Sequence record: NC_029091.1
Reading direction: 5' to 3' (one strand)
Length of the DNA: 64,000 nt
Source: Escherichia phage APCEc01
Translations under genes and position numbers: made by a program
The notes under the pieces: generated by a model
Seen by the model: the letters and a program-made list of their open reading frames with translations, nothing else
Told to the model about the DNA's origin: nothing
The model's database searches: none
In this document: positions 1-64,000 of the stretch, piece after piece
How positions within the stretch are numbered: position 1 is the first letter of the stretch
How the letters are laid out: each line of letters opens with the position of its first letter

Positions 1-398
1 CACACTAAAGGCTCGTCAGGATATGAAACTAAATTGTAAAATTTCTCACGGTTCTCGTTAATATGATAAAGAATTTGGTCGCCGCCTGCATTAGCATATT
101 TCTGAATAGAAGCTTGATACGCTGCTTCCTGAGATGTAATCCAACCATAATACGGGTCGTAGTTGTCATTACACATCAAAAGGACCCAGTATAATTGAGG
201 GTTGCCATAAATGATATTCGCTAGTTCTTCAGGACGCGGAGAGCCTTTAATATAATAAGAACGTAATCTATAATTGGCAGCAACACGCTTAAAGTACTCT
301 TTATAGTTACGAAATATGTCTGTCATAGGAATAGTAGGTGCATTCTTATCAACTGTTTTAGCACTATATCCTATTGGGTCGAAGAATGTAAATAACAA
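1..398 (-). CDS. 53: baseplate wedge protein gp53-like, N-terminal part (gene runs off the window start)
   Basis: Open minus-strand frame from TTG at 398-396 with AAGGAG 6 nt upstream; translation MLFTFFDPIGYSAKTVDKNAPTIPMTDIFRNYKEYFKR... matches my recollection of T4 gp53; late promoter upstream. Missed by the track because it leaves the window. Confidence 0.6.
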   Translation of the reverse strand, partial: MLFTFFDPIGYSAKTVDKNAPTIPMTDIFRNYKEYFKRVAANYRLRSYYIKGSPRPEELANIIYGNPQLYWVLLMCNDNYDPYYGWITSQEAAYQASIQKYANAGGDQILYHINENREKFYNLVSYPDEPLV

Positions 399-425
399 GA
401 TAGTCTCCTTCCAATATGAAATTGG

Positions 426-433
426 TATAAATA
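426..433 (+). promoter_or_regulatory. late promoter TATAAATA for gene 4
   Basis: Exact T4 late consensus TATAAATA about 27 nt upstream of the gene 4 ATG. Confidence 0.6.
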
Positions 434-440
434 ATAATAC

Positions 441-448
441 TATTTATA
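441..448 (-). promoter_or_regulatory. late promoter TATAAATA (minus strand) for gene 53
   Basis: Reverse complement of TATTTATA is TATAAATA, about 43 nt upstream of the gp53 TTG; divergent with the gene 4 promoter. Confidence 0.55.
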
Positions 449-459
449 AGGAGGACAAC

Positions 460-909
460 ATGGCCTACTCTGGTAAATGGGTCCCAAAAAATTTAAAAAA
501 ATACCGTGGAGACCATACCAAAATAACGTATCGTTCAAACTGGGAAAAATTCTTTTTCGAATGGTTGGATAAAAATCCAGAAATTATTGCATGGGGTAGT
601 GAAACAGCAGTAATTCCATATTTTTGTAATGCTGAAGGTAAGAAACGTCGATACTATATGGACATATGGATGAAAGATGCATCAGGTCAAGAGTTCTTTG
701 TAGAAATAAAACCAAAGAAAGAAACTCAGCCACCTATTAAACCGGTGAATCTTACAACTGCGGCTAAGAAACGTTATATGAATGAAATCTACACGTGGTC
801 TGTGAACTGTGACAAATGGAAAGCTGCCTCAGCTGTTGCTGAAAAGAGAAATATAAAATTTCGAGTTCTAACCGAAGATGGTCTTAGAAAACTCGGATAC
901 AAGGGGTAA
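460..909 (+). CDS. 4: head completion protein gp4
   Basis: ATG at 460 after AAGGAGG; 149 aa starting [11 protein letters not shown]; size and position between 53 and 2 as in T4. Track start 316 is an upstream extension overlapping gp53 on the other strand. Confidence 0.6.
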
Positions 910-911
910 TT

Positions 912-1733
912 ATGAGCATATTCCAAATTATATCTGAAGGCGTACAAGCCCCTAAGATTGCTCAGTCTATGAATGAAAGAAAATGGATTGAGATAGGATT
1001 AGAATACAAGAAAGCTAAAGAGAAAGGAATCACTGCAAAAGCATTTGCAGAATCAAAAGGAATAAAATACTCGTCGTTTACATCTGCAATGTCTAGATAT
1101 GCATCATCTATTAAGACTGCACAGAAAATTGAAACGCTTGAATCTAAACCTAAAAATAAACTCAATAAGCAAGAACGTCAACTTCTGATGATAAACTCGT
1201 TTCGCAGTTCAATACGAGAAAAGATTAGAAATGAAGGCGCAGCAGTAAACAACAAATCATCTAAGTGGTTTGTTGAAACAATTAAAAAAAGTGTAAAAGG
1301 TCATAAAGTAGTCAAGCCTACGCCAGGCAAAATTTATACTTACGTGTATGATGCTAAACATAAAGATACTCTGCCATACTGGGACCGATATCCTTTGATT
1401 ATTTATTTAGGATTAGGTAAACATAATTTGATGTATGGGTTAAACTTGCACTATATCCCACCTAAAGCACGTCAACAGTTTCTTGAAGAATTGCTGAAGC
1501 AATATGCTAGCACAACTACTATTACTAATAACACAAAGTTGAAGATAGACTGGAGCAAGGTGAAAGGATTTCAAGGTGCTGACAAAATGATTAAAGCATA
1601 CCTGCCAGGCCACATTAGAGGAACAATAACAGAAATAGCTCCTAAAGACTGGGCTAACATAATCATGTTACCTACTCAGCAGTTTATGTCAAAAGGAAAA
1701 CGTTTCTCTGCGAATACTGTTTGGAAATCTTAA
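912..1733 (+). CDS. 2: DNA end protector protein gp2-like
   Basis: 273 aa, same size and position as T4 gp2; basic protein; ATG 2 nt after the gp4 stop. Confidence 0.55.
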
Positions 1734-1835
1734 TTCTATTCTCTTCCGTTCTTCTGATATTCTGTTGAACCGGATTAATGGAAGAGACCTAAAACCATTA
1801 TACTGCATTTTTATTAAAGCGTTTTTGAGGTGCTT

Positions 1836-2420
1836 ATGACTCGTCCAACGAGACAGATTTTTAACCAAACAAATATAACAAACTTTGTTGTGGATATCCC
1901 AGATAGTACACGAACTTCAGGTTTTGTGCTCAATGCCCAAACAGCTCCATTGCCAGGTGTGAGAATTCCTGTTGTTGAAACTGTGACAGGCACAATGGGG
2001 TTAGGACGTGCAATGCGTGCAGGCACCACATTTGAATACGACCCTTTTGTTGTACGATTTATAGTTGATGAAGACATGACGTCCTGGATGAACATGTATA
2101 AATGGATGCTCAGCACTAATAACTATATAACCGGACATAATACGGCCCACTCCGATGGTCCTGAGTTTGTTACTTTGCACATTTTAAACAACAATAAGAC
2201 TGAAGTAGTTTTGACGGCGAATTTCTATAAACCATGGATTTCTGATTTGAGTGAAATTGAATTTAGTTACACCGAAGACTCTGACCCTGCCGTTACGTGC
2301 GTAGCAACTATTCACTATGCGTACATGACGATAGAAAAGGATGGTGAAGTCATTGTATCTCAACAACCACGTCAAGCAGTCGAATCTAAATCCATTTCTA
2401 GACACCCTTCCTTGCGTTAA
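1836..2420 (+). CDS. 3: tail completion / sheath stabilizer gp3-like
   Basis: ATG 1836 after GAGG; 194 aa; between gene 2 and gene 1 as in T4. Confidence 0.5.
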   Translation: MTRPTRQIFNQTNITNFVVDIPDSTRTSGFVLNAQTAPLPGVRIPVVETVTGTMGLGRAMRAGTTFEYDPFVVRFIVDEDMTSWMNMYKWMLSTNNYITGHNTAHSDGPEFVTLHILNNNKTEVVLTANFYKPWISDLSEIEFSYTEDSDPAVTCVATIHYAYMTIEKDGEVIVSQQPRQAVESKSISRHPSLR

Positions 2421-2473
2421 TCGCTTCTAGCTCCGTATGTTATAATCACTCATAAATTATATGAGGAAAACCT

Positions 2474-3208
2474 ATGGAGCTAATCTTTTTAAGTGGCATC
2501 AAACGTAGTGGTAAAGACACCACTGCTGATTACATCAATTCAAACTTTAAATCCGTAAAATACCAATTAGCATATCCAATTAAAGACGCTCTAGCAATAG
2601 CCTGGGGACGTAGGCATGCTGAAAATCCTGATGTATTCACAGAGTTGAAATACGAATACTTTGAAGGCATTGGATACGACCGTGAAACACCATTAAATCT
2701 CAATAAGTTGGATGTTATTGAATTATTGGAAGAAGCGCTAATTTATTTGCAAAGTCAATATTTACCGATTAATAATGTTAAAGTATTATCATCGTTAGAA
2801 GGTGGATATTCGTATCTAGATATTAAACCATATGAAGCCCTGCGTGAAGCTATAAATAATATCAACGACACATGGTCAATCCGCCGTCTTATGCAAGCCC
2901 TCGGTACGGATGTTGTCGTTAATTTATTTGACCGTATGTATTGGGTTAAACTTTTTGCATTAAACTATATGGATTATATTGGAAGTGATTTCGATTACTA
3001 TGTTGTGACCGATACACGCCAAGTCCATGAAATGGAAACCGCTAGAGCGATGGGTGCTACAGTTATTCATGTGGTTCGCTCTGGTACGGAATCCACCGAT
3101 AAACATATTACAGAAGCTGGGTTGCCTATTGAAGAAGGCGATTTAGTTATTACAAACGACGGCTCTTTAGAAGAGCTTTATTCTAAAATTGAAACAATCT
3201 TAAGGTAA
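2474..3208 (+). CDS. 1: deoxynucleoside monophosphate kinase gp1
   Basis: 244 aa; N-terminus MELIFLSGIKRSGKDTTADYI with P-loop; close to remembered T4 gp1. Confidence 0.8.
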   Translation: MELIFLSGIKRSGKDTTADYINSNFKSVKYQLAYPIKDALAIAWGRRHAENPDVFTELKYEYFEGIGYDRETPLNLNKLDVIELLEEALIYLQSQYLPINNVKVLSSLEGGYSYLDIKPYEALREAINNINDTWSIRRLMQALGTDVVVNLFDRMYWVKLFALNYMDYIGSDFDYYVVTDTRQVHEMETARAMGATVIHVVRSGTESTDKHITEAGLPIEEGDLVITNDGSLEELYSKIETILR

Positions 3209-3212
3209 TAAA

Positions 3213-3898
<686 letters not shown>

Positions 3899-3911
3899 TT
3901 TTCACAAAACA

Positions 3912-3950
3912 GTTTACATAAAGATGATGGTGTGTTACTATCATCCTATC
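3912..3950 (+). promoter_or_regulatory. early promoter (PeSL-like)
   Basis: GTTTAC -35 at 3912, TACTAT -10 about 18 nt downstream; short inverted repeat ATGAT/ATCAT around the -10. Confidence 0.5.
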
Positions 3951-3975
3951 AAATAAACAGCCTCAAGGAAATAAA

Positions 3976-4263
3976 ATGAAATCCTATAAAGAATTTATAT
4001 CACCTTTTGCTAACGTTTCTACTCTGACCGAAGCAACCCTTACTTCCGAAGTTATTAAAGCAAATAAAGGACGTGAGGGTAAACCAATGATTAGCCTGGT
4101 TGACGGCGAAGAAGTAAAAGGTACTGTTTACTTAGGGGATGGATGGTCTGCTAAGAAAGACGGCGCTACTATTGTTATCTCTCCGGCCGAAGAGACTGCA
4201 CTGTTTAAAGCTAAGCATATTTCTGTAGCTCAGCTTAAAATTATTGCAAAAACTCTTCTGTAA
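3976..4263 (+). CDS. ipI: internal head protein (IPI-like) with capsid targeting sequence
   Basis: 95 aa; N-terminus MKSYKEFISPF resembles the MKTYQEFIAE targeting sequence of T4 internal proteins; next to 57B as T4 ipI. Confidence 0.55.
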   Translation: MKSYKEFISPFANVSTLTEATLTSEVIKANKGREGKPMISLVDGEEVKGTVYLGDGWSAKKDGATIVISPAEETALFKAKHISVAQLKIIAKTLL

Positions 4264-4266
4264 GTA

Positions 4267-4306
4267 GTTTACATGCTGATAGGACTATGTTATAGTAGTC
4301 CTATCA
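4267..4306 (+). promoter_or_regulatory. early promoter (PeSL type)
   Basis: GTTTAC at 4267, TATAGT at 4291; inverted repeat TAGGACTA / TAGTCCTA flanks the -10; followed by CTATCAAAACAA box. Confidence 0.6.
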
Positions 4307-4333
4307 AAACAAATGAGTAAATGGAGAAATAAA

Positions 4334-4519
4334 ATGAAACGCGCTGAACTGATTCGTAATGTTGCTGTAGTAATTGCTTCAATGGCTTTTAGTTTTTCGA
4401 TGTTTGTAGGATTCATTTGCGGACTACTGACAACAACTGAAAATTCTATCTCATTGGTAGTAGCATTTCTAATCGGTTTAATCGCTATCGTTATGGATAA
4501 AATTGCAAAAGGTGAGTAA
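4334..4519 (+). CDS. small membrane protein
   Basis: ATG 4334 after GGAG; 61 aa with hydrophobic core; track start 4313 is an upstream extension. Confidence 0.5.
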   Translation: MKRAELIRNVAVVIASMAFSFSMFVGFICGLLTTTENSISLVVAFLIGLIAIVMDKIAKGE

Positions 4520-4520
4520 A

Positions 4521-4883
4521 ATGAAATATCACGTATATGCGGATTTTGAAGCAAATCCTTCTAAAGACCCTGATTGTCGTTTGATACGCAAACCATTTGA
4601 TTCAGCAGCTCAAGCATGGACTTGGATTAAATCTAAATCGCCTGGTTATATGTTCTTTGAAGTAGTCGATGACAATGGTACACTGCATCCAGAACCTACA
4701 GAAACTATTAATTTCCTTCTGTTTGCTGGTTACGACTGTTATCCTCTTGGTGGTATTGATGATCTTGTTGCTACAGGAAAAACTGTTGAGGCTCTTCGCG
4801 AAATTTATAAAAACGCAGAAGAAAATTTTGACTGGTACCAGATTGTCAGTGCACATACTTTTGAAGTGGTGGAACACTCATGA
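4521..4883 (+). CDS. hypothetical protein
   Basis: ATG 4521 (MKYHVYADFEA) 1 nt after previous stop, GGTGAG upstream; 120 aa. Confidence 0.5.
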   Translation: MKYHVYADFEANPSKDPDCRLIRKPFDSAAQAWTWIKSKSPGYMFFEVVDDNGTLHPEPTETINFLLFAGYDCYPLGGIDDLVATGKTVEALREIYKNAEENFDWYQIVSAHTFEVVEHS

Positions 4884-5170
4884 TTCTTTACGCTAAAGTA
4901 AAATCTGTCGAGAACGGATATGAAAGCGATCAACGTGCAGCTAAAGCACTAGTCGATGACTATGGTATTTTGACTAATTTTGAAGTTGAAAAGGTTTATA
5001 TCGACCGTTCATCTTCGCAAGTTAAATTACTCTGTGAAGATGATAAATTTAACACAGTTAACTTTGATTTCTTTATTGAAACAGAAAAAGGCCCTCTTGA
5101 ATATGATATTTTCAAGAATCCTTTGAAATTACGTTGCATTGAATATAATTACATTAATATGGTACGGTGA
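4880..5170 (+). CDS. hypothetical protein
   Basis: 96 aa; ATGA overlap with upstream gene. Confidence 0.5.
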   Translation: MILYAKVKSVENGYESDQRAAKALVDDYGILTNFEVEKVYIDRSSSQVKLLCEDDKFNTVNFDFFIETEKGPLEYDIFKNPLKLRCIEYNYINMVR

Positions 5171-5174
5171 GTAA

Positions 5175-5690
5175 ATGAATATTTGTTTAGGCAGTACAAT
5201 TCCTAAGGGTTACGTAATTGATGTCACTACTTGGGAAAATGACGGCGACAACTATAAAACTAAAACGTTGTTTGGTGTAGAAGAGCATGAGCTCCAACAG
5301 TTTAAATATCTCTTGAAGAAATTTAAGAGTCGTCATTCCAGCACTAAAGCTGAACGTTACTGTGGTAATACACCATTCAGTGATTGCTCGCTTTTAATCT
5401 ATGAATACTTGGTTGAAGGACTGTTCTCAGACCAGCTTTATCCAGAATTCATTAAAAAGGTCTTTGGTATTGAAGTCGACCTTGGTAATAAATCTGAAGA
5501 AGACGAATCGCGTGTATTTGACCTGTTCCATGAGAATGGATATTTAGTATCAGAAGGTCTCATTGATATTCTTGGCCATGCTTCTGAATATTATGATTAT
5601 GATTTCTTGCGTGTAGTTGAATGTGTTGAATTTGCTTATATTGAAGAAGAAATCGTTTTGCCGACTGTTAAAATGATTGATTTGCTTTAA
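5175..5690 (+). CDS. hypothetical protein
   Basis: 171 aa acidic protein; GGTGAG RBS. Confidence 0.5.
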   Translation: MNICLGSTIPKGYVIDVTTWENDGDNYKTKTLFGVEEHELQQFKYLLKKFKSRHSSTKAERYCGNTPFSDCSLLIYEYLVEGLFSDQLYPEFIKKVFGIEVDLGNKSEEDESRVFDLFHENGYLVSEGLIDILGHASEYYDYDFLRVVECVEFAYIEEEIVLPTVKMIDLL

Positions 5691-5769
5691 GAATTATGTG
5701 TTATTATTAATTCATACCCTCTATTACCAAAGGTGCTCTAAAGTGCCTTTCATAATAGAAAGTTATTTA

Positions 5770-5843
5770 GGCCCTGTAGCTCAATGGTTAGCAGCAGTCC
5801 CCTCATAAGGGAAAGGTTACCAGTTCGAATCTGGTCTGGGTCA
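5770..5843 (+). tRNA. tRNA with anticodon CAU (Met or Ile2/AUA-reading type)
   Basis: Hand fold: acceptor GGCCCTG/CTGGGTC (one U-U mismatch), T arm ACCAG-TTCGAAT-CTGGT, anticodon loop CTCATAA; no encoded CCA. Confidence 0.6.
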
Positions 5844-5849
5844 TATATT

Positions 5850-5926
<77 letters not shown>

Positions 5927-5944
5927 ACTTTAAGTGAGGAAAAT

Positions 5945-6289
5945 ATGAAAGGTAATATTTATCTGGTAGTTCATGATTTAACGTTTTATTTTAATGAACA
6001 GGATACAGTTATTTCCGACCGGTTGATTAATTCGTTATATCAACACGCTGATTACGTTTATTTCCAAAATGAATTTGGCCATTGGAAGTTTCTTAAAAAC
6101 CGTTCCGGGTTAACTAGTTTTGAATACTTTGACCGTAAAGACCTTTTAAACGAAATTCCATTACAACATCGGTTCCAGAAACGCGAATCACTATACTATT
6201 GTCGTCATATACCAAATGCTGAATGTGTTTATGAAGCGATTAATCTATGGCGTCGGCGTCGAGAGCAAATTGATGATATGCCAAAATAA
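5945..6289 (+). CDS. hypothetical protein
   Basis: ATG 5945 after GAGG, just downstream of tRNA-Arg; 114 aa. Track start 5897 lies inside the tRNA. Confidence 0.45.
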   Translation: MKGNIYLVVHDLTFYFNEQDTVISDRLINSLYQHADYVYFQNEFGHWKFLKNRSGLTSFEYFDRKDLLNEIPLQHRFQKRESLYYCRHIPNAECVYEAINLWRRRREQIDDMPK

Positions 6290-6457
6290 GAAGCCGGGTC
6301 GCTACCGGCAAGTCGTCGGACTGATGTTCCCTGAGTAAGGACTGGTCTTAATAAATCTTTACGATTTGTTAATATCCCCTTACATCACAGCAGAAACGGC
6401 GCACAGAATTATCGATTCGAGGAAATATCTTTGTCGTAAGCCGAGTAGCGTTTTTGA

Positions 6458-6549
6458 CGGAACGTTCGGATATGGTCGAGATATGGCCTTTTAAAAATAT
6501 TGAGTAGCGTCAACTGCTTAATAACCGGGTTCGAATCCCGGCGTTTCGT
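6458..6549 (+). ncRNA. tRNA-like element (possible degenerate tRNA or small stable RNA)
   Basis: Perfect T arm CCGGG-TTCGAAT-CCCGG followed by CGTTTCG that can pair with CGGAACG at 6458; D and anticodon arms do not fold canonically; lies in a 370-bp ORF-free stretch ending in a terminator. Confidence 0.25.
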
Positions 6550-6600
6550 ACAAACACTTGCCTTAGCAGGTGGAACCCCGACAAGGTTGCCGCAAGGCTT

Positions 6601-6630
6601 AGCCCCTTCCGAAAGGTCGGGGCTTTTTGG
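6601..6630 (+). terminator. rho-independent terminator
   Basis: AGCCCC-TTCCGAAAGGTC-GGGGCT hairpin with GAAA tetraloop core, then TTTTTGG. Confidence 0.7.
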
Positions 6631-6673
6631 CATAATAATAAATAGATAAGTTAATTAACTTAGGAAAAGCAAC

Positions 6674-7138
6674 ATGAAATCATACGCTGAATTTTTGACT
6701 GAACAATCTAGTTCAGATGTAAAAGCCGCTGCGATTGCAGCAATTCAAGCAGGTAAATATTCTTACAAAGACGCCTCTGATGAAGAACGTTTCCGTTTTA
6801 TTAGAGATTTTAAAGCCGAAGGTTTTACTAATGCTAATACTGTTAGCCGAGTTTTTAAAAGCCTAGCTGCATCAGGTGAATTGTTCCAGAAAGCTACAGG
6901 TAAAGCACCTGCGCCAAAAACAGACCCTAAAGCAGCTCAAGAAAAAAATATCGCCAAAGGAATTATTTCTAAGTATGAAGCAATTCTTAAAGAGCTTTTA
7001 GTAATCAAAACAGAAGGCCAGAAACTGGCACGAGCACATAGCTTCAAAGATAATCCTCACGCTCATAGCCTTGAGTATGTTGAAGATATCCAAAAACTTA
7101 TTAAAGACCGTATCTGGTCTGCTAAACAAATTAAATAA
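6674..7138 (+). CDS. internal-protein-like protein with capsid targeting sequence
   Basis: 154 aa; N-terminus MKSYAEFLTEQ. Confidence 0.5.
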   Translation: MKSYAEFLTEQSSSDVKAAAIAAIQAGKYSYKDASDEERFRFIRDFKAEGFTNANTVSRVFKSLAASGELFQKATGKAPAPKTDPKAAQEKNIAKGIISKYEAILKELLVIKTEGQKLARAHSFKDNPHAHSLEYVEDIQKLIKDRIWSAKQIK

Positions 7139-7144
7139 TAGAAT

Positions 7145-7172
7145 GCCCCTTCCTTATGGTTGGGGCCTTTTG
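7145..7172 (+). terminator. rho-independent terminator
   Basis: GCCCC...GGGGC stem followed by CTTTTGG; same family as the 6601 and 22839 terminators. Confidence 0.6.
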
Positions 7173-7204
7173 GTATCTAGGGCATAAAAATATTTCATAA
7201 AGAT

Positions 7205-7245
7205 GTTTACTTCTTCTAAGGACATGATACTATAGACTTATCAAC
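7205..7245 (+). promoter_or_regulatory. early promoter (PeSL type)
   Basis: GTTTAC at 7205, TACTAT 17 nt downstream, then TAGACTTATCAAC box. Confidence 0.55.
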
Positions 7246-7261
7246 CATAGAGGAAAATGTT

Positions 7262-7765
7262 ATGAGTCTTTACACTGAACTGAATAAAAAATCTGAAGAA
7301 TCTGCTGAAACTATTTTTAAAAACGTGCAAAAGCGTATTTTGGAAAAGATGTACGATGCAGCATCTAAAGGTGAAAAATCTTGCCGGTTTCCGATGAGGT
7401 GTTCTTCTGATTTATGCGCAAATACTATTGAATGGCTGGAAAGTGAAGGTCTTACGGTAGAGAAAAACCCGGCGACTTCTATTGACGGCGAATCATATAT
7501 TAGTATTTCTTGGGATAAATCAAGGGTAGAAGAGAAAGATGGTGATTGGGTTGTAGATGTTAAAACTTCTGATGGTGGACGTTCTGTTGAAGTTTCAGCT
7601 GTAGTTAAAGGCACCCACGAACAAAGGACTTGGGGTTGGGGTGGTGAAGAAAAAGAAATTGTTCTTAGTGTGATTGCCAGGTCAACTAGTAATAAAATTG
7701 CACAAAGCATCATTGACGCTGCAATTGCTGAAGCAGAAAAAATTTGCAAAATTAAAAATAAATGA
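7262..7765 (+). CDS. hypothetical protein
   Basis: 167 aa; AGAGGA RBS; antisense ORF 7270..7779 judged spurious. Confidence 0.5.
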   Translation: MSLYTELNKKSEESAETIFKNVQKRILEKMYDAASKGEKSCRFPMRCSSDLCANTIEWLESEGLTVEKNPATSIDGESYISISWDKSRVEEKDGDWVVDVKTSDGGRSVEVSAVVKGTHEQRTWGWGGEEKEIVLSVIARSTSNKIAQSIIDAAIAEAEKICKIKNK

Positions 7766-7766
7766 T

Positions 7767-7810
7767 GTACAAACGCCAAGGATGGTGGTACTATAGACTT
7801 ATCAACTACA
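7767..7810 (+). promoter_or_regulatory. early promoter (PeSL type)
   Basis: GTACAA -35-like, TACTAT -10, TAGACTTATCAACTACAGAGG box. Confidence 0.5.
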
Positions 7811-7824
7811 GAGGAGTAAACAAA

Positions 7825-7989
7825 ATGACTACTTTAATTATTTGGTTCGATGAAAATGAAGAAACATACTGTGTGAATATTGGTGAAAGTCCAATGCCTG
7901 AATTTGAATCCTCGGATAAAAACTCTGTTGTATCTTGGGCTGAAGGTTATAAAGCAGCTAAAGGTGACGTTGAAATAATTTACATCTAA
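7825..7989 (+). CDS. hypothetical small protein
   Basis: ATG 7825 after GAGGAG; 54 aa (MTTLIIWFDENEE...). Confidence 0.4.
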   Translation: MTTLIIWFDENEETYCVNIGESPMPEFESSDKNSVVSWAEGYKAAKGDVEIIYI

Positions 7990-8020
7990 GTAAGTTTATG
8001 TTATAGTAATCACATCAAAT
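7979..8020 (+). promoter_or_regulatory. early promoter
   Basis: TTTACA at 7979, TATAGT at 8003 (18-nt spacer). Confidence 0.45.
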
Positions 8021-8035
8021 CAAGAGGAAAATAAA

Positions 8036-8263
8036 ATGGCTAAAGTTAGTATTGATGTCGTTGATTATGAATACACCGAAGAAGTTATTCGCAACCGACA
8101 CCCTGAAGTTCGTATCGATTCAGTCCAAGATTCCAAGTTCTGGACAACTGAGCTTAATCTGAGTGGTCCTTATGAAGCTGTTAAGAAGTTCATGGTTGAA
8201 GAATACTGCGAAGGCATGCACCCCGAAGACGCCAAGTTTTATGTCAATTTGATTAAAAAATAA
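8036..8263 (+). CDS. hypothetical protein
   Basis: 75 aa acidic protein; AAGAGGAAA RBS. Confidence 0.45.
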   Translation: MAKVSIDVVDYEYTEEVIRNRHPEVRIDSVQDSKFWTTELNLSGPYEAVKKFMVEEYCEGMHPEDAKFYVNLIKK

Positions 8264-8300
8264 TTTACAAACTCTTGAGAGCAGAGTATAATGCTCTCAT
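8263..8300 (+). promoter_or_regulatory. early promoter (PeSL type), near-duplicate of element at 38776
   Basis: TTTACA -35, TATAAT -10 at 8287, inverted repeat GAGAGC / GCTCTC flanking the -10. Confidence 0.6.
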
Positions 8301-8333
8301 CGGATAACAAACCACCAATTGAAAGGTAATAAT

Positions 8334-8927
8334 ATGAACACACTGAAGAAACTTGTTGAATTCATCCGCACTAAACTTGGTACTGCTATGGCTAAAAATC
8401 TGACTGTCGAAGAACAGTATAACGCAGCTGCAGATAAGTTGATTACCCAAATCAAAGAACTAAAAACGGCTTCTGTTAAATCTATTAATGAAGAAAAACG
8501 TATTCGCGAACTTGTTAATGAAAAGAACAAACAAGCCGCTTCTAAGGAACGTGAAATTCGTAAGCTCTTGGCTGAAGGACAAGATGTTACCATGCATGCT
8601 AAGCTTGGTCTTCTGTATCGTCGAACTGCCGAACAACTTAATACAAAGGCTGACGGGTATGCCGCTATGCGAATTGAAATTGCTCGTAAGGTGGTTGAAC
8701 TTGATGATGCTCGTCAGAATCTGGCAATCAAACTCGAATACATTCGTGAAACTCGAGCAGCCAATGCCCTTGGTATCTCTACGGCTGATGATGTAATTGA
8801 AATCGCTGCACTGACTAAGGTTGATATCGAAGACACTCTGACTCGTGTTGAAACGTTCAATGGCACTCCAGCCGGTGTCGAAACCACTTCTGCTGATGTA
8901 CAAGAATATATTAACTCTTTGAAATAA
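8334..8927 (+). CDS. coiled-coil protein, function unknown
   Basis: ATG 8334; 197 aa, heptad-rich. Confidence 0.5.
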
Positions 8928-8935
8928 AATAATAC

Positions 8936-8958
8936 GGAGGACTCCGGTCCTCCTTTTG
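8936..8958 (+). terminator. rho-independent terminator
   Basis: GGAGGAC-TCCG-GTCCTCC hairpin then TTTTGG. Confidence 0.7.
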
Positions 8959-8976
8959 GATAATAAAGGAGTTAAC

Positions 8977-9579
8977 ATGCGAAACCAAAATAATGATATT
9001 GACTCAATGTTCGAAGAGTTCCGAGATAAGGTAAATCCACCTACGTCTTTAGTTGATTCATTACGATATGTTGCAACCGGACGTAAATGGTACTGGTCGT
9101 CTTCTTATGAGACTACTGAGAAAACGGCTAGCCATAGCAGAAAATCTTTATTAGCCCCAGGTATTATGATTCATGATATCGGAGCTATTGCTAAACTAGT
9201 TGCAGACCATGATATTAGATTCACCGATTTCGTTGCTCCTACATGGTCTGTTTGTTGTTTAAACACTGAATGGGAATATATCAGCGAACGCTCTAAAGAT
9301 TATTATGGTTTTAGAGATAAGCTTCTGAGGTCTAACATGTTTTATATTGATACAGAAGTTCTGGTCAATAATAAAAAATACTACTTCACTTTAATCGTCG
9401 ATTCTGAAACTATGTATGAAGGCGGGCCTTTGCTTAAGAGAGTTGATGCTTTAAGTGCTATTGATGCGCTTTATGAAACTATGGTTGTTAGTCCTAATTT
9501 CACTAACAATTTAATCCTTGAGCAATTTATTATGGAATGTAGAGAATATGTCAAAGCCAACCCTGTACATGCCAATTAA
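8977..9579 (+). CDS. hypothetical protein
   Basis: ATG 8977 after AAGGAG; 200 aa; C-terminal region contains EQFIMECR junction motif. Confidence 0.5.
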   Translation: MRNQNNDIDSMFEEFRDKVNPPTSLVDSLRYVATGRKWYWSSSYETTEKTASHSRKSLLAPGIMIHDIGAIAKLVADHDIRFTDFVAPTWSVCCLNTEWEYISERSKDYYGFRDKLLRSNMFYIDTEVLVNNKKYYFTLIVDSETMYEGGPLLKRVDALSAIDALYETMVVSPNFTNNLILEQFIMECREYVKANPVHAN

Positions 9580-9943
9580 GCCCTGGGCATACGAATACAA
9601 GCGTAAATTAATCCCAAATGAAGTACTATTTGGCCCTATTTTAGCTTTAGCATTTTTAATCTTTATGATTATAGGAGCTGTTTTAGATTCCAATAAAGTT
9701 ATATCGTCTGATGCAGCATTTTCATTAATGTTCGTCGCACCACTTATTGTACCGTTTTTATTAATGCCTATTAATTGGGTAGGATATTGGCACCAAGGCC
9801 GTCATCACAGAGCTCGAGTAAGAGAATGGAAAGTTCAGTGCGCAAAAGCCCAAGCTCAGTATGATGAAGCTGTTAAAAAGTATGAATATGAAGAAGCTAT
9901 GGAATTCGTTAAGGAAATAAGATGCAAAAGCCTCAACTCTTAA
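9548..9943 (+). CDS. membrane protein
   Basis: Two hydrophobic segments; start uncertain (ATG 9548 or 9569), overlaps upstream gene end. Confidence 0.4.
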   Translation: MSKPTLYMPIKPWAYEYKRKLIPNEVLFGPILALAFLIFMIIGAVLDSNKVISSDAAFSLMFVAPLIVPFLLMPINWVGYWHQGRHHRARVREWKVQCAKAQAQYDEAVKKYEYEEAMEFVKEIRCKSLNS

Positions 9944-10281
9944 CCGTATGGCCTTCTCTTGGTGAGAACATTCTAATTTTTATTATGAGTATTGGCATGG
10001 GATTTGCCTTTGGATTAGTTGGATTTCTTATTGACGGCGTTGTGTTAGGATTTATAGGGAACACTGGTGGATTCACAGACCAATGGCAGGACTTACGGTA
10101 TACCCAAGCCTTTGCATCCATCGCATCATTTTGTACTGTAGTCTATTTTTACTACGATTTTATAAACCACAACAAGAAAAATAAAAAGGTTTACGCTTCT
10201 CAAATGATTAGTTATAATGAACTCCTAGCTAGACGTGAAAATGAAACAATCGAAAACTTTATTAAGGAATGTAGAAAATGA
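9922..10281 (+). CDS. membrane protein with C-terminal ENFIKECR motif
   Basis: 119 aa, two predicted TM helices; ends ...ETIENFIKECRK overlapping next start (ATGA). Confidence 0.5.
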   Translation: MQKPQLLTVWPSLGENILIFIMSIGMGFAFGLVGFLIDGVVLGFIGNTGGFTDQWQDLRYTQAFASIASFCTVVYFYYDFINHNKKNKKVYASQMISYNELLARRENETIENFIKECRK

Positions 10282-10583
10282 GTAAGATTATTGAAATTAA
10301 AGTACCAGAGTTTAATGATGCCAAATCCGCTTCAGATGCAATTTATAAACTTCTGAATCAAGCTGAACGTATCGAAGAAGAAGCAACAAAGATCGCAGAC
10401 CAATATGCCGTATCATTTTCTGTAGGTGATTATGGTAGCGGTCGTACTTATTATCCTAAGGGTGAAATCGTATCCCAGTGGATGAAAGATGAAATTGAAA
10501 ATAATGGCGGCGATGTTAAGCGTGAAGGTAATGGATACGTTATTACTGAAGGTGCTTGGGTTTCGTCTTCTGCGTTGTGCTAA
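10278..10583 (+). CDS. small protein, paralog family member 1 (C-terminal GAWVSSSALC)
   Basis: 101 aa; first of three tandem ORFs with related C-termini. Confidence 0.5.
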   Translation: MSKIIEIKVPEFNDAKSASDAIYKLLNQAERIEEEATKIADQYAVSFSVGDYGSGRTYYPKGEIVSQWMKDEIENNGGDVKREGNGYVITEGAWVSSSALC

Positions 10584-10592
10584 GGAATCATT

Positions 10593-10865
10593 ATGTCTAA
10601 AGAACAAACCGAACTGGCTGAAGCTGTAGCAAAAATCTATGCAGCTATTGAGGCTGCCAAAGAAATTGCTGATAAACAAAACACAACATTCAACTTGTAC
10701 CCAGCTTATGGTATGGGTGGAACCTATCATTCACCCGGACATCTTAAAGCCGATCTTGAACGTTGTACAAAAAACGGCTATGCTGAATGGGCTGACGTTT
10801 ACCAATACGACTACAACCTGAGCCTCGAAACTGGTGGTTGGGTCGCATCTTCTCACACTTGCTAA
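10593..10865 (+). CDS. small protein, paralog family member 2 (C-terminal GGWVASSHTC)
   Basis: 90 aa; each of the three is preceded by CTAAGGAA RBS. Confidence 0.5.
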   Translation: MSKEQTELAEAVAKIYAAIEAAKEIADKQNTTFNLYPAYGMGGTYHSPGHLKADLERCTKNGYAEWADVYQYDYNLSLETGGWVASSHTC

Positions 10866-10874
10866 GGAAACAAT

Positions 10875-11072
10875 ATGTCTCGTGAATTAGATTGTGCTGT
10901 ACGTACGGCAGTAGCTGCTCTGGAAAACCTGTTCCAAATTGCAACAGAAGAACGCGAAGAAGTTACATTATGGATTGAAGATAACGCAGGTCTGAATCTC
11001 CAGGACGCGATCTCATTATCCCACAATAGTATCACTGTTCAAGGCTGGGTATCATCTAGTTATTCTTGCTAA
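10875..11072 (+). CDS. small protein, paralog family member 3 (C-terminal GWVSSSYSC)
   Basis: 65 aa. Confidence 0.5.
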   Translation: MSRELDCAVRTAVAALENLFQIATEEREEVTLWIEDNAGLNLQDAISLSHNSITVQGWVSSSYSC

Positions 11073-11076
11073 AACA

Positions 11077-11115
11077 GTTTACAACAAGATAGGGCTATGT
11101 TATAGTAGTCCTATC
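11077..11115 (+). promoter_or_regulatory. early promoter (PeSL type)
   Basis: GTTTAC at 11077, TATAGT at 11101, inverted repeat AGGGCTAT / ATAGTCCT. Confidence 0.6.
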
Positions 11116-11134
11116 AAAACAAATGGAGTCCACA

Positions 11135-11374
11135 ATGATTTATTACGAAAGTATCGGAACCAAAGTGGTTAGTAAAACCATTACTCGTGAAAAGTTTGCA
11201 AAGATATTCGATATGCGTTATAAAAAATCTGAACACAAAGGCATCCGATTCGAAGATGCGCACTGTACAATTTGCCCTTATAATGAAGACATAAACGGTA
11301 CAATCGTTCCATTGGTAGAGGCTTCACATGATGACCTCTGGGATGAATATAATATCGCATGTCGTGAAATTTAA
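11135..11374 (+). CDS. hypothetical protein
   Basis: ATG 11135 after GGAG; 79 aa. Confidence 0.45.
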   Translation: MIYYESIGTKVVSKTITREKFAKIFDMRYKKSEHKGIRFEDAHCTICPYNEDINGTIVPLVEASHDDLWDEYNIACREI

Positions 11375-11402
11375 GTTAATGAATTAATCCGAGGAAAATA
11401 TT

Positions 11403-12359
11403 ATGATGTTAGTTATTGGTTCTCGTGCACTTCACTATCACGGTCTTATTGATTCTAGCGCTATTAAAAATAGTGATTGGGACTTTATTGCGGACCAAGG
11501 TTCTTGGAATGCATTCAAAAATCAAATGATGGGTGTATATGTTCACCAAGATAACCCTGATGTCCAAGTTTTCAAATGCTTCCATAATGGACGCGAAACT
11601 CATTTTGAAGCATATATTGTTCCGGCAATCACTAATGTCCGTGAATTAGTCGGTGAACTCACTCCTGAAGATTTCACGTCTTCTTATGACCTTTTAAAAT
11701 ACGCCAAGAAAAATTTGACTAAAGACCGTTTGAACGGGTTTTACTGGGCAACTCCTGAGATATGTCTTGCAATTAAGATGTCTCATCGTTTCAAGAAAAA
11801 TAATCCATTCTTTTTAAAGACTATGAACCATATTCAGTATCTTCGTGGTAAAGGTGTTACACTGAACGATGAACTTACTGAAATTATGCTGAAACGCCAG
11901 AAAGAAACCTTGAATTATGCTCACCCAGTTCTTGACACTTCTAAAAGTGCGTTCTTTAAAGATGACATCTATACATATGACCATGATACTATTCATGAAG
12001 CCATTGCACTAACAGACCGTCCAGCGTATACATTTTATATGAAAGATGGTTCTGAAGTCATGACCTCACGCGAGAAGTTCGAATCATTACCAGAAATGGT
12101 CAAATTGGCCGGCGTATACGAAGAATCATGTGTACTAGCGTTAGAACGTTCTCAGATTCCTAATAACTTTGAAATCCATCCACGTGATAGTTTTATGATG
12201 GCCCTTGAAAAGGTCTGTACATCAATCACATCAGGATGGTTCCGTGAGTTCGCTTGGGAAAATTATAGCAAAGTAGTAAGTATGTACCAAAGCTTAGGAC
12301 ACGACGATTACGTCAAGCGTTTCAAACAAAACTTTCATATGGTAAAACCTTTCAAATAA
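11403..12359 (+). CDS. hypothetical protein (318 aa)
   Basis: Long ORF with GAGGAAAATA RBS; no family recognised. Confidence 0.5.
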   Translation: MMLVIGSRALHYHGLIDSSAIKNSDWDFIADQGSWNAFKNQMMGVYVHQDNPDVQVFKCFHNGRETHFEAYIVPAITNVRELVGELTPEDFTSSYDLLKYAKKNLTKDRLNGFYWATPEICLAIKMSHRFKKNNPFFLKTMNHIQYLRGKGVTLNDELTEIMLKRQKETLNYAHPVLDTSKSAFFKDDIYTYDHDTIHEAIALTDRPAYTFYMKDGSEVMTSREKFESLPEMVKLAGVYEESCVLALERSQIPNNFEIHPRDSFMMALEKVCTSITSGWFREFAWENYSKVVSMYQSLGHDDYVKRFKQNFHMVKPFK

Positions 12360-12371
12360 TTTCACAAAACA

Positions 12372-12410
12372 GTTTACAAGGTCTGTAGTTGTTGATACTA
12401 TAGACCTATC
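12372..12410 (+). promoter_or_regulatory. early promoter (PeSL type)
   Basis: GTTTAC at 12372, TACTAT at 12396, TAGACCTATCAAAACAA box. Confidence 0.6.
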
Positions 12411-12439
12411 AAAACAAATGAGTGAATGGAGATATAAAA

Positions 12440-12640
12440 ATGACTACTTTGAATAAACGTTTCGGTAAAGCTAAACCTGGTTGTGCAGCAGAACGTCGTT
12501 ATGTTTTCGCTCAGTTAGAAGATGTAGAGTATCAGATTAATCAAGTTCACATTACTGGCATCGAGCCTATGTGTGGCCTTGAAGCTCTTCGTGAAGTTCG
12601 TGATGGGTATCGTCGTGACATCGAAGAAATGTCAAAATAA
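12440..12640 (+). CDS. hypothetical small protein
   Basis: ATG 12440 after GGAG; 66 aa. Confidence 0.45.
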   Translation: MTTLNKRFGKAKPGCAAERRYVFAQLEDVEYQINQVHITGIEPMCGLEALREVRDGYRRDIEEMSK

Positions 12641-12641
12641 G

Positions 12642-12680
12642 TGTACAAACTGATAGGACTATGTTATAGTAGTCCTATTA
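12642..12680 (+). promoter_or_regulatory. early promoter (PeSL type)
   Basis: TGTACA -35-like, TATAGT at 12665, inverted repeat TAGGACTA / TAGTCCTA. Confidence 0.55.
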
Positions 12681-12698
12681 AAACATGAGGAGAATATT

Positions 12699-13004
12699 AT
12701 GAAATTAGGCGAAACCAACCGAATTGGTCTTTTAACAATATTTGTATCACTTTTTTACGCAGCTCTTTCTGTTGCAGTATTACAAAAGGCTTACAGTATG
12801 GATGGTGTTCCTGGTTTTGTATTCTTATCGCCGTTTTTGCTATTCGTTGGAGCATTGTTATTATATGCCACGACTAGTTTCGACCATAACGTCTGGGTCA
12901 ATTATAAATGTAAATTGTCTGAAGAAGAACACGCAGAAGCTCGTAAAAAAGCTATTGAATCTACCAATCTAGAAAATTTCATTAAAGAATGTCGAGGAAA
13001 ATAA
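12699..13004 (+). CDS. membrane protein with C-terminal ENFIKECR motif
   Basis: 101 aa, two hydrophobic helices; ends ...NLENFIKECRGK. Confidence 0.5.
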   Translation: MKLGETNRIGLLTIFVSLFYAALSVAVLQKAYSMDGVPGFVFLSPFLLFVGALLLYATTSFDHNVWVNYKCKLSEEEHAEARKKAIESTNLENFIKECRGK

Positions 13005-13005
13005 T

Positions 13006-13692
13006 ATGAATAGTTCTAAAGTGTTTAATAGTCAAGCTCGTGCAGTAGGTGGTTTTGCTCATGCGATTAAAAATGACCAGATTAAAAACGAGCCTATGTT
13101 CTTTAATTGCGATTTGAATTTTGCTTTTGATAACGGCGGTCCAATTACTCGTAGCTTTATCCAAAATCTCCCTGACGATTGGAAAGACTCGGATGTAGTA
13201 TTTGATTCACGAGTCCATATGCTGATGCCTGGTTGGTATCCTGCTATTCCTGGTTATCACCATGATGACGTACCACGCCCGGATATTCCGGTTGGTCAAC
13301 ATTTTATTACTGCAGGACAACCTGACTATGACAATCCTCGCTATTTGTCTGAACATATTCTTGGTCTTGTTAACGCTGATGTGTGTCCTACTCATTTTGC
13401 AACAGGAACTGCAGAGTTCAGTCAGATTCCTGATGGCGAACTTATCTATCGCCAGTGGCACAAAGAAGTCCTCGAAAAAATCGAAAAAGGCGAACTAGAG
13501 AAATGGGAAGCTCCAGATCGTACTCTTCTTCAGTTTGATTGGCAAACATGGCACACTGGTTCTCGTGCAATTAGTAACGGATGGCGTTGGTTCGGACGTG
13601 TATCTCGTAATACAGACCGAGTTAAAAAGATTACCAATGAAATTCGTGTCAATGCCCAAGTTTATCTGGAATTCCCTATGGAAGGATGGTAA
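13006..13692 (+). CDS. hypothetical protein (weak hint of 2OG-Fe(II) oxygenase-like His/Asp motifs)
   Basis: 228 aa; contains HHDD and WHTGSR...GRVSR; assignment tentative. Confidence 0.45.
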   Translation: MNSSKVFNSQARAVGGFAHAIKNDQIKNEPMFFNCDLNFAFDNGGPITRSFIQNLPDDWKDSDVVFDSRVHMLMPGWYPAIPGYHHDDVPRPDIPVGQHFITAGQPDYDNPRYLSEHILGLVNADVCPTHFATGTAEFSQIPDGELIYRQWHKEVLEKIEKGELEKWEAPDRTLLQFDWQTWHTGSRAISNGWRWFGRVSRNTDRVKKITNEIRVNAQVYLEFPMEGW

Positions 13693-14183
13693 TGATTAAC
13701 AAAACATATTGGTCTAATATAGACGATGGCAACGAAGGTATTTCATACTATTCAGTAGATTGGACAGGATGTCCATCCTACTTAGTGAAACATATTTGCC
13801 AAGAATTTAAAATCGACCAGCCAGCAGGTATTATCGTGAACAGATACATTAATGGATATCAACCTATCGATGAAGTAATACGAACAACTCAAGCTGAGCT
13901 TGAAAAGTTTTTCAATAAGTGCCAATGGATAACAGGATGGATTATATTTGTACCGTCGGTATGGTTTTTTAGTACTAAGGTGAGTTCTTTCGGTTTTGTT
14001 GATATTATTGCTATCTTATTAGCATCTGCTATCGTAAGTATAATTGGCGGTATAATTGGTGGAGGTACTGTAGGCATCATTATTAATCTTGTTAAAAGTA
14101 GTTTACAAGAACGTAAAGACAAGATAAAGGCCAAGAATAATGAAGTTGAACGTTTTATTACCGAATGCAGGAATTTGAGATGA
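13686..14183 (+). CDS. membrane protein with C-terminal ERFITECR motif
   Basis: 165 aa; C-terminal TM segments and Gly-rich stretch; ends ...NNEVERFITECRNLR. Confidence 0.5.
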   Translation: MVMINKTYWSNIDDGNEGISYYSVDWTGCPSYLVKHICQEFKIDQPAGIIVNRYINGYQPIDEVIRTTQAELEKFFNKCQWITGWIIFVPSVWFFSTKVSSFGFVDIIAILLASAIVSIIGGIIGGGTVGIIINLVKSSLQERKDKIKAKNNEVERFITECRNLR

Positions 14184-14416
14184 GTATAGCAATTTACATT
14201 AAATCAGAATCATGTGATAGTTATCTGTACACATATGATAAAGATGTGTCAGAAGAAAAAATCAAAGACGACCTTAATATGGACCTTGATATGTTCTGTC
14301 CTATTGCAGATTACAAACTTGCGGTCTCTAATAGTGAAAGTCCATCTAAAGAAACGCGCATTGAAGAATTTATGTCCGAATTAATGGCCAAATCATGGGA
14401 CCGAGATGATGAGTAA
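14180..14416 (+). CDS. hypothetical acidic protein
   Basis: ATG 14180 overlapping upstream stop; 78 aa. Confidence 0.45.
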   Translation: MSIAIYIKSESCDSYLYTYDKDVSEEKIKDDLNMDLDMFCPIADYKLAVSNSESPSKETRIEEFMSELMAKSWDRDDE

Positions 14417-14864
14417 GAAAAATAAAGTGAAAGAACTATCAGCCGGTATTATTTTCCTTACCGAAGATAAAGAATTATTCATGGGGCGTGTAACTGGTTC
14501 TCGTCCTAAAGGTGCATTAGCTCATCGGTGGGATATTCCTAAAGGCCGTGTCGAACCTGGCGAATCTCCTATTGAAGCCGCTATTCGTGAATGCGAAGAA
14601 GAAACTGGGTTTACACAATATGACCCTGCCTTCCTGAAAGACCTAGGTGAACATCATTACTCAGACAATAAGAATATTCATCTGTTCCTATATACCATCC
14701 CTGTAGAGCACGAGCAATTCAGAAACAGTGTTTGTAATTCCTATCATACATTCCCAGACGGACGACAGATTCCTGAATTTGATGCATTCGCTTTAATTAA
14801 ACCTTCTCAATGGGAATATGTAATGGGTAAATCATTATATAAGGTGCTCACTACACTCCTATAA
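14406..14864 (+). CDS. nudE: Nudix hydrolase (NudE-like)
   Basis: Nudix box GRVEPGESPIEAAIRECEEETG; immediately upstream of e as T4 e.1/nudE. Confidence 0.7.
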   Translation: MMSKKNKVKELSAGIIFLTEDKELFMGRVTGSRPKGALAHRWDIPKGRVEPGESPIEAAIRECEEETGFTQYDPAFLKDLGEHHYSDNKNIHLFLYTIPVEHEQFRNSVCNSYHTFPDGRQIPEFDAFALIKPSQWEYVMGKSLYKVLTTLL

Positions 14865-14871
14865 GTAATAA

Positions 14872-14897
14872 ATACCTCCTATAAACGTGGGAGGTAT
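14872..14897 (+). promoter_or_regulatory. stem-loop sequestering the lysozyme Shine-Dalgarno; possible late promoter
   Basis: ATACCTCC (14872-14879) pairs with GGAGGTAT (14890-14897), which contains the GGAGG RBS of gene e; TAATAAATA at 14866-14874 resembles late TATAAATA. Confidence 0.5.
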
Positions 14898-14898
14898 T

Positions 14899-15387
14899 AT
14901 GAATATATTTGAAATGCTTCGTAATGACGAAGGTCTTAGACTGACTTTATACAAAGACACTGAAGGCTTTTGGACGATTGGCATAGGCCATTTAGTAACA
15001 AAGAACCCGTCTTTAGCCGTAGCTAAAGCTGAACTTGACAGAATGATCGGTCGTAAATGCAACGGTACAATTACCCTTGATGAGGCTGAAAAGCTATTTA
15101 ATGAAGACGTTGATAAAGCCGTCCGCGGAATCTTGGGTAATGCTAAACTTAAACCGGTATATGATTCTTTAGACGCAGTTCGTCGGTGTGCATTGGTCAA
15201 TATGGTCTTCCAAATGGGTGTAGCAGGAGTCGCCGGTTTTACTAATTCTCTTCGTATGCTTCAACAGAAACGTTGGGATGAAGCGGCAGTAAATCTAGCC
15301 CAATCTAAATGGTATCGTCAGACACCTAATCGCGCGAAACGCGTAATCTCAACATTTAAAACAGGAACTTGGAAAGCGTATATATGA
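14899..15387 (+). CDS. e: lysozyme (endolysin, T4 e-like)
   Basis: [32 protein letters not shown]... near-identical in pattern to T4 lysozyme; 162 aa. Confidence 0.92.
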
Positions 15388-15665
15388 AAACATATAGTGA
15401 ATTTTTATCAGAATCTATTCTTAACGAAGCTACTGACACATTTGCAACTAAGCTAGGTGCAGCTTTGGTTGAAGCTGAAAGTCTATTAGCACGTATTTCT
15501 GAACTTGCTAGTAAGATAGATACTCGCAAATTTGAACGTACCAGCGATATCGCTAAGCTTGAAGCCTTGTTGCGTATGTGCGATAAACCAGAAGAAATCG
15601 CTAAGAACGGCTCGCTGATGAAACAACGTCTTGAAAAATATATTTCAGGCGCTTCAGAAAAATAG
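15384..15665 (+). CDS. internal-protein-like protein with capsid targeting sequence
   Basis: ATG 15384 overlapping e stop; N-terminus [11 protein letters not shown]; 93 aa. Confidence 0.5.
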
Positions 15666-15666
15666 T

Positions 15667-15700
15667 GTTTACTTCCTCCAAGGGTTTTGATACTATACAT
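15667..15700 (+). promoter_or_regulatory. early promoter
   Basis: GTTTAC at 15667, TACTAT at 15691. Confidence 0.5.
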
Positions 15701-15723
15701 TCATCAACTACTTGGAGGAAATT

Positions 15724-16137
15724 ATGACTCGTATCAATTTAACACTTGTTTCTGAACTGTCCGACCAACATCTTATGGCTGAGTATCGTGAATTACCACG
15801 CGTATTTGGTGCAGTCCGTAAACATGTTCAAAACGGTAAACGTGTAAAGGATTTTAAAATCTCTCCAACATTTATCTTAGGCACAGGTCACGTAACATTC
15901 TTTTACGACAAACTCGAATTTTTACGTTTACGTCAAATCGAGCTAATCGCTGAATGCTTGAAACGTGGTTTCAAAATCAAGGACACGACTGTCCAGGATA
16001 TTTCCGACATTCCTGTAGAATTTCGTAATAATTACGTCCCGTCCGAAGCGTCCATTGCGATAAGTCAAGCACGCTTAGATGAAAAAATTGCTCAACGTCC
16101 GACTTGGTACAAATACTATGGTAAATCAATTTACTAA
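15724..16137 (+). CDS. denV: endonuclease V (pyrimidine dimer DNA glycosylase, DenV)
   Basis: ATG 15724 after GGAGG; [34 protein letters not shown]... matches T4 DenV; 137 aa. Confidence 0.9.
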
Positions 16138-16144
16138 GGAAAAA

Positions 16145-16405
16145 ATGAAAATGTATCAAGAATTTATCATTGAAGTAGATGCCAAAGACCCCAAATTTAA
16201 AGTTAAAGCTTTCATTGGTGATGCGGAAGACTTTGGCTCATTAAAACGTAATGGGTATTCTTTCTTGGGTGGCGATGGTAAAGAAATCAACACCTATGCA
16301 AAACGTAGTGAAATTGCTTATGTTGTAGTAAGTCCTAAAGTAGATGTTGACGATATTGGATACGATTTTAACAACTTCGGAATTATTTCTGGCGGTAAAG
16401 CTTAA
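16145..16405 (+). CDS. internal-protein-like protein with capsid targeting sequence
   Basis: ATG 16145; N-terminus MKMYQEFIIEV; 86 aa. Track start 16079 lies inside denV. Confidence 0.5.
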   Translation: MKMYQEFIIEVDAKDPKFKVKAFIGDAEDFGSLKRNGYSFLGGDGKEINTYAKRSEIAYVVVSPKVDVDDIGYDFNNFGIISGGKA

Positions 16406-16408
16406 ATT

Positions 16409-16445
16409 GTTTACGCTTAAGTATTAATATGGTATAATTACTCTA
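16409..16445 (+). promoter_or_regulatory. early promoter
   Basis: GTTTAC at 16409, TATAAT at 16434, CTCTATCAAAACAAACAAGG box. Confidence 0.5.
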
Positions 16446-16468
16446 TCAAAACAAACAAGGAAACAAAA

Positions 16469-16783
16469 ATGAAAACGTATAAAGAATTTATTGCAGAATC
16501 CGCCAACCAACGCGTTGAAGGTGGTTATATTTGGATTGAACAAGTTGAGCCACCGAGCCGCACTTCTACAGGTAAATGGAAAATTACTGTTGACGGTCCT
16601 GGCGGTAAACGTAGGACTCTTAAAGAAATTAACGGGTACTATGAAGAAGCTCTTTCGGATGCAGGAACTTACATGATGCAAATCATGATTAAAAACCCTG
16701 AAAACCGTTTTGCAGCTAAAGTCTTCCGTCGTATTGGTAATAAACTTTATGATGCATACTCTAAAAACTTCCCTAAAGAATAA
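16469..16783 (+). CDS. internal-protein-like protein with capsid targeting sequence
   Basis: N-terminus MKTYKEFIAES; 104 aa. Confidence 0.55.
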   Translation: MKTYKEFIAESANQRVEGGYIWIEQVEPPSRTSTGKWKITVDGPGGKRRTLKEINGYYEEALSDAGTYMMQIMIKNPENRFAAKVFRRIGNKLYDAYSKNFPKE

Positions 16784-16808
16784 CATAAATTAAAACAATA
16801 GGAACAAA

Positions 16809-17138
16809 ATGAAAACATATCAGGAGTTTATCACTGAAGTTACATTATCTGCGGAACAGAAAGCTGCTATCGAAGAAGGTAAAAATCCCAAAGTAACATA
16901 CAAAGTAAATAGTAAAGGCGTTTTTGATGGCTTGGTTCAAGACCCTGAATTGAAAAAAGCTCTTTCTAAAACTAATGCGTACTTTGCTCCTAAATTTAAC
17001 ACAGCCGGTGTACTTATTGGATTGGACGTATTCAACTCTAAAGGTGTTCTATCTAATGCCTTTGGTTATGCCGCTAACAAAATTACCAAAGCAGCATGGG
17101 AATCCAATACCAAACAAGCTCAAAAGCCTAGAGTATAA
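16809..17138 (+). CDS. internal-protein-like protein with capsid targeting sequence
   Basis: N-terminus MKTYQEFITEV; 109 aa. Confidence 0.55.
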   Translation: MKTYQEFITEVTLSAEQKAAIEEGKNPKVTYKVNSKGVFDGLVQDPELKKALSKTNAYFAPKFNTAGVLIGLDVFNSKGVLSNAFGYAANKITKAAWESNTKQAQKPRV

Positions 17139-17311
17139 TTCTTGCCTAATAAAGGGAAACGCAACCTCTCCTCATGAACGTCGAGTCCTCTGAGTGATGT
17201 ACCTTTTCCAACCTGTAATAAGGTCGAGCCCAAGTGCGGTAATGGGTTTACATAGCGAGTCGAAGGACCTAACATGTGCCACGGAATGGCCCAAACCTTA
17301 AGAGAAATAAT

Positions 17312-17851
17312 ATGAGAACATTTTTAACTGGACCTTATCTATCCCTGATGAATGCTTTTACACACCATTCTGATGCTAGAGTAGAAGAAATTTGTAAGAA
17401 CGGTTATGTCCCACCATTTGAAGACGTACTCAAGCAGTACTGTACACTTCGTTTAGACGGCGGCCGACAATCAGGTAAATCAATTGCTGTGACTAACTTT
17501 GCTGCTAATTGGCTGTATGATGGCGGAACAGTTATTGTTCTTTCTAATACTTCAGCTTATGCTAAAATTTCTGCTGGCAACATTGAAAAAGAATTTTCGC
17601 GTTATTCTAGCGACGATATTCGATTCCGTTTATTTACTGATTCTGTTCGTAGTTTTATTGGCAATGAAGGTTCTAAATTCCGTGGATTAACGCTTTCTCG
17701 TATTCTGTATATAATTGACGAGCCTATTAAAGCTCCTGATATGGATAAGATTTACAATGTACATATTAAAACAGTCCAACACTGTTGCAAAAGCAAATAT
17801 TGCATCGGCGGTAATGCTCGTCCTCAATTTTTTGTGATTGGAATGCAATGA
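17312..17851 (+). CDS. hypothetical protein with P-loop-like motif
   Basis: ATG 17312; 179 aa; GGRQSGKS Walker-A-like and YIIDE segments. Confidence 0.45.
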   Translation: MRTFLTGPYLSLMNAFTHHSDARVEEICKNGYVPPFEDVLKQYCTLRLDGGRQSGKSIAVTNFAANWLYDGGTVIVLSNTSAYAKISAGNIEKEFSRYSSDDIRFRLFTDSVRSFIGNEGSKFRGLTLSRILYIIDEPIKAPDMDKIYNVHIKTVQHCCKSKYCIGGNARPQFFVIGMQ

Positions 17852-18156
17852 TGACCACTATTGAAGTTTTTGAATATTGTTATAACAGCCCAGTATGCAA
17901 TAAAAGGGCCCTTGTAGAAAATTACGAGATTTACCATTTTAAACCTAAACGATACCGTTTGACTAAAGGTCCGTTCGCAGGGCAGCAGGTTCTTTGTACT
18001 GCTCCTAATGCACGGTTGATGACTAGTATTCCACATTTCAAAATGGAATTTATTGACGGGCCATTTAAGGGATTAATCACTCAAAGTTTAATGGCGTTTA
18101 ATTCCGACCCATTTTTGATTAAAGAAAAAACTTGGATAAATTTATTTTCTAATTGA
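17848..18156 (+). CDS. hypothetical protein
   Basis: 102 aa; ATGA overlap with upstream gene. Confidence 0.45.
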   Translation: MMTTIEVFEYCYNSPVCNKRALVENYEIYHFKPKRYRLTKGPFAGQQVLCTAPNARLMTSIPHFKMEFIDGPFKGLITQSLMAFNSDPFLIKEKTWINLFSN

Positions 18157-18162
18157 GGTTAT

Positions 18163-18525
18163 ATGAAAGCATATCAAATTCTTGAAGGCACACACAAAGG
18201 CACTATTTATTTTGAAGACGGTACTCAAGCCCGGATTATTGTCTCTAAGACTTTTAAAGAAGACGCTATTGTAGACCCGGAAATTTTCTACGGTTTGCAT
18301 GCCCGTGAAATTGAAATTGAACATCACCCTAAAGTTAAAATTGAAGGTGGTCAACATCTGAACGTTAACGTTCTGCGTCGTGAAACTCTAGAAGATGCAG
18401 TTAAGCATCCAGAAAAATATCCGCAGCTGACCATCCGTGTATCTGGTTATGCAGTTCGCTTTAACTCTCTGACTCCGGAACAGCAGCGCGACGTTATCGC
18501 TCGCACCTTTACTGAGAGTCTATAA
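18163..18525 (+). CDS. autonomous glycyl radical cofactor (GrcA/YfiD-like)
   Basis: C-terminus [32 protein letters not shown] carries the glycyl-radical RVSGYAV fingerprint; 120 aa. Confidence 0.75.
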
Positions 18526-18749
18526 TGGCTAAATTGATTATAGAAGGGTCTGAAGATGTTTTAAAATGTTTTGCCGCCTGGTTTAGTTGCTCAGGCGAGC
18601 AATCATTCACTGAAGCATTTAGAATGGGTGATATTACCGGAAACTATCCGGCAACTGATATCACTGTACGTGGATATGGTATTAATGAGCCTATCCAATT
18701 GGTCGAATATGACCTTGCCACTGATGAGGAAATTCCTTATGTCGATTGA
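18525..18749 (+). CDS. hypothetical protein
   Basis: 74 aa; start overlaps upstream stop. Confidence 0.4.
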   Translation: MAKLIIEGSEDVLKCFAAWFSCSGEQSFTEAFRMGDITGNYPATDITVRGYGINEPIQLVEYDLATDEEIPYVD

Positions 18750-19005
18750 AGACATCAAAGGCTACAAGCCGCATACCGATGATAAAATCGGTAAAGTGAA
18801 CGCTATTAAAGATGCAGAAGTCCGTCTTGGATTGTTGTTTGATGCTCTGATTGAAGAAGCATATATCTTGAAAGAAAATGAAACAGAGCAACAAACCAAA
18901 GAAGATATGGATGCAGTGCAGGCTCTTAAGTATGCTAAGCAACATCTAAAAGAAGCCAGCATGTGGGCGTGTCGTGCAGTATTTCGACCTGAGGAAAAAT
19001 ACTAA
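18739..19005 (+). CDS. hypothetical protein
   Basis: ATG 18739 (MSIEDIKGYKPH) overlapping upstream stop; 88 aa; track ORF 18571 is an upstream extension. Confidence 0.4.
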   Translation: MSIEDIKGYKPHTDDKIGKVNAIKDAEVRLGLLFDALIEEAYILKENETEQQTKEDMDAVQALKYAKQHLKEASMWACRAVFRPEEKY

Positions 19006-19220
19006 TGGCTTCTACTATTACTGGGTTATTGGACTTTCAAGAAAAGGTCAACAAAATTTGTAGTGAATACTTAAAGTATCTTGAAGAAGACCTTGAAGAT
19101 TGTAAGGAAGAAGGCGAAGAAGACTATGCTGACCAGCGTCGACGCCAAATCGAAGAGATGAGGCATTTCGCCAATATGGTATCTAAAGAATCTTGGGCTT
19201 TAACTCCATTTTATCAATAA
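19005..19220 (+). CDS. hypothetical acidic protein
   Basis: 71 aa. Confidence 0.4.
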   Translation: MASTITGLLDFQEKVNKICSEYLKYLEEDLEDCKEEGEEDYADQRRRQIEEMRHFANMVSKESWALTPFYQ

Positions 19221-19224
19221 AGTA

Positions 19225-19272
19225 GTTTACTTCTCCTCTAGTTGTGTTACTATAGACCTGTCAACTAGAGGA
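19225..19272 (+). promoter_or_regulatory. early promoter (PeSL type)
   Basis: GTTTAC at 19225, TACTAT at 19248, perfect 10-bp inverted repeat CCTCTAGTTG / CAACTAGAGG flanking the -10. Confidence 0.6.
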
Positions 19273-19281
19273 GAAATCAAA

Positions 19282-19740
19282 ATGACTATCAATTCAGACG
19301 TTTTTATCCGCCGTAATAAACTCCGTCGAATCTTTGAAACGGAGTTCCGCAAAATAAATGCCGGTATAAAAGATGCTGCAAAGTCTCTTGGACTACCAGG
19401 CTTTCATATCAAGTATTCTCAACATCTCTTAGATCGTGCCATCCAGAGAGAAATAGATGAGAATTACGTTTTTGAATTATTTCATAAAGTAAAAAATCAT
19501 GTTAAAGAAGTTGCAGAATTTTTATCAATGCCGGCACGTCCAGATGTTGATGAAGATTTTGTCGAAGGTGTCGAATATCGCCCAGGCCGTTTAGAAATAA
19601 CTGATGGAAATCTTTGGTTAGGACTTACAGTTTGTCGCGAAAATCCGGCATTCAAAATGAAGACTCTTCAATGCAGAATGGCTATTATTAACAATAAACG
19701 ACTACCAGGAAAAGCTTCTAAAGCAGTGATTAAAATCTAG
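19282..19740 (+). CDS. regB: RegB site-specific endoribonuclease
   Basis: MTINSDVFIRRNKLRRIFETEFRKIN...LPGKASKAVIKI closely matches remembered T4 RegB; 152 aa. Confidence 0.8.
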   Translation: MTINSDVFIRRNKLRRIFETEFRKINAGIKDAAKSLGLPGFHIKYSQHLLDRAIQREIDENYVFELFHKVKNHVKEVAEFLSMPARPDVDEDFVEGVEYRPGRLEITDGNLWLGLTVCRENPAFKMKTLQCRMAIINNKRLPGKASKAVIKI

Positions 19741-19748
19741 AGGTAAAC

Positions 19749-20291
19749 ATGAGAAAAGCACTACTCGCTGGTCTATTTGCTCTTTCATTATCAGCACATA
19801 GCTCCGAGCATACTTTTAGTAATGTCCAACTCGATAACTTGAATTATGCTTATCAGTTTGGGGAACAGTTTTCTAAGGATGGAAAATTTAAAACGCATGA
19901 AAATATGCATAAGAAAGGACTTGGATACATAATGGCCGCAATACTATGGCAGGAATCATCTGCCGGTATTAATCTTAAAGATAAGAAAGGTCACCATGCG
20001 TATGGAATGTTCCAAAATTATCTACCGACAATGAGGGCAAGAATTAACCAGCTTGGTTATAATATGACTGATGCCCAAATTAAGAAAATGCTATCTAAGC
20101 GGTCTAATTCAGCCAGATGGGCTTATATCGAATTTTCTTATTGGTTAAATATACATAACGGGGATATAAGAAAAGCTATATCCTCATATAATGCGGGATG
20201 GAAGACAAGTGCCGGAAGTAAATATGCTTCTGAAGTCCTAGAAAAGGCTAATTACCTTAAATCAAATAAACTACTGGAAATAAAAGAATGA
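19749..20291 (+). CDS. secreted lytic transglycosylase-like (SLT domain) protein
   Basis: N-terminal signal peptide; ILWQESSAG...GMFQ resembles the SLT catalytic Glu-Ser motif. Confidence 0.5.
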   Translation: MRKALLAGLFALSLSAHSSEHTFSNVQLDNLNYAYQFGEQFSKDGKFKTHENMHKKGLGYIMAAILWQESSAGINLKDKKGHHAYGMFQNYLPTMRARINQLGYNMTDAQIKKMLSKRSNSARWAYIEFSYWLNIHNGDIRKAISSYNAGWKTSAGSKYASEVLEKANYLKSNKLLEIKE

Positions 20292-20635
20292 CCAAAATGT
20301 TGGCTTTAATAGTTGGCTTGGTTTCATTTAACGCTCTTGCTAATACTACATATACTGATGTAACGGAGTATACAAACAGAACGGCGTCTGATTACTGTGG
20401 TAAAAGTCAAGAGTGTAAAGTAGATTTTTCACAAAAATTGTTATATGCGTATAAAGACGGAGAAAAAGACGGGGCGTCTAGTAGGTTCAAGGCGTCTACC
20501 TTAATTAAAAGATACTATAAAAAATGGCAAATATTAGAATGCTCGGTGGCGGAACCTAAAGATAAGGCAGCATGCAATTCTATGGTGGACCGTCTAGTTG
20601 ACTCTTATAATAGAGGACTTGCAGCAAGTGATTAA
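20288..20635 (+). CDS. secreted/periplasmic hypothetical protein
   Basis: 115 aa with N-terminal signal peptide MTKMLALIVGLVSFNALA. Confidence 0.45.
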   Translation: MTKMLALIVGLVSFNALANTTYTDVTEYTNRTASDYCGKSQECKVDFSQKLLYAYKDGEKDGASSRFKASTLIKRYYKKWQILECSVAEPKDKAACNSMVDRLVDSYNRGLAASD

Positions 20636-21095
20636 AAACTATATCAAGGGCGATATTGTCGCCCTGTTTTCTAAAGGTAATAATATTGCTCATGGGTGTA
20701 ATTGTTTTCATACAATGGGCGCGGGTGTGGCAGGACAATTAGCAAAGGCTTATCCAAAAATTCTGGAAGCCGATAAACTTCAAACCGAATTCGGAGACGA
20801 GTCTAAACTCGGGACTTATTCGGTTTATGAAAAATATTTTAAGACCCATAAAGCTTATTGCTTTAATCTTTATACACAGTTTGAGCCGGGACCTAATTTT
20901 GAGTACTCTGCTTTAATGAATTGTATAATAGAATTAAATGAATTCGGAAAGAATAAGATAATAAAGCCTGTAATTTATATGCCAAGAATTGGTGCAGGTA
21001 TTGGTGGTGGAAACTGGGATGTCATCGAAGAGATTTTAGATACGTATTCTACTAAACTAGAAATTGTGATTGTTGATTGGGAACCGTTATTATGA
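20598..21095 (+). CDS. macro domain (ADP-ribose binding/processing) protein; start uncertain
   Basis: HGCNCFHTMGAGVAGQL and PRIGAGIGGGNWDVI match macro-domain glycine-rich motifs; no ATG near 5' end (TTG 20598 or GTG 20628). Confidence 0.55.
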   Translation: MTLIIEDLQQVIKNYIKGDIVALFSKGNNIAHGCNCFHTMGAGVAGQLAKAYPKILEADKLQTEFGDESKLGTYSVYEKYFKTHKAYCFNLYTQFEPGPNFEYSALMNCIIELNEFGKNKIIKPVIYMPRIGAGIGGGNWDVIEEILDTYSTKLEIVIVDWEPLL

Positions 21096-21304
21096 ATATA
21101 CATTATCCACATCCATATGACCCAAAGAATAAGGCAGTAATTATTCGTCAATGGGAACGCATTTGTCGTACCAAATGTCCAATTAATAGTCCACATGATG
21201 TAGATAAAGACTACATCGGAACATTCGTTGAATATACCTTTATTGATAAGAAAGGCCGTAAACAACATGTAGAAGAATATTGCTTAAAGGTGACATGGCT
21301 ATGA
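21092..21304 (+). CDS. hypothetical protein
   Basis: ATG 21092 overlapping macro-domain gene stop; 70 aa. Confidence 0.4.
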   Translation: MNIHYPHPYDPKNKAVIIRQWERICRTKCPINSPHDVDKDYIGTFVEYTFIDKKGRKQHVEEYCLKVTWL

Positions 21305-21507
21305 GTCAAACAAAAATTCTTACAGGTGCTAAATGCGAAAAATGCGAATGGCCTGTAGTTTTTGCTTTATGCAATGACGAAATGGCTTGTGATTTTGATT
21401 ATTGGTGTTACTGTTCGAACAAAGGTTGTAGCAATCATAAAGGTGAAGGGTTTTACTCAGGATTTTACCCTTACCCAGATTTCGTTAAAGAAGGTGAACC
21501 TAAATGA
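21295..21507 (+). CDS. Cys-rich small protein (possible zinc-binding)
   Basis: 70 aa with CEKCEW...CDFDYWCYCSNKGC; ATG 21295 after AAGG. Confidence 0.4.
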   Translation: MAMSQTKILTGAKCEKCEWPVVFALCNDEMACDFDYWCYCSNKGCSNHKGEGFYSGFYPYPDFVKEGEPK

Positions 21508-21686
21508 AATTGACTAAAGAAGAGAAAACTAAACTGTTCGAACTTATCCATGACCTATTGGATGAGCAAGCAGCCACCAATGCGTACGATGAATATGCTC
21601 CTTTGACGGACGAAGAATATCAAGCATTGTTGGAATCATTTGACAGGAAAGAACAAGAACTCATTGACTATGTGAATTCACTATAA
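21504..21686 (+). CDS. hypothetical acidic protein
   Basis: 60 aa; ATGA overlap. Confidence 0.4.
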   Translation: MKLTKEEKTKLFELIHDLLDEQAATNAYDEYAPLTDEEYQALLESFDRKEQELIDYVNSL

Positions 21687-21695
21687 GGGACTCTT

Positions 21696-22277
21696 ATGGC
21701 TAGTTTAATTTTTACCTATGCCGCTATGAACGCTGGTAAGTCTGCTTCATTACTTACTGCTGCACATAACTATAAAGAACGTGGCATGGGTGTATTAGTT
21801 CTTAAACCGGCTATTGATACTCGCGATTCAAAAGGTGAAATAGTCTCTCGTATTGGTATTCGTCAGGATGCCAATATAATTACAAAAGACATGGATATCT
21901 TTGAATTTTATAAATGGGCTGCAGCACAAAAGGATATTCATTGTGTATTTGTTGACGAAGCTCAGTTCTTAACTACTGAAAAGGTGTATCAACTTAGTCG
22001 TATTGTTGACGTGTACAATGTGCCGGTAATGGCATATGGACTACGAACAGATTTTAAAGGTAATCTATTTGAAGGTTCTCAAGCATTAATGGCTATTGCC
22101 GATAAGCTTGTTGAACTTAAAGGTGTCTGTCATTGTGGTAAAAAGGCCACAATGGTAGCTAGAGTCACGGAAGACGGACTTCCAATTACAGATGGCAGTC
22201 AAATTGAAATTGGTGATACCGATAGATATGTGTCATTATGCCGGAAGCATTGGAATGATTTGACAGGGTTGTTATAA
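21696..22277 (+). CDS. tk: thymidine kinase
   Basis: 193 aa; MASLIFTYAAMNAGKSASLL...CHCGKKATM...; matches T4 Tk length and sequence pattern. Confidence 0.88.
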   Translation: MASLIFTYAAMNAGKSASLLTAAHNYKERGMGVLVLKPAIDTRDSKGEIVSRIGIRQDANIITKDMDIFEFYKWAAAQKDIHCVFVDEAQFLTTEKVYQLSRIVDVYNVPVMAYGLRTDFKGNLFEGSQALMAIADKLVELKGVCHCGKKATMVARVTEDGLPITDGSQIEIGDTDRYVSLCRKHWNDLTGLL

Positions 22278-22280
22278 ATA
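22273..22280 (+). promoter_or_regulatory. late promoter TATAAATA
   Basis: Exact TATAAATA upstream of the 22305 ORF and rI. Confidence 0.5.
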
Positions 22281-22304
22281 CTAATATCTAACCAAGAGGT
22301 ATAT

Positions 22305-22517
22305 ATGCAGCAATTAAACGAAAGACAACTTCGTAATCTTACTGTAACCCAATTAGATGAAATCCGAAGAGAATTAGGACATTCTATTTCTCATTTAAAC
22401 GAGGATATCCGTCAAACTGGTTCTAAAGCTGATTATACACGCAAGCGCAAGCTGGAAAAATACCTCACAGATGTTAAGGCCGTCCAAAGGCGAAAAATAA
22501 ATACTGGCCAAAATTAA
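22305..22517 (+). CDS. hypothetical protein
   Basis: 70 aa; AAGAGG RBS. Confidence 0.45.
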
Positions 22518-22529
22518 CAGGAGGCCTAT

Positions 22530-22832
22530 ATGGCCTTAAGAGCGATAGCTGTCATAGCGATGCTGGGGTTTTTTGCAGCAACAACTCCTATCGTTGGTAC
22601 TGCACATATCGACCCATATTTTGATAACTTTATGGAATCAGGGATTAAAAACGTATATACTTTGTTTGAAATTCAAAATGTCGAGAATTCTGAAAAATTC
22701 TATAAGTATATGGCAAAGCATTACAAAAATAGCCCCTGTGATGATGCATTTGAATGTCATGAACAAGGCATAAAAACTGCCAGACAATTTGCCGAGTTCA
22801 TGAAAATAAAATTAGAGCCTACATCTATCTAA
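22530..22832 (+). CDS. rI: lysis inhibition regulator rI (periplasmic antiholin-binding protein)
   Basis: Signal peptide then DPYFDNFMESGIKNVYTLFE...SPCDDAFEC, matching remembered T4 RI; 100 aa. Confidence 0.7.
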   Translation: MALRAIAVIAMLGFFAATTPIVGTAHIDPYFDNFMESGIKNVYTLFEIQNVENSEKFYKYMAKHYKNSPCDDAFECHEQGIKTARQFAEFMKIKLEPTSI

Positions 22833-22838
22833 TTTACT

Positions 22839-22868
22839 AGCCCCTTCCGAAAGGTTGGGGCTTTTTGG
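22839..22868 (+). terminator. rho-independent terminator
   Basis: AGCCCCTTCCGAAAGGTTGGGGCTTTTTGG, near-identical to the 6601 terminator. Confidence 0.7.
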
Positions 22869-22877
22869 CATCTATCA

Positions 22878-22930
22878 GTTTACTTCTCCTCAGGTTGTGT
22901 TATAGTAAACCTTACTTACTAGAGGAGAAC
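22878..22930 (+). promoter_or_regulatory. early promoter (PeSL type)
   Basis: GTTTAC at 22878, TATAGT at 22901, inverted repeat TCTCCTC / GAGGAGA. Confidence 0.55.
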
Positions 22931-22933
22931 GTT

Positions 22934-23113
22934 ATGTCACGTAAAGAAAAAATTTCTAAGTTAATGTTTTTGATTGAAGAGTACGCTAATGCGGTATCTG
23001 ATTGGGAAAATGCTCATGGTTGCGAAGATGGAGACATCGACATTAACAGAGCTATGAAAAAGATGGCTGAAGCCCACACCGAATTGCAAATGTATGTTAA
23101 CGAGATTATGTGA
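22934..23113 (+). CDS. hypothetical small protein
   Basis: ATG 22934 after AGAGGAGAA; 59 aa. Confidence 0.4.
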   Translation: MSRKEKISKLMFLIEEYANAVSDWENAHGCEDGDIDINRAMKKMAEAHTELQMYVNEIM

Positions 23114-23120
23114 GGATATT

Positions 23121-23327
23121 ATGCTTTACGATTATACTGGAAAATCTGAAGACGGTGTACTTGAACTTTTACCTGAAAGCGCTGAAGATGATGATACGGT
23201 GGTGATGTTTTGTAAAAATGGCCCTGGGGATAAGGGATGGATTTATCTTCGTCAAGAAAATGACTTAATTGTTTTGGGCCCAAAACAAGTTGAAGAACTT
23301 TATCAACATTTAAAACACAATCGGTAG
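23121..23327 (+). CDS. hypothetical protein
   Basis: ATG 23121; 68 aa. Confidence 0.4.
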   Translation: MLYDYTGKSEDGVLELLPESAEDDDTVVMFCKNGPGDKGWIYLRQENDLIVLGPKQVEELYQHLKHNR

Positions 23328-23370
23328 TTTACATCTTGGTAGGACTATGTTATAGTAGTCCTATCAAAAC
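23327..23370 (+). promoter_or_regulatory. early promoter (PeSL type)
   Basis: GTTTAC at 23327, TATAGT at 23351, inverted repeat TAGGACTA / TAGTCCTA, CTATCAAAACAAACGGAG box. Confidence 0.6.
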
Positions 23371-23491
23371 AAACGGAGAACAAAATGAAACTTTTGCTTA
23401 TCGCTTATGTTGTAGTACAATACAATTATCCGATGTTTACTTATAACATGGTAAACGGCATAGTGAATCTTATTGAAACGAGTATGGTAAA

Positions 23492-23671
23492 ATGACCCGT
23501 GAACAAGCTAATAAATTGATGGAACTTATCCGTAACTTACGTGAAGCCGATTCAGATTTGAATGATGTAGCTTATCATGCAGTAAATGATAACGAAGACT
23601 TTTATGAAAATCAGGTTGATGCTTGTCTGAATGATTTGGTGAATTTTGTTGAAACTTTAATTGGTGAATAA
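23492..23671 (+). CDS. hypothetical small acidic protein (59 aa, below track threshold)
   Basis: ATG 23492 to TAA 23669-23671; a 36-codon ORF (23385..23495) precedes it. Confidence 0.35.
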   Translation: MTREQANKLMELIRNLREADSDLNDVAYHAVNDNEDFYENQVDACLNDLVNFVETLIGE

Positions 23672-23672
23672 T

Positions 23673-24203
23673 ATGAAAACTGTAATTGAAACAACCGAGT
23701 TGTTTGGCGATTTATGTATCGAAAAACGTGGTTATGCTTACGTTCTGACACAAGAAGATGATGCTGTTACTATTCTTCCTATGGAACTGGACAAGATTTT
23801 GAAACTCAATCCGCCCGGCCATGCATCTGTAATTAACATTGATGAAGACCTTCAAGTTCGTTTTTATCACGGTCTTTATAGTGGGGTTAATATCGAAACA
23901 GAAGATGAATGCCTTTCTATCAATAATTGGAAAACATTCGTCACTAAGGTGAAAGAATTCATAGAATCTGAAACTGCCAAAAAGGCCAAACTTCAATGGG
24001 CTAAATGCCGTAATGCTTTTATTACAAATCAGGACCGCCCTGACTATACAACAGTCCTAGGCGTTAATCCTTCTTATGAAGACGGTGATGTCGTAGTTAT
24101 TCGCCAAATTGATGACCTTCGTCAACATATCATTACATTAGACAAAGATGAAGCAGTTGCTCTTAAAGCTTATCTTGATTCTATTATCCCAACCTTGAAA
24201 TAA
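23673..24203 (+). CDS. hypothetical protein
   Basis: ATG 23673; 176 aa. Confidence 0.5.
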   Translation: MKTVIETTELFGDLCIEKRGYAYVLTQEDDAVTILPMELDKILKLNPPGHASVINIDEDLQVRFYHGLYSGVNIETEDECLSINNWKTFVTKVKEFIESETAKKAKLQWAKCRNAFITNQDRPDYTTVLGVNPSYEDGDVVVIRQIDDLRQHIITLDKDEAVALKAYLDSIIPTLK

Positions 24204-24213
24204 GGAAATTATT

Positions 24214-24687
24214 ATGATTATCAATGAAAACTCTTGGCACTTTAAAATTTATGCCGCGTTCAATAGTACATGGAATCGTCCGAAAACGTTGTGTGCTTAT
24301 TTTTGGAAAACGCTAATCCCGGTATTGGCTGCTTCAATTATTGGATTTGCGATTTTAGCAGCAGTCACAATCATTGGCCAGGAAATTTTAACTAAATTCT
24401 TTGTTTTTAGCAGTCTATGGACATTAGTTCCAGCCTCAATTGGTGTAGGCATTTTGATTGTAGCAGTCATGGCTTTTATTGCTACCGGGTTGGTAATTGG
24501 TCCGTCTTGGTTGTTAGACAAATATAACGACAGAAAATATTATAAAGAAATTGAGCTCATTGCGCAAAACCAAGAACGAATTAAAAATGGACTTGAGCCT
24601 ATTGAACGTAAGAAATCATTAATAGGCGAATACCTTAAAGCTCGTAAAGAAAAAGTCTGTCCTACTCTTGAATATAAGGCTAAATGA
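24214..24687 (+). CDS. membrane protein
   Basis: 157 aa with three hydrophobic helices. Confidence 0.5.
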   Translation: MIINENSWHFKIYAAFNSTWNRPKTLCAYFWKTLIPVLAASIIGFAILAAVTIIGQEILTKFFVFSSLWTLVPASIGVGILIVAVMAFIATGLVIGPSWLLDKYNDRKYYKEIELIAQNQERIKNGLEPIERKKSLIGEYLKARKEKVCPTLEYKAK

Positions 24688-25673
24688 TGAAAACAATTAT
24701 GAAAGGCTACTTTGGTAGCCACCTTTATGGAACGTCTACTCCTGAATCTGACGTCGATTTTAAAGAAATTTATGTCCCTCATGCTCGTGATATCTTGACC
24801 GGTAACGTTAAAGAACACATGAGCAAGAACACGAATAACACATCTTCTAAGAACACAAAAGACGACGTGGACCATGAGTTATATAGTCTCAAATATTTCT
24901 TTAAACTAGCTGCGGATGGTGAAACCGTCGCATTAGATATGCTTCACACTCCACAAAGTCTAGTAGTTAAATCTGATTTGCCTGATGTATGGAAGTATAT
25001 TCAAGATAACAGGTCTCGTTTCTATACCACTAACATGAAATCTTATTTAGGGTATGTCCGTAAGCAAGCTTCTAAATACGGTGTCAAGGGTTCTCGACTG
25101 GCCGTTCTTCGTCAAGCCCTTAAACGTTCTAATGAATGGGGACAATACTTTGATAATGGTGCAGTAATTCGTTTATCACATATGAAGAATGTTCTGCCCG
25201 TAGGTGAATTTGCTTCGTGGGTTGAAACCGAAAACAAGAAAACAGGTAAGCAAACATTCTATAATCTGTTAGACCGTAAATTCCAAGATACGTTAACCAA
25301 TAAAGAGTTCAATGCCATCCTGGTTAAACTTGAAGAGAACTATGGCGAACGTGCTCGTAAGGCAGAAGCCAACGAAGGTATTGACTGGAAAGCATTGAGT
25401 CATGCATGTCGTGGTGGACTTCAATTATTGGAAATTTACAAAACCGGCGACCTGGTTTACCCACTTCAGGATGCTCCATTTATTCTCGATGTTAAGCTTG
25501 GTAAACATACGTTTAAAACTGTACAAGAATTCCTAGAAGATATCGTTGACCAAGTTGAACATGCGTCAGAACAAGCCGCTAAGAACGGTATGCAACAAAA
25601 AGTAGATATGAGTTTCTGGGATGATTTCCTTGAGCAAGTCTATCTCGAAAATCATAATTCTTACTATAAATAA
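24684..25673 (+). CDS. Pol-beta superfamily nucleotidyltransferase-like protein
   Basis: N-terminal GSHLYGTSTPESDVDF fits the NTase motif G[SG]x(9-13)Dh[DE]; 329 aa; function unknown. Confidence 0.5.
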   Translation: MMKTIMKGYFGSHLYGTSTPESDVDFKEIYVPHARDILTGNVKEHMSKNTNNTSSKNTKDDVDHELYSLKYFFKLAADGETVALDMLHTPQSLVVKSDLPDVWKYIQDNRSRFYTTNMKSYLGYVRKQASKYGVKGSRLAVLRQALKRSNEWGQYFDNGAVIRLSHMKNVLPVGEFASWVETENKKTGKQTFYNLLDRKFQDTLTNKEFNAILVKLEENYGERARKAEANEGIDWKALSHACRGGLQLLEIYKTGDLVYPLQDAPFILDVKLGKHTFKTVQEFLEDIVDQVEHASEQAAKNGMQQKVDMSFWDDFLEQVYLENHNSYYK

Positions 25674-25704
25674 ATAGATAAATAACCATTAACTTGAGGT
25701 AAAT

Positions 25705-25971
25705 ATGAAAAAATTAGTAATTGGTTTATTCGCGGTAATGATGGCATTCTCTGTTGGTGCTACCACGGGCGCAGGAGCTGATGGTAACCAGTCTTCTGCG
25801 CCTTCTAACGGTTCGGTAAATGCATCACATTCTCAGGGTATTGAGAACATTAAATCAAGCTATATTAATAGCACGGCCGGACAAGCAACTGAAGCATGGT
25901 CAAAGGGTCGAGTAGTTACTCGCTCTGTATTCTGTGATATGCCTAATTATGTTGCTAAGTGTGATAAGTAA
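25705..25971 (+). CDS. small secreted protein
   Basis: 88 aa with signal peptide MKKLVIGLFAVMMAFSVGA and two C-terminal Cys. Confidence 0.45.
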   Translation: MKKLVIGLFAVMMAFSVGATTGAGADGNQSSAPSNGSVNASHSQGIENIKSSYINSTAGQATEAWSKGRVVTRSVFCDMPNYVAKCDK

Positions 25972-25976
25972 ATGTG

Positions 25977-25995
25977 GGGACCTTCGGGTCCCTTT
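25977..25995 (+). terminator. candidate terminator hairpin
   Basis: GGGACC-TTCG-GGTCCC hairpin followed by TTT. Confidence 0.45.
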
Positions 25996-26013
25996 AGGGG
26001 GTTAAAATATTTT

Positions 26014-26050
26014 TAAAAAGTAGTGTACATGCTTTTAGGATATGATACTA
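26014..26050 (+). promoter_or_regulatory. early promoter (PeSL type)
   Basis: TGTACA -35-like, TACTAT at 26036, TAGACCTATCGAAACGAAATGAG box. Confidence 0.5.
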
Positions 26051-26089
26051 TAGACCTATCGAAACGAAATGAGTAAATTGGAGAATAAA

Positions 26090-27070
26090 ATGTTCAACGT
26101 TCAAATCAAAAAAGGTATCTATCGTAATAACGAAATCTCTGGTTCTTATGTTGCCACAAAGACCTGGTTCCCGGCAAAGCTTAATCCTGAATGTTCCCAC
26201 TTAGGTGATGGTAAAATTTTCGTTATTATTGATGGTTCTGAACGTGGAGTATGGGTCTTCAAATCAGACATCGTAATGGAAGGAGTTGAGACATCACCAG
26301 TTGCAGTTGTTGAAAGCACTGAAGATATGAAAACCCGTATCAACAAACGCTTTAAAGTAATGAACATGATGACGAATGGTATTATCGATGGCAAAATTCG
26401 TTCACTCATTATTTCAGGTGCAGCTGGTATTGGTAAGACGTATTCTCTGGATAAAGCACTTAATAATGCTAATGATAATGGTTTCATCAAATACAAAAGC
26501 ATTAATGGTAAAATCTCTGGTATTGGCCTTTACGAACAACTTTGGCTCAACCGTGATGCAGACAGCGTTCTCTTAATCGATGACGTTGACGTATTCTCAG
26601 ATATGGACATCCTGAACCTTCTTAAAGCAGCATTAGATACCGGAGATAAACGCAAAGTTTGTTGGAGCACTGCGTCATCTTATCTCGAGGATAAGGGTAT
26701 TGATAAAGAATTTGAGTTTGAAGGTACTATCGTTTTCATTACAAACGTTGATATCGATAAAGAGTTAGAACGGGGTTCGAAACTTGCTCCACATCTTCAA
26801 GCTTTAGTATCTCGTTCAGTGTATCTCGACCTTGGAGTACACTCTAATGAAGAGATTATGGTTCGAGTTGAAGATGTAATATTATCTACTGACATGATGC
26901 AGAAACGTGGTCTGACGGATGCAGAAACGTATAAAGCATTGTCCTGGATGAAGGCTAACGTATCTCGTCTTCGCAATGTATCATTACGTACGGCTCTTTA
27001 TGTAGCAGATTTTATTTCAACTGATAAAGATGGTTGGGAGGAAATCTCTGAAGTAACTTTACTGAAATAA
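26090..27070 (+). CDS. AAA+ family ATPase, function unknown
   Basis: ATG 26090 after GGAG; Walker A ISGAAGIGKT, Walker B VLLIDDVD; 326 aa. Confidence 0.55.
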   Translation: MFNVQIKKGIYRNNEISGSYVATKTWFPAKLNPECSHLGDGKIFVIIDGSERGVWVFKSDIVMEGVETSPVAVVESTEDMKTRINKRFKVMNMMTNGIIDGKIRSLIISGAAGIGKTYSLDKALNNANDNGFIKYKSINGKISGIGLYEQLWLNRDADSVLLIDDVDVFSDMDILNLLKAALDTGDKRKVCWSTASSYLEDKGIDKEFEFEGTIVFITNVDIDKELERGSKLAPHLQALVSRSVYLDLGVHSNEEIMVRVEDVILSTDMMQKRGLTDAETYKALSWMKANVSRLRNVSLRTALYVADFISTDKDGWEEISEVTLLK

Positions 27071-27208
27071 GCTTATAGGAAGTTCTGAGGTAACAAAAGC
27101 CATAAAGATGAATAATCATATGGCTTACCTCAAAGAAGGACACCAGGAACCTACTGAGGGCATAGAAATATTTAAAAATAATGATGTACAAATCAAAGAG
27201 GATATGTT

Positions 27209-27496
27209 ATGGATTTTATGCAAAAAATTAAAGCCGCAGTCGAACTCTATGCTCATCGTATGGTTAGTTCTACAATGCAATATAGCGAGGAGGTTCGCCA
27301 GGACTCTTCCTTGAAAGGAAAAACTAAAGCCTTAATTACCTTAGATCGTTTGCAAAAGAATGCCATAGAGATGCTCCAGTACGACAAGGGTGTATATAAG
27401 AAAGAACAGGAAGAGAAACTTAAATCTGAAAAATTACAAAAAATCCCGAAGTCTGTTTGGTTCAGTGGAAAAAATACCGAAAAAAGTTTCTTTTAG
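27209..27496 (+). CDS. hypothetical protein
   Basis: 95 aa; AGAGGA RBS; overlapping track ORF 27108..27314 judged less likely. Confidence 0.45.
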   Translation: MDFMQKIKAAVELYAHRMVSSTMQYSEEVRQDSSLKGKTKALITLDRLQKNAIEMLQYDKGVYKKEQEEKLKSEKLQKIPKSVWFSGKNTEKSFF

Positions 27497-27498
27497 TT

Positions 27499-27540
27499 GT
27501 TTACAAGGTCTATGGTTATGTTATTATAGACCTATCAACT
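27499..27540 (+). promoter_or_regulatory. early promoter (PeSL type)
   Basis: GTTTAC at 27499, TATTAT at 27522, inverted repeat AGGTCTAT / ATAGACCT. Confidence 0.55.
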
Positions 27541-27554
27541 ACTGGAGGTAAAAC

Positions 27555-28082
27555 ATGAACGCTAAAGATATTTTCAACCTGGTAAATTATAACGACGGTA
27601 AATTTAAATCTGAAGCACAAAGCAAGTTCTTTAATGACGTTGCTTATGGTAACGAGATTACCGTGGACGGAGGTCAGATTTTCAAATCTCGCTGGAATTG
27701 GATTGTTATCATCGATTCAGTTGGAATTGTGGAAGTCTACAAAAACACTAACAAAAAACGTACATTATTCTGGTCTCGTGAAACTAACGAGCAGTACAAA
27801 AAGGATAAAGCATCTCGTTTATCCAAAGTAACCCAGGAAGATATCGAGTTTATCAAGAAAGATATCGAGATGTACGAAAATTTAATCGCTGAAGACCAGG
27901 CAGTACTCGATAAGTTTGATGAAATTAAAGCTTCTCGTGAAATCCCTGACTTCATGAAAGAAACAGTAAACGAACGATACGCTCTCACTTCAGAACGTAT
28001 TGCAAACTATACAAAACAGAAAGCAGAACGTATTAGTACTCTTCGGAAATTTGAAGAACGTTTAAAGACGGTTCACGCATAA
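27555..28082 (+). CDS. hypothetical protein
   Basis: 175 aa; CTGGAGG RBS. Confidence 0.5.
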   Translation: MNAKDIFNLVNYNDGKFKSEAQSKFFNDVAYGNEITVDGGQIFKSRWNWIVIIDSVGIVEVYKNTNKKRTLFWSRETNEQYKKDKASRLSKVTQEDIEFIKKDIEMYENLIAEDQAVLDKFDEIKASREIPDFMKETVNERYALTSERIANYTKQKAERISTLRKFEERLKTVHA

Positions 28083-28109
28083 ACGCTTTACCCAAGGACG
28101 GGTTATAAT
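28082..28109 (+). promoter_or_regulatory. candidate MotA-dependent middle promoter
   Basis: ACGCTTTA (MotA-box-like, one mismatch to TGCTTtA) 13 nt upstream of TATAAT at 28104. Confidence 0.35.
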
Positions 28110-28144
28110 GGTTTTGAGTTCCAATTCAATCTGAGGAAATAGTT

Positions 28145-29140
28145 ATGAGCATTACATCTGATGCGGTAAAACATGAAATTAACGGTTTATGTGCTTCACA
28201 GATTAAAGTATGGTTTAAAGACCATAACGATCGCAGAGCACTTAATTATGAGCAAATTGCTATCCAAGTTCATCAATTACTGACTAGTAAATTTGATTTT
28301 CATATGCCGTCTGAAATCTATACTAATCTGCCGCGAGCACTTATTAAAGCGTGTAAAGGTTATGGAAAATCAATGGCTGATGGAATCTTCAGCGCGCTGA
28401 ATAAACTTAACGTTCTGTCGATGATTAACTCTAACAACATCCTGCGTAATCTAGGACGTACTGATTTGTTCGGCCGTGAACAGGGTAAAATGCCTTTGAA
28501 ATGGATTGTTGCTCATCTTAACGAGAACCAAACACGTTTTATGGCCGTAACAGCACGTTTACAAATGGGCCTAGATCGTCAGATGAACTTTAAAACTCAT
28601 CCATGTTATTCAGGTTCAACAAACTTTTATAAATGTGAGCTTCAAAAGGTCGGTGGCAAAACCGTCTTAGTAGTTCGTGTAACGTTTGAAGGACGACGTC
28701 AAGGATATTTTGACATAATCGGCTCTGGACTTAAACATTGTGGATTTATCGACGAAGTTGATATCAAGCGAGACGGCGTTGGATACCGTATTGGGTATGT
28801 TTGTACTCTTAAAGAAGAGATTTCAGGACCAGCTCCAGGACTAAAAGACGTTAGATATAAAGACGAGCTCGTTGAAGAAATAAAAGAAGTTGAATATGAT
28901 ATCAACCAAGAAGATGCTCTTAAAGACCTTATTGATGAACTGAACCAAGACGTTATTCCGGTTCAGAAATTTGAATCAAAACATGCTGAGCAAATCAAAT
29001 ACTTTGAAGCTTTGATTAACGAACTTAATGTAACTATTCAACAGACTGACGATGAAATCTCACGATTAGCAGGCTTAAACGGTAAAAATAAAACAGAACG
29101 AGCTAATCTTATTCAAGTAGTAAAACTTCTTAAGGAATGA
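28145..29140 (+). CDS. hypothetical protein with C-terminal coiled coil
   Basis: 331 aa. Confidence 0.5.
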   Translation: MSITSDAVKHEINGLCASQIKVWFKDHNDRRALNYEQIAIQVHQLLTSKFDFHMPSEIYTNLPRALIKACKGYGKSMADGIFSALNKLNVLSMINSNNILRNLGRTDLFGREQGKMPLKWIVAHLNENQTRFMAVTARLQMGLDRQMNFKTHPCYSGSTNFYKCELQKVGGKTVLVVRVTFEGRRQGYFDIIGSGLKHCGFIDEVDIKRDGVGYRIGYVCTLKEEISGPAPGLKDVRYKDELVEEIKEVEYDINQEDALKDLIDELNQDVIPVQKFESKHAEQIKYFEALINELNVTIQQTDDEISRLAGLNGKNKTERANLIQVVKLLKE

Positions 29141-29170
29141 TGTACAACCAAGGATGGTTGGAGTATAATA
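29141..29170 (+). promoter_or_regulatory. early promoter (PeSL type), duplicate of element at 30135
   Basis: TGTACA, then ACCAAGGATGGTTGGAG hairpin, then TATAAT at 29164. Confidence 0.55.
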
Positions 29171-29195
29171 AATTTTTCAACATGAGGAATATAAA

Positions 29196-30131
29196 ATGGC
29201 TTTTATTACACGTAGAGAACTTATCAAAGAATTTACCTCGAACGCATATACTCCAGGACCTAATCCTATCCGTATGCCTGTAAAGACTCCTGAAGAGATT
29301 GAGGAAATCTGTTCGTATTATGGGATTAATTCTCGTAAGTTTACTCAATTTGAATGCGTTACTAACACACCCGTTAAAGAGTTCATTAAAAATGGCGAGT
29401 TCAGCCGTTTATTGGCCAAACAGAAACTTCGTAATTTTTGTATTGGCGGTGAAGGACAATATTTCGCTAAGCAGTTCCGGAATAACCTTAACAATCTGAT
29501 GGCCATTGCTTCTCGTATTCGTCCTCAAGCAATTAACATGAAACATTTGAAATATACTTACGATAAGTTGGAAATCATGGTTATCAGTGAGAACGAGTTC
29601 ACTCTCACGTATAAACCTAAGAATGATAACGTTGCTCGTGTATTCCACCAAGCGTTGGAAGTGTTAGGTGATAATATTCACCAGATTAAAGCAATTTATT
29701 CTCGTGAGCTTAATATTATCAACCCTATCAAGAATAAGGGCCATATCGCTATCCAGGCTCGTGTATCTATTGGTAAAAAGGTTCCTGCGCCATGGTGGCA
29801 CAAAGACTCTGAATACTATCAAAATCTTAAAAAGGAAAATGCAACGTTCGAAGCGTCAATTACTGCAACCCCAATTGGCCATGCTGAAGTTCTAGGTGCA
29901 TATTCTACTGCTCCATCTATACACATTTCACCGTCGACTAAACTGGAAATCTCTAACGGTCTTCTTCCTGCCGAAGATTACCATTATAATCAAATCAAGG
30001 CCACTGTAGACCAACTATCCGTTGAACTTGACAAAGCACAAGCTAAGCTTCGTGATGCTCAACAAGTAGTTACCAAGCTCCAGTTGCAGTACTCTAAACT
30101 TTTTAACGCAATGAATGCGTTAAAATCATAA
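29196..30131 (+). CDS. hypothetical protein with C-terminal coiled coil
   Basis: 311 aa. Confidence 0.5.
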   Translation: MAFITRRELIKEFTSNAYTPGPNPIRMPVKTPEEIEEICSYYGINSRKFTQFECVTNTPVKEFIKNGEFSRLLAKQKLRNFCIGGEGQYFAKQFRNNLNNLMAIASRIRPQAINMKHLKYTYDKLEIMVISENEFTLTYKPKNDNVARVFHQALEVLGDNIHQIKAIYSRELNIINPIKNKGHIAIQARVSIGKKVPAPWWHKDSEYYQNLKKENATFEASITATPIGHAEVLGAYSTAPSIHISPSTKLEISNGLLPAEDYHYNQIKATVDQLSVELDKAQAKLRDAQQVVTKLQLQYSKLFNAMNALKS

Positions 30132-30134
30132 ATC

Positions 30135-30166
30135 AGTTTACAACCAAGGATGGTTGGAGTATAATA
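30135..30166 (+). promoter_or_regulatory. early promoter (PeSL type), duplicate of element at 29141
   Basis: GTTTACAACCAAGGATGGTTGGAGTATAAT; same 26-bp core as at 29141. Confidence 0.55.
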
Positions 30167-30193
30167 AATTTATCTTAACGAGAGGAAAATATT

Positions 30194-31144
30194 ATGACAC
30201 GTTCACATTACATTGAATACTTTGCAGGTCTTATCGCTAACGTTCATGCCCAACGTGCTTCTGGTGTACTAGGATTTGATGTTCCACACCGAGATGTAGT
30301 AAGTGGTATTCTTCGAGATTTTGGTACATACATAGGCCAAGAAAATCATATCTGTAAAGATACTCAAAATGCATATTCTCATTCATTAGGGACACTGCTT
30401 CAATGGTTCAAACGTTCTCGTTTATTATCTTCTACTGTAGCTCGCGATAACATTAAAAACTTTATGAAGCCGAGCTTCATTAAATCTGTGACATCTAAAA
30501 CCGATTTGGTTGAATTCACTATTGTTAATGATGTTAAAAAGACTCATTTGGCTGATTGGTTATCTACCATTCCTGAAACTAAATTTGCTGATAAATTTGC
30601 TTGTGAATTCAATAACCAAGTGAATATGCTTTTTAAACATTCTCGTAAATTATTCACAGGCGGCGATGATCGTACAAATACAGTTCATGCTAAAGATTGG
30701 GTTACTGCAGTGTTCAAACCAACCGGTAATGGTACCGCATCATTATCAATTGATATTCAGGTTCCTTATTATTACTCACGTAATCTCGGCACCATGAAAG
30801 CTGAAGAAATTAAGAAGCACAATAAAACCATTCGTTCGCTGTCTTATAAACTTCGCATGATGTTAAGAGTCATGGACGTGGTAGAAATGTATGATGAAAC
30901 CGAAGATAATGGTTCAATGTTATACAGTTCTCGCATTCAAATTAAGTTGAAGAACCCTAACGAGTATAAGCCTAAGCCTATTAAAGAGCCTAAAGCAGAA
31001 AAAGTTGATAACTTAAGAGAAGAACGCGAATATCTCAAATCTCGTCTGAAAGAAGTCGAAGCCCAGATTGCAGAACAAACTAAATCGTTAAAAGCTCTGA
31101 ATGCGAAAGCGGATGGTTTACGAAATGCCATTGAGGTGTTATAA
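30194..31144 (+). CDS. hypothetical protein with C-terminal coiled coil
   Basis: 316 aa. Confidence 0.5.
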   Translation: MTRSHYIEYFAGLIANVHAQRASGVLGFDVPHRDVVSGILRDFGTYIGQENHICKDTQNAYSHSLGTLLQWFKRSRLLSSTVARDNIKNFMKPSFIKSVTSKTDLVEFTIVNDVKKTHLADWLSTIPETKFADKFACEFNNQVNMLFKHSRKLFTGGDDRTNTVHAKDWVTAVFKPTGNGTASLSIDIQVPYYYSRNLGTMKAEEIKKHNKTIRSLSYKLRMMLRVMDVVEMYDETEDNGSMLYSSRIQIKLKNPNEYKPKPIKEPKAEKVDNLREEREYLKSRLKEVEAQIAEQTKSLKALNAKADGLRNAIEVL

Positions 31145-31449
31145 TGAAACTACGTCTTTTAGAGGATATTGATATGAGCACTAATCATGGCTTGGTTAAG
31201 TTTATTGACGATAGTTCAAAGATTGAATTTGTTCAGCGAGATAAAATCCACGGTGAAGAAGAGTTTGTTCCTCCGGCATGGAACGAAATAATGAAAATGG
31301 TTGAACGACGTGAAAATGCTGCCAAATCGGCAGCAAAACATCCATGCCCGGAATGTGGAACTATCCAAGTCCAACTGGTTAACTGGACAACTGATAACTT
31401 GAAATTGAAATGCCGTAAATGCTTCCACAAATTTGAGAGAACATTATAA
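31144..31449 (+). CDS. zinc-ribbon protein
   Basis: 101 aa with CPECG...CRKC. Confidence 0.45.
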   Translation: MKLRLLEDIDMSTNHGLVKFIDDSSKIEFVQRDKIHGEEEFVPPAWNEIMKMVERRENAAKSAAKHPCPECGTIQVQLVNWTTDNLKLKCRKCFHKFERTL

Positions 31450-31862
31450 TGAGATATAGCCTTCGTTGTTTTATCGCAGCTTTAGTTTTTGCTATTATTC
31501 CATTCATTTGGAACAGCCAGAATACTTACATGGAAACTAAAGTAATTCCTGTGGAGGTAGTGGAATTAATCTCAGGCCAATCTACAGGAAAATATTCTAA
31601 ATTAGAATTTATTGCAGTCTATAAAGATGAGCAAGGACGAGTTTTTGACAGGCATGTATCACCGTCGTTTTATACGCTTCTGAATAAAGGTGATACGATA
31701 GCTATAGAAATTCGTGAGATGGATATCAAACAAACTACTAAAGATAACTTGATTTGGTTCTTTGGTACGGTGTTGTTGGTTTCTATCTGTATCACAGGTT
31801 TTATTACATGTATTGTATTTGGCGTTGCATATTTAATCGATGAAAGGAAAAATAATGTTTAA
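31449..31862 (+). CDS. membrane protein
   Basis: 137 aa; N- and C-terminal hydrophobic helices. Confidence 0.45.
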   Translation: MRYSLRCFIAALVFAIIPFIWNSQNTYMETKVIPVEVVELISGQSTGKYSKLEFIAVYKDEQGRVFDRHVSPSFYTLLNKGDTIAIEIREMDIKQTTKDNLIWFFGTVLLVSICITGFITCIVFGVAYLIDERKNNV

Positions 31863-32118
31863 AGTGTACGGGTATGACTCTACTATTCATAAATGCGTTT
31901 ATTGTGATAATGCGAAACGATTGCTGACTGTTAAGAAACAGCCATTCGAATTCATTAATGTTATGCCAGAAAAAGGTGTGTTCGACGATGAGAAAATTAC
32001 TGAGCTTCTGACTAAGCTCGGGCGTGAAACAAAAGTCGGATTGACAATGCCACAGGTATTTGCTCCTGATGGAACTTTGATCGGCGGATTTGACCAACTG
32101 CGAGAATATTTTAAATGA
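31855..32118 (+). CDS. nrdC: thioredoxin/glutaredoxin NrdC
   Basis: ATG 31855; MFKVYGYDSTIHKCVYCDNAKRLL... with CVYC active site; 87 aa as T4 NrdC. Confidence 0.85.
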   Translation: MFKVYGYDSTIHKCVYCDNAKRLLTVKKQPFEFINVMPEKGVFDDEKITELLTKLGRETKVGLTMPQVFAPDGTLIGGFDQLREYFK

Positions 32119-32411
32119 GTATTGATTTAACTTTCCCGGGCCCTTATGACCTGGGTGAATTAGAAGCTTTATTATATCAAGAAATGTGCTCTCGTGCTAA
32201 GAACGATATTCAGTATGCTATCGATAATCCATGGGGTGAATTTCGTATATTAATGGGTAATCGAATCATCGGTGTCCAATGGCGATTCGTTGGCCTTGAG
32301 CCTGAGGACTATGAAGAAAACGAGCACGGTGACTGGATTCCTGTTGGTGAATACCACTGGGAATACGGTGGTCCTGATTTTGAAGTCTCTTGTTCATGGG
32401 TAGAACAATAA
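32115..32411 (+). CDS. hypothetical acidic protein
   Basis: 98 aa; ATGA overlap with nrdC. Confidence 0.45.
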   Translation: MSIDLTFPGPYDLGELEALLYQEMCSRAKNDIQYAIDNPWGEFRILMGNRIIGVQWRFVGLEPEDYEENEHGDWIPVGEYHWEYGGPDFEVSCSWVEQ

Positions 32412-32429
32412 CCTGCGAGAAAATTTTAA

Positions 32430-32786
32430 ATGACATATTCATTAAATCTTAAAGATTTCCAAGATGTATACGAAGTTTGTGCCAATGAACTTGGACCTGA
32501 TGCTCCAACTATTATTGAAGTTTTAAATGTGCTCCCTTCATCATTAGCTTACGAAGCCAAATCATGGGGTTGGAACGACACTGTCGTTCGTGATGACCTT
32601 TACGTCCTGATGAACGATATGATGGTTAAAAAGGCAGAACCGGTTGCGCCAATGGTTACCATTACCGTTGAAGAATATAATCGCCTGCAAGCCATTGAAG
32701 AGCTTCTGTGGAACATTGAATGTGACCTGCCGTCAGGGCTAGAATCCTGGATTGATTATGAAGAGCTCAATAAACTCCGGGGTTAA
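32430..32786 (+). CDS. hypothetical protein
   Basis: 118 aa. Confidence 0.45.
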   Translation: MTYSLNLKDFQDVYEVCANELGPDAPTIIEVLNVLPSSLAYEAKSWGWNDTVVRDDLYVLMNDMMVKKAEPVAPMVTITVEEYNRLQAIEELLWNIECDLPSGLESWIDYEELNKLRG

Positions 32787-32914
32787 ACCGTGGTATTCTG
32801 CTCGATGGGAGACTGTCGAGCCAGACGTCGAAACGGTTTACAACGACGAAGAACCATGTTATGATGAACCTTCAATAAATGAATTAATTGATATGGAAAT
32901 GGGAAGAGATTATT

Positions 32915-33085
32915 ATGCAAGTTAAATTATTGTACCGTTTATTAAAAAATGGCAAACACGATTGGTATTTGCTTATTAAAACCGATCCGAATTTTTTCTC
33001 TGGACAACCATTTACAGTTCGTCCTACTAAACGTCAGCTTCGCAAAGCTAAACGTTCTCATCGTAACTTTTATAGAGAATATTGA
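32915..33085 (+). CDS. small basic protein with C-terminal VRPTKRQLRK tail
   Basis: ATG 32915; 56 aa; C-terminus resembles that of ORF 61315..61527. Confidence 0.35.
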   Translation: MQVKLLYRLLKNGKHDWYLLIKTDPNFFSGQPFTVRPTKRQLRKAKRSHRNFYREY

Positions 33086-33086
33086 T

Positions 33087-33512
33087 ATGAATATTTCTGA
33101 AACTCGCGGTAAATGGTTCAAGATTGTTAAAGAAGATGAAGAACTACAAGTCAAGTTTCCTGAATTAAAGAAAGATACGATCATCAAGGTAATTGGTACT
33201 ACTACCGAAGATGGTTATGGCGACCATGGCATTATTGAAGTGATGTTGTCTACCGGTGAGAAACTTTGCATCTATGACCGTGATACTTCTCTTTGGTGCT
33301 TCTGGGAATCACATTCAATAGATGAACTCGAAGAAATTGATTCGGCTGATATTGCGGATGTGCTAGGTAGTAAACTTGGTGAATTCGAAGGTGAACGAAT
33401 TTCTTATGCATTAGCTAAATTAGCTGGACAAGAAAATAACGACGGCTATGAAGGTAACCTGATGCAAGCAGCCGCAGAATACATTGAATATTTAGAAAGA
33501 CGTTTAAGTTAA
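33087..33512 (+). CDS. hypothetical acidic protein
   Basis: ATG 33087 (MNISETRGKWF); 141 aa. Confidence 0.45.
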   Translation: MNISETRGKWFKIVKEDEELQVKFPELKKDTIIKVIGTTTEDGYGDHGIIEVMLSTGEKLCIYDRDTSLWCFWESHSIDELEEIDSADIADVLGSKLGEFEGERISYALAKLAGQENNDGYEGNLMQAAAEYIEYLERRLS

Positions 33513-33517
33513 TAAAT

Positions 33518-33545
33518 ACCCTTATCTATTTAAGGTAAGGGTTTA
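33518..33545 (+). terminator. candidate weak terminator hairpin
   Basis: ACCCTTA...TAAGGGT stem followed by TTTATC. Confidence 0.3.
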
Positions 33546-33547
33546 TC

Positions 33548-34021
33548 ATGTTATTATCAGGCGCAAAATATAAAGAAGAAAAACAAAAATTTTATGATGC
33601 ACAGAACGGTAAGTGTCCTATTTGCCACCGTGAATTAGACCCTGATGTTCAAGGTAACCATCTTGACCACGACCACGAATTAAACGGGCCAAAAGCCGGT
33701 AGAGTTCGTGGATTACTCTGTAATCTGTGCAACGCAGCAGAAGGCCAAATGAAGCATAAGTTCAATCGTTCCGGTCTTAAAGGACGTGATGTTGACTACC
33801 TCGAATGGCTTGAAGCTCTTCTTGCTTATTTGAAACAAGATTATTCTGATAATAATATCCATCCTAATTTTGTTCCAGACAAAACTAAAGAGTTCTCAAG
33901 ACTAGGTAAAGAGGAAATGATGGCTGAGATGCTTCAAAGAGGATTTGAATATAATGAATCTGACACCAAAACACAGTTAATAGCTTCATTTAAGAAGCAG
34001 CTTAGAAAGAGTTTAAAATGA
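33548..34021 (+). CDS. 49: endonuclease VII (Holliday junction resolvase gp49)
   Basis: MLLSGAKYKEEKQKFYDAQNGKCPICHRELDPDVQGNHLDHDHELNGPKAG... matches T4 EndoVII including Zn-binding Cys; 157 aa. Confidence 0.88.
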   Translation: MLLSGAKYKEEKQKFYDAQNGKCPICHRELDPDVQGNHLDHDHELNGPKAGRVRGLLCNLCNAAEGQMKHKFNRSGLKGRDVDYLEWLEALLAYLKQDYSDNNIHPNFVPDKTKEFSRLGKEEMMAEMLQRGFEYNESDTKTQLIASFKKQLRKSLK

Positions 34022-35835
34022 CAATTGAAAAAGAAATTGAAGGATTGATTCATAAAACTAATAAAGACCTTTTAAACGAGAATGCTAATAAAGATTCTCG
34101 TGTTTTTCCAACTCAACGGGACCTTATGGCTGGTATTGTGTCTAAACACATTGCCAAAAATATGGTCCCGTCTTTTATTATGAAAGCACATGAAAGCGGA
34201 ATTATCCATTTCCACGATATTGATTATTCCCCTGCTCTTCCGTTTACTAATTGCTGTTTAGTCGATTTAAAGGGGATGCTTGAGAACGGATTTAAATTAG
34301 GCAATGCTCAAATTGAAACGCCTAAATCTATTGGCGTTGCTACTGCAATTATGGCACAAATTACTGCACAAGTTGCTTCCCATCAATACGGCGGAACGAC
34401 TTTTGCTAATGTAGATAAAGTACTTTCTCCTTATGTTAAACGCACCTATGCAAAACATATTGAGGATGCAGAAAAATGGCAAATCGCTGATGCGTTAAAT
34501 TATGCTCAATCTAAAACAGAAAAAGACGTATACGATGCATTCCAAGCTTATGAATATGAAGTAAATACTCTCTTTAGTTCAAACGGACAAACGCCTTTTG
34601 TAACAATTACATTTGGTACGGGAACTGACTGGACTGAACGAATGATTCAGAAAGCAATTCTGAAAAATCGTATTAAAGGTCTTGGTCGTGATGGGATAAC
34701 TCCTATTTTTCCTAAACTTGTTATGTTCGTTGAAGAAGGTGTTAATCTTTATAAAGACGATCCGAACTATGATATTAAGCAGCTTGCGTTAGAATGTGCA
34801 AGCAAAAGAATGTATCCTGACATTATTTCGGTTAAGAATAATAAAGCTATCACCGGCTCATCTATTCCTGTTTCTCCAATGGGTTGTCGTAGTTTCTTGA
34901 GTGCATGGAAAGATTCAACTGGAAATGAAATTCTTGACGGTCGTAATAATCTTGGCGTTGTAACACTGAATCTTCCTCGTATAGCATTAGATTCTTATAT
35001 TGGAACACAGTTCAATGAACAGAAATTTGTTGAGCTATTTAACGAACGAATGGACCTGTGTTTTGAAGCCTTGATGTGTAGAATTAGTTCCTTAAAAGGA
35101 GTTAAAGCGACTGTTGCTCCTATTCTTTACCAAGAAGGTGCATTCGGGGTTCGTCTTAAACCTGATGACGACATAATTGAGTTATTTAAAAACGGTAGAA
35201 GTTCAGTGTCTTTAGGATACATTGGTATTCACGAATTGAATATTCTTGTCGGTCGTGATATTGGGCAAGAAATTTTAACTAAAATGAATGCTCATCTTAA
35301 ACAGTGGTCCGAAAGAACTGGATTTGCTTTTAGTTTGTATTCTACTCCTGCTGAAAACCTTTGTTACAGCTTCTGTAAACTTGATACAGAAAAATATGGA
35401 AGTGTAAAGGATGTTACTGATAAAGGTTGGTACACTAATAGTTTCCATGTTTCAGTAGAAGAAAATATTACTCCGTTTGAAAAGATTTCTCGTGAAGCGC
35501 CATATCATTTCATAGCGACAGGTGGTCACATTTCTTATGTTGAACTTCCAGATATGAAAAACAATTTAAAGGGACTTGAGGCCGTCTGGGATTATGCTGC
35601 ACAACATTTAGATTATTTTGGTGTTAATATGCCAGTGGATAAATGTTTTACATGTGGAAGTACCCATGAAATGACTCCTACTGAAAACGGATTTGTTTGT
35701 TCTATTTGTGGAGAAACTGATCCTAAAAAGATGAACACAATAAGAAGAACATGTGGTTATTTGGGAAATCCGAACGAACGCGGATTTAATCTCGGTAAAA
35801 ATAAAGAAATCATGCATAGGGTTAAACACCAATGA
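34018..35835 (+). CDS. nrdD: anaerobic ribonucleoside-triphosphate reductase NrdD
   Basis: 605 aa; C-terminal Cys cluster CFTCGSTHEM...CSICG and glycine-radical region; continuous ORF (no intron). Confidence 0.9.
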   Translation: MTIEKEIEGLIHKTNKDLLNENANKDSRVFPTQRDLMAGIVSKHIAKNMVPSFIMKAHESGIIHFHDIDYSPALPFTNCCLVDLKGMLENGFKLGNAQIETPKSIGVATAIMAQITAQVASHQYGGTTFANVDKVLSPYVKRTYAKHIEDAEKWQIADALNYAQSKTEKDVYDAFQAYEYEVNTLFSSNGQTPFVTITFGTGTDWTERMIQKAILKNRIKGLGRDGITPIFPKLVMFVEEGVNLYKDDPNYDIKQLALECASKRMYPDIISVKNNKAITGSSIPVSPMGCRSFLSAWKDSTGNEILDGRNNLGVVTLNLPRIALDSYIGTQFNEQKFVELFNERMDLCFEALMCRISSLKGVKATVAPILYQEGAFGVRLKPDDDIIELFKNGRSSVSLGYIGIHELNILVGRDIGQEILTKMNAHLKQWSERTGFAFSLYSTPAENLCYSFCKLDTEKYGSVKDVTDKGWYTNSFHVSVEENITPFEKISREAPYHFIATGGHISYVELPDMKNNLKGLEAVWDYAAQHLDYFGVNMPVDKCFTCGSTHEMTPTENGFVCSICGETDPKKMNTIRRTCGYLGNPNERGFNLGKNKEIMHRVKHQ

Positions 35836-36302
35836 ATTATGATAGATTTTATCCTTGCGATTTTGTGAATGGCCCTGGATGCAGGGTCGTTCTTTTCGTT
35901 ACGGGTTGTTTGCATAAATGCGAAGGGTGTTATAATAAATCAACATGGAATGCTAGAAATGGTGTTCCATTCACTGGTGAAACACTAGAACAATTAATTG
36001 AATGTTTGAATAATGATTATATAGAAGGATTAACTATAACCGGAGGTGACCCTCTCTATCCTGATAACCGAGATGTTATTCATTGCATTGCTCAAACAGT
36101 AAAAAATCTTTATCCCAATAAAAGCATTTGGTTGTGGACAGGATATAAGTTTGAAGATATTAAACAACTAGAAATGCTTAAATATGTTGATGTTATTATT
36201 GATGGGAAGTATGAGAAAAATCTTCCGACTAAAAAGCTGTGGCGAGGATCAGATAATCAGCGACTTTGGTCAAATACCGATGGGGTGTGGAAACATGATT
36301 AA
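35832..36302 (+). CDS. nrdG: anaerobic ribonucleotide reductase activating protein NrdG (radical SAM)
   Basis: 156 aa; N-terminal Cys-rich radical SAM-type motif GCLHKCEGCYN; ATGA overlap with nrdD. Confidence 0.85.
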   Translation: MNYDRFYPCDFVNGPGCRVVLFVTGCLHKCEGCYNKSTWNARNGVPFTGETLEQLIECLNNDYIEGLTITGGDPLYPDNRDVIHCIAQTVKNLYPNKSIWLWTGYKFEDIKQLEMLKYVDVIIDGKYEKNLPTKKLWRGSDNQRLWSNTDGVWKHD

Positions 36303-36412
36303 ATTGAATTACATTATGGATACTATAAATGATATGATTTTTCGTTTTGGTCCAGAATTTTATTCGCAATATAGTTTAATGATTATCAATGTTTAGTTAA
36401 TTAAGGGTAAAT

Positions 36413-36628
36413 ATGTACAAATTTCGTAAAGGTTTAGCTGATTTTCTTACATCTGTAACGTTCTTTTTGTTTATGGCAGTTGGAGCTATTTTTCTTATTC
36501 CTTTTACTGGTGTATTTTTCGTGATTAGTTTAATTTCTCCAGAAAAGGGTTTATCCTCCAGCGAATTCAATGAACGTTTGGACAAAATTACTAATAAACT
36601 GAATTCTGTTCTTGATAAAAAGGCTTAA
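36413..36628 (+). CDS. small membrane protein
   Basis: 71 aa, two TM segments. Confidence 0.45.
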   Translation: MYKFRKGLADFLTSVTFFLFMAVGAIFLIPFTGVFFVISLISPEKGLSSSEFNERLDKITNKLNSVLDKKA

Positions 36629-36630
36629 TT

Positions 36631-36948
36631 ATGATTAGTTTTGAGCGGTATGTAGTAGAGAGTTGGAATGGTTTTGATATGTTCGGTAATGACTATTATT
36701 TCTATGAATGTAGTCTGAACCCAAGCTTCTGGGCTGGACGTGAACAAGACCTCGAAGAAATCAACGCTCGTGCCGATTTGTTAGGTGAACTGCCTACGGT
36801 TTATTTTACCTTTGATGAATCCGGCTTCGTTATCCAGGTTTATTTTCCTGAAGAAAACTCTGGTGAGGATTCTGTTAATCCTCCTTATTGGGCTTACCAA
36901 GGAATTATTTCTCGTGGAACAAAACTCGAACTTAAAGAACAAGATTGA
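36631..36948 (+). CDS. hypothetical acidic protein
   Basis: 105 aa. Confidence 0.45.
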   Translation: MISFERYVVESWNGFDMFGNDYYFYECSLNPSFWAGREQDLEEINARADLLGELPTVYFTFDESGFVIQVYFPEENSGEDSVNPPYWAYQGIISRGTKLELKEQD

Positions 36949-37237
36949 AATTTATGGCATCCCTGAAGAAGTAGGACGTTGTCCAGGATGTTATGCTGTT
37001 ACAAAACTTTTAAAGGATCTCAATGCTCCTTATACATTTTATAAAGTCCTCACTAATAATGGTAAGATTGAATATGACCGTCCTTTAATCGTATCTCTTG
37101 CTAAACGTGCAGGATTCACTTCACTTAATATTCGTTATCCTGTCATATTTTTAAATGATAAGAAACAAAAGAATATTGCAGAGTTTAAAAAGTCCTTGAT
37201 TTCATTAGGATATGACTCTGATATCATAGAAGATTGA
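36914..37237 (+). CDS. nrdH: glutaredoxin-like protein (NrdH-like); start uncertain
   Basis: C-terminal 95 aa contain KIEIYGIPEEVGRCPGCYAVTK redoxin motif; no in-frame ATG near the domain, candidate GTG 36914; 5' part of track ORF 36785 overlaps the previous gene in another frame. Confidence 0.5.
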   Translation: MEQNSNLKNKIEIYGIPEEVGRCPGCYAVTKLLKDLNAPYTFYKVLTNNGKIEYDRPLIVSLAKRAGFTSLNIRYPVIFLNDKKQKNIAEFKKSLISLGYDSDIIED

Positions 37238-37260
37238 CCAGGTGCCGCCTGGTCTTCTTT
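37236..37260 (+). terminator. rho-independent terminator
   Basis: GACCAGG-TGCCG-CCTGGTC hairpin followed by TTCTTT; overlaps the nrdH-like stop. Confidence 0.55.
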
Positions 37261-37347
37261 ATCTCATTTCTAATATAATCCATTGGAATCTTCACTTCAC
37301 TATCTCCTTGTGCCCCTCTCAAATCAAAAAATATTTTCATAAAACCA

Positions 37348-37380
37348 GTTTACATCCTCGATAGATATGTTAAGATTAAC
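37348..37380 (+). promoter_or_regulatory. early promoter
   Basis: GTTTAC at 37348, TAAGAT about 17 nt downstream. Confidence 0.4.
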
Positions 37381-37405
37381 ACCATCTACCGCAGAGGAAA
37401 ACAAA

Positions 37406-37588
37406 ATGACAATTGAAGATAAAGAAATTAAGGTTGACCAGTACTATTCTGTCAATGGTAATGCCATACAGATAACCAGAGTTTCAAGCCTGGATGTTTG
37501 GTACCGTTCAATCAAATATCCAGAAATTGGTGAAATGCTTTGTGACCGTGGTATATTCTGTTCAATTGCGAAGGAAATTAAGTCATGA
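37406..37588 (+). CDS. hypothetical small protein
   Basis: ATG 37406 after AGAGGAAAA; 60 aa. Confidence 0.4.
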   Translation: MTIEDKEIKVDQYYSVNGNAIQITRVSSLDVWYRSIKYPEIGEMLCDRGIFCSIAKEIKS

Positions 37589-37833
37589 TTAGTTTAGATT
37601 CAAAGAAAGTTGTTCTATCTCTTAATGTAAATAACGAACGTCCGATATTCATTACCATTTCCGATTTGAACGTTGAAATTGCTAATGGAGTCCGTACTTA
37701 TCAAACGTCTAAAACACATTGGGATTATATCCCGATGTTGACGCTTACTCAGCGTTTAGAATCAATCGGTCTTAAAGACCTTTCAGTAAGTGAAGTGAAT
37801 TTTATCAAACGCGTTGTATCAATCAACCTCTGA
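37585..37833 (+). CDS. hypothetical protein
   Basis: 82 aa; ATGA overlap. Confidence 0.4.
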   Translation: MISLDSKKVVLSLNVNNERPIFITISDLNVEIANGVRTYQTSKTHWDYIPMLTLTQRLESIGLKDLSVSEVNFIKRVVSINL

Positions 37834-37840
37834 GGTACTT

Positions 37841-38134
37841 ATGGGTAAAACATATCGTCGTAAAGATTTGAAAGTTCGCGATTACGACTATTTTGGTAAG
37901 CGTAAAGCTCCTGATGGTGTTAGCCACAAAGACATGGTTGAAAACATTTTCCGCTCAGATAAATGGAAACGTATGAAAGGCGTTGATTCTGAAGTCAAGA
38001 ATGAAATGAATCGACAACTCCGCAAAGAAGTTCGTAAGTTGAAAAAAGATGTTTACAGTAAAGAAGAGTATGATTATAATACTTCTCATACTGAAGCCAA
38101 ACGTAAAGCTAACGAATGTTATCGTTACAGTTGA
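37841..38134 (+). CDS. basic small protein
   Basis: ATG 37841; 97 aa, Lys/Arg-rich. Confidence 0.45.
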   Translation: MGKTYRRKDLKVRDYDYFGKRKAPDGVSHKDMVENIFRSDKWKRMKGVDSEVKNEMNRQLRKEVRKLKKDVYSKEEYDYNTSHTEAKRKANECYRYS

Positions 38135-38141
38135 GGAAATT

Positions 38142-38276
38142 ATGAATATCAAACGAATGCTTTTTAAGCAGGGATTATATACTTTAAATGTTAATCCAAA
38201 GGGTGATACAACTAAATGGTCTGTAAATGACTGGATTAAGTTCATCGATGAAAATGGGGCCTGGAACACAAAATGA
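38142..38276 (+). CDS. hypothetical small protein (44 aa)
   Basis: ATG 38142 after GAGGAAA. Confidence 0.35.
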   Translation: MNIKRMLFKQGLYTLNVNPKGDTTKWSVNDWIKFIDENGAWNTK

Positions 38277-38473
38277 ATCCTGAATCTATGTTATCGCAAA
38301 AGCTTCGTGAAGAACGTGCCGAATTCTTTGCCAATATGAAACTCAACGGCGTTGAGGATGAAGACTTCTTACGCTGGTTCTGGATTTACAAATACAAAGA
38401 ATGCCAGCACGCTGTACTACTGACTTGTGCAGTTATGTACGAAGGCTGGAAAGGCGCTAAAAAGTTCGGTTAA
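38273..38473 (+). CDS. hypothetical protein
   Basis: 66 aa. Confidence 0.4.
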   Translation: MNPESMLSQKLREERAEFFANMKLNGVEDEDFLRWFWIYKYKECQHAVLLTCAVMYEGWKGAKKFG

Positions 38474-38476
38474 TAA

Positions 38477-38516
38477 TGTACAACGATAGGAAGATATGTT
38501 ATTATCTTCCTATCGT
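38477..38516 (+). promoter_or_regulatory. early promoter (PeSL type)
   Basis: TGTACA at 38477, TATTAT at 38500, perfect 12-bp inverted repeat GATAGGAAGATA / TATCTTCCTATC. Confidence 0.6.
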
Positions 38517-38536
38517 CTTAAAATGAGGAAAATATC

Positions 38537-38776
38537 ATGGCCCAAGAATTAGATTTTATCAAATTCAAAAAACACCTCGACGTTAAAATTGGGGATTCAA
38601 TTGTTAGGATTGAGTATGACATTTTAACAGATGCTATTACTGTTGGTTGTGATGGAAATAGTTTCAGCTTCGATACAACCGAAAACAAATACCCAATCTA
38701 TAAAGGCATCTTTGATATGGGTGTTGATATTACTCCACGCGATACAAATTACTTGCTTTTCATGCTTAAAAAATAG
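38537..38776 (+). CDS. hypothetical protein
   Basis: 79 aa. Confidence 0.45.
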   Translation: MAQELDFIKFKKHLDVKIGDSIVRIEYDILTDAITVGCDGNSFSFDTTENKYPIYKGIFDMGVDITPRDTNYLLFMLKK

Positions 38777-38815
38777 TATACAAACTCTTGAGAGCAGAGT
38801 ATAATTCTCTCGTTG
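38776..38815 (+). promoter_or_regulatory. early promoter (PeSL type), near-duplicate of element at 8263
   Basis: TATACAAACTCTTGAGAGCAGAGTATAATTCTCTC; about 40 bp nearly identical to 8263-8300. Confidence 0.6.
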
Positions 38816-38842
38816 GATAATAAAATAACCGAGGAAAATAAT

Positions 38843-39175
38843 ATGTCTACTAAAATCAAAAACGTAGTTAATTCTTTCGCTTTCGATAAAGTTGTTGCTC
38901 TTCTGGAATCTGGCAATATTGTTACTCCTCAAGTTCTTGACGCATGGGAATTCCGTCTTTATGAAATCATGCAAAAACACAACCAGAAAATTGGACGTAA
39001 TTCTATTCGTGAAATTCTAGTGCAATATATTCTTTCTGAATTTGACGTTGCTGCGTTTGGTGTTGAATCTAAAGCTTATCAGAAACATGAAATCTCTGAA
39101 AAGACTATCCGTCGTATGAAAAATCAACGTAAGAAAAAATTCGTTGACCTGAAAATTGTTAAGGCGGCAAAATGA
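38843..39175 (+). CDS. hypothetical protein
   Basis: ATG 38843 after GAGGAAAATA; 110 aa. Confidence 0.45.
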   Translation: MSTKIKNVVNSFAFDKVVALLESGNIVTPQVLDAWEFRLYEIMQKHNQKIGRNSIREILVQYILSEFDVAAFGVESKAYQKHEISEKTIRRMKNQRKKKFVDLKIVKAAK

Positions 39176-39399
39176 GCGTATTAACAGAAACTTTGATTAA
39201 TGACCTGCGTCTAGCTGGTTACGAAGTTGGTACAAATAGTCTAGGTCTTCCTCAGATTGAAGGTCCTGGATTTATTCTAGAATACGAATTCAAACAATGG
39301 TGGTTATATGCTACGGTTGACGATGCGTTGAATATTGATTTCGTTGACCAATTTGATTCGCTGGATGCTGCTCTTGAAGCAGCAAAGGAACTAGAATGA
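39172..39399 (+). CDS. hypothetical acidic protein
   Basis: 75 aa. Confidence 0.4.
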   Translation: MSVLTETLINDLRLAGYEVGTNSLGLPQIEGPGFILEYEFKQWWLYATVDDALNIDFVDQFDSLDAALEAAKELE

Positions 39400-39665
39400 A
39401 ATTAACTCGAATCAGTATAACTGAAGAAAAGCTGGGCGAATTTTATGTTGACGAATACATGAAAGTCACGTATTTTCCATTCGTTAAAGGTGTTGGTTTT
39501 TGGGAAACTCATGTATCTCAATTAAACGAAGGCGACTATAACGAAACACATGAGAACTTTTTAGATTTTCTTTATAATGCCGGTCTTACTGAGCTTTATA
39601 TCGATATCCATGAGTTCAAACGTTTAATGGAAAAAGTGTTTCAGGCTTATTGTTTGCTCCGATAG
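39396..39665 (+). CDS. hypothetical protein
   Basis: 89 aa. Confidence 0.4.
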   Translation: MKLTRISITEEKLGEFYVDEYMKVTYFPFVKGVGFWETHVSQLNEGDYNETHENFLDFLYNAGLTELYIDIHEFKRLMEKVFQAYCLLR

Positions 39666-39737
39666 TATCTCGTGCTTTAAGATAGGTCTCTAAATATTAT
39701 GATATAATAGACCTATGAATTGAGCCAAGAGGTACTT

Positions 39738-40295
39738 ATGACTGAACAAAAACCTAAAAATAACTATGTGAATAATAAAGAGCTTCTCGCCGCTATAATC
39801 GAGTGGAAAAAGGAGCTCTTAAATAATAAAGACCCAAACAAAATTATTCGTCAGAATGATACCATCGGTTTAGCAATTATGCTTATCGCCGAAGGCCTGT
39901 CCAAACGTTTCAACTTTTCAGGATATACCCAGTCTTGGAAGCAGGAGATGATTGCAGATGGGATTGAAGCCTCTATTAAGGGACTTCATAATTTCGACGA
40001 AACTAAGTACAATAACCCACATGCATACATAACTCGAGCTTGTTTTAATGCTTTTGTCCAACGTATCAAAAAAGAACGTAAGGAAGTTGCAAAGAAATAT
40101 AGTTACTTCGTTCATAATGTCTACGACAGTCATGACGATGATATGGTAGCGTTGGTAGATGAAACGTTTATTCAAGACATCTACGATAAAATGACGCATT
40201 ATGAAGAATCCGCTTATAAAGCTCCTGGGGCTGAAAAGAAGGAAGTTGTTAGCGATTCGCCTAGTTTGGATTTTTTATATGAGGATGACAATTGA
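39738..40295 (+). CDS. 55: late transcription sigma factor gp55
   Basis: ATG 39738; [78 protein letters not shown]... matches T4 gp55; 185 aa. Confidence 0.88.
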
Positions 40296-40494
40296 CATCT
40301 CTAACTACTTAGAAGAACCTTTTGACGAAGCAATCCCTTATTTGGTAAAACTGTTGGGTCGTGAATTTAAAATTAATTTTGACATCGACCCTTTGAACCC
40401 ACATGACGTGTCATTTTCGATAAATGGGACTCCGGTTGAGTATGAGTTCTGTATTGAAGAGGATGGACGTTTTTATTTTAATTTAATGAGATAA
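40285..40494 (+). CDS. hypothetical protein
   Basis: ATG 40285 overlapping gp55 stop; 69 aa. Confidence 0.4.
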
Positions 40495-40495
40495 T

Positions 40496-40819
40496 ATGAC
40501 TACCGAGATTATTGAAAATAAAGAAGCAGAAGATGCAGTAGCTAAAATGCTACAAGAAATCCAAAAGAAAAATGAAGCTGAAGCACGTAAAAAATCCGAA
40601 AAGATTCTTAAAAAGAATCGTTTTGAACTAAACCGTCTTTATGCTCATGCTCAAGAAGCAGCAATTCAAAACAACTTCGAAGCTTACGAATATGCTATTA
40701 AGAAATCTCGGGATATTCTACGACAACCATATAATGACAAGTTAATTAAAATCCAGTGGGTTACTACTCGTCAGGCTATTGAGGACATCATTAATGGCGC
40801 TAGTTCAAACAAAGTTTAA
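40496..40819 (+). CDS. hypothetical coiled-coil protein
   Basis: 107 aa. Confidence 0.45.
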   Translation: MTTEIIENKEAEDAVAKMLQEIQKKNEAEARKKSEKILKKNRFELNRLYAHAQEAAIQNNFEAYEYAIKKSRDILRQPYNDKLIKIQWVTTRQAIEDIINGASSNKV

Positions 40820-41000
40820 ACGTCTAAAGCTGAACGCAGGGTTCACCCTTAAATTGGGAGGTCCTCTTTGTGTTAAAATCTCTGAAAAGGAATATCACGA
40901 CGGTTCTATTACAGAAATTTGTCCGCCTATTGTAAAGGCAGACCCAAAACAACTCGTGTGGGTTGATTCATTTCAAGTTAAGAAATGGTGGAAACGATGA
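40794..41000 (+). CDS. hypothetical protein
   Basis: ATG 40794; 68 aa. Confidence 0.4.
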   Translation: MALVQTKFKRLKLNAGFTLKLGGPLCVKISEKEYHDGSITEICPPIVKADPKQLVWVDSFQVKKWWKR

Positions 41001-41039
41001 GAGAAATCGGTTTAGGTATTTTCTGAGAGGTGCTTATGC

Positions 41040-41213
41040 ATGACGAACATCCCGACTTCTGAAAATTTCGATAAAATCCGTAAAGGCAAAGCAGAAAGAA
41101 TGAGACGTTTTAAAGAGTCTTATGATAAAGCTAAAGCCGAAGGAACTATTACATACAAGCCCATTCGATTTAAAAGTTCAAATGAGCCTCTGTACGGTGT
41201 ACTATGTGGATAG
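41040..41213 (+). CDS. hypothetical small basic protein (57 aa, below track threshold)
   Basis: ATG 41040 after GAGAGG; stop TAG at 41211, directly before a strong terminator. Confidence 0.35.
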   Translation: MTNIPTSENFDKIRKGKAERMRRFKESYDKAKAEGTITYKPIRFKSSNEPLYGVLCG

Positions 41214-41240
41214 GAACTCTTCGGAGTTCCTTTTTTTTTT
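41213..41240 (+). terminator. rho-independent terminator
   Basis: GGAACTC-TTCG-GAGTTCC hairpin followed by ten T. Confidence 0.85.
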
Positions 41241-41286
41241 GCTTTATAAACGGATGATAAAATGAATTAACTAATGAGGAAATAAT

Positions 41287-42306
41287 ATGAAAATTTTGCA
41301 CTTAGGCGACTTCCATATCGGAGTCAAACAAGACGACCCATGGGTTCAAGATATTCAACGTGATGGTATTCGTCAAGCAATTGAATACTCTAAGAAACAC
41401 GGGATTAAAACTTGGATTCAGTACGGTGATTGGTTTGACGTCCGTAAAGCAATAACACATCGTACAATGGAATTCAATCGTGAAATCGTTGATATGATTT
41501 CTAAAGCAGGCATTCACGTTCATGTCACGATAGGAAACCATGACATGGCGTTTAAGAATACAATAACACCTAACACTGTTTCTGAATTGTTAACTCAATT
41601 TGAAAACTTTACTATTTATGAACATCCAACTACTGTAGATTTTGACGGATGTCTGATTGATATCGTTCCATGGATGTGTGAAGAAAATACAGGTGAAATC
41701 TTAGAGCACATCAAGACTTCTTCCGCAGCGTATTGTGTTGGGCACTGGGAACTGAATGGCTTTTATTTCTATAAAGGAATGAAGTCTCATGGGCTTGAAC
41801 CTGATTTCTTAAAGACCTATAAACAAGTCTGGTCTGGCCACTTCCACACAATCTCTGAAGCTGCTAACGTCAAATATATTGGGACACCATGGACCCTTAC
41901 TGCAGGTGATGAGAACGACCCGCGCGGATTCTGGGTATTTGACACTGATGTTGAACGTATGGAATTTATTCCTAATGAAACAACATGGCATCGACGAATC
42001 ACTTATCCGTTTAAAGGCAAAATCAATTATTCTGATTATACTAATCTAGCCTTACGTGTTATAGTATCAGAAATTGATTCAGAGTTGACTAAGTTTGAAT
42101 CTGAACTTGAAAAAGTAGTTCACTCTCTTCGTATGGTTTCTAAAGTTGATAACAGTGTTGAATCTGATGACGACCAGGAAATCGAGATTAAATCACTTCA
42201 AGATATCATTAAAGAATATATTGACGCGATTCCAGATATCTCAGACGAAGACAGAGAAGCGCTGGTCAAATATTCCAACGAACTTTATATTGAGGCAACA
42301 CAATGA
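41287..42306 (+). CDS. 47: recombination endonuclease subunit gp47 (Mre11-like)
   Basis: 339 aa; N-terminal MKILHLGDFHIG phosphoesterase motif, GNHD motif; T4 gp47 size. Confidence 0.88.
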   Translation: MKILHLGDFHIGVKQDDPWVQDIQRDGIRQAIEYSKKHGIKTWIQYGDWFDVRKAITHRTMEFNREIVDMISKAGIHVHVTIGNHDMAFKNTITPNTVSELLTQFENFTIYEHPTTVDFDGCLIDIVPWMCEENTGEILEHIKTSSAAYCVGHWELNGFYFYKGMKSHGLEPDFLKTYKQVWSGHFHTISEAANVKYIGTPWTLTAGDENDPRGFWVFDTDVERMEFIPNETTWHRRITYPFKGKINYSDYTNLALRVIVSEIDSELTKFESELEKVVHSLRMVSKVDNSVESDDDQEIEIKSLQDIIKEYIDAIPDISDEDREALVKYSNELYIEATQ

Positions 42307-42560
42307 CTTTAGATGAATTTAATAATGCTGGGCTTGGACTTGAAGTTGAAATGGACGTTAAAGACGATGATGGATTCGAGAACACTATCAAGTATTGGAT
42401 TGAGCCATTACGCGTTGAAGGCAATGAAGTTAAAGCAGTTCATGTCTGCACCGACTGGGCTATTGAATTTAGCTTTAATATAATGGACAACGATACTCCC
42501 GGCTCTATTCTTAAAATGGCTGAAGCGTGTATTGAGGATGCGTATAATGACGAAGACTGA
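42303..42560 (+). CDS. hypothetical acidic protein
   Basis: 85 aa between 47 and 46. Confidence 0.45.
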   Translation: MTLDEFNNAGLGLEVEMDVKDDDGFENTIKYWIEPLRVEGNEVKAVHVCTDWAIEFSFNIMDNDTPGSILKMAEACIEDAYNDED

Positions 42561-42786
42561 TTATGAAATCCATCGTCATGAATTTAGTATTGGTGACGGT
42601 TATATTGGTATCGTTGAATGGACTGAGAATTACGAGGAATCAACTCCTCGTTTCTTTGGAACAATGTATGTTACCTGTGAGTATGCACCAGGTGTTGTTA
42701 TGTATGCAGAACTAGATGAATATTTTGCTGATAGAGATGACATGTTAAAATATGTAGAGGACTTCATTCGAAGAGAATACATATGA
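42547..42786 (+). CDS. hypothetical protein
   Basis: ATG 42547 after GAGGA; 79 aa. Confidence 0.4.
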   Translation: MTKTDYEIHRHEFSIGDGYIGIVEWTENYEESTPRFFGTMYVTCEYAPGVVMYAELDEYFADRDDMLKYVEDFIRREYI

Positions 42787-44471
42787 AATCATTTAAATTA
42801 AATCGTGTTCGTTATCAAAACATCATGTCGGTAGGTGGGAATCCTATCGATATCCAATTAGATAAAGTCCAAAAGACCTTAATCACCGGTAAAAATGGCG
42901 GTGGTAAATCTACGATGTTAGAAGCCATTACTTTCGGACTTTTCGGTAAACCATTTCGTGATGTTAAGAAAGGACAAATCATTAATAGCACGAACAAGAA
43001 AGAGCTCTTAGTTGAGCTTTGGATGGAATTCGATGATAAAAAATACTTCATTAGACGCGGCCAAAAGCCCAATATTTTCGAAATCTCCGTTGACGGTGTT
43101 CGTCTCGATGAATCTGCCAGCAGTCGTGACTTCCAAGAAGAATTTGAACGTAGCATCGGAATGTCATACGCGTCTTTTAAACAGATCGTTGTGCTTGGGA
43201 CGGCAGGGTATACCCCTTTCATGGCTCTTAGCACCCCTGCTCGTAGAAAACTTGTCGAAGACCTTTTAGAAGTCGGCACACTCGCTGAAATGGATAAAAT
43301 CAATAAGTCTCAAGTTCGAGAACTTAATTCCCAGGGACAAGTTCTCGATGCTAAGAAAGATGGTGTTATCCAACAAATTAAGATTTATAACGAGAATATC
43401 GAACGTCAAAAGAAATTATCTGGTGATAATGTAGCGCGTCTACAGAATATGTATGACGACCTAGCCAAAGAAGCTCGTTCATTAAAAGCAGAAATCGAAG
43501 AAGCTAATGAGCGACTACTTAATATCGTTCTTGATGAAGACCCTACTGAGGCATTCAACAAGATAGGACAAGAAGCATTCTTGATTAAATCTAAAATCGA
43601 CTCATACAACAAAGTTATTAAGATGTATCACGATGGCGGTACATGTCCTACTTGCGCATCACAGTTGCACCAGGGTGACCCTATTGTCTCTAAGATTACC
43701 GATAAGCTTCACGAATGTAATCACTCATTCGAGCAACTTACATGTCACAGAGATAACCTGAGTGTCCTAGTGGACGAATATAGAGCTAATGTTAAGACTA
43801 AACAGGACCTTGCATCTGATATTCGTACCAAGAAACAAGCAATGATTGCCACTATTGATAAAGCTAAGAAAGTTAAAGCTGCAATAGAACAAGCCTCGGC
43901 GGAATTTATCGACCATGCCGATGAGATAGCTTTGCTTCAAAAAGAACTTGATAAAATCATTAAAACAAAATCAGATATCGTTCTTGAAAAATACCATCGT
44001 GGTATTATTACAGATATGTTAAAAGATTCTGGTATTAAAGGTGCTATCATTAAAAAATATGTGCCTCTGTTCAACAAGCAGATTAACCATTATCTTAAAA
44101 TCATGGAAGCCGATTACGTGTTTTCTATTGATGAAGAATTCAATGAATCTATAAAATCACGTGGCCGTGAAGATTTTAGTTATGCTTCATTTAGTCAAGG
44201 TGAAAAGGCACGTATCGATATCGCATTGTTGTTTACATGGCGAGATATTGCTGAAAAGGTCTCTGGTGTTAAAATCAACACTCTGATTCTTGATGAGGTT
44301 TTTGATGGGGCAGTTGATTCTGAAGCTGTTAAGGCTATAGATACCATTCTTGGAAGTTTACAAAATACTAACGTGTTCATTATTTCTCATAGGGACCATG
44401 ACCCTCAACGTTATGGACAACATTTGCAAATGAGCAAAGTTGGACGATTTACTGTAATGACTGTTTCATAA
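42783..44471 (+). CDS. 46: recombination endonuclease subunit gp46 (Rad50/SbcC-like ATPase)
   Basis: 562 aa; Walker A GKNGGGKST, central coiled coil with CPTC zinc hook, C-terminal signature and Walker B LILDEVFDG. Confidence 0.88.
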   Translation: MKSFKLNRVRYQNIMSVGGNPIDIQLDKVQKTLITGKNGGGKSTMLEAITFGLFGKPFRDVKKGQIINSTNKKELLVELWMEFDDKKYFIRRGQKPNIFEISVDGVRLDESASSRDFQEEFERSIGMSYASFKQIVVLGTAGYTPFMALSTPARRKLVEDLLEVGTLAEMDKINKSQVRELNSQGQVLDAKKDGVIQQIKIYNENIERQKKLSGDNVARLQNMYDDLAKEARSLKAEIEEANERLLNIVLDEDPTEAFNKIGQEAFLIKSKIDSYNKVIKMYHDGGTCPTCASQLHQGDPIVSKITDKLHECNHSFEQLTCHRDNLSVLVDEYRANVKTKQDLASDIRTKKQAMIATIDKAKKVKAAIEQASAEFIDHADEIALLQKELDKIIKTKSDIVLEKYHRGIITDMLKDSGIKGAIIKKYVPLFNKQINHYLKIMEADYVFSIDEEFNESIKSRGREDFSYASFSQGEKARIDIALLFTWRDIAEKVSGVKINTLILDEVFDGAVDSEAVKAIDTILGSLQNTNVFIISHRDHDPQRYGQHLQMSKVGRFTVMTVS

Positions 44472-44505
44472 ACGCTTTAACACGATGTGGTTATAATGAC
44501 CACAT
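44471..44505 (+). promoter_or_regulatory. candidate middle promoter with stem-loop
   Basis: ACGCTTTA (MotA-box-like) 12 nt upstream of TATAAT at 44492; inverted repeat ATGTGGT / ACCACAT flanks the -10. Confidence 0.4.
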
Positions 44506-44525
44506 CAAATTAAATGGAGAACAAC

Positions 44526-44714
44526 ATGGAGTATTCAACTGGACAACATCTTCTCGTTGTCCCTGAAATTAAAAAATATGTTTTGACCAATACGTTTTCA
44601 GGTGAAGAACATATTGTTACTGAACAAATGCTCAAATCTGCTTTTAAAGATGAGTATAATAAAATAATGTCTAATCGCAATTCCGCATGGACAGTTACCG
44701 ACTTCTACGAATAA
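44526..44714 (+). CDS. hypothetical small protein
   Basis: ATG 44526 after GGAG; 62 aa. Confidence 0.4.
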   Translation: MEYSTGQHLLVVPEIKKYVLTNTFSGEEHIVTEQMLKSAFKDEYNKIMSNRNSAWTVTDFYE

Positions 44715-44726
44715 GAGAGAAATAAT

Positions 44727-45143
44727 ATGTTTACTACTGCTAAAGGTTTTACCGCTGCTGATCTGAAAGTTACTTCTATCCGTACTGACGCTAACCCGCA
44801 TAACCATAATCGTGTTCGTAAAGCATGGGTCCTGCATTGTGATGACGCAAGTGCTAAAAAACTCCAATCTTTGCCACAAGAAACTCGTTTTATGATTTAT
44901 GGTTTTATTGATAACGATGTGTCTGATATGTGGATTCATTTGATGCGTAAGCACTATAAAGATTCTATCGAAGCAGGTGCTAAAATCGTTCTTGATAAAG
45001 ACGGTTCTGAACGCCTTGAAGATTTTTACTGTGTTGATGCCGACGAACAACTAATTGCAGCTGGCGAAATTGTTGCTTCTAAAATTCCAGAATATATTGA
45101 ATCACTGCCTGAAGCTATTAAAAAGCAGATTGTTGCTGCATAA
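44727..45143 (+). CDS. rpbA: RNA polymerase binding protein RpbA-like
   Basis: 138 aa immediately upstream of gene 45, as T4 rpbA; assigned by synteny only. Confidence 0.45.
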   Translation: MFTTAKGFTAADLKVTSIRTDANPHNHNRVRKAWVLHCDDASAKKLQSLPQETRFMIYGFIDNDVSDMWIHLMRKHYKDSIEAGAKIVLDKDGSERLEDFYCVDADEQLIAAGEIVASKIPEYIESLPEAIKKQIVAA

Positions 45144-45185
45144 TAAATTTGTTATAAACTTTGAATTGTCTTGAAAGGAAATAAA

Positions 45186-45872
45186 ATGAAACTGTCTAAA
45201 GATACTATCGCTATTCTGAAAAACTTTGCCTCTATTAACTCTGGCATTCTGCTGAGTCAAGGTAAATTTATTATGACTCGTGCAGTTAATGGCACCACTT
45301 ATGCGGAAGCAAATATCTCTGATGAAATTGATTTTGACGTAGCACTTTATGATTTGAATAGCTTCTTAAGCATTTTGAGTCTAGTGTCTGATGATGCCGA
45401 AATTTCAATGCATACTGATGGCAATATTAAAATTGCAGATACACGTTCCACAGTTTATTGGCCTGCTGCCGACAAGAGCACCATTGTTTTTCCTAATAAG
45501 CCAATTCAATTCCCAGTGGCTTCTGTGATTACTGAAATTAAAGCTGAAGACCTTCAACAATTGCTTCGAGTTTCACGTGGACTTCAGATTGATACAATTG
45601 CTATTACAAATAAAGATGGTAAAATTGTTATCAATGGCTATAATAAAGTTGAAGATTCCGGACTAACTCGTCCTAAGTATTCTTTGACTCTTACTGATTA
45701 TGACGGTTCTAATAACTTTAACTTCGTAATCAATATGGCTAATATGAAAATCCAGCCAGGTAACTATAAAGTAATGTTGTGGGGAGCTGGTGATAAAGTT
45801 GCAGCTAAGTTTGAAAGCTCTCAAGTAAGTTATGTTATTGCGATGGAAGCCGATTCTACTCACGACTTCTAA
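45186..45872 (+). CDS. 45: sliding clamp gp45
   Basis: ATG 45186; MKLSKDTIAILKNFASINSGILLSQGKFIMTRAVNGTTYAEANISDEIDFDVALYDLNSF... matches T4/RB69 gp45; 228 aa. Confidence 0.92.
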   Translation: MKLSKDTIAILKNFASINSGILLSQGKFIMTRAVNGTTYAEANISDEIDFDVALYDLNSFLSILSLVSDDAEISMHTDGNIKIADTRSTVYWPAADKSTIVFPNKPIQFPVASVITEIKAEDLQQLLRVSRGLQIDTIAITNKDGKIVINGYNKVEDSGLTRPKYSLTLTDYDGSNNFNFVINMANMKIQPGNYKVMLWGAGDKVAAKFESSQVSYVIAMEADSTHDF

Positions 45873-45947
45873 GTCAAAGCTTTACGTTTATTGTGATACG
45901 ATTATGGAGGAGAAATCCTCCAGTTTAATGATAATGAGGAAAATTAC

Positions 45948-46910
45948 ATGATTACTATCAATTCCAAAGAACACATTCTAGAACAGAAATATCGTCCTTC
46001 TTCCATTGACGAATGTATTCTGCCTGCGTATGACCATGAAACATTCAAGTCTTTAGTATCTAAAGGAAAACTTCCTCATATTATTTTACACTCTCCATCT
46101 CCTGGTACCGGTAAAACAACCGTAGCAAAAGCATTATGTAATGATATCAATGCCGAAATGATGTTCGTCAACGGTTCTGATTGTAAGATTGATTTTGTGC
46201 GTGGTCCATTAACTGCATTTGCTCGTTCAGTCTCAATGGAAGGCAAGCCTAAAGTTATCGTTATCGATGAATTTGACCGTAGTGGCCTTGCTGAATCACA
46301 ACGGCACCTTCGTACGTTTATGGAAGAATTCTCTAGTAACTGTTCTATTATTATTACTGCCAACAACATCGATGGAATTATCGAACCATTACGTAGTCGT
46401 TGTCGAGTTATCGAATTCGGACGTCCGACTGAAGAAGATAAAATCTCGATGATGAAGAAAATGATTCATCGTATGGTTGAAATCTGTAAGAACGAAAATA
46501 TCGAAATCGCTGATATGAAAGTTGTTGCAGCTTTGGTTAAAAAGAACTTCCCGGACTTTCGTCGTACAATTGGCCAATTAGACCAGTACTCGTCTAAAGG
46601 TGTTCTTGATGCAGGTATTTTGTCAATTGTAACCAATGATCGTGGCACGGTAGATGATGTCATAGAAGCAATGAAGAACAAAGATATCAAACAACTTCGT
46701 GCATTAGCTCCAAAATATGCTGCAGATTATTCATGGTTCATCGATAAATTAGTTTCTGAGTGTTATGACAAAGTTGCACCAGGTAAAAGTATTATTTCGC
46801 TTTATGAAATTGCAGGCGAAAATAATAAGTTTCATGGATTAGCAAGTAATATTGAATTACATGTTATGTATATGCTTCTTCAACTGACCTGCGAACTAAC
46901 TTGGAAATAA
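45948..46910 (+). CDS. 44: clamp loader large subunit gp44 (AAA+)
   Basis: 320 aa; Walker [14 protein letters not shown] Walker B, SRC motif. Confidence 0.92.
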
Positions 46911-46911
46911 T

Positions 46912-47475
46912 ATGAACTTATTCGATGATGACGTCCAGCTTAACGAGCACCAAATTGCATGGAAGTCTAATGACGCTGATGCGATTCAAAAATGTGCTGA
47001 TATGTTTAAAGAAAAACCTGAGAATGAATTCTTTAAAATCATTAATGCTATTAATGAAAAGAAATCTATGTCAATTGCTCAGGTCGACTACTCAAAATTT
47101 ATGGTTGAGAACTCATTATCCCAGTTCCCGGAATGTATGCCAGCTGTTTACATGATGAACTTAGTCGGTTCTGAATTAAGTGATGAAGCGCACTTCAACT
47201 ATATGATGGCTGCAATTCCGCGTGGTCGTCGATTCTCTAAATGGGCTAAACTAGTTGAAGACACTTCAGAGTTACTAGTTATCAAACTGTTGATGAAACA
47301 TTACACAATCAACATGAATGATGCTACCGAGTATAAGCGGCTCCTTGAAAAAAATAACAAGTTGCCAATAGTCCTTAAAGAACTGAAGGCCATGGTCACT
47401 GATGAGTTTCTCAAAGAAGTTACAAAAAATGTGAAAGAACAAAAACAATTTAAAAAATTAGCATTGGAATGGTAA
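46912..47475 (+). CDS. 62: clamp loader small subunit gp62
   Basis: 187 aa; directly after gene 44, overlaps regA start as in T4. Confidence 0.8.
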
Positions 47476-47477
47476 AA

Positions 47478-47846
47478 ATGATCGAAATTAAATTGAAGAA
47501 CCCCGAAGATTTTCTGAAAGTCAAAGAGACTCTGACCCGTATGGGCATCGCTAATAACAAGGATAAAGTTCTTTATCAGTCCTGTCATATCCTCCAAAAG
47601 CAAGGTAAATATTACATCGTCCACTTTAAAGAAATGCTGCGTATGGACGGACGTCAGGTTGATATTGATGGTGAAGACTATCAGCGACGTGATTCGATTG
47701 CTCAGTTGCTTGAAGACTGGGGCTTGATTGTTATTGAAGACTCTGCTCGTGAAGATCTGTTTGGCCTTACTAATAACTTCCGTGTTATCTCTTTTAAACA
47801 GAAAGATGACTGGACTTTGAAAGCAAAATATACAATTGGTAATTAA
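47478..47846 (+). CDS. regA: translational repressor RegA
   Basis: ATG 47478; MIEIKLKNPEDFLKVKETLTRMGIANNKDKVLYQSCHILQKQGKYYIVHFKEMLRMDGRQV... matches T4 RegA; 122 aa. Confidence 0.88.
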   Translation: MIEIKLKNPEDFLKVKETLTRMGIANNKDKVLYQSCHILQKQGKYYIVHFKEMLRMDGRQVDIDGEDYQRRDSIAQLLEDWGLIVIEDSAREDLFGLTNNFRVISFKQKDDWTLKAKYTIGN

Positions 47847-47850
47847 AGCA

Positions 47851-47868
47851 ATGGGACTTCGGTCCCAT
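47851..47868 (+). terminator. terminator/attenuator hairpin upstream of gene 43
   Basis: ATGGGAC-TTCG-GTCCCAT hairpin then TTTGG; followed by GAGTATAAT. Confidence 0.5.
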
Positions 47869-47927
47869 TTGGAGTATAATAAGTTCATCAACAAACAAAA
47901 GACAATAACTCGTCTAAAGGAAATTAA

Positions 47928-50639
47928 ATGAAAGAATTTTACTTAACGGTTGAACAGATTGGTGATTCAATTTTTGAACGTTACATCGATTCTAATGGCC
48001 GTGAACGTACTCGTGAAGTAGAATATAAACCATCACTGTTTGCTCATTGTCCAGAAAGTCAGGCTACGAAATATTTCGATATCTACGGTAAGCCGTGTAC
48101 TCGTAAGTTGTTCGCTAATATGCGTGATGCCTCCCAATGGATTAAACGCATGGAAGATATCGGACTTGAAGCACTTGGCATGGACGATTTCAAATTGGCG
48201 TATTTGTCTGACACTTATAACTATGAAATCAAATACGACCATACAAAAATTCGTGTGGCTAACTTCGACATCGAAGTAACATCTCCGGACGGGTTCCCTG
48301 AGCCGTCACAAGCAAAACATCCGATTGATGCTATCACCCATTATGACTCAATTGACGACAGGTTCTACGTATTTGATCTATTGAATTCTCCATATGGTAA
48401 TGTAGAAGAATGGTCTATTGAAATCGCTGCTAAGCTTCAAGAACAAGGCGGTGATGAAGTTCCATCTGAAATTATCGATAAAATCATTTATATGCCGTTC
48501 GATAACGAAAAAGAATTGTTGATGGAATATCTCAACTTCTGGCAACAGAAAACTCCTGTCATTTTGACTGGATGGAACGTTGAGTCATTTGATATTCCAT
48601 ATGTGTATAACCGAATCAAGAATATTTTTGGCGAATCTACTGCGAAACGTTTATCGCCACATCGTAAAACTCGTGTTAAAGTTATCGAAAACATGTATGG
48701 TTCTCGTGAAATCATTACATTGTTCGGTATCTCTGTTCTTGATTACATTGGCCTTTACAAAAAATTCTCTTTTACCAATCAACCGTCGTATTCTCTGGAT
48801 TACATTTCAGAATTTGAATTGAACGTTGGTAAACTGAAATATGACGGCCCTATTTCTAAGCTTCGTGAAAGCAATCACCAACGATATATTTCTTATAACA
48901 TTATCGACGTGTATCGTGTATTGCAAATTGATGCTAAGCGTCAGTTCATCAACTTGAGCTTGGACATGGGTTATTATGCTAAGATACAGATTCAATCTGT
49001 GTTTAGCCCAATTAAAACATGGGATGCTATTATTTTTAATAGCCTTAAAGAGCAGAACAAGGTGATTCCACAAGGTCGTTCTCACCCGGTTCAACCTTAT
49101 CCCGGCGCTTTTGTTAAGGAACCTATTCCAAATCGATACAAATATGTAATGAGTTTCGACCTTACATCTCTGTATCCAAGTATTATTCGCCAAGTGAATA
49201 TTAGCCCGGAAACAATAGCAGGAACGTTTAAAGTAGCTCCATTGCATGATTATATTAACGCAATCGCTGAACGTCCTTCAGATGTGTACAGTTGCTCTCC
49301 TAACGGCATGATGTATTATAAAGACCGTGATGGTGTAGTTCCAACTGAAATCACTAAGGTCTTTAATCAACGTAAAGAACATAAAGGTTACATGCTTGCA
49401 GCTCAACGTAATGGTGAAATAATTAAAGAGGCATTGCATAATCCTAATCTTTCTGTTGACGAACCATTAGATGTTGATTATCGTTTCGACTTCAGTGATG
49501 AGATTAAAGAAAAGATTAAAAAGTTGTCTGCTAAATCTCTTAATGAAATGTTGTTTAGAGCTCAACGTACTGAAGTTGCAGGTATGACCGCACAAATTAA
49601 CCGTAAATTGCTTATCAACTCACTTTATGGTGCACTTGGCAACGTTTGGTTCCGTTATTATGATTTGCGTAATGCTACTGCAATCACAACATTCGGGCAA
49701 ATGGCTTTACAGTGGATTGAACGTAAAGTTAATGAATATCTGAATGAAGTTTGTGGTACAGAAGGTGAAGCTTTCGTTCTATATGGTGATACAGACTCTA
49801 TTTACGTATCTGCTGATAAAATTATCGATAAGGTTGGTGAATCTAAATTCCGTGATACCAACCATTGGGTAGACTTCTTAGATAAGTTTGCACGTGAACG
49901 TATGGAACCTGCTATTGATAGAGGTTTCCGTGAAATGTGTGAATACATGAACAATAAACAACACTTAATGTTCATGGACCGAGAAGCTATCGCTGGTCCT
50001 CCGCTCGGTTCTAAAGGTATTGGTGGATTCTGGACTGGTAAGAAACGTTATGCATTAAACGTGTGGGATATGGAAGGAACCAGATACGCTGAGCCTAAAC
50101 TCAAAATCATGGGTCTAGAGACTCAGAAATCTTCGACCCCTAAAGCAGTACAGAAAGCTCTTAAAGAATGTATTCGTCGTATGCTTCAAGAAGGTGAAGA
50201 ATCATTACAAGAATATTTTAAAGAGTTTGAAAAAGAATTCCGTCAATTGAATTATATTAGCATCGCGTCGGTATCTTCTGCGAATAACATTGCTAAATAC
50301 GACGTAGGTGGATTCCCGGGTCCTAAATGCCCGTTCCATATTCGTGGAATTCTGACATATAACCGAGCTATCAAAGGTAATATTGATGCACCACAAGTTG
50401 TAGAAGGTGAAAAAGTATATGTTCTGCCTTTACGTGAAGGAAACCCATTCGGTGATAAATGTATCGCATGGCCTTCTGGTACTGAAATCACAGATTTAAT
50501 TAAAGACGATGTACTTCATTGGATGGACTACACTGTTCTCCTTGAGAAGACATTTATTAAACCACTTGAAGGATTCACATCAGCAGCTAAACTCGATTAC
50601 GAGAAGAAAGCATCTCTGTTCGATATGTTTGATTTTTGA
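47928..50639 (+). CDS. 43: DNA polymerase gp43 (family B, with 3'-5' exonuclease)
   Basis: 903 aa; MKEFYLTVEQIGDSIFERYIDSNGRERTREVEYKPSLFAHCPES...; exo motifs FDIEV and NVESFDIPYVY, pol motifs SLYPSII and YGDTDS; matches my memory of the RB69 polymerase. Confidence 0.97.
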   Translation: MKEFYLTVEQIGDSIFERYIDSNGRERTREVEYKPSLFAHCPESQATKYFDIYGKPCTRKLFANMRDASQWIKRMEDIGLEALGMDDFKLAYLSDTYNYEIKYDHTKIRVANFDIEVTSPDGFPEPSQAKHPIDAITHYDSIDDRFYVFDLLNSPYGNVEEWSIEIAAKLQEQGGDEVPSEIIDKIIYMPFDNEKELLMEYLNFWQQKTPVILTGWNVESFDIPYVYNRIKNIFGESTAKRLSPHRKTRVKVIENMYGSREIITLFGISVLDYIGLYKKFSFTNQPSYSLDYISEFELNVGKLKYDGPISKLRESNHQRYISYNIIDVYRVLQIDAKRQFINLSLDMGYYAKIQIQSVFSPIKTWDAIIFNSLKEQNKVIPQGRSHPVQPYPGAFVKEPIPNRYKYVMSFDLTSLYPSIIRQVNISPETIAGTFKVAPLHDYINAIAERPSDVYSCSPNGMMYYKDRDGVVPTEITKVFNQRKEHKGYMLAAQRNGEIIKEALHNPNLSVDEPLDVDYRFDFSDEIKEKIKKLSAKSLNEMLFRAQRTEVAGMTAQINRKLLINSLYGALGNVWFRYYDLRNATAITTFGQMALQWIERKVNEYLNEVCGTEGEAFVLYGDTDSIYVSADKIIDKVGESKFRDTNHWVDFLDKFARERMEPAIDRGFREMCEYMNNKQHLMFMDREAIAGPPLGSKGIGGFWTGKKRYALNVWDMEGTRYAEPKLKIMGLETQKSSTPKAVQKALKECIRRMLQEGEESLQEYFKEFEKEFRQLNYISIASVSSANNIAKYDVGGFPGPKCPFHIRGILTYNRAIKGNIDAPQVVEGEKVYVLPLREGNPFGDKCIAWPSGTEITDLIKDDVLHWMDYTVLLEKTFIKPLEGFTSAAKLDYEKKASLFDMFDF

Positions 50640-50679
50640 TATAATGCCAAGGACGGCCAACTAATTAAATGAGAGAAAT

Positions 50680-51315
50680 ATGAAAACTACTCCTATTACT
50701 ATCGCTATTGACGCAATCGTAAAACAAGCTTCATCTCTTGCCACTATGGCTAAAGTAATTAGTCAAAACCCTGCTCGTTATAATGCTATTCTAGAAACTC
50801 TTCGACGCCCTGGACTTAGTAATTATGAAAGCCGGGTAATTATTACAGGTGTTGGTAAGAATGCTAATATCGCAACTAAAGCTTCCGAGACTTTTGCTTC
50901 ACTAGGTATTCCTAGCATGTATTTGAACACCGGGCATTATTCTCATGGTGACGCAGGATTTATTGCGCCTAATGACGTGTTGATTCATATTAGTCGTTCT
51001 GGTAAAACTGAAGAAATGATAGGTGTTGCTAAACATCTTCGTATGATTCGTCCTCAGGTTAAACAGATTCTGTTACATTGTAACCCAGACATTCCACAAG
51101 AATACGAAGCTCTTTTTGATTATACGTTCTGTACCGGTATCGCGGTAGAAGTTGACGAGAACTCTTTAGCTCCGACTATGTCCACTACATTGTTGTTAGC
51201 GCTTATCGATACGTTTGCTATCAACCTTTCGTCTGAACGTGGATTTACCTCTAATGATTTCCTTAAGTTCCATCCAGGCGGTGCACTAGGTGCCATGTTA
51301 CGAGGCGAACAATGA
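50680..51315 (+). CDS. SIS-domain sugar-phosphate isomerase (KdsD/GutQ-like arabinose-5-phosphate isomerase candidate)
   Basis: 211 aa; SIS motifs ITGVGKNANIATKASETFASLGIP and IHISRSGKTEE; C-terminal FHPGGALGAML as in API enzymes; no CBS domains. Confidence 0.65.
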   Translation: MKTTPITIAIDAIVKQASSLATMAKVISQNPARYNAILETLRRPGLSNYESRVIITGVGKNANIATKASETFASLGIPSMYLNTGHYSHGDAGFIAPNDVLIHISRSGKTEEMIGVAKHLRMIRPQVKQILLHCNPDIPQEYEALFDYTFCTGIAVEVDENSLAPTMSTTLLLALIDTFAINLSSERGFTSNDFLKFHPGGALGAMLRGEQ

Positions 51316-51452
51316 AAGCAATAACAATAGGACTTTTACTATTGATGCTTGTCATGACTATCTACTGGAGCTTAACGGCTCCGGTAATGATTCCAACACT
51401 TGTAATTGGATGGATTATGATTGGACTACAAGCAAAGTATGAATGCTTTAAC
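51312..51452 (+). CDS. small hydrophobic membrane peptide (46 aa; possible Imm-like remnant)
   Basis: ATG 51312 overlaps upstream stop; MKAITIGLLLLMLVMTIYWSLTAPVMIPTLVIGWIMIGLQAKYECFN; below track size threshold. Confidence 0.4.
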
Positions 51453-51496
51453 TAGAATAGTGTACAATACTCCTACTTACCAATGAGGACTTCAAC

Positions 51497-53182
51497 ATGA
51501 AAAAAGCTGTTATTCTTGGTGCTGGACTGGCAACTCGTTTGTATCCAATAACGCATCATATTCCTAAGGTGCTTGTTAATTATAAACAAGACACTATTCT
51601 GAGCAATTTGTATACAATTTATTCTGACCTTGGCGCAGATGAAATTATTGTAGTAGTTCATTCAAAATTTGCTGAAACTGTTCGAGCTTATTGTGAGCAA
51701 GAAGGGTTCAATGTGACTATTCGTACAGTTGATGAAGCGTATGGTTCTGCTTATGCTCTTGCTAAATTACACAAAGATTTAGACGGCCATAATGTAATTG
51801 TTAACTGGTGTGATATTATTCCTGATTTTGGTTCATGGTCTTGGAATGTTAACGCAATCTATGTTAAGGGTGACGAATGTCGATATAATTTCGACGGTGA
51901 AAATATCACTAACGTAGGTTCAACAGGTGGTAATGTTGTAGGAATTTATCAGTTCAAAGACTGGGAATTCTATATGGGTTCTACCGATGAGGAAATTCAT
52001 GAATACTGCAAAGGACGTGATTTCGTAGAATTCCTTTACGGCAGCGCATTCAATAAATCAGAGCTTATGAATATAATTGATTTAGGTGATATGCCTAAAC
52101 TTGAAAAGGCTCATGAAGTTCGTGAACTTAATCGTAGTTTTAATGCAGTTGAAATTGGTGAAGAAACTGTAACTAAATTCGCATTAACCGAACAGGGTCG
52201 AGCTCTTCAGAAAGATGAGATTTCGTGGTATTTGAAAGTGAAATCAGATTCAGTTCCTCAGTTAGTTTCTGTTAATGAAAATAACTTTGAAATGGAACGC
52301 ATTAAAGGTAAGCCAGCATTTGAATATATTAAATCCAAATCAAGTCTTGCTCGTCCACAAATTGTTGATGCAATTTTAGATGCACTGAAATTCAGCACAG
52401 ACACTTATTTTGTAAGTCCTGAAACTGTTCGTCGTGATTTCACTAAAGAATTCTATACGAAAGTTATTGATCGTTGTGAAAGCATTCAACCGTTGATTGA
52501 TTCATTTGGTAAAATCACACATGTGAACTACACTAAGATTGGACGTCTGAAGCCAATGCTGAAACAAGCTTTAGAACACCTTATTCGGTATCATAACCGT
52601 TCTCAGGGACAGTACTCTGTTATTCACGGTGACCCGAACTTCAGTAATACTATGATTACTGATAACGGCGAAGTCAAGTTTATCGACCCTCGTGGATATT
52701 TTGGCGAAACCAAGATTTACGGGCCAAAATTGTATGATGAAGCTAAAGTGCTTTATGCTGTTTCAGGTTATGATGAATTCAATGCTAATCCGACCTGGGG
52801 GCAGTTTACTATTGATGAAACAACTTGTAATGTGACTATTAACATCAATCCATTAGTTTACAAATATGGAAAGATGAGTTCGTTTAACGAGTATCATCAT
52901 TTGGCAGTGGCAATTATCTGGATTGCATTAGGTGGTTATTTCAAGAATAATCCACTTAAAGCGGTAGCCGCATATTATAAAGGTATGGAACTTCTGACTA
53001 AGCAATTACGTAACATGGGCCGTGTACTTCAGGACGGCTCTATTAGTTATGACGTAGCAGAACCTGTAACGGCTACTCTGATTACAAAAAATCCTGGTAA
53101 ATGGGTACTAACTGATAAAGAAACTGGTGTTTCCTATCGTCCAATCGGTGGCGATATCACTCATCAATGGGAACGAATCTAA
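51497..53182 (+). CDS. bifunctional sugar-1-phosphate nucleotidyltransferase / anomeric sugar kinase (APH-ChoK fold)
   Basis: 561 aa; N-terminal AVILGAGLATRLYPITHHIPKVLV pyrophosphorylase signature; C-terminal IHGDPNFSNTMITDNGEVKFIDPRGYFG matches the HxDxxxxN catalytic loop and Dxx metal motif of APH/choline-kinase-like kinases. Confidence 0.7.
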   Translation: MKKAVILGAGLATRLYPITHHIPKVLVNYKQDTILSNLYTIYSDLGADEIIVVVHSKFAETVRAYCEQEGFNVTIRTVDEAYGSAYALAKLHKDLDGHNVIVNWCDIIPDFGSWSWNVNAIYVKGDECRYNFDGENITNVGSTGGNVVGIYQFKDWEFYMGSTDEEIHEYCKGRDFVEFLYGSAFNKSELMNIIDLGDMPKLEKAHEVRELNRSFNAVEIGEETVTKFALTEQGRALQKDEISWYLKVKSDSVPQLVSVNENNFEMERIKGKPAFEYIKSKSSLARPQIVDAILDALKFSTDTYFVSPETVRRDFTKEFYTKVIDRCESIQPLIDSFGKITHVNYTKIGRLKPMLKQALEHLIRYHNRSQGQYSVIHGDPNFSNTMITDNGEVKFIDPRGYFGETKIYGPKLYDEAKVLYAVSGYDEFNANPTWGQFTIDETTCNVTININPLVYKYGKMSSFNEYHHLAVAIIWIALGGYFKNNPLKAVAAYYKGMELLTKQLRNMGRVLQDGSISYDVAEPVTATLITKNPGKWVLTDKETGVSYRPIGGDITHQWERI

Positions 53183-53568
53183 TGCACCGTGTAGAAAACA
53201 TGCTTAATCTTTGTTTTGATGTCGATGATTGTATAACAGAGTGGAATAACAATCGTGATTACGTGAACTTCAAACCTGACGTCGAAATGGTGTCTGCCAT
53301 TAATGCCCTGTATGATGCAGGGCATACCATAACGCTTTACACTGCTCGCGGTATGAAGTCAGTAGGTCCTGGTCGTATAGCAATTGACATTCTCCCAAGT
53401 CTTATTCAGAACTTGGCAAACATTGGCTTGAAGTACCATAATTTGCTAACACATAAACCAGTATATGATTGGATTATCGACGACAAAGCTATGCGTCCTG
53501 ACGAATTCAAAGCTCTTATGAATAAAGGCGAATTCGAAACATTTAAATCATATAAACCGAATCTATAA
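53182..53568 (+). CDS. HAD-superfamily phosphatase
   Basis: ATG 53182 overlapping upstream stop (TAATG); 128 aa; motif I DVDDCIT near N-terminus, TARG and DDK motifs downstream. Confidence 0.6.
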   Translation: MHRVENMLNLCFDVDDCITEWNNNRDYVNFKPDVEMVSAINALYDAGHTITLYTARGMKSVGPGRIAIDILPSLIQNLANIGLKYHNLLTHKPVYDWIIDDKAMRPDEFKALMNKGEFETFKSYKPNL

Positions 53569-53628
53569 TAATTTAAGTAAGACCTGCAAAAAAAAACCAT
53601 CGCATCAATTAACGCGAGATGCAAAAAA

Positions 53629-54789
53629 ATGAATACTTTTAAAATCGGAACGAATTTTGATTTAGCTCTTCTTGATAAAATCGTAGAGCTCAATAAAACT
53701 TATCCTAATAGCTTGATAAATGAAGTATACGGCTCTACAAGAGAAATGGCTTTTGTAGCAGCCAGACCTGATTTTAGGCTTCCTGACGTTGACAAAAAGA
53801 TGTTAGAAGATTACGTTAAACGTTGTAACGAATTAGGTATTTGCTTTAACTATACACTCAACACGATAAATCCTGGTTCAAAAAGAGAACTAGTTGAGTG
53901 GAAGAAGAAAGCTATTCAGGATTATGTTCAGTATCTTTGGTCAATAGGCGTATGGCGTATTACTATCGCTAACCCTGTTGTTATGGAAATTGTTCGTGAA
54001 GTCAATAAAGACATTGAGATTGAAGTTTCAACAATTCTACATGTCGATGCTGTAACTCAAATCAAATACTTGCATGACCAATATAATATCAAAAAGGTCT
54101 GCTGTGGAATTCATAAGAACCGTTCAGTTTCTTTCCTGAAGCGTGCAGCAGAGTTTTGCAATAAGAACAATATAATATTTGAAGTTCTTGTAAATGAGTT
54201 CTGTTCTAATGCTGGTAAAGGGTATACAACACATTGTAGCTATCGTGACTCTTGCTATATTTTCCATAGTACTGATGTTACAGCTGATGATGCTAAATCC
54301 TTAAACGGATATCCTATGCAGCACTGTATTAAAGCTCGTGATACAGACCCATTTAACTGGTTGAGAACTCGTTTTGTTCGTCCTCAAGATTTGAAACTTT
54401 ATAATGATATTGGTATCACTCAATTCAAAGTTTCAGGACGTACAGGTAGCACAGACTACATTTTGAAAGTTCTTGAAGCATACGCTTCTGAAAAGTTTGA
54501 AGGTAATTTGTTAGAACTGTGGAAGCCTTTAGAGACTATTTTCACTCTTGAAAACGAAACTGAGTTTTCACATACAGTAAATATTGAAACCTCTTTGTTA
54601 GATGGCTTTTTAGAAAAAAGGTGGTTCAGACATCCAGATTTCGATTGTGCTAATGAAATCTGCGGGACGACGTGTACATATTGTGAAAGATATTATAAAC
54701 GTCAATTATCTAAAAACGGGTTAGCAGAAAACTCTATATCTATTATTGATATAACTAACTCTGATGACGCTTTGAGGTACCCGGAATGA
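53629..54789 (+). CDS. Cys-cluster enzyme of unknown function (possible U32-like/TIM-barrel or transferase)
   Basis: 386 aa; internal EFCSNAGKGYTTHCSYRDSCY and C-terminal CANEICGTTCTYCERYY Cys clusters; family not confidently recognised. Confidence 0.5.
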   Translation: MNTFKIGTNFDLALLDKIVELNKTYPNSLINEVYGSTREMAFVAARPDFRLPDVDKKMLEDYVKRCNELGICFNYTLNTINPGSKRELVEWKKKAIQDYVQYLWSIGVWRITIANPVVMEIVREVNKDIEIEVSTILHVDAVTQIKYLHDQYNIKKVCCGIHKNRSVSFLKRAAEFCNKNNIIFEVLVNEFCSNAGKGYTTHCSYRDSCYIFHSTDVTADDAKSLNGYPMQHCIKARDTDPFNWLRTRFVRPQDLKLYNDIGITQFKVSGRTGSTDYILKVLEAYASEKFEGNLLELWKPLETIFTLENETEFSHTVNIETSLLDGFLEKRWFRHPDFDCANEICGTTCTYCERYYKRQLSKNGLAENSISIIDITNSDDALRYPE

Positions 54790-55025
54790 TTTCTAGAAAA
54801 ACTTTTAACCACCAACTTAATGAAGAGATTTTGACTATGAAACTGAACACTAATGAACAAATTCTTAAAAAGGCCCATCAGGGCCTTTTTGAAACTAAAG
54901 CGGCTAAAGTGATTAAAGAACCTGTTCAATTAGAATACTACGCTGATGCATTTCTTCATAGTGTTCTTGGAAGTATCGATGCCGAAGCTTTACGTTATAT
55001 CAATATTGCCAAGAAATTCAAATAA
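54786..55025 (+). CDS. hypothetical protein
   Basis: 79 aa; ATGA overlap with upstream gene. Confidence 0.45.
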   Translation: MISRKTFNHQLNEEILTMKLNTNEQILKKAHQGLFETKAAKVIKEPVQLEYYADAFLHSVLGSIDAEALRYINIAKKFK

Positions 55026-55047
55026 GCTTTACGAATTGAGTATATAA
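55023..55047 (+). promoter_or_regulatory. candidate MotA-dependent middle promoter for gene 42
   Basis: AAGCTTTA MotA-box-like sequence 11 nt upstream of TATAAT at 55042. Confidence 0.4.
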
Positions 55048-55066
55048 TAATTGTATTGAGGTAAAC

Positions 55067-55783
55067 ATGGGAAAACATAACACAATGAAATATATCAAAG
55101 CCGCAGATTTTCAAACCGCATTTAAAGCAGTCAATCGTGAAATTTTAGAAAACCCGGAATTCGTAACTGATTCTCGTATTGGACGTTGTAATGAAATTGG
55201 GTCTATGACAGTAGTTGTTGACACTCCATCATCATTCAAAATGACCGACCCACGTATTAACCGCATCTCTTATGAATATGCCGAAGACTTCTGGAAGTTT
55301 ATGATTTCTGGTGGTACCAACGCAGAAGAAGCGTTTAAGGCATATCCTAATGTCGCTAAATTTATTTCTAAACCAAAATCAGATGTTTTGCCGGCGAACT
55401 TCAACACTTTCTATGGTCCTCGCATTGCGGCTCAATTACCAGCTCTTCTAAAAGAACTTAAAGAGAAGCCTAACTCCCGAAGAGTTGTGTTCCAAATTCT
55501 AGAAAGTTCTGATCAGGCTTTGCTTGATTCGGACGAAACGCTTGAATATCCATGTACTGACTCAGTGACTTATTATATTCGTGATGGTAAGCTTTATACC
55601 CACTGTCATATGCGTTCTCAGAACTGTGCTGTTGTTATGCAGTTGGATTTTTATCTCCAAGGAAAATTACTTCATTATATCGCTAACGAATGTGGTGTAG
55701 AAGTTGGTGATTATACTCATACCATGGTAAGTGCCCATGTGTTTGAACGTGATTTTGATTATGTTAAAGGATTCCTTGACTAA
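55067..55783 (+). CDS. 42: dCMP hydroxymethylase gp42 (thymidylate-synthase fold)
   Basis: 238 aa; TS-family landmarks SRRVVFQ, nucleophile PCTD, MRSQNCAVVMQLDF, SAHVF; only TS-like gene here; position between 43 and uvsX as in T4. Confidence 0.7.
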   Translation: MGKHNTMKYIKAADFQTAFKAVNREILENPEFVTDSRIGRCNEIGSMTVVVDTPSSFKMTDPRINRISYEYAEDFWKFMISGGTNAEEAFKAYPNVAKFISKPKSDVLPANFNTFYGPRIAAQLPALLKELKEKPNSRRVVFQILESSDQALLDSDETLEYPCTDSVTYYIRDGKLYTHCHMRSQNCAVVMQLDFYLQGKLLHYIANECGVEVGDYTHTMVSAHVFERDFDYVKGFLD

Positions 55784-56682
55784 TGGCTATTTTCCGCGTA
55801 CCTATCTTGAGTATGCGGTCTTATGAAACTGGACAGTATGCTATCCTTAAGGATGGCAACTTCCAACTTCATTTGCACCGTGCTAATCCGGGTGATGTGA
55901 TTACATATCCACGTAATGCATCTGATATTAAAGAATGCGAACGTCTTTTTCCAGAATTTAAGTTTGTTCCATTATGGTATAAAGATAACGCGTATAACAC
56001 TCGTAAATATTTCTGGTCTGAAAATGAATTTGTGGTTGATTCATTAATTGCTTATTATGACTGTGATTTTCTAATCACAGATATCACTGGATATGACGGC
56101 GCTTTTGATGTGGAATTCAATTTCAATATCACTGCAGACCCTAATAAACCACGTTTTTATATTGACGAATTCTTAAAAACCGATATGTTGTCGGTTAATC
56201 GTTCACTTCAAACTACTGTGTTGAATGAACGTCAAAAAGAAGTGCTGGTTAACGCTGGTGCAGATGGTAATAAGATTATCGTAACGCAGAAAGTTATACG
56301 TCCTTCCATCATGCAGCGTCTTGTAGGTGATTTGGCTCCTATTCATCTAGATGGTATTTTTCATCCATTTCGAATTAGTGACCCATGCTATCGTTTTGAA
56401 CAAGTTGTTGAATGCGCAATTCAATTAGGTCAACCGCTTTATATAACCGATCCAAATAATAGCTTCGACAGAAATAAGTATCCTGAAGAAGCGTTGATTC
56501 GAATTTTTAAACCAACTAAAACTGAGTACTATCAAATTCTTAAAGGACGTCCGAAAATTCAATATTTCGAAAATCCTGAAGAAGTATTCCATCCAGGTCT
56601 TGGTGAGTTCATCTACTTTAATGCTTTAATTTCTTCGCCGTATAATATACCTAAATATGAAGATGTCGTAATCGAGGAATAA
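55783..56682 (+). CDS. hypothetical protein occupying the beta-glucosyltransferase position (candidate modification enzyme)
   Basis: 299 aa; no resemblance to remembered T4 beta-gt; ATGG overlap with gene 42 stop. Confidence 0.5.
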   Translation: MAIFRVPILSMRSYETGQYAILKDGNFQLHLHRANPGDVITYPRNASDIKECERLFPEFKFVPLWYKDNAYNTRKYFWSENEFVVDSLIAYYDCDFLITDITGYDGAFDVEFNFNITADPNKPRFYIDEFLKTDMLSVNRSLQTTVLNERQKEVLVNAGADGNKIIVTQKVIRPSIMQRLVGDLAPIHLDGIFHPFRISDPCYRFEQVVECAIQLGQPLYITDPNNSFDRNKYPEEALIRIFKPTKTEYYQILKGRPKIQYFENPEEVFHPGLGEFIYFNALISSPYNIPKYEDVVIEE

Positions 56683-56683
56683 A

Positions 56684-57232
56684 ATGGCTAAAATTATTTT
56701 AGTAGATGGCCCAGATAATGCTGGTAAAACAACTTTCATTAATGTCATAATGGAAATTAGTGAAAGATATGTAAAGATTGATTTCCCTAAACGAACAGTT
56801 GATGGGCGTTTCGATGTTAAGTCTCGAAATGAAGTTGGCTGTTTCGAAACGATGTTGAATTATTTAGACCCTACTAAGATTTATCTGTTAGACCGTGGAT
56901 ATATTAGTAACTGGGTTTATGGACGTATTCGACAAGATGCGGACTCGATTCTTGACGTTTATGAACAGGACTATGTTCGTCTTTGCCAAAACCATGATGT
57001 GTTCACAATTATTTTAACACGTAACGAAATGACTGAAAGTTTTGAAGACGACCTTATTACTTTGTCTTCATTCGGTTTTAATACAGTCATTTCACATTTT
57101 GAAGAGTTTGCAATTCATAACAAAATCCAAACGTATCAATTACTTAATCATGATGGTGCTAACAAAGTTATAGGATTTAATGCAAGCGAACGTAATTATT
57201 TGATTACAGAAATTATCAAATGGGCTCGTTAA
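56684..57232 (+). CDS. P-loop nucleotide/nucleoside kinase-like protein
   Basis: 182 aa; Walker A ILVDGPDNAGKTT, DRGY segment; resembles dNMP/thymidylate-kinase-like P-loop kinases. Confidence 0.5.
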   Translation: MAKIILVDGPDNAGKTTFINVIMEISERYVKIDFPKRTVDGRFDVKSRNEVGCFETMLNYLDPTKIYLLDRGYISNWVYGRIRQDADSILDVYEQDYVRLCQNHDVFTIILTRNEMTESFEDDLITLSSFGFNTVISHFEEFAIHNKIQTYQLLNHDGANKVIGFNASERNYLITEIIKWAR

Positions 57233-57251
57233 GAGCCATTTAAAGTTTTAA

Positions 57252-57277
57252 ATGCTGTATAACCCTTAGTATATAAT
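57252..57277 (+). promoter_or_regulatory. candidate middle promoter for uvsX
   Basis: AAATGCTGTA (MotA-box-like) 11 nt upstream of TATAAT at 57272. Confidence 0.35.
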
Positions 57278-57330
57278 CATCTTATCTTTTAAACATGAGT
57301 AAAATATAATGATGCCTATGGAAAAATACA

Positions 57331-58503
57331 ATGTCTGATTTAAAATCTCGTCTGATTAAAGCTTCTACTTCTAAAATGACTGCAGACTTGACTAAGTCTA
57401 AGCTGTTTAATAATCGTGATGAAGTCCCTACTCGTATTCCGATGTTGAATATTGCACTAGGTGGTGCACTGAATGCTGGGTTGCAATCAGGCTTAACTAT
57501 TTTTGCTGCTCCTTCTAAACACTTTAAAACATTGTTTGGGCTGACCATGGTTGCAGCATATATGAAGAAATATAAAGATGCAATCTGTTTGTTTTATGAC
57601 TCAGAATTCGGTGCTTCAGAATCTTATTTTCGTTCAATGGGTGTTGATTTAGACCGTGTAGTTCATACTCCGATTCAATCTGTCGAACAACTTAAAGTTG
57701 ATATGACTAATCAGCTTGACGCGATTGAACGCGGTGATAAAGTTATTATCTTTATCGATTCAATCGGTAATACTGCATCTAAGAAAGAAACCGAAGATGC
57801 GTTGAACGAGAAAGTTGTAGGTGATATGTCTCGTGCTAAGGCACTTAAATCTCTGTTCCGCATTGTGACCCCGTATCTGACTATTAAAGATATTCCGTGT
57901 GTTGCAATTAACCATACCGCAATGGAAATCGGCGGACTATATCCTAAAGAGATTATGGGTGGTGGTACAGGTATTCTTTACTCTGCTAACACTGTATTCT
58001 TTATCTCTAAACGTCAGGTTAAAGAAGGTACAGAATTGACCGGTTATGACTTCACGTTGAAAGCAGAAAAATCTCGTACAGTTAAAGAGAAATCTACTTT
58101 CCCGATCACGGTTAATTTTGATGGCGGTATTGATCCATTCAGTGGCTTGTTAGAAATGGCAACTGAAATTGGATTTGTTGTTAAGCCTAAAGCTGGTTGG
58201 TATGCTCGTGAATTCCTTGACGAAGAAACAGGTGAAATGATTCGTGAAGAGAAATCGTGGCGTGCTAAAGCTACTGATTGTGTAGAATTCTGGGGTCCGT
58301 TGTTTAAACACAAACCTTTCCGTGACGCAATTGAAACTAAATATAAACTAGGTGCTATCTCTTCTATTAAAGAAGTTGATGACGCTGTTAATGACCTTAT
58401 TAATTGCAAAGCAACAACTAAAGTTCCGGTTAAAACTTCTGATGCTCCGTCTGCAGCAGATATAGAAAACGACCTTGACGAAATGGAAGATTTCGATGAA
58501 TAA
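57331..58503 (+). CDS. uvsX: recombinase UvsX (RecA-like)
   Basis: 390 aa; MSDLKSRLIKASTSKMTADLTKSKLFNNRDEVPTRIPMLNIALGG...; Walker A GPSKHFKT; matches T4 UvsX. Confidence 0.93.
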   Translation: MSDLKSRLIKASTSKMTADLTKSKLFNNRDEVPTRIPMLNIALGGALNAGLQSGLTIFAAPSKHFKTLFGLTMVAAYMKKYKDAICLFYDSEFGASESYFRSMGVDLDRVVHTPIQSVEQLKVDMTNQLDAIERGDKVIIFIDSIGNTASKKETEDALNEKVVGDMSRAKALKSLFRIVTPYLTIKDIPCVAINHTAMEIGGLYPKEIMGGGTGILYSANTVFFISKRQVKEGTELTGYDFTLKAEKSRTVKEKSTFPITVNFDGGIDPFSGLLEMATEIGFVVKPKAGWYAREFLDEETGEMIREEKSWRAKATDCVEFWGPLFKHKPFRDAIETKYKLGAISSIKEVDDAVNDLINCKATTKVPVKTSDAPSAADIENDLDEMEDFDE

Positions 58504-58837
58504 TCTCGATGATTTAAATCTAGAAATCGTTGATGAATCCCCTTCTTCGGAAGGGGAAGACATTCGCAAAGAACGAGTGTTTAATGAATCTCTTAAAATT
58601 ATCCGTTCAGCAATGGAAAATGTCATTCAAGAGATTCTGATTACACTTGAAGACGGTTCCCATCATATAGTCTATATTACAAAACTAGACTGGGTTGATG
58701 GTAAAATCGTAATGGACTTTGCAGTTCTTGACCAGGACAGAAAAGCAGAACTTGCACCGCATGTTGAAAAATGTGTTACAATGCAAGTACAACAAGCTTT
58801 TAATGAACGAACCAAGAAAAAATTTAAATTCTTTTAA
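58496..58837 (+). CDS. 40: head vertex assembly chaperone gp40-like
   Basis: ATG 58496 overlapping uvsX stop; 113 aa; position between uvsX and 41 as in T4. Confidence 0.55.
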   Translation: MNNLDDLNLEIVDESPSSEGEDIRKERVFNESLKIIRSAMENVIQEILITLEDGSHHIVYITKLDWVDGKIVMDFAVLDQDRKAELAPHVEKCVTMQVQQAFNERTKKKFKFF

Positions 58838-58846
58838 GGAGTTATC

Positions 58847-60289
58847 GTGGTAGAAATTATTTTGTCTCATCTCGTATATGACCAGGCTTATTTTTCTAAG
58901 GTCTGGCCTTATATGGATTCTGAGTATTTTGAGCGTGGACCGGCAAAAAATGTCTTTAAAATTATAAAGAGCCACGTTAACGAATATAATGCAATGCCAT
59001 CTATCAATGCGTTAAAGGTGGCTTTAGATAACAGTTCTTTAACTGAAGCCGAATATAAAGGAACTTCAGACCTAATTGAAAAATTGGCTGATACTCCTGA
59101 AGACCACGAATGGTTGGTTAAAGAAACTGAGAAATATGTCCAGCAAAAAGCGATGTATAATGCTACATCCAAAATCATTGAGATTCAGTCTAATGCTGAA
59201 CTACCTCCGGAACAACGTAACAAGAAAATGCCTGACGTAGGAGCTATTCCTGATATTATGCGTCAAGCACTTTCAATTTCGTTCGATAGTTATGTTGGGC
59301 ATGACTGGATGGAAGACTATGAAGCACGTTGGCTTTCTTATCTAAATAAAGCACGTAAGGTCCCGTTCAAATTAAACATTTTGAATAAAATCACTAAAGG
59401 TGGTGCTGAAACCGGTACACTAAACGTTTTAATGGCTGGTGTTAACGTCGGTAAATCTTTAGGCCTTTGTTCACTTGCTGCAGATTATCTTCAAACAGGG
59501 CATAATGTTCTTTATATTTCCATGGAAATGGCTGAAGAAGTTTGTGCTAAGCGTATAGATGCAAACATGCTTGACGTATCACTTGATGATATTGATGATG
59601 GTAACGTATCTTATGCTGAATATAAAGCCAAGATGGAAAAATGGCGTTCAAAAACAACATTAGGACGTTTAGTAGTTAAACAGTATCCTACTGGTGGAGC
59701 TAATGCTAATACATTTCGTGCATTGCTTAATGAGTTAAAACTTAAGAAGAACTTTGTGCCATCTGTAATCATGGTTGATTACTTAGGTATTTGTGGGTCT
59801 TGTCGTATCAGAGTTTACACTGAAAATAGCTACACATTAGTTAAAGCTATCGCAGAAGAACTTCGTGCATTAGCAGTAGAATCTGAAACAGTTCTATGGA
59901 CTGCAGCTCAAGTAGGACGTGCAGCATGGGATGCTTCAGACATGAACATGAGTGATATCGCAGAATCAGCAGGTTTACCAGCAACGGCAGATTTCATGTT
60001 GGCTGTAATTGAAACCGAAGAACTTGCACAAGCTGAACAACAACTTATCAAACAAATCAAATCACGATACGGCGATAAGAATAAGTGGAATAAATTCCTG
60101 ATGGGTGTACGTAAAGGCAATCAGAAATGGGTTGAGATTGAGCAAGAAGGCATGAACACACCTAACACAGTAAATGAAAACGCAGGTGCTCAGATGCGTC
60201 AGGCAGAGGTGAATCGTACGGAACGCGTAGGTAAAGCCAAAGCAACACGTGCGGACCTAGATAGCTTAGCCAATGAGTTAAAATTTTAA
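58847..60289 (+). CDS. 41: replicative DNA helicase gp41 (DnaB-like)
   Basis: GTG start after AAGGAG; MVEIILSHLVYDQAYFSKVWPYMDSEYFE...; Walker A GVNVGKS; 480 aa; matches T4 gp41. Confidence 0.93.
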   Translation: MVEIILSHLVYDQAYFSKVWPYMDSEYFERGPAKNVFKIIKSHVNEYNAMPSINALKVALDNSSLTEAEYKGTSDLIEKLADTPEDHEWLVKETEKYVQQKAMYNATSKIIEIQSNAELPPEQRNKKMPDVGAIPDIMRQALSISFDSYVGHDWMEDYEARWLSYLNKARKVPFKLNILNKITKGGAETGTLNVLMAGVNVGKSLGLCSLAADYLQTGHNVLYISMEMAEEVCAKRIDANMLDVSLDDIDDGNVSYAEYKAKMEKWRSKTTLGRLVVKQYPTGGANANTFRALLNELKLKKNFVPSVIMVDYLGICGSCRIRVYTENSYTLVKAIAEELRALAVESETVLWTAAQVGRAAWDASDMNMSDIAESAGLPATADFMLAVIETEELAQAEQQLIKQIKSRYGDKNKWNKFLMGVRKGNQKWVEIEQEGMNTPNTVNENAGAQMRQAEVNRTERVGKAKATRADLDSLANELKF

Positions 60290-60295
60290 TAAAAA

Positions 60296-60316
60296 GGAGA
60301 CTTCGGTCTCCTTTCG
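60296..60316 (+). terminator. rho-independent terminator
   Basis: GGAGAC-TTCG-GTCTCC hairpin followed by TTTCGGGGTTT. Confidence 0.6.
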
Positions 60317-60318
60317 GG

Positions 60319-60350
60319 GTTTACATCTTCCTCTAGGCATGATATGATGT
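60319..60350 (+). promoter_or_regulatory. early promoter
   Basis: GTTTAC at 60319, TATGAT about 18 nt downstream. Confidence 0.45.
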
Positions 60351-60377
60351 ACTTACACAAACCAAGAGGAAAACATT

Positions 60378-60752
60378 ATGAATATGTCTCAAGCAATTTT
60401 TACTGCAATCACCGAAAACACAACTGTTGAAGTAGTTTCTCCGCTGGCAACCTACGTTATTCTTGCTCCTAAAACTATTGTATCTCGTATGGAAAACACA
60501 GGCAAACGTATCGTACAAATAGTTGGAGCTGGAAATCAAAAACTTGATTATCTACGAACCATAAAAGCTTATGAACATTTCCAACTCGAAAAAGGTTCTC
60601 CTATCCAGGTAGAACTCGTAAATGGTGATATCGTTCGAGCAATGTTCCATCATTTCTATGCATTGAATGACCCATCTAAAGCAGTTCGTTTAATTGCATA
60701 CGACGCAAACCAAAACGAAATCAACGCAGATGTATCTAAATTACGTTTTTAA
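60378..60752 (+). CDS. hypothetical protein
   Basis: 124 aa; AAGAGGAAAA RBS. Confidence 0.5.
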   Translation: MNMSQAIFTAITENTTVEVVSPLATYVILAPKTIVSRMENTGKRIVQIVGAGNQKLDYLRTIKAYEHFQLEKGSPIQVELVNGDIVRAMFHHFYALNDPSKAVRLIAYDANQNEINADVSKLRF

Positions 60753-60800
60753 GTTTACTTCTCCAGTAGTTGTGTTATTATAGACCTATCAACTACTGGA
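60753..60800 (+). promoter_or_regulatory. early promoter (PeSL type)
   Basis: GTTTAC at 60753, TATTAT at 60776, inverted repeat TCCAGTAGTTG / CAACTACTGGA. Confidence 0.6.
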
Positions 60801-60807
60801 GAACAAA

Positions 60808-61125
60808 ATGAAAACCATCGATTGTAAAGCAGAATTTAAGATTTTTTATCACGGTTCAAGTAGTTCAGCTAACATCGAAAACATGCTTTGTCCTCCTGAA
60901 GAAACAGGAGTTCTGTCTGAAACTGGACGTAAGAAAAACTTGGATCGTGTATTCTTTACTGAAGATATCGGTTTAGCAAAGATTTATGCAGGACGAGCAG
61001 CACGCTCTTATGGAGGTGAACCACGTCTCTATCGAGTAATTTCTCCGGTAGATGTAGTTCAAATGAATGATACTAAAGGCGCTACAGTTTATCACGCTGA
61101 ATGGGCATTTTGCGAGGAAATATGA
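60808..61125 (+). CDS. hypothetical protein (speculative ADP-ribosyltransferase-like His/Glu pattern)
   Basis: 105 aa; FYHGSS ... KIYAG ... YHAEW segments; assignment speculative. Confidence 0.45.
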   Translation: MKTIDCKAEFKIFYHGSSSSANIENMLCPPEETGVLSETGRKKNLDRVFFTEDIGLAKIYAGRAARSYGGEPRLYRVISPVDVVQMNDTKGATVYHAEWAFCEEI

Positions 61126-61313
61126 GCAAATTAACTAAAGTTACTTTTATCGGTTGGTTTAAAAGCGGTGAGATGTTCACTAAAGATATCATGTTATCAG
61201 GTGATCGCGAAGAAATCGAGTGGGTTACGGTACAACTTGCTGAAGTGAACAATGCATTAGTTAAAGCATTTATTAATGACGAGAAAGTTTTTGAAGCTGA
61301 TTTCAGAGGATAA
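61122..61313 (+). CDS. dmd: Dmd (discriminator of mRNA degradation; antitoxin against RnlA/LsoA-type RNases)
   Basis: ATG 61122; MSKLTKVTFIGWFKSGEMFTKDIML...VNNALVKAFINDEKVFEADFRG resembles T4 Dmd; 63 aa. Confidence 0.7.
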   Translation: MSKLTKVTFIGWFKSGEMFTKDIMLSGDREEIEWVTVQLAEVNNALVKAFINDEKVFEADFRG

Positions 61314-61314
61314 T

Positions 61315-61527
61315 ATGTATTCAACTGTGTTTAAACCATCAACATACGAATTTGCATCAACTACACAATGGAAAGCTCTTATTCTGGAAGGATGGGAACT
61401 AATGATGGACTGCGAAGCATCTGAAAAGTTTCCACACGGCAAAGTGGACTTCGTTAAATTTGCTGTACGTCCGACTAAACGACAGATTCGTCAAGAAAAA
61501 CGCAAATTTCGCAAAAGTTTAAAATAG
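61315..61527 (+). CDS. small basic protein with C-terminal VRPTKRQIRQ tail
   Basis: ATG 61315; 70 aa; C-terminus parallels ORF 32915..33085. Confidence 0.4.
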   Translation: MYSTVFKPSTYEFASTTQWKALILEGWELMMDCEASEKFPHGKVDFVKFAVRPTKRQIRQEKRKFRKSLK

Positions 61528-61529
61528 CT

Positions 61530-61560
61530 GTTTACAAGCACCACATACTGTGTTACTATC
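61530..61560 (+). promoter_or_regulatory. early promoter
   Basis: GTTTAC at 61530, TACTAT at 61554. Confidence 0.5.
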
Positions 61561-61587
61561 TTTCTATCAACTACAGAGGAAATTGAA

Positions 61588-61956
61588 ATGAAAAAATTAA
61601 TCGCTTTAGCAATGGTGTTTGGATTAACCGGATGTGGTGCCCATGGCTTTATCCCTAATAACGTCGGCCAATTGATTTACAATCCGAATGTTAAACAGTA
61701 CGACCAACCTAAAGTTGAAGTGGAAGACCCGGTTACTGTAGGTAATCGAATGATTCAAGCTGATGCCCATGCTCAACGTTATCGTGACTCTGATACCGTA
61801 GCATTGTCAAAAGAACAACGCGTTAAAGAACATTGTCTACAGGCTACTGAAATCGCATTCATTCGCTATGTTGAAACAACTGGTAAAGAGCCTACCCAGA
61901 AACAAATCGCGAATAACTACGTCCAGTGTATTGAACGTTTAAACAAATTTAATTAA
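61588..61956 (+). CDS. lipoprotein
   Basis: 122 aa; signal peptide with lipobox LTGC (MKKLIALAMVFGLTGCG). Confidence 0.55.
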   Translation: MKKLIALAMVFGLTGCGAHGFIPNNVGQLIYNPNVKQYDQPKVEVEDPVTVGNRMIQADAHAQRYRDSDTVALSKEQRVKEHCLQATEIAFIRYVETTGKEPTQKQIANNYVQCIERLNKFN

Positions 61957-61959
61957 TTG

Positions 61960-61990
61960 GTTTACGCAAAAGTTAAAACAAGATACTATA
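61960..61990 (+). promoter_or_regulatory. early promoter
   Basis: GTTTAC at 61960, TACTAT at 61984. Confidence 0.5.
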
Positions 61991-62017
61991 AACATAACAA
62001 ATCAAGAGGAAATTAAC

Positions 62018-62266
62018 ATGGAATTATTCGTAGCTAGTTCAGTGGCAGTTTTAATCGCAGGTATTGGTTCAATCATCATTTACATGTTGCCTTGGGTAAT
62101 CGCACTTATTCGTGGCACAAAAAGCACAACAGCAATCTTCTTTGTATCTTTACTCTTTAACTGGACGATGGTTGGTTGGATTGGAACTTTAATTTGGTCT
62201 ATCGTTGCCGAAAAGAAATCGGCTCAGCAGCCTCAACAAGTAATTATTATTCGTGAAAAAGAATAA
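62018..62266 (+). CDS. small inner-membrane protein
   Basis: 82 aa; two TM helices. Confidence 0.5.
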   Translation: MELFVASSVAVLIAGIGSIIIYMLPWVIALIRGTKSTTAIFFVSLLFNWTMVGWIGTLIWSIVAEKKSAQQPQQVIIIREKE

Positions 62267-62270
62267 ACTT

Positions 62271-62310
62271 GTTTACATTATGGATGGACTATAGTATAAT
62301 AGTCCTATCA
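62271..62310 (+). promoter_or_regulatory. early promoter (PeSL type)
   Basis: GTTTAC at 62271, TATAAT at 62295, inverted repeat GGACTAT / ATAGTCC. Confidence 0.6.
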
Positions 62311-62329
62311 AATCAACTAAGGAGTTAAA

Positions 62330-62623
62330 ATGAAAAAGTTATCATTGGCAGCAATCTTACTTGCAGTATCATGTGCACCGGCTCCAGTTACGGCAGGTTA
62401 TGATAAAGACCTCTGTGAGTGGTCAATGACTGCAAATCAAGAAGATGTTGAACAACAAATCTTCTCTGATATCATGAACATCACTAAACGAGACCGTCCT
62501 AATATGGTTAATAAAGTTGTTGAACAACTTAAGTCTGGTGGTATCATGCAGTACAACTATGTTTTGTATTGTGACCCTAATTTCGATAACAAAGATATCG
62601 TAACCGAAATCACAGGTGAATAA
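62330..62623 (+). CDS. sp: Spackle (Sp) periplasmic superinfection-exclusion / lysozyme-inhibitor protein
   Basis: 97 aa; signal peptide then GYDKDLCEWSMTANQEDVEQQI...SGGIMQYNYVLYCDPNFDNKDIVTEITGE matches remembered T4 Sp. Confidence 0.7.
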   Translation: MKKLSLAAILLAVSCAPAPVTAGYDKDLCEWSMTANQEDVEQQIFSDIMNITKRDRPNMVNKVVEQLKSGGIMQYNYVLYCDPNFDNKDIVTEITGE

Positions 62624-62624
62624 T

Positions 62625-63275
62625 ATGATTTATTATATGCACAAAAATCCACCGTTTAAATACGGTAAATTTCCTGATGCACAATGTTATAATATAACGC
62701 CTGATGAAAACAATCGTGGATATCATATTGGTGTAATTTTTGTAATTGTTAAAGATAACGAAATCGTTGCCTGGGCAGATTTTAAAGGTACAACATATGA
62801 TGTTAATCCTGTGCCTTTCACATATTACAATATAATGGATTTGGCATATGATTATAATTGGTTTAATCATGACACGTTGGCTCATATTGAAGGTGTAGGA
62901 TTTGACATCTCTTATTCTAGCTATTCATTATGTCCTATGAGCCGAGCTCACGGTAAAGATGCCTCATATTTTTCATTTCGGAAACGTGTAAACTTCAAAC
63001 GTAGTACAGAGTATGTTGGTGGACTCTTTGTTAAAGATAATAAAATAACCCGTATTAGTTATCCTCTAAGTGTAGGCCAAAAAGATGTTGATGTTGATTT
63101 AGACTTAACTGAAAATAACATTAATCGTATTGCTTCTGTATATTTTGATATCGATGAAAAAATTGTAGTGTGTGGATATGAATTACCACCTGAAGAAAAG
63201 GCTGAAGCAATTGAAGTCGAATTAGAAATTTCTGTCGATGACCAAATATTTAATGCATTTATGAATCGAGGTTAA
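62625..63275 (+). CDS. hypothetical protein
   Basis: ATG 62625 just after sp stop; 216 aa. Confidence 0.5.
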   Translation: MIYYMHKNPPFKYGKFPDAQCYNITPDENNRGYHIGVIFVIVKDNEIVAWADFKGTTYDVNPVPFTYYNIMDLAYDYNWFNHDTLAHIEGVGFDISYSSYSLCPMSRAHGKDASYFSFRKRVNFKRSTEYVGGLFVKDNKITRISYPLSVGQKDVDVDLDLTENNINRIASVYFDIDEKIVVCGYELPPEEKAEAIEVELEISVDDQIFNAFMNRG

Positions 63276-63276
63276 A

Positions 63277-63474
63277 ATGACTACTGCAATTTGCACTGGT
63301 TCTAAAATTAGTGTTTTTACAAGTTTTGAAGATTATGAAGTTGTTTCAAAACACCAATGCCATATTAGCGTAAAAGCTAATGACGGTGTAATTTGGAATA
63401 TTCCACAGTATGAAGGCACTACATATGAAGTCACAGATATAAATGGTGACAAAGCAATCTTTGTAATTGATTAA
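63277..63474 (+). CDS. hypothetical small protein
   Basis: 65 aa. Confidence 0.4.
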   Translation: MTTAICTGSKISVFTSFEDYEVVSKHQCHISVKANDGVIWNIPQYEGTTYEVTDINGDKAIFVID

Positions 63475-63493
63475 ATATACTCAGGAGGTACCT

Positions 63494-63961
63494 ATGGGTA
63501 TTATTAACACTGCAATAGATTCTGTTTACGCATATAAGTTTATTCGACTAATGCAAAAACCTTTTACCGAATGGAAAGCATATGAAGCCAAAATCATCGA
63601 TGAACGTGGAAGTGTTCTTAAACGCCCTTCTACTCCTGAAGAGAAAGCGGCTTATACACCTTTTCATGCTTCAGTTCGTTCAATGAAGCGAATGATGAGC
63701 ACTGTTCCAGGTCTTAATGGAATGGCCTCAATGATGTCTGCTTGGAGTGCTGTAGCTTCACGCTATAACATTACGGAAGAACAACAGAAAGAAATATTTA
63801 AAGAACTCCCTTTATTTGAGGATATGGTTGCTGGCGATTCAGGTGGCAGCCCTCAAGCTATTGCATCAGGAACAACTACAGGTGCAATTGTAAATAAAGG
63901 TCCCGAACAAATTCCTTCCAAGAAAAGAAAGCGAATTAAAGTAAATATTAATAAGTTGTGA
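63494..63961 (+). CDS. hypothetical protein
   Basis: ATG 63494 after AGGAGG; 155 aa; C-terminal KKRKRIK basic tail. Confidence 0.5.
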   Translation: MGIINTAIDSVYAYKFIRLMQKPFTEWKAYEAKIIDERGSVLKRPSTPEEKAAYTPFHASVRSMKRMMSTVPGLNGMASMMSAWSAVASRYNITEEQQKEIFKELPLFEDMVAGDSGGSPQAIASGTTTGAIVNKGPEQIPSKKRKRIKVNINKL

Positions 63962-64000
63962 TAAGATGGCCTTATTAATTTAAGGCCTCTGGAGAATACT

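Follow-up and report, generated by a model that had tools for sequence, protein, structure and literature searches.

As summarized in PMC8683613, Wagner et al. 2001 (BBRC 285:456) found that PFL-AE activates both YfiD and the T4 protein Y06I. Once it bears the radical, either protein forms a complex with oxygen-cleaved pyruvate formate-lyase (PFL), and activity is regained (PMC8683613; PMC13450708). The Drennan laboratory counts Y06I and YfiD as the sole validated spare-part proteins so far (PMC8683613; PMC13450708). YfiD's N-terminal half is disordered, yet it is required for the protein to bind cleaved PFL measurably and to receive its radical efficiently. Truncated YfiD without this half is still catalytically competent after activation (PMC8683613). 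Among phages, vs.6 was described as a conserved Gly_radical ORF in six of six T4-like genomes (Nolan et al. 2006, PMC1524935), and RefSeq names the vs.6 products of RB69 and T4 'autonomous glycyl radical cofactor GrcA'.

In this study, we analyzed a window of 64,000 nucleotides from Escherichia phage APCEc01 (NC_029091.1). The ORF at 18163..18525 on the plus strand was identified as the CDS of vs.6, a phage autonomous glycyl radical cofactor of the GrcA/YfiD type, from the ORF list, the Pfam Gly_radical model and PDB entry 6owr. The identity of this protein is already known from the RefSeq annotation and from the T4 ortholog characterized in 2001. Biochemistry is available for T4 Y06I, and the window allele is known from its sequence.

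The vs.6 gene and its product

The 2.6 kb around the gene had an identity of 99.5% to Shigella phage JK45 and of 98.2% to RB69, and these comparisons assign the window to Mosigvirus (Straboviridae), as an RB69-type T4-like coliphage. The gene order was that of RB69 and T4: vs.8, vs.7, vs.6, vs.5, vs.4, one ORF, regB, vs.1 and vs. In the window, regB matched Pfam REGB_T4 with 232 bits and vs.1 was SLT-like. The order vs.8-vs.7-vs.6-vs.5 upstream of regB was also found in Klebsiella phage pKp20. Since synteny and gene order are common to the window, RB69 and T4, the ORF is vs.6, and since T4 has one GrcA-like gene, it is the ortholog of Y06I of Wagner et al. 2001. The protein was identical to that of JK42 (100%) and close to the vs.6 proteins of RB69 (95.8%) and T4 (94.2%; 113/120). 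T4 Y06I has the same position, the same length of 120 aa and the same mosaic with an E. coli-type 3' half. Seven substitutions separate the two proteins, and six of them lie in the N-terminal half; at the seventh, the window has Arg73, as in E. coli GrcA, whereas T4 has His. A tblastn search with the window protein matched 1,587 phage records, and 1,529 of these had an intact full-length homolog at a coverage of at least 80%. The carriers were T4-like phages (of Escherichia, Klebsiella, Enterobacter, Cronobacter and Aeromonas), T5-like phages, Krischvirus and jumbo phages. The profile phrog_1209 (PHROG 1209) matched vs.6 with 210 bits over residues 1-120 of 121 profile positions.

As read from the sequence, the ORF is uninterrupted, with an ATG start, 120 codons and a TAA stop, and it encodes a protein of 120 aa and 13.8 kDa with no Cys. 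A GAGG Shine-Dalgarno sequence (18155..18158, plus strand) lies 4 nt upstream of the ATG and overlaps the TGA stop of vs.7 (18154-18156), and the TAA of vs.6 overlaps the ATG of the next gene. Sigma-70-like sites around vs.6 were found at chance level (8 found, 8.9 expected), and neither a late promoter TATAAATA nor a convincing MotA box was present within 16300-18400. A single weak terminator-like site near vs.6 was located inside vs.8. Because no promoter could be assigned, the timing of vs.6 expression was judged from the early-region context alone. The position in an early-gene cluster of a virulent phage differs from that of E. coli grcA, which lies between ung and eamB under host anaerobic control.

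We then examined the C-terminal half. The RVSGYAVRF glycine-radical fingerprint was found at aa 92-100 (18436..18462, plus strand), by pattern match and in invariant or near-invariant alignment columns. The PROSITE-style pattern [STIV]-x-R-[IVT]-[CSA]-G-Y-x-[GACV] matched TIRVSGYAV in the protein. From this pattern, the structure matches and the alignment, Gly95 (codon GGT, 18445..18447, plus strand) is predicted to carry the radical and corresponds to G102 in YfiD and G734 in PflB. The similarity goes well beyond a motif found by chance: Pfam Gly_radical matched with 67.3 bits (E 2e-18) over the last ~42 model positions. The best PDB match was E. coli GrcA (6owr; E 3.5e-42), followed by PflB (E 6.7e-27), and BLASTP against E. 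coli GrcA gave 74/100 identities (E 1e-52). Residues 61-120 were 100% identical to the glycyl radical domain of E. coli GrcA, and 48 of these 60 residues were shared with PflB 700-759. Gly95 and most of the loop were invariant in 19 homologs (12 from phages and 7 from bacteria). These results bear on an initial annotation of the ORF. The fingerprint that it had placed near the C-terminus is there and fits the classical pattern, and its description of a GrcA/YfiD-like protein agrees with homology over the full length and with the identity of the last 60 residues to E. coli GrcA. Gly95 was kept throughout the alignment of homologs, so that the loss of the glycine, which would have refuted that annotation, was not seen. 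Its statement that T4 encodes a YfiD homolog is borne out by Y06I (vs.6), which is activated by PFL-AE and rescues cleaved PFL (Wagner et al. 2001, as summarized in PMC8683613).

The C-terminal glycyl radical domain of PflB (PDB 1h16, 693-759), which is the piece that a spare part replaces, was identical at 50 of 67 positions, including the RVSGYAVRF loop. Unlike PflB, the vs.6 protein is without the ~690-residue catalytic barrel and the Cys418/Cys419 pair, which leaves a cofactor module only. Because it has no Cys, the protein cannot be a catalytic glycyl radical enzyme alone.

The vs.6 protein was also compared with the GrcA family. It has the small stand-alone size, the cofactor-only architecture and the PFL-type radical domain of this family, and its best NCBIfam family was TIGR04365 'spare_glycyl' (E 9e-47), which led by 50 bits. 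The TIGR04365 score of 158.5 bits (residues 18-120) was below the curated cutoff of 170, which is an annotation threshold for the bacterial equivalog and not a functional criterion; E. coli GrcA scored 233.9. The lower score is due to the diverged N-terminal half, in which the first ~17 residues and much else are off the model. We therefore class the protein, by these profile matches, as a phage-lineage member of the GrcA family below the bacterial equivalog threshold. E. coli GrcA/YfiD (6owr, TIGR04365) is likewise a small stand-alone protein, with a homologous N-terminal half and identical C-terminal 60 residues that include the radical Gly. The vs.6 protein is seven residues shorter, and its first ~20 residues could not be aligned by BLAST.

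The BLAST alignment to E. coli GrcA began at residue 22, and its N-terminal part was identical at 14 of 40 positions. The N-terminal half is nevertheless homologous to that of bacterial GrcA, with Q5, K29, D34 and R48 (window numbering) conserved. A motif near the N-terminus (within 18163-18222) was kept in the T4-like, T5-like, Krischvirus and jumbo-phage copies and differed from the bacterial form. For the 5' half of the gene, comparison of the window with T4 gave a dN/dS of ~0.13, and comparison with pKp20 gave ~0.11. These comparisons indicate that the N-terminal half, the part thought to recognize cleaved PFL, has a phage-specific form, and that the 5' half is under purifying selection among phages.

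Mosaic structure of vs.6 and bacterial grcA

When vs.6 was searched by blastn against 5,426 complete E. coli genomes, its 3' half alone (gene nt 179-363) was matched, at 95.7% and to grcA in every genome. Over the last 183 nt, identity to E. coli grcA was 95.6% for the window, 97.3% for RB69 and 98.4% for T4. In the same stretch, the bacterial grcA genes of Citrobacter (92.9%), K. pneumoniae (88.5%) and Salmonella (84.2%) were less similar to that of E. coli. In 15-nt bins, identity jumped from 7-10/15 to 14-15/15 at gene nt 180/181, between AAAATT and GAAGGTGG. At this breakpoint the structured domain begins with its first codon, and the place where homology ends fixes the left end of the tract. 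The AT-rich 5' half had a GC content of 0.33-0.37, against 0.47-0.49 for the 3' half. In its last three codons (GAG AGT CTA), the gene agreed with the Slopekvirus and Pseudotevenvirus copies and not with E. coli, so that the host-type segment is an internal patch of roughly nt 181-348.

The gene can accordingly be divided into a 5' half of phage-lineage DNA (18163..18342, plus strand), delimited by the bins and alignments and by dN/dS, and a putative host-derived tract (18343..18510, plus strand; gene nt 181-348; GC 0.47) that encodes the glycyl radical domain. Within this tract, 163 of 168 nt (97.0%) were identical to E. coli grcA in the window, compared with 166/168 in RB69 and 167/168 (99.4%) in T4, and the window tract was closer to E. 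coli grcA than Citrobacter grcA is. The tract has thus drifted further in the window (5 differences in 168 nt) than in T4 (1 in 168). In its 3' half, the window gene differed from E. coli at eight nucleotides, all of them synonymous changes and six of them toward A or T. Because none of the 5,426 E. coli genomes exceeded 95.7%, the extra differences in the window tract are attributed to drift, mostly toward A/T.

We next considered Klebsiella phages. The grcA genes of Klebsiella were taken from chromosome-sized or chromosome-derived records labelled as plasmids, that of K. pneumoniae from strain 176 (the 5.37-Mb 'plasmid unnamed2'). In the 'plasmid 2' record of K. aerogenes NCTC10006 (300-700 of the region examined), grcA was annotated as shortened, with an apparent frameshift just before the radical loop; this is probably an assembly error. 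In pKp20 (Jiaodavirus), vs.6 has the same position and a phage-type 5' half (dS 1.75 and dN 0.20 relative to the window). Its nt 181-306 matched K. pneumoniae grcA at 124 of 126 positions and E. coli grcA at 106 of 126. At the 21 sites that differ between the two host genes, the window and T4 were of E. coli type throughout (21/21) and RB69 at 20, whereas the first 18 of these sites in pKp20 were, consecutively, of K. pneumoniae type.

The same pattern was found in a wider census. Matches of at least 95% to E. coli grcA occurred in 637 phage records, from Escherichia and Shigella phages and related tequatro-/mosigviruses, and matches of 95-99% to K. pneumoniae grcA occurred in 106 records, from Klebsiella phages. 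All phage alignments to the E. coli and K. pneumoniae genes began at grcA nt 199-202. The grcA genes of Salmonella, Enterobacter and Citrobacter had no match of at least 95% among the phage records, and no recent host tract was found in the Slopekvirus, Karamvirus, Pseudotevenvirus, T5-like, Krischvirus, Aeromonas and jumbo-phage copies. The domain encoded by the Slopekvirus copy was identical in protein to K. pneumoniae GrcA, and that of Cronobacter phage leB (Slopekvirus-related) was identical to the E. coli type, with synonymous sites saturated in both. These two agreements may be a weak hint of host matching, in a domain that is near-invariant in bacteria.

The direction of transfer is read as host to phage because bacterial grcA follows the species tree and host GC, and the 5' halves and flanks follow phage descent. 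The simplest reading of these sequences is that vs.6 is an old gene of the phages and that gene conversion from the host chromosome has replaced its domain-coding half at least twice. More specifically, homologous recombination may have overwritten the radical half, at least two separate times, with grcA of the genus that the phage now infects, with the Escherichia type in tequatro-/mosigviruses and the K. pneumoniae type in jiaodaviruses, and with the same left breakpoint at the boundary between the disordered and structured parts. We consider this account somewhat better than an even chance.

Zeidner et al. in 2005 and Sullivan et al. in 2006 reportedly described intragenic host-phage recombination in cyanophage psbA. 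Like vs.6, psbA is a host-derived metabolic gene in T4-like virulent phages, with host-type patches inside a phage-type gene. vs.6 would differ from that system in its one sharp common left boundary, which lies at a protein domain boundary, and in its 97-99% identity to the current host genus.

No description of a host-phage mosaic in vs.6/grcA was found in the full-text literature searched. Wagner 2001 and the 2003 review of the T4 genome (PMC150520) lie outside that literature and may hold a prior notice, and the novelty of the observation is uncertain. If the replacement is recurrent and selected, it would keep the spare part matched to host PflB and PflA. If it is true, the tract would also be a clean marker by which host-to-virulent-phage gene conversion could be counted in phages that degrade the DNA of their host. 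The mosaic thus offers a handle on two questions, the rate of recombination between virulent phages and the host chromosome and the need for a match between spare part and host enzyme.

The nrdD/nrdG genes and the proposed role of vs.6

The initial annotation had placed the GrcA-like gene next to nrdD/nrdG. Both genes are present at 34018..36302, on the plus strand and preceded by gene 49. nrdD (34018..35835) encodes a class III (anaerobic) ribonucleotide reductase (Pfam NRDD, 568 bits, and Gly_radical), and nrdG (35832..36302) encodes its radical-SAM activase (Pfam Fer4_12 and Radical_SAM). However, they are 15.5 kb downstream of vs.6, a distance that holds 34 annotated genes in RB69, so 'next to' is incorrect here. 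The 'adaptation to anaerobic gut hosts' drawn from this gene set is a conclusion that goes beyond the sequence. NrdD, outside the vs.6 locus, gives the phage a second glycyl radical enzyme, one that consumes formate. In a motif scan of ORFs of at least 80 aa, NrdG was the sole CX3CX2C radical-SAM-type activase in the window. The scan matched NrdG and one other ORF, and it found no PflA-like activase.

A grcA-like gene was found closer to nrdD in two unrelated large phages. In Salmonella jumbo phage PHA46 (1177-3824 of the region examined) it lies between nrdD and nrdG, and in Aeromonas phage phiAS5 (376-3944 of the region examined) its place is after nrdG and before nrdC and nrdH. The loop of both copies is still of PFL type. 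The class III ribonucleotide reductases that have been characterized use formate as their reductant (Mulliez et al. 1995, cited in PMC4493059). This gives a rational link between vs.6 and nrdD/nrdG, which would fit the adjacency in PHA46 and phiAS5.

The evidence in hand, namely homology, the intact radical motif, the identity of the docking domain to that of E. coli GrcA and orthology to T4 Y06I, makes it very probable that the vs.6 protein is a spare part for host pyruvate formate-lyase, PflB. The points that count against this role are the TIGR04365 score below the cutoff, the 14/40 identity of the N-terminal part, the absence of linkage to nrdD/nrdG and the lack of an assignable promoter. 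By analogy, the window allele would act as T4 Y06I does. The 14-kDa protein would be made after infection from the early-region cluster vs.8-vs.7-vs.6-vs.5, and the host radical-SAM activase PflA would put the radical on Gly95. When oxygen has cut host PflB at Gly734, the phage protein would dock with its C-terminal 60-residue domain in place of the lost piece, and the repaired PflB would again turn pyruvate into acetyl-CoA and formate. T4-type infection halts host gene expression. Because this shutoff prevents replenishment of PflB or host GrcA, we infer that the phage needs its own copy. The pay-off may be that production of ATP and acetyl-CoA is sustained, with formate for the phage NrdD, in a microaerobic infection. 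During evolution, the domain-coding half may have been overwritten by host grcA through homologous recombination. What the phage gains, and with it the formate link, we infer entirely, and the literature searched held neither a vs.6 mutant phenotype or in vivo benefit nor a test of the PFL-formate-NrdD link. The gene, present in more than 1,500 phage genomes, is a reminder that a part for the repair of a host fermentation enzyme is carried by T4-type phages.

We also weighed whether the vs.6 protein serves the phage NrdD instead, by replacing a C-terminal fragment lost to oxygen from that enzyme and not from host PFL. Since both proteins match Pfam Gly_radical, Nolan et al. 2006 proposed a role in nucleotide metabolism for vs.6 (PMC1524935), and the grcA-like genes inside or beside the nrdD-nrdG clusters of PHA46 and phiAS5 point the same way. 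However, BLASTP detected no similarity between vs.6 and the NrdD of the window (best E = 10), and the loop of vs.6 is of PFL type whereas that of NrdD is RRTCGYLGNP. A spare part for NrdD was rejected on these two results. The absence of Cys from vs.6, the 100% identity of its domain to E. coli GrcA and the agreement of 48 of 60 residues with PflB also argue against it, and even the nrdD-linked copies of PHA46 and phiAS5 still have the PFL-type motif. We regard this explanation as very improbable.

A decoy or inhibitor is another explanation, in which the host-identical domain titrates PflA or occupies PflB, the N-terminal half blocks repair, and host fermentation is shut down or redirected. 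It would accord with the strong divergence (14/40, below the TIGR04365 cutoff) of the half that in YfiD governs binding of cleaved PFL and the efficiency of activation, and with the retention of a phage-specific N-terminal form across distant phages. It is nonetheless unlikely to a high degree, as the T4 ortholog, which differs at 7 of 120 residues, restored PFL in vitro (Wagner 2001, as cited in PMC8683613), and YfiD truncated of its N-terminal half was catalytically competent after activation (PMC8683613). The 95.6-98.4% identity of the 3' 168-183 nt to E. coli grcA and their host-like GC could also suggest a functionless, recently captured passenger fragment of the host gene. This has a negligible probability and is already effectively refuted: more than 1,500 phage genomes from several families carry vs.6 intact, at full length and in a fixed syntenic position, the changes in its 3' half are all synonymous, its 5' half is phage-lineage DNA under purifying selection, and the T4 protein is active (PMC8683613).

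Minor features of the window

Two adjoining tRNA genes (5770-5843 and 5850-5923, plus strand) were the sole Rfam matches across the whole window at the gathering threshold. Between an unnamed ORF and vs.8, the intergenic stretch 17139..17312 had a GC content of 0.44-0.49, compared with ~0.36 nearby, and contained a weak sigma-70-like site at 17247-17275. It was rejected as a structured RNA, since its fold was no better than that of shuffled sequences (z = +1.5) and it had no Rfam match.

The ORF at 53629..54789 (plus strand) was set aside as a radical-SAM activase, being a Peptidase_U32-family protein instead. It encodes 386 aa with a C-terminal CGTTCTYC cysteine cluster and has matches in 220 phage records; the one in Serratia phage LC53 fell at a gene annotated with a chorismate mutase domain. 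The ORF lies just upstream of a thymidylate-synthase-fold ORF (55067-55783), which is 'similar to dCMP hydroxymethylase' in RB69. Bacterial U32 proteins are prephenate-dependent, oxygen-independent hydroxylases. The U32 ORF may encode a further enzyme able to work anaerobically, possibly one linked to the unusual way in which RB69-type phages modify their DNA.

Follow-up and report, generated by a model that had tools for sequence, protein, structure and literature searches.

The closest described counterpart of the gene examined here is tk.4 of phage T4, whose match to the A1pp/macro domain has been in print since 2006 (PMC1524935). T4 lacking both adfA and adfN stays resistant to DarTG2, and a further factor was predicted (PMC11825919). 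In the HIDEN-SEQ preprint of November 2025, a saturated T4 transposon library was screened on a DarTG2 host; tk.4 was the single significant match, a clean knock-out was sensitised and the gene was named adfM (i.e. anti-DarT factor Macrodomain) (bioRxiv 10.1101/2025.11.20.689424). This preprint, which precedes peer review, reported tk.4 to be dispensable under standard conditions with DarTG2 as the sole conditional phenotype, and proposed by analogy to DarG alone that AdfM removes ADP-ribose from DNA (bioRxiv 10.1101/2025.11.20.689424). The Tk.4 protein was detected in T2-infected cells, where the host small RNA ArcZ was found by RIL-seq to pair with the tk.4 transcript, the level of Tk.4 being unaffected; the T2 preprint mislabels tk.4 as a 'putative thymidine kinase' (bioRxiv 10.64898/2026.06.19.733364).

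A second phage protein, gp104 of the chimallivirus PhiKZ, was also named AdfM, independently; in vitro it strips off the ADP-ribose that DarT2 adds, and N23 and K78 are its putative active-site residues (PMC13309987; Cell Rep 2026). Mutation of its Asn, the equivalent of N25 in the protein described below, reduced activity (PMC13309987). A cellular macrodomain enzyme, SCO6735 of Streptomyces coelicolor, efficiently hydrolyses the thymidine-ADP-ribose that DarT makes on DNA; it also rescues E. coli from DarT, and either Q85A or Q85E abolishes its activity (PMC9411070). Its authors proposed that catalysis is water-mediated, with the Gln holding the substrate in position, and linked a long mobile loop to high activity on DNA (PMC9411070).

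The DNA analysed here (i.e. the window) is a stretch of 64,000 nt from Escherichia phage APCEc01 (NC_029091.1), a T4-like phage. The 2.6-kb stretch surrounding the gene has 99.8% DNA identity to the Tequatrovirus JK45, a Shigella phage, and matches to it were obtained in 656 phage records. Gene order (i.e. regB, vs.1, vs, tk.4, tk.3, tk.2, tk.1, tk) is the same as in T4 and was identical in the window, JK45, T4 and ime09. The encoded protein exhibited 85% identity to T4 Tk.4 (NP_049723) across 155 of 155 residues without a gap; this full-length identity, together with the shared slot flanked by vs and tk.3, identifies the gene as the ortholog of T4 tk.4 (adfM). T4 Tk.4 is likewise 155 aa in length and all family-invariant residues are common to both proteins, with differences confined to 23 of the 155 residues (e.g. 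G127 here but K127 in T4). The genes also differ at their starts, T4 tk.4 having an ATG and a 4-nt overlap with vs whereas a GTG and an 8-nt overlap are present here. The GenBank label in JK45 is 'macro domain-containing protein', and other close records carry 'macro domain protein', 'phosphatase' or 'Poa1p_like family'. The gene is therefore already annotated and described, and its recognition as a macrodomain gene, while correct, is not new and matters chiefly as confirmation. The features of the locus are listed in Table 1.

Table 1. Features of the tk.4 locus, with positions in the window.
Feature	Position	Strand	Description and basis
RegB	19282-19740		Just upstream of the chain of overlapping genes; Pfam REGB_T4 3.5e-69
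Chain of overlapping genes (starts)	vs.1 19749; vs 20288; tk.4 20628; tk.3 21092; tk.1 21504; tk 21696		
vs (valyl-tRNA synthetase modifier)	20288..20635	+	Upstream neighbour; ORF list, JK45 and T4 annotations
In-frame upstream extension (TTG 20598, TTG 20619)	20598..20627	+	Inside the 3' end of vs
Shine-Dalgarno-like GAGGA	20613..20617	+	10 nt upstream of GTG 20628; read from the sequence
Tk.4/AdfM macrodomain CDS	20628..21095	+	155 aa, GTG start, TGA stop; JK45 CDS annotated at the matching position
H22-G23-C24-N25, active-site strand end	20691..20702	+	hhalign against SCO6735; BLASTP against PhiKZ gp104
Glycine-rich loop 1, M30-G-A-G-V-A-G36	20715..20735	+	First motif of the first-pass annotation; alignment
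N80-L-Y-T-Q84 motif	20865..20879	+	hhalign and hmmsearch alignments
Glycine-rich loop 2, P119-R-I-G-A-G-I-G-G-G-N-W130	20982..21017	+	Second motif of the first-pass annotation; alignment
tk.3 (DUF7202)	21092..21304	+	Downstream neighbour; Pfam DUF7202 1.6e-38; JK45 annotation

An open reading frame is present at 20598..21095 (+), and its translation holds both strings, AHGCNCFHTMGAGVAGQLAKAY and MPRIGAGIGGGNWDVIEEIL, on which a first-pass annotation of the window had based the call of a macro domain. Position 20598 is merely where the open frame could first begin. Translation almost certainly begins at the GTG at 20628 and not at the TTG at 20598, because T4 has an ATG at the homologous base and the relatives all begin with 'MI'. 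The gene opens with (A/G)TG ATT in six of six relatives compared, a set that covered Tequatrovirus, a Klebsiella phage, a Vequintavirus and an Acinetobacter phage. The family alignment also starts at MI, the JK45 CDS is annotated from the base matching the GTG, and the GAGGA is kept in T4 and ime09. Both upstream TTG codons were ruled out as starts by the position of the T4 ATG and the MI of the relatives, and TTG 20619 lies just 1 nt beyond the GAGGA. The upstream extension is thus most likely not translated as part of the macrodomain protein, which from the GTG comprises 155 aa and 17.4 kDa. The first-pass annotation was right to call the start non-canonical and to treat the N-terminus with caution, but the frame start that it gave (i.e. 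20598) did not hold and the start resolves to the GTG.

The macro fold was examined by sequence searches and modelling. Pfam Macro (PF01661) was matched with 28.2 bits (gathering score 22, E 2e-6) over profile positions 2-117 of 118 and PHROG 335 at 2e-66. A search of PDB sequences returned BT1257 (8e-11), Poa1p (1.6e-8), SCO6735 (5e-5), T. aquaticus DarG (9e-4) and human TARG1 (2e-3), the DarG entries as a whole ranging from 9e-4 to 4e-3; a profile built from 49 homologs improved the PDB matches to between 1e-16 and 1e-11. An AlphaFold2 model generated on the alignment of 49 homologs had a pLDDT of 95 and a pTM of 0.90, and this predicted model contains the three-layer alpha/beta/alpha macro fold with its central mixed sheet. 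The protein was nearer to TARG1, DarG, Poa1p and SCO6735 than to the MacroD, viral, PARG or macroH2A classes, and TARG1/OARD1 and yeast Poa1p share the ALC1-like macro fold with it over a full-length alignment. On these searches and the model, the protein is a stand-alone ALC1-like macrodomain, and the initial call of a macro domain is borne out.

Both glycine-rich loops are conserved, and in the alignments they fall on the loops that bind ligand in TARG1, SCO6735 and BT1257, in agreement with the first reading of the two motifs as ADP-ribose-binding loops. Loop 1 aligns with MGAGIA of TARG1 and WGKGFV of BT1257/SCO6735, with G33 and A35 invariant. Loop 2 aligns with PRIGCGLDRLQW of TARG1 and PRIGCGLAGG(K/T)W of BT1257/SCO6735, with P119, I121, G122, G124 and W130 invariant. 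ADP-ribose is predicted to bind between these two loops.

The putative catalytic residues were compared among 120 homologs. N80, Y82 and Q84 were present in 120/120, H22 in 117/120 and N25 in 118/120, with N80-x-Y82-T83-Q84 forming an essentially invariant motif. Q84 stands where TARG1 and DarG have their catalytic Lys (K84 and K80, respectively) and where SCO6735 has its essential Gln85. N25 corresponds to DarG N22, PhiKZ AdfM N23 and SCO6735 N27, and H22 to SCO6735 H24; mutant data exist for residues equivalent to H22 and N25 (PMC9411070, PMC13309987). The DarG and SCO6735 sequences for these comparisons were found by querying with PhiKZ gp104 and BT1257. The hhalign comparison with SCO6735 had a probability of 98.3% and paired NLYTQ with NMIGQ and IAHGCN with IAHVCN.

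These residues set the phage family apart from DarG and TARG1. The DarG macrodomain (T. aquaticus, PDB 5M31/5M3E; M. tuberculosis, 5M3I) carries FPTK with the catalytic Lys80 whereas the phage family has YTQ, and the C-terminal DarT-binding domain of DarG is absent from the phage protein. The score with the NCBIfam DarG equivalog NF048014 was 33.3 bits (cut-off 250), the match spanning model positions 4-146 of 338, and the PADLOC DarG model was matched at 1.2e-9 in its macro part (positions 4-145 of 329). The TARG1 catalytic dyad K84/D125 is replaced by Q84/G126, G126 lying at the site of D125. Assignment to DarG or TARG1 was rejected: neither the catalytic Lys nor, for TARG1, the Asp is there, and the NCBIfam DarG score falls well short of its threshold. 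PhiKZ gp104 resembles the phage protein in being a stand-alone phage macrodomain that counters DarTG2, in its name and in the shared Asn, but is near to DarG (9e-25) and carries FPTK where the present protein has a Gln for the Lys. Additionally, PhiKZ gp104 is imported into the phage nucleus whereas T4-like phages have no nucleus. A single 23-residue BLASTP match was obtained between the T4-type protein and PhiKZ gp104, with 20% identity by hhalign, and on sequence the T4 and PhiKZ proteins named AdfM are of different subfamilies.

The Gln-type ALC1-like macrodomains SCO6735 and BT1257, the latter from Bacteroides (PDB 5E3B and 2FG1/2AFC), have 24-30% identity to the phage protein. The likeness to the SCO6735 subclass lies in the essential Gln at the Lys position and in the H-x-x-N strand end with its His and Asn. 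The mobile loop of SCO6735/BT1257 is, however, 5 residues longer than in TARG1/DarG and the phage family lacks such a loop; hhalign placed a 5-residue gap in the phage family directly after the Gln, and the spacing between Q84 and Y93 was 8 residues in 102 of the 120 homologs. SCO6735 K34 is also an Ala in the phage protein. Full membership of the SCO6735/BT1257 subclass was ruled out as the long mobile loop that defines it is missing. Since Q84 equates to Q85, H22 to H24 and N25 to N27, the phage family would most plausibly act like SCO6735 rather than DarG. SCO6735 is a cellular enzyme and the phage protein a presumed counter-defence factor. The residual novelty with respect to the accessible literature is confined to this signature of a Gln-type, short-loop active site without the DarG lysine, and to the separation from the PhiKZ-type AdfM. 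The nature of the site is relevant to the design of mutants and to the question of whether inhibitors or mechanisms known for DarG can be transferred.

Taken with the T4 genetics, these comparisons make it probable that the macrodomain, as the tk.4 ortholog, counters DarTG2 by hydrolysing thymidine-linked ADP-ribose with a SCO6735-type site. Infection would free the host toxin DarT2, which would block replication by ADP-ribosylating single-stranded phage DNA at the thymidines of TNTC motifs. The phage macrodomain would bind the ADP-ribose between its glycine-rich loops and hydrolyse the ribose-thymine bond, thereby restoring the DNA. With a Gln in place of the catalytic Lys and a Gly in place of the TARG1 Asp, the reaction would depend on positioning of the substrate by Q84, N25 and H22 together with water and not on a lysine. 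We infer that the 85%-identical allele acts as that of T4 does and that this action is the enzymatic removal of thymidine-linked ADP-ribose. The first-pass suggestion that a phage macro domain could reverse ADP-ribosylation imposed by host defences fits the genetics of T4 tk.4 against DarTG2, and had already been published for this ortholog. The gene would form one layer of a T-even anti-DarTG set that comprises AdfA, AdfN (which opposes DarTG1) and Tk.4/AdfM (which opposes DarTG2).

The same phenotype could be produced without catalysis if the protein, as a stoichiometric inhibitor or reader, bound the toxin or covered ADP-ribosylated sites. ALC1 itself binds without catalysing. Since ALC1 homologues also retain a feature that matters for the activity of SCO6735 (PMC9411070), a Gln at the position of Q84 is no proof of catalysis. 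A blocking role would also be in keeping with the missing canonical Lys and Asp, with the behaviour of AdfA and AdfB, other phage factors thought to act by DarT binding, and with the finding that dead SCO6735 Q85A still inhibits DarT in vitro, more so than dead DarG or TARG1 (PMC9411070). Such a role is nonetheless considered improbable: the strict retention of Q84, N80, N25 and H22 across the 120 homologs is what active sites typically show, the closest Gln-type relative catalyses very efficiently, and the part of DarG that binds DarT is the one that the phage protein lacks, its 33-bit match (cut-off 250) spanning positions 4-146 of 338.

Hydrolysis of soluble ADP-ribose derivatives, as by Poa1p, was also considered, with ADP-ribose-1''-phosphate, O-acetyl-ADP-ribose or defence-derived ADP-ribose signals as substrates. 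This reading would account for the 'phosphatase' and 'O-acetyl-ADP-ribose deacetylase' labels in databases and draws on the similarity to Poa1p and on an Acinetobacter phage homolog located beside NAD+ salvage genes. The database names are, however, assay-free transfers from the A1pp domain, and Poa1p, which acts on a soluble phosphate ester, has a Ser and not a Gln at or beside the position of Q84 in the HMMER alignment. To our knowledge, tRNA repair in T4 (i.e. Pnkp and Rnl) leaves no 2'-phosphate, and a source of ADP-ribose-1''-phosphate is not evident. With the sole known phenotype of the ortholog being specific to DarTG2, soluble compounds appear unlikely to be the substrates of this protein.

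T4-like phages encode three ADP-ribosyltransferases, and a macrodomain could in principle erase or tune the ADP-ribosylation or RNAylation placed on host proteins by Alt, ModA and ModB, as the first-pass annotation had envisaged in proposing regulation of the phage's own enzymes. Alt, ModA and ModB modify arginine, and we know of no ALC1-like macrodomain that cleaves the Arg-ADP-ribose linkage. The activity of SCO6735 and TARG1 extends to Glu/Asp-linked protein ADP-ribose (PMC9411070), and a bacterial macrodomain, MavL, is reported to be arginine-specific (PMC10951314). The gene does not adjoin alt or mod genes, and T4 tk.4 is dispensable in standard conditions with DarTG2 as its sole conditional phenotype. 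Because the transferases target arginine and a phenotype of this kind is not known, a role in erasing the phage's own modifications is highly improbable and the earlier proposal is unsupported.

Two properties of the protein count against the preferred reading of DNA hydrolysis. The protein is mildly acidic (pI 5.6), which is unexpected for a DNA-groove binder, and the short loop counts against an SCO6735-like high activity on DNA. A different, more tentative reading is that the T4-type macrodomains form a distinct ALC1-like catalytic subclass whose chemistry or substrates are unlike those of DarG and SCO6735. The basis for this possibility, which we regard as doubtful, is the combination of an invariant N-x-Y-T-Q with the absence of the catalytic Lys/Asp and of the long mobile loop. 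Were it true, targets might include ADP-ribosylated RNA bases or Glu/Asp-linked protein ADP-ribose, as well as the products of uncharacterised DarT-like toxins, and 'AdfM' would denote two mechanistically different families that converged on one counter-defence.

The distribution of the family was examined in protein and nucleotide collections. A total of 369 homologs was obtained from the protein collection at E<=1e-3, and tblastn detected homologs in 2840 of 50,697 phage records (about 5.6%). The tblastn homologs include those of Straboviridae, Vequintavirinae and Ackermannviridae, with Pseudomonas, Vibrio, Acinetobacter and Campylobacter phages among them. In Acinetobacter phage phi1_092033 (1-2974), the homolog directly abuts a nicotinamide phosphoribosyltransferase gene and a ribose-phosphate pyrophosphokinase gene lies further upstream, an NAD+ salvage setting unlike the T4 context. 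These neighbours hint that soluble ADP-ribose compounds may be the substrates of some family members.

At least three groups of alleles occupy the slot between vs and tk.3 in Tequatrovirus, namely the JK45 type found here, the T4 type with 85% identity and the ime09 type with 58% identity. A mosaic comparison was performed for window positions 20288-21304 with T4 and ime09. Between T4 and ime09, identity was 95-100% in vs and 82-87% in the initial ~130 nt of tk.4; it was mostly ~50% across the region matching 20761-21120 (47-58%, with one 60-nt window at 73%) and recovered to 85-93% in tk.3. The window compared with T4 had 55-75% identity in vs and 97-98% in tk.3. This vs-tk.4 mosaic fits a gene under host-defence pressure, as judged from the alignments. 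A composition profile gave a base composition like that of the neighbouring genes, so that a foreign origin was not indicated.

The macrodomain gene sits in a chain of overlapping, presumably tightly coupled genes (i.e. vs.1-vs-tk.4-tk.3-tk.2-tk.1-tk) in the pre-replicative part of a T4-like genome. The vs gene runs to a TAA (20633-20635) beyond the tk.4 start, an overlap of 8 nt (GTGATTAA) that is suggestive of translational coupling, and the tk.3 ATG overlaps the tk.4 stop codon as ATGA at 21092-21095. A promoter scan found a number of sites not above that of shuffled sequence, and the 'early region' label therefore rests on homology to T4; an Rfam scan of window positions 18000-23500 detected zero RNA families. 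Just upstream of regB, at 19225-19273 (+), a T4-early-promoter-like arrangement (GTTTAC, a 17-nt gap and TACTAT) was observed that fell below the scan threshold. This segment is probably the transcription entry point of the regB-to-tk chain. A 12-nt perfect inverted repeat (CTCCTCTAGTTG / CAACTAGAGGAG) also lies upstream of regB, and its 3' arm includes GGAG, at once the Shine-Dalgarno of regB and the motif cleaved by RegB.

Inside tk.4, at its 5' end, a G+C-rich hairpin of 8 bp (AGGGCGAT-ATT-GTCGCCCT; 20647-20665, +) is followed by GTTTTCT and was flagged as terminator-like, with a 91-nt stretch around it reaching -22.3 kcal/mol (z -2.6). The hairpin 19-mer is identical in T4 and ime09 and codes for the conserved KGDIVAL, in which the G-D and V-A codons are mutually complementary. 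Because of this complementarity, the hairpin may be a simple by-product of coding.

Other genes of the window touch on related functions. A Nudix hydrolase gene at 14406-14864 (+), ~5.8 kb upstream, contains a Nudix box (GRVEPGESPIEAAIRECEEETG), is the counterpart of T4 nudE/e.1 and is labelled 'nudix hydrolase' in JK45. T4 NudE has been reported to hydrolyse ADP-ribose, and this counterpart could dispose of the ADP-ribose freed by the macrodomain. The anti-CBASS gene acb1 (T4 57B) is present at 3443-3898 (+; Pfam Acb1 8.5e-59), so that at least two known counter-defence genes are carried in the window. Several product names in the JK45 record (JK45_00114 and neighbours) look misplaced. The vs.1 homolog (19749-20291), which has a weak match to SLT transglycosylase and a signal-peptide-like N-terminus, is labelled 'endoribonuclease RegB', and the true RegB (19282-19740) is labelled 'site-specific RNA endonuclease'.

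Follow-up and report, generated by a model that had tools for sequence, protein, structure and literature searches.

NrdC.11 of the T4-like Escherichia phage APCEc01: a long RlaP-family nucleotidyltransferase with a proposed role in RNA repair

On what does the nucleotidyltransferase (NTase) encoded in the early region of Escherichia phage APCEc01 act, and to which of the many Pol-beta NTase families does it belong? The window analyzed here is a 64,000-nucleotide stretch of this T4-like Tequatrovirus (NC_029091.1). A preliminary description of the window had noted an ORF with a GS-x10-DVD signature followed by a long helical C-terminal domain, and had suggested a Pol-beta-type NTase of the cGAS/DncV-like or antibiotic-modifying kind, which might make or modify a signalling nucleotide or nucleotidylate a host target. 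The ORF (Table 1) comprises 329 codons plus a stop, and its initiator ATG is directly followed by a second in-frame ATG, at which many database entries begin, giving a protein of 328 aa. The N-terminus of the longer form reads MMKTIMKGYFGSHLYGTSTPESDVDFKEIY, with G11-S12 separated by ten residues from D23-V24-D25, the motif stretch itself being YFGSHLYGTSTPESDVDFKEIY. The start of the ORF overlaps, within an ATGA, the TGA stop of an upstream membrane-protein ORF (24214..24687), and the NTase gene therefore lies in a tightly packed string of genes on the same strand; a scan for promoters and terminators returned promoter-like counts equal to those of shuffled controls. Searching 50,697 phage records by tblastn detected relatives in 1519 of them, and a search of 1.84 billion representative proteins recovered 742 clusters (50% identity) with E <= 1e-30: this is a real gene, far beyond a chance ORF. 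Querying the large database with the APCEc01 protein retrieved only near-identical T4-like proteins; the diversity of the family was reached when a jumbo-phage homolog of 36% identity served as the query.

The protein matches the Pfam profile PF10127 (RlaP), a family defined by Burroughs and Aravind in 2016 as cited in PMC12776372 and PMC7824862, with E = 5.6e-13 and 49.6 bits against a gathering cut-off of 23, the match being a partial one in which aa 7-152 of the protein cover profile positions 23-148 of 249. It further matches phrog_388 ('nucleotidyltransferase') over its full length (E = 6e-126). We assign it with high confidence to a 'long' subfamily of the RlaP-family Pol-beta NTases. 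Many database entries for the NrdC.11 protein, as we identify it below, carry the label 'thioredoxin', which is wrong.

In an alignment (A2) of 92 full-length relatives at 28-56% identity, to which one 99%-identical sequence was added, G11, S22, D23, D25, Y132, R223, K236, H240, R243 and P260 are invariant across the 92 sequences, and S12, D61, D63, D85, K131, R138 and D234 are among the positions retained in at least 90% of them; D61 and D63 are moreover invariant in alignment A1. Profile-profile comparison with hhalign aligns G11-S12, D23, D25 and D63 with the stretch beginning S26-G27 and with D39, D41 and D72 of canonical RlaP, the last of these being the invariant third Asp of the canonical proteins. 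The AlphaFold2 model of the 329-aa protein, computed with A2 as input, is confident (mean pLDDT 92.5, pTM 0.79) and predicts a beta-sheet NTase core over aa 3-68 (strands 3-10, 24-31, 45-49 and 62-68), helices over 69-155 and a helical bundle over 206-328 that closes with a terminal helix (309-328). The pair D23/D25 lies where strand 24-31 begins and the pair D61/D63 where strand 62-68 begins, so that D23, D25 and D63 are placed in this model as the three carboxylates canonically are in Pol-beta enzymes. With its acidic triad complete, the enzyme looks catalytically competent as judged from its sequence, and the basic helix motif of the C-terminal domain offers a candidate surface for binding NTP or RNA. 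The signature, the Pol-beta assignment and the long helical C-terminal domain of the preliminary description are thus all borne out, and the incomplete acidic triad that it had named as a ground for refutation is not seen in the alignment.

Table 1. Features of the NTase gene and its product in the window, and RNA-repair genes near long NTase genes in bacterial loci
Feature	Location	Strand	Evidence
Complete ORF, T4 nrdC.11 ortholog, assigned to the long RlaP subfamily	24684..25673	+	PF10127, phrog_388, tblastn, gene order
N-terminal Pol-beta NTase core, about aa 1-95	24684..24968	+	Pfam, hhalign, AlphaFold2 strands
G11-S12, corresponding to 'GS' in the NTP-binding motif hG[GS]	24714..24719	+	A2 conservation
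D23-V24-D25 (GAC GTC GAT), first two metal-binding carboxylates	24750..24758	+	A2; alignment with canonical RlaP D39/D41
D61-V62-D63, D63 being the predicted third catalytic carboxylate	24864..24872	+	A2, A1, hhalign
Small beta insert of three strands (aa 177-201), interrupting the helical part	25212..25286	+	AlphaFold2
K236-ALS-H240-AC-R243, basic helix motif of the C-terminal domain	25389..25412	+	K236/H240/R243 invariant in 92 sequences
RtcB within 6 kb of the long NTase	L023, L033, L039, L061, L091		
Ro60/TROVE within 6 kb of the long NTase	L036, L039, L088		
RtcA within 6 kb of the long NTase	L039, L072		
Hen1 within 6 kb of the long NTase	L039		
Bacterial Pnkp-ligase within 6 kb of the long NTase	L045		

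When the A2 profile was compared by hhalign with that of canonical RlaP (A4), the two aligned with a probability of 94% and E = 1.5e-7 over query columns 4-93, the significant alignment being confined to the approximately 90 residues of the N-terminal core. With the core removed, the C-terminal halves are collinear but their alignment is statistically weak (probability 2%, E = 0.02); in it K236-x3-H240-x2-R243 falls on K149-x3-Y153-x2-R156 of canonical RlaP. From these profiles we consider the kinship between the NrdC.11 type and canonical RlaP to be distant but real. A December 2025 preprint reports that two Pseudomonas RlaPs, PfRlaP from P. fluorescens and PaRlaP from P. aeruginosa, both products of rtcB-rlaP-rtcA operons, extend the 3'-OH ends of RNA by one or two NMPs, accept dNMPs too, are inactive on DNA or protein and prefer Mn2+ (PMC12776372). 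On a mimic of cleaved tRNA, RlaP prefers the end at the anticodon-loop break over the acceptor end, and it partly rescues the aminoacylation of a tRNA lacking one anticodon-loop nucleotide; its crystal structure comprises an N-terminal NTase domain and a C-terminal helical domain (PMC12776372). The same work assigned T4 NrdC.11 to the RlaP family, placing it in network cluster 5 as an 'RlaP of unknown function' (PMC12776372). A 2021 survey found RlaP to be the most prevalent RNA-end NTase of jumbo phages, with a distribution that 'closely mirrors the RNA ligases', and predicted that it puts back, prior to ligation, nucleotides lost to nucleases such as RloC (PMC7824862). By analogy with the characterized relatives, we propose that the activity of the APCEc01 protein is probably the addition of nucleotides to RNA 3' ends.

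Over 6 kb around the gene, APCEc01 shares 99.9% identity with Shigella phage JK36 and 98.5% with the RefSeq phage JK45, and the genes follow one another as tk - rI - small ORFs - y05I-like - membrane protein - NTase - 88-aa secreted protein - nrdC.10 - ... - nrdC. Based on this shared gene order from tk to nrdC, the ORF is the ortholog of T4 nrdC.11, which encodes a 38.9 kDa protein between nrdC and mobD and occupies the same position in the early region of that phage, namely tk - rI - (mobD) - nrdC.11 - nrdC.10 - nrdC. The T4-type alleles are about 78% identical to APCEc01 NrdC.11 over the full length; the latter differs in belonging to a distinct allele class (at least 95% identical in 145 phage records, as against 860 records at 60-80% identity) and in having no mobD homing endonuclease gene upstream. 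The name nrdC.11 is also used for the homologs in Aeromonas phage 31 and Acinetobacter phage Lazarus. In APCEc01 the gene is surrounded by genes for an AAA-like protein, a membrane protein and small uncharacterized proteins, and it belongs to a cluster of the early region made up of accessory genes and genes for host takeover; the neighborhood varies across the Straboviridae, and in Vibrio phages the gene is found between rIIB and dda. The AAA-like gene nrdC.10 (26069..27070) was considered as a conserved partner, and the idea was rejected: adjoining homologs occur only in close Straboviridae (L003, L014), and the AAA_5 gene in L007 and L008 has no detectable kinship to nrdC.10. Viable genome-reduced T4 has lost, along with other blocks, the segment nrdC.11-mobD.3 (PMC9825161), and the mutant T4 record OL964745.1 keeps only the last 39 codons of nrdC.11; the gene is dispensable in the laboratory and is an ordinary accessory gene. 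The literature searched contained no functional study of nrdC.11, nor any account of how a T4 mutant in this gene behaves on hosts that carry a nuclease.

We then examined the contextual information from cellular genomes. A scan of one genome per bacterial or archaeal species recovered at least 210 stretches with full-length NrdC.11-type proteins; in the best 80 of these, ORFs were called, and the neighbors were clustered and annotated with Pfam. These best 80 matches are 33-52% identical over the full length, and many lie on contigs of at least 1 megabase from Desulfobacterales, Nitrospirota and Alphaproteobacteria. A gene for a canonical RlaP of about 255-290 aa comes directly after the long gene, in the same orientation, in about 20 of 75 loci. 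This neighbor matches PF10127 over its full length (E = 5.9e-81, profile positions 1-248 of 249), and a long-type homolog from Nitrosospira gives the same partial match to the profile as the APCEc01 protein. As the long and canonical forms are so often paired, they are unlikely to be redundant and may differ in substrate or step. What looked in L078 like a 601-aa protein joining a long and a short NTase proved to be an ORF-calling artefact, with the two matches lying in different reading frames.

Furthermore, at least 9 of the 80 loci have an RNA-repair gene (RtcB, RtcA, Ro60, Hen1 or Pnkp-ligase) within 6 kb of the long NTase gene (Table 1); the Nitrosospira locus L039 has the order Ro60 - RtcB - RtcA - long NTase - RlaP - Hen1. 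If genomes hold several thousand genes each, rtcB or any other single-copy gene would, by a rough estimate, fall within 6 kb by chance in about 0.1 of 80 loci, and the RNA-repair neighbors are therefore strongly enriched. Most of the 80 loci are without a repair neighbor and are flanked instead by unrelated genes, including those for transporters and kinases. What is new here is that the long NrdC.11-type subfamily also occurs in bacteria, where it is often paired with canonical RlaP and at times located near RNA-repair genes.

In the phages the context is of a different form. No RNA-repair gene lies beside nrdC.11 in the window, nor beside the NrdC.11-type gene in the distant Straboviridae examined or on three metagenomic large-phage contigs. 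At locus L010 a Thg1-like gene is found about 6 kb from the NTase gene. In JK45, nrdC.11 (56.4-57.4 kb) is separated by 55-85 kb from the genes for Rnl2 (112.2-113.2 kb), Pnkp (137.8-138.7 kb) and Rnl1 (140.7-141.8 kb). When phage records are sorted by host genus, those with NrdC.11-like and those with Rnl1-like genes number, respectively, 607 and 635 for Escherichia, 286 and 287 for Klebsiella, 83 and 83 for Shigella, 75 and 77 for Aeromonas, 69 and 69 for Acinetobacter, 59 and 54 for Vibrio, and 56 and 56 for Enterobacter; these near-equal counts are consistent with co-distribution, but may reflect shared Straboviridae ancestry alone.

Several other roles have to be weighed against this background. 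One is that NrdC.11 tails RNA 3' ends apart from any break repair, either maintaining the CCA ends of phage or host tRNAs or tailing host RNAs in such a way as to alter their stability or block aminoacylation. When given total E. coli RNA, canonical RlaPs do label full-length species of tRNA and rRNA size with little NTP specificity, but when given a cleaved-tRNA mimic favor the 3' end at the break over the acceptor end (PMC12776372). Both the early-region setting of nrdC.11 and a tRNA-Met gene in the window (5770..5843) that has no encoded CCA would suit such tailing; however, the repair-type neighbors seen in bacteria (RtcB, RtcA, Hen1 and Pnkp-ligase) act on breaks and are not tRNA maturation genes. 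T4 tRNAs without an encoded CCA are moreover said, after work by Deutscher, Foulds and McClain in 1974, to rely on the CCA-adding enzyme of the host, and this speaks against any effective CCA-adding enzyme of the phage. We regard tailing of this sort as unlikely. Nucleotidylation of a small molecule or a protein, for example a host factor or toxin, in the manner of the ANT/KNTase- and LinB-type enzymes or of MNT-like AMPylation, seems distinctly improbable. ANT(4')/KNTase and LinB resemble NrdC.11 in having an NTase domain followed by a helical domain, but the structural matches to ANT and LinB are weak (TM ~0.3) and involve mainly the shared NTase core; the APCEc01 protein shows no close similarity in sequence or structure to KNTase or LinB, and no sequence family of the ANT, LinB or MNT kind reaches threshold. 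The bacterial gene neighbors, too, point to RNA rather than to antibiotic resistance or toxin-antitoxin pairs, and E. coli proteins are not substrates of canonical RlaPs (PMC12776372).

The best match in the PDB copies searched, in which the PfRlaP crystal structure was not found, is HalB (PDB 9dbh/9dbj), the oligodeoxyadenylate-synthesizing NTase of the Hailong defence system, which raises the idea that NrdC.11 makes DNA or deoxy-oligonucleotides without a template, tailing DNA ends or producing a decoy or signal oligonucleotide, for example by replenishing an oligo-dA that keeps a Hailong-type channel closed. This match covers the NTase core alone (125 residues, 17% identity), and HalB is built differently, being a homotetramer of 217-aa subunits that uses its own tyrosine as the primer and makes poly-dA (PMC13434031). 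A PDB profile search detected no sequence relationship between HalB and NrdC.11, and there was no match among PADLOC models, which date from 2023 and may pre-date Hailong. As canonical RlaPs do not extend DNA (PMC12776372), and the bacterial homologs are found near genes for RNA repair rather than beside HalA-like channels, we give HalB-like synthesis only a slight probability. For a CD-NTase of the cGAS/DncV type, making or modifying a cyclic or linear signalling nucleotide, the one point in favor is the GS...DxD...D signature, which is generic to all Pol-beta NTases. Pfam yielded no CD-NTase, SMODS or Mab-21 match at E <= 1 and PADLOC no model at E <= 1; PDB sequence searches with the protein and its profile returned nothing meaningful, a BFVD fold search returned only other viral 'nucleotidyltransferases', and no fold of the cGAS/DncV type was found. 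Neither does the genomic context favor signalling, in that no nucleotide-sensing effector is present among the APCEc01 neighbors and the bacterial neighbors are RNA-repair or unrelated genes; a signalling role can hardly be credited. Hence, of the overall interpretation in the preliminary description the NTase identity stands, and the fold search did recover an NTase core, but the particular kinds it had put forward, namely a signalling-nucleotide enzyme, an antibiotic NTase or a modifier of host targets, are not supported.

Taken as a whole, the best explanation is that NrdC.11 is an accessory NTase of RNA, specifically tRNA, repair, to which we assign a probability of about 0.55. The repair of PrrC-cleaved tRNA-Lys by T4 Pnkp and Rnl1 is the textbook case of a phage reversing RNA damage inflicted by its host. 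A proposal made in 2008 is that RloC, by excising the wobble nucleotide, defeats this repair (PMC2610378). We posit that NrdC.11, using D23, D25 and D63 together with a divalent metal (Mn2+ in the characterized relatives), would transfer one or two NMPs from NTPs to an RNA 3'-OH without a template. In the corresponding pathway, a host anticodon nuclease of the RloC type would cut a tRNA and remove a nucleotide; Pnkp would heal the ends first, clearing the 5' half of the tRNA of its 2',3'-cyclic phosphate; NrdC.11 would then add a nucleotide back to the 3'-OH of this 5' fragment; and Rnl1 (or Rnl2) would seal the break last, restoring at least some functional tRNA. Here we infer by analogy the RNA substrate, the number of nucleotides added, the cooperation with Pnkp and Rnl1, and the host nuclease that is countered, and we put forward the specific scenario involving Pnkp, Rnl1 and an RloC-type nuclease only tentatively.

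If NrdC.11 does add a nucleotide back, it would be the phage answer to the escalation represented by RloC, and a gene present in more than 1500 sequenced phages would gain a function. A more far-reaching and rather doubtful reading is that long RlaP constitutes a distinct branch that provides the missing third enzyme of phage tRNA repair, rebuilding the nucleotides excised by RloC, and that in bacteria it forms an obligate pair with canonical RlaP in which each is responsible for a different step, nucleotide or end. [quoted passage not shown] For biochemists, the pairs of long and canonical RlaP in bacterial RNA-repair islands represent a defined two-enzyme system.

Set against known systems, the gene is of an already known kind, in that its family has been named and partly characterized and its T4 ortholog has been assigned to it; the NrdC.11-type branch is nevertheless set apart from the canonical RlaPs, with which it is paired in bacteria. 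[quoted passage not shown] It is distinguished from canonical RlaP by its length, 329 aa as against about 255 aa, most of these approximately 75 extra residues being accounted for by helices 119-155 and the beta insert. With T4 Pnkp and Rnl1, the healing and sealing enzymes that counter PrrC, NrdC.11 would share its proposed place in the same counter-defence pathway, and it has in common with them the presence of the partner genes in JK45 and a matching distribution across phage genera. Unlike them, it stands outside the classical two-enzyme pathway and is genomically unlinked from their genes, and it would be needed only where a nucleotide has been lost, as in a lesion of the RloC type.

Within the window, the gene for the long RlaP-family nucleotidyltransferase (NTase; 24684..25673), the ortholog of T4 nrdC.11, lies between genes coding for a y05I-like putative transcription factor and for the nrdC.10 ortholog (see table). 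Close relatives among the Straboviridae are the only phages in which nrdC.10 remains in the vicinity of the NTase gene. The nrdC.10 ortholog displays a Walker-A/AAA-like region, with sub-threshold matches to AAA_22, AAA_16 and STAND and a weak match to HTH_37. The two tRNA genes recovered by ARAGORN, the only ones in the 64-kb window, code for tRNA-Met (CAT) and tRNA-Arg (TCT); as the former is directly followed by TAT rather than by an encoded CCA, its transcript needs post-transcriptional CCA addition.

Features of the phage window and of homologous loci, with coordinates
Feature	Location	Details
tRNA-Met and tRNA-Arg genes	window 5770..5926	
y05I-like putative transcription factor	window 23661..24203	both PF24449 and PF24448 domains; two genes upstream of NTase
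nrdC.10 ortholog	window 26069..27070	333 aa
Thg1-like 3'-5' polymerase (tRNA 5'-end repair)	L010:14218-14948	~6 kb downstream of NrdC.11-type NTase
RNA-repair island	L039:1558-12060	Ro60/TROVE, RtcB, RtcA, long NTase, canonical RlaP, Hen1

Orthologs of the window protein are labeled "thioredoxin" in many GenBank and UniRef entries (e.g. phages FL31, AV116 and mobillu, and the genome-reduced T4 mutant record OL964745.1). A Pfam search of the window protein recovered no thioredoxin domain, and the label appears to be an error that spread from the locus name nrdC.11. In Escherichia phage vB-Eco-KMB43 (OR525698.1; match H37 of our phage-record search) the homolog may be disrupted or rearranged, because its match is split into two segments that together span just 67% of the query length.

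We also examined the neighborhoods of NrdC.11-type NTases encoded elsewhere. On a metagenomic large-phage contig (L010), the NTase is accompanied by a Thg1-like polymerase gene as well as genes for NADAR, NAPRTase and PRPP-synthetase. Three bacterial or metagenome-assembled loci (L016, L019, L023) share a module 3' of the NTase, comprising a small ORF, a 516-aa UDG-superfamily protein and a ResIII/SNF2-type helicase, which may represent a mobile element or phage block; L023 additionally codes for RtcB. A dense RNA-repair island was observed on an uncultured Nitrosospira contig (L039; CAADGK010000054.1), wherein Hen1 is followed by a 359-aa ORF and a DUF2201/VWA metallopeptidase-like protein.

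This island also contains an arrangement that recurs across bacterial loci, namely a canonical RlaP (~255-290 aa) encoded directly 3' of the long NTase on the same strand (L018, L020, L026, L030, L035, L039, L048, L059, L066, L067, L072, L076, L081, L087 and L091). The recurrence of this two-NTase pair suggests either a division of labor between the long and canonical versions or their association in a heteromeric enzyme.

Follow-up and report, generated by a model that had tools for sequence, protein, structure and literature searches.

Three consecutive genes in the genome of Escherichia phage APCEc01, each encoding a protein of about 310–330 amino acids, raise the question of whether unrelated domains have been joined to a common C-terminal module or whether one family has diverged in place. 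The original prediction took the first view and further expected a separate promoter for each gene, with duplicated cassettes in front of the second and third. Here, the locus is analysed within a window of 64,000 nt, the whole stretch of sequence record NC_029091.1 under study. We favour, with a probability of about 0.6, a single explanation in which the genes are diverged tandem paralogs with early or middle promoters and cassette-bounded gene turnover, and in which their products would be homo-oligomers with an anti-defence role.

Identity and context of the three genes

The window belongs to a Mosigvirus-type T-even phage, with 98% DNA identity to Mosigvirus genomes. A gene-by-gene map onto the T4 nrdC region identifies the three genes as nrdC.6-, nrdC.5- and nrdC.3-like and places them within the nrdC hyperplastic region, on the early strand and amid early accessory genes. 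The predicted succession of three ORFs was borne out (331, 311 and 316 amino acids, + strand), and each ORF is preceded by a GAGGAA-type ribosome-binding site.

28145–29140, + strand: nrdC.6-like gene (W_28145), 331 amino acids; matches phrog_2257 (E = 4.4e-127) over residues 1–331
29196–30131, + strand: nrdC.5-like gene (W_29196), 311 amino acids; DUF7235, Pfam PF23882
30194–31144, + strand: nrdC.3-like gene (W_30194), 316 amino acids; matches phrog_1435 (E = 3.8e-106) over residues 1–316

The first protein is assigned to the NrdC.6 family (phrog_2257, PF26899) on its full-length profile match, PF26899 being a precomputed assignment on its close homologues. T4 NrdC.6 matches the same phrog_2257 and shares 37% identity with the window protein across 139 residues (E = 4e-18). 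In the T4 reference, nrdC.6 is cut short by a frameshift, so that its product lacks the terminal helix, which is kept in W_28145.

The middle protein aligns with almost the entire PF23882 model (residues 15–310 on model positions 1–307; E = 1.6e-115) and, at 386 bits (cut-off, 30), belongs to the NrdC.5/DUF7235 family. T4 NrdC.5 scores 418 bits with this model, and the identity between the two proteins is only 23% across 297 residues. T4 NrdC.5 (phrog_2351) occupies the same relative place in the nrdC region and likewise ends in a heptad helix, but its gene directly follows nrdC.6 with no cassette between them, whereas the nrdC.5-like gene of the window has its own early-promoter cassette.

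The third protein is placed in the NrdC.3/NrdC.4 family by its full-length profile match and its close T4 orthologue NrdC.3 (56% identity, E = 2e-121); PF26897 is the precomputed assignment on all of its homologues. An nrdC.2 homologue starts at 31144, its start codon overlapping the stop codon of the third gene. Compared with T4, a copy of nrdC.4 has no counterpart in the window.

Promoters and the spacer hairpin

All three genes do have their own promoter, but that of the first gene is of a different type from the other two, namely a MotA-type middle promoter.

28081–28109, + strand: middle-type promoter of the first gene; MotA-box-like AAACGCTTTA at 28081–28090, 13 bp spacer, −10 element TATAAT at 28104–28109
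29141–29178, + strand: cassette copy 1; −35 element TGTACA at 29141–29146, hairpin at 29145–29160, GGAG at 29160–29163, −10 element TATAAT at 29164–29169
30137–30174, + strand: cassette copy 2; −35 element TTTACA at 30137–30142, hairpin at 30141–30156, GGAG at 30156–30159, −10 element TATAAT at 30160–30165

The consensus MotA box, (a/t)(a/t)(a/t)TGCTTtA, lies 12 ± 1 bp from the −10 element (PMC2988021). AAACGCTTTA deviates from it at a single position (C for T) and is followed by 13 bp and TATAAT, which by sequence is the layout of a T4 middle promoter; dependence on MotA is putative. The spacer contains a hairpin, ACCC/AAGGAC/GGGT (28090–28103), related to that of the other two promoters, and the same arrangement of MotA box, hairpin and −10 element is found upstream of T4 nrdC.7 and of a Dhakavirus nrdC.6-like gene.

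The duplication of the cassettes before the second and third genes was confirmed as a direct repeat of 36 nt (29143–29178 and 30139–30174) with 35 of 36 positions identical. The 17-mer ACCAAGGATGGTTGGAG occurs exactly twice in the 64 kb, with 0.05 occurrences expected and none of 100 shuffles reaching two. The promoters TGTACA-17-TATAAT and TTTACA-17-TATAAT are among the best sigma-70 matches in a scan of 7.5 kb; the latter agrees with the consensus at 11 of 12 positions and is annotated as a promoter in phage NBG1. Expression would precede replication, the first gene being transcribed from a MotA-type middle promoter and the next two from near-identical sigma-70 early promoters.

Both cassettes contain the same hairpin, as had been predicted. 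It consists of CAACCA-AGGA-TGGTTG, with a stem of 6 bp, and is placed within the spacer between the −35 and −10 elements. Directly adjacent is GGAGUAUAAUA (29160–29170 and 30156–30166), the first G of which is the last base of the stem. It agrees at 9 of 11 positions with the RegB/S1 cleavage consensus, a single-stranded GGAGRAYARAA in the intergenic region of early transcripts (PMC1702504). The stem covaries: pairing is seen in 89.6% of cells compared with 65% in shuffles (none of 500 shuffles equals the observed value), and compensatory changes occur at four of the six pairs (slid controls, 17–40%).

The hairpin might nevertheless be without a function of its own, as a quasi-palindrome that came with the promoter and whose arms are kept matched through templated (snap-back) repair or gene conversion; the cassette would then be relevant only as a promoter and homology patch. 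The stems are short (5–8 bp) and of low stability (−5 to −9 kcal/mol; z-scores from −1.5 to +0.3), the cassette hairpin has no U tract, no match was found in Rfam and a terminator scan gave nothing at the site. The hairpin also lies upstream of its own transcription start, no such hairpin accompanies most other early promoters of the window, and the copy in phage JM10 has mismatched arms (CATCCA/TGGTTG) that resemble a crossover product. What argues for a function is that six arm variants all remain Watson–Crick paired around a constant AGGA loop, with four different pair types at one stem position, that the hairpin is retained in two promoter types differing in spacing, and that a copy at 7774–7787 has a G·T wobble, which suits RNA better than DNA. 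A hairpin without function is a serious contender, its chances falling somewhat short of even.

Presence and absence of the middle gene

The middle gene was found by tblastn in 131 of 152 Mosigvirus-type records. In the other 21 (14%) the gene-less junction is contiguous and consists of one hybrid cassette; phage G2285 is an example, with this single hybrid cassette in place of the gene. The limits of this indel are exactly the two cassettes. The cassettes may double as short homology patches for the gain and loss of whole genes, in the manner of the promoter-early stem-loop (PeSL) cassettes considered below, the middle gene being one such indel.

The sequence differs from the closest genomes mostly in the linker of the middle protein.

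29859–29960, + strand: hypervariable linker of the middle protein, residues ∼222–255, with indels; entropy peak at 226–255

A comparison over 6.1 kb with phage mobillu gives 84 mismatched or gapped columns in 29800–30099, while the remaining 100 nt bins have between zero and four differing columns each, except for 18 in the 32000 bin. As a point against the favoured explanation, the mosaic boundary between Mosigvirus alleles falls within the middle gene, away from the cassettes.

Possible function of the proteins

T4 nrdC.5 restores the infection of Dsr1-bearing cells and is as such a counter-defence gene, and T4 clones without it grow on K-12 (Srikant, Guegler and Laub, eLife 2022, PMC9391042). 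Dsr1 is an NAD-depleting defence; a recent report has its sensor recognising the major capsid proteins of phages (PMC13581612). The neighbouring genes gp49.2 and nrdC.1 are known from the literature as inhibitors of OLD and Septu. Two observations count against extending this function to the window: searches of defence, anti-defence and structural families gave no match for the three window proteins, and W_29196 shares only 23% identity with T4 NrdC.5. Because T4 NrdC.5 is a published Dsr1 counter-defence protein, an anti-defence role is the best inference for all three. Each paralog would neutralise a different host immunity protein, the one experimental case being that of T4 NrdC.5 and Dsr1.

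Alternatively, the family may serve a conserved pre-replicative function other than defence, for example by modulating a host process while the cell is taken over. On this reading, sub-functionalisation after duplication would account for the copies in E. coli phages, and the activity of T4 NrdC.5 against Dsr1 would be lineage-specific or indirect. T4-like phages of Klebsiella, Enterobacter, Proteus and Acinetobacter retain a solitary copy in the same place, between nrdC.10 and nrdC, and the conservation of one copy in such distant genera could reflect a housekeeping rather than an arms-race role. In the same direction point a MotA-type middle promoter read upstream of the single-copy gene in Klebsiella phage KP179 and Enterobacter phage Entb_43 and the strong conservation, within families, of the terminal helix and several motifs of the body. 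On the other hand, the family is extremely narrow and fast-evolving, the NrdC.3 profile finding only five clusters among 1.84 billion representative proteins. Its copy number also varies: the middle gene is missing from 14% of the records, the T4 reference carries a frameshifted nrdC.6 and an IMG/VR contig carries a split nrdC.4. Together with the growth of nrdC.5-less T4 clones on K-12, gene loss, frameshifts and split copies are signatures of dispensable host-range genes. We consider a pre-replicative function of this kind unlikely, but far from negligible.

Relationship among the protein bodies

The N-terminal domains had been described as unrelated, which is true only of pairwise BLAST, where the three bodies have no similarity; profile searches point to remote homology. 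Searches were made free of the coil by cutting the last 75 residues from both seeds and database (284 ORFs). An nrdC.3/.4-type profile then matches T4-type nrdC.5 bodies with E values of 3e-6 to 1.3e-5, and by this measure the bodies of NrdC.5 and NrdC.3/.4 are significantly similar independent of the coiled coil. Without the coil, W_29196 itself scores no better than 0.035 and 0.0047. For the NrdC.6 family the link appears marginal: an enlarged coil-free profile finds Dhakavirus NrdC.6-type bodies at 7e-5 to 4.5e-4, the best match being one motif of ∼50 residues. In hhalign this family stays below 2% with the others, compared with 97–99% for nrdC.3 versus nrdC.4 and 70% (global mode) for nrdC.5 versus nrdC.4.

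A local profile built from nrdC.3/.4 and three single-copy homologues recovers T4-type NrdC.5 at 2e-8 to 6e-4 and W_28145 at 0.0044, with noise beginning at about 0.08. After the addition of these families, W_29196 is recovered at 4e-6 and ten of the 11 next ranks are taken by ORFs of the nrdC.6 family; with the full profile the nrdC.6 family has E values of 0.0015–0.15, those of 0.0015–0.01 being relative to a database of 424 ORFs. PHROG cross-matches join phrog_1435, 26858, 23608, 31182 and 33957 via the protein bodies.

Proteins of this family begin with a helical region, followed by a small ββαββ unit and a variable linker, and end in an amphipathic helix. In the first protein, AlphaFold2 (AF2) secondary structure and per-position entropy delineate a body (∼1–225), a variable linker (226–255) and C-terminal helices (∼256–330). 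The AF2 models of the first and third proteins have the same order of secondary-structure elements (shuffle test, 11/300) and match the same BFVD entries (E5EYP0 and Serratia phage CBH8). This agreement in fold is soft evidence, since both models are poor (pLDDT 53 and 48). The family is expanded to three or four copies in E. coli T-evens. With the bodies joined by coil-free profiles and the family present as a single copy at the same position elsewhere, the three genes are therefore best read as strongly diverged tandem paralogs, rather than shuffled modules, of one accessory family, for which we propose the name NrdC.3/.4/.5/.6 superfamily. Neither a relationship among these families nor their common architecture was found to be reported in the literature searched.

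Of the 'modular family' of the original prediction, the family is supported and the modularity is not. If domain shuffling had attached one C-terminal module, for oligomerisation or anchoring, to three unrelated N-terminal domains, this would explain the silence of pairwise BLAST, the heptad-rich helix at the end of all three proteins and the confinement of several NrdC.5-family PHROG cross-matches to the last ∼60 residues. It would not explain why the bodies are connected in coil-free searches, why shared helix and hairpin motifs align in the same order from close to the N-terminus onwards, and why the proteins are alike in length and order of secondary structure. In addition, a recently shared module should be recognisably similar between families, and the C-terminal helices are not significantly so. 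We regard such shuffling as improbable.

The C-terminal helices

28976–29137, + strand: heptad-rich C-terminus of the first protein, residues 278–310, a G-L-N-G-K-N break and a last helix 316–330
29970–30128, + strand: heptad-rich C-terminal helix of the middle protein, residues 259–311, from the heptad scorer
30983–31141, + strand: heptad-rich C-terminal helix of the third protein, residues 264–316, with about six uninterrupted heptads

A heptad-rich C-terminus was indeed found in all three proteins. With a home-made scorer and 300 shuffles of each protein, the scores exceed the 95% shuffle level and no shuffle attains the observed maximum; heptad periodicity in a continuous helix is beyond chance. 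Matches to coiled-coil Pfam families are weak only, and the C-terminus of W_29196 weakly matches coiled-coil profiles and the C-terminal end of phrog_26858. AF2 predicts a single helix 275–315 in the third protein (pLDDT 66–81) and, at low confidence, helices 273–294, 302–312 and 316–330 in the first. By entropy, few parts of the protein are as conserved within a family as the terminal helix (≤0.1 for the C-terminus of the first protein), and none is as variable as the linker. Given this conservation, a role of the helix in self-association is plausible for all three proteins, judging from the heptad score and helix prediction, and a family-specific coiled coil would lead to a homo-oligomer.

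Similarity among the C-termini, the absence of which the original prediction had named as a refutation, was not seen at sequence level: the last 45 residues of the three families are no closer than shuffles that preserve the heptad register (p = 0.17–0.75), in a test of low power, since the proven paralogs nrdC.3 and nrdC.4 also fail it. A place in the virion or an anchorage in the membrane, for which the C-terminal helix would serve as the attachment or anchoring element, has solely the long amphipathic helix in its favour and is highly improbable, as the promoters are of the early or middle sigma-70 or MotA type and not late, the genes sit on the early strand among early accessory genes, the helices are charged and heptad-patterned rather than hydrophobic, and no PHROGs structural category was matched apart from one weak tail tape-measure match (E = 0.7) to the coil of T4 NrdC.5.

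Comparison with known systems

The T4 counterparts of the window family other than NrdC.5, namely NrdC.3, NrdC.4 and NrdC.6, are uncharacterised early proteins. DSAD1, a phage inhibitor of DSR2 (PMC10973363, PMC11087589), is a functional analogue only: it is a phage protein that blocks a SIR2-type NADase defence, with no relation in sequence or fold to NrdC.5. We tentatively entertain, as a joint and rather doubtful proposal, that the AGGA-loop hairpin is a functional nucleic acid element and that the NrdC.3–.6 superfamily comprises diversifying homo-oligomeric inhibitors. Each paralog would be directed against a separate host immune sensor, and mixing between co-expressed paralogs would be prevented by the divergence of their coiled coils from one another. 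The hairpin might act in read-through early transcripts as a signal for RNA processing or insulation, together with the adjacent RegB-like site, or alternatively as a structure that guides recombination.

The closest parallel for the cassettes is provided by PeSL (Arbiol et al., 2010, PMC2839356; Comeau et al., 2014, PMC4122927), for which the formation of mini-circles by recombination between cassettes was assayed by inverse PCR on infected cells (PMC2839356). A canonical PeSL layout is present nearby in the window, at 25987–26065. Like PeSL, the cassettes studied here are short repeated intergenic elements in which a stem-loop and a ribosome-binding site accompany a strong sigma-70-like promoter; in each of the two window copies the promoter is followed by GAGGAA and ATG. 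The PeSL stem-loop is a terminator located upstream of the −35 element, whereas the window hairpin is located in the −35/−10 spacer, has a stem of 5–8 bp and an AGGA loop and lacks a U tract. A PeSL also has an AT-rich tract upstream of the −35 element; in the window, ten of the 14 nt preceding 30137 are A or T (genome, 37% G+C), and copy 1 begins right after the stop codon of the gene before it. A middle-promoter version (PmSL) has been described, which the promoter of the first gene resembles. PeSL copies flank accessory ORFs of the hyperplastic region and coincide with indel boundaries, and so do the cassettes of the window, where the 36 nt repeat flanks a gene that is absent from 21 of 152 related records. 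If either role of the hairpin is true, these cassettes would represent a new type of portable promoter cassette.

Gene content of the nrdC region

The 4 kb stretch around the three genes is 97-98% identical to many genomes of Mosigvirus, the T-even, RB69-like coliphages (BLAST), and the + strand of the window is equivalent to the strand that is transcribed early in T4. A T5-like phage, suggested at first by the look of the promoters, is rejected by BLAST. The gene map was derived from the annotated T4 nrdC region, phage mobillu and an all-against-all BLAST comparison. The three ORFs have the sizes and ribosome-binding sites originally described, and they belong to already known orphan families of a well studied phage group.

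Genes of the nrdC region in the window, by start position
26069, nrdC.10 counterpart, 78% identity to T4
27209, nrdC.9 counterpart
27555, nrdC.8 counterpart, 83% identity to T4
28145 (to 29140, +), gene 1, nrdC.6-like, encodes W_28145 (331 aa); 37% over 139 aa; phrog_2257
29196 (to 30131, +), gene 2 (middle gene), nrdC.5-like, encodes W_29196 (311 aa); DUF7235, E = 1.6e-115; 23% identity to T4 NrdC.5
30194 (to 31144, +), gene 3, nrdC.3-like, encodes W_30194 (316 aa); 56% identity; phrog_1435
31144, nrdC.2 counterpart
31449, nrdC.7-like membrane protein
31840, nrdC counterpart

The names 'thioredoxin' and 'Mur ligase' found in many GenBank records are unsupported, being carried over from nrdC.x locus names. 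Comparison with T4 reveals no counterpart of nrdC.4 or of nrdC.1, reported to be an anti-Septu gene, in the nrdC region of the window. The gene order at 31144-31862 is unlike that of T4: the nrdC.7-like gene (31449-31862) is located 3' of the array, but 5' of nrdC.6 in T4. The start of the nrdC.2 homologue overlaps the stop codon of gene 3 (TAATG, 31142-31146). Two successive gene junctions 3' of nrdC (32098-32118 and 32413-32433) carry a 21 nt repeat, CTGCGAGAA(T/A)ATTTTAAATGA, with 20/21 positions identical.

Relationship between the protein bodies

The N-terminal domains were originally considered to be unrelated, which is how they appear at the pairwise level only. Pairwise BLAST among the three proteins gives nothing significant, and hhalign with shallow family alignments gives probabilities below 5%. 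With enlarged families a gain is obtained only for NrdC.5 versus NrdC.4, which reach 70% in global mode; NrdC.3 and NrdC.4 are clear paralogs (97-99%). PHROG cross-hits join phrog_1435 via the bodies to four other families, with proteins of 324-346 aa. T4-like phages of Klebsiella, Enterobacter, Proteus and Acinetobacter encode one protein of 324-343 aa with a terminal heptad helix between nrdC.10 and nrdC.

Profile searches used a local database in which ORFs of the window and of the T4-like loci compared were combined (424 in total). A first-round profile consisting of NrdC.3, NrdC.4 and three single-copy homologues retrieves T4-type NrdC.5 (E = 2e-8 to 6e-4), the Enterobacter single-copy protein (3e-8) and W_28145 (0.0044), with noise beginning at about 0.08. 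One further round picks up W_29196 (4e-6), and ORFs of the NrdC.6 family occupy ten of the next 11 ranks (overall 0.0015-0.15). When the last 75 residues are removed from seeds and database alike (here 284 ORFs), the NrdC.5 bodies are still found at 3e-6 to 1.3e-5 and, using an enlarged seed, the Dhakavirus NrdC.6-like bodies at 7e-5 to 4.5e-4. The original observation is largely borne out; the interpretation as a modular family is not right. Three collinear motifs are common to the families: F(K)RSRLLS...NF, F..EF..N...L....KL..GDDR and L..L..MDVVE..D...I.IKLK.

The order of structural elements is equal in two AlphaFold2 models (six helices, β-β-α-β-β, linker and C-terminal helix), both of which are poor (pLDDT of 53 and 48); 11 of 300 shuffles reach this agreement. 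Both models match identical BFVD entries from other T4-like phages, and these matches are weak because the TM-scores are only 0.2-0.35.

Homology of the NrdC.5-like and NrdC.3-like proteins is concluded firmly, by transitivity, and the NrdC.6-like protein is probably homologous to both (a probability of about 0.75). The family is very narrow: the NrdC.3 profile picks up five clusters only among 1.84 billion representative proteins, and for each of the three proteins the matches listed contain close relatives only. No report of a superfamily relationship between NrdC.3, NrdC.4, NrdC.5 and NrdC.6 was found in the literature searched. If they form one diverging family, present once in many T4-like genera, what are now three to four orphan families could be tested together as candidate immune antagonists, and would supply a natural series for specificity change after duplication.

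C-terminal helices

The heptad-rich C-termini are present as noted in all three proteins (residues 278-310 of W_28145, 259-311 of W_29196 and 264-316 of W_30194), each with a heptad score exceeding that of all 300 of its own shuffles. AlphaFold2 predicts long helices over these segments, and the T4 orthologues NrdC.3, NrdC.4 and NrdC.5 likewise have heptad-rich C-termini. Similarity among these C-termini, the proposed mark of a shared oligomerisation or anchoring module, is not detectable between families in ungapped comparisons of the last 45 residues: the best scores of the window pairs do not rise above shuffles preserving the heptad register (p = 0.56, 0.75 and 0.17). This test has little power, because the proven paralogs NrdC.3 and NrdC.4 fail it too (p = 0.95). 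Within each family, conservation is among the highest in the terminal helix, and the linker directly before it is the most variable part and carries indels. Differences from the nearest genome are concentrated in 29800-30100. A role in family-specific self-association would best account for the conserved, predicted helix.

Promoters and the spacer hairpin

The assignment of a separate promoter to each gene holds for all three, with those of genes 2 and 3 being of the σ70 type and that of gene 1 of a different type. The gene 2 (TGTACA-17-TATAAT, 29141-29169) and gene 3 (TTTACA-17-TATAAT, 30137-30165) promoters are among the best σ70 matches of the region, and both lie within a 36 nt direct repeat (35/36 identical) that constitutes the duplicated cassette originally proposed. 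The 17-mer noted in it occurs twice versus 0.05 expected, and the same promoter was annotated by the authors of phage NBG1. In the gene 1 promoter, 13 bp separate AAACGCTTTA (28081-28090) from the TATAAT downstream. T4 middle promoters have a MotA box 12 ± 1 bp from the -10 box (PMC2988021), and the gene 1 promoter is of this type as judged from its sequence.

The hairpin CAACCA-AGGA-TGGTTG is indeed found in both cassettes, inside the -35/-10 spacer. A related hairpin, ACCC-AAGGAC-GGGT, occupies the spacer of the gene 1 promoter. Forms of the hairpin precede three T4 genes (nrdC.7, nrdC.4 and nrdC.3), the 6-, 5- and 3-like genes of Mosigvirus and two Dhakavirus genes (6- and 4-like). The variants comprise six arm sequences around a constant loop, AGGA (or AAGGAC). 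Across eight distinct sequences 89.6% of cells are paired versus 65% when shuffled, and none of 500 shuffles reaches 89.6%; slid controls give 17-40%, and four of the six pairs show compensatory changes. AGGA-loop hairpins of at least 5 bp occur in the whole window only in the two cassettes, the AAGGAC-loop variant at the gene 1 promoter, and a related fourth copy at 7766-7794; most other early promoters have no such hairpin. This fourth copy, far from the nrdC array, lies in the spacer of an early promoter (TGTACA-N17-TACTAT), with a CGCCA/TGGTG stem that includes a G·T wobble and an AGGA loop.

As RNA the hairpin folds weakly, with an energy ordinary for the composition of the cassette, and Rfam gives no match in 27400-31500. 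A classical terminator is rejected, the terminator scan being negative and a U tract absent. Being upstream of its own start site, the hairpin is contained only in read-through transcripts. The GGAG adjoining it forms GGAGUAUAAUA together with the -10 box; this agrees with the RegB/S1 consensus at 9 of 11 positions and as a putative RegB/S1 site is a lead only. It is unusual for a promoter spacer to hold a covarying hairpin, and no report of one was found in the literature searched.

Other promoters of these loci have different arrangements. The canonical PeSL layout is present 5' of the nrdC.10 homologue (25987-26065), in the order G+C-rich stem-loop (GGTCCCTTTAGGGGGTT), AT-rich run and promoter. 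The promoters of this homologue (26004-26060) and of nrdC.8 (27480-27536) share a 57 nt repeat, 70% identical, both copies of which terminate in TATAGACCTATC. In Enterobacter phage Entb_43 a MotA-type promoter 5' of the single-copy homologue (about 12750-12836) has its -10 box flanked by a 9 bp inverted repeat (AATCCGTGA...TCACGGATT), a promoter-embedded hairpin unlike the AGGA-loop type in shape.

Possible function

Searches of Pfam, NCBIfam and PADLOC return only weak coiled-coil noise beyond the proteins' own families and no defence or anti-defence match; a PDB sequence search gives nothing, nor does Foldseek against the PDB (best E = 0.028, probability ≤0.3). With T4 nrdC.5, phage infection succeeds again in cells bearing Dsr1 from ECOR17 (PMC9391042); according to a recent report, the Dsr1 sensor recognises phage major capsid proteins. 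Among the neighbours in the nrdC region, gp49.2 inhibits OLD and NrdC.1 inhibits Septu, and with NrdC.5 against Dsr1 the T-even nrdC region is emerging as an anti-defence island. This literature context, promoters of the early and middle types, rapid divergence, changes in copy number, the indel polymorphism and decayed copies would together make a host-range or anti-defence set the most likely interpretation of the three proteins.

The reference nrdC.6 of T4 (NC_000866, minus strand, 7997-8200) carries a frameshift following ...NKQIEEL; the remainder of the ancestral C-terminal helix (DISIQQYDDEIFRLSGLSSKAKSEREKLIKIVDLLKS*) is still encoded, in another frame just 5' of nrdC.5. The nrdC.6 reading frame is intact in four IMG/VR contigs of Tequatrovirus (L011-L013 and L015). 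In L011 (9948-10980) two ORFs, of 193 and 158 aa, take the place of a single nrdC.4 homologue, which is probably a decayed copy.

Gain or loss of the middle gene

In Mosigvirus G2285 a single hybrid cassette stands between the 6-like and 3-like genes; the left half of the cassette corresponds to copy 1, 5' of gene 2, and the right half to copy 2, 5' of gene 3. Of 152 related records, 21 show this gene-less junction as contiguous sequence and the other 131 contain the middle gene. The pattern fits a deletion as well as an insertion. The same type of cassette is located 3' of the dexA exonuclease gene in Mosigvirus JM10 (about 1500-1568). Its arms, CATCCA/TGGTTG, have one mismatch when paired and resemble a crossover of two arm variants within the loop; the cassette is therefore portable between loci. 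No report of cassette-bounded presence or absence of an NrdC.5-like gene was found in the literature searched. The 21 versus 131 polymorphism, bounded by a 36 nt repeat, provides a clean natural case, in the T-even coliphages themselves, of genes being gained or lost through cassettes.

The PeSL stem-loop lies 5' of the -35 box and terminates transcription, whereas the cassette hairpin is situated in the -35/-10 spacer and has no U tract. In its evolutionary behaviour, cassette-bounded gain or loss of a gene, the cassette is like PeSL.
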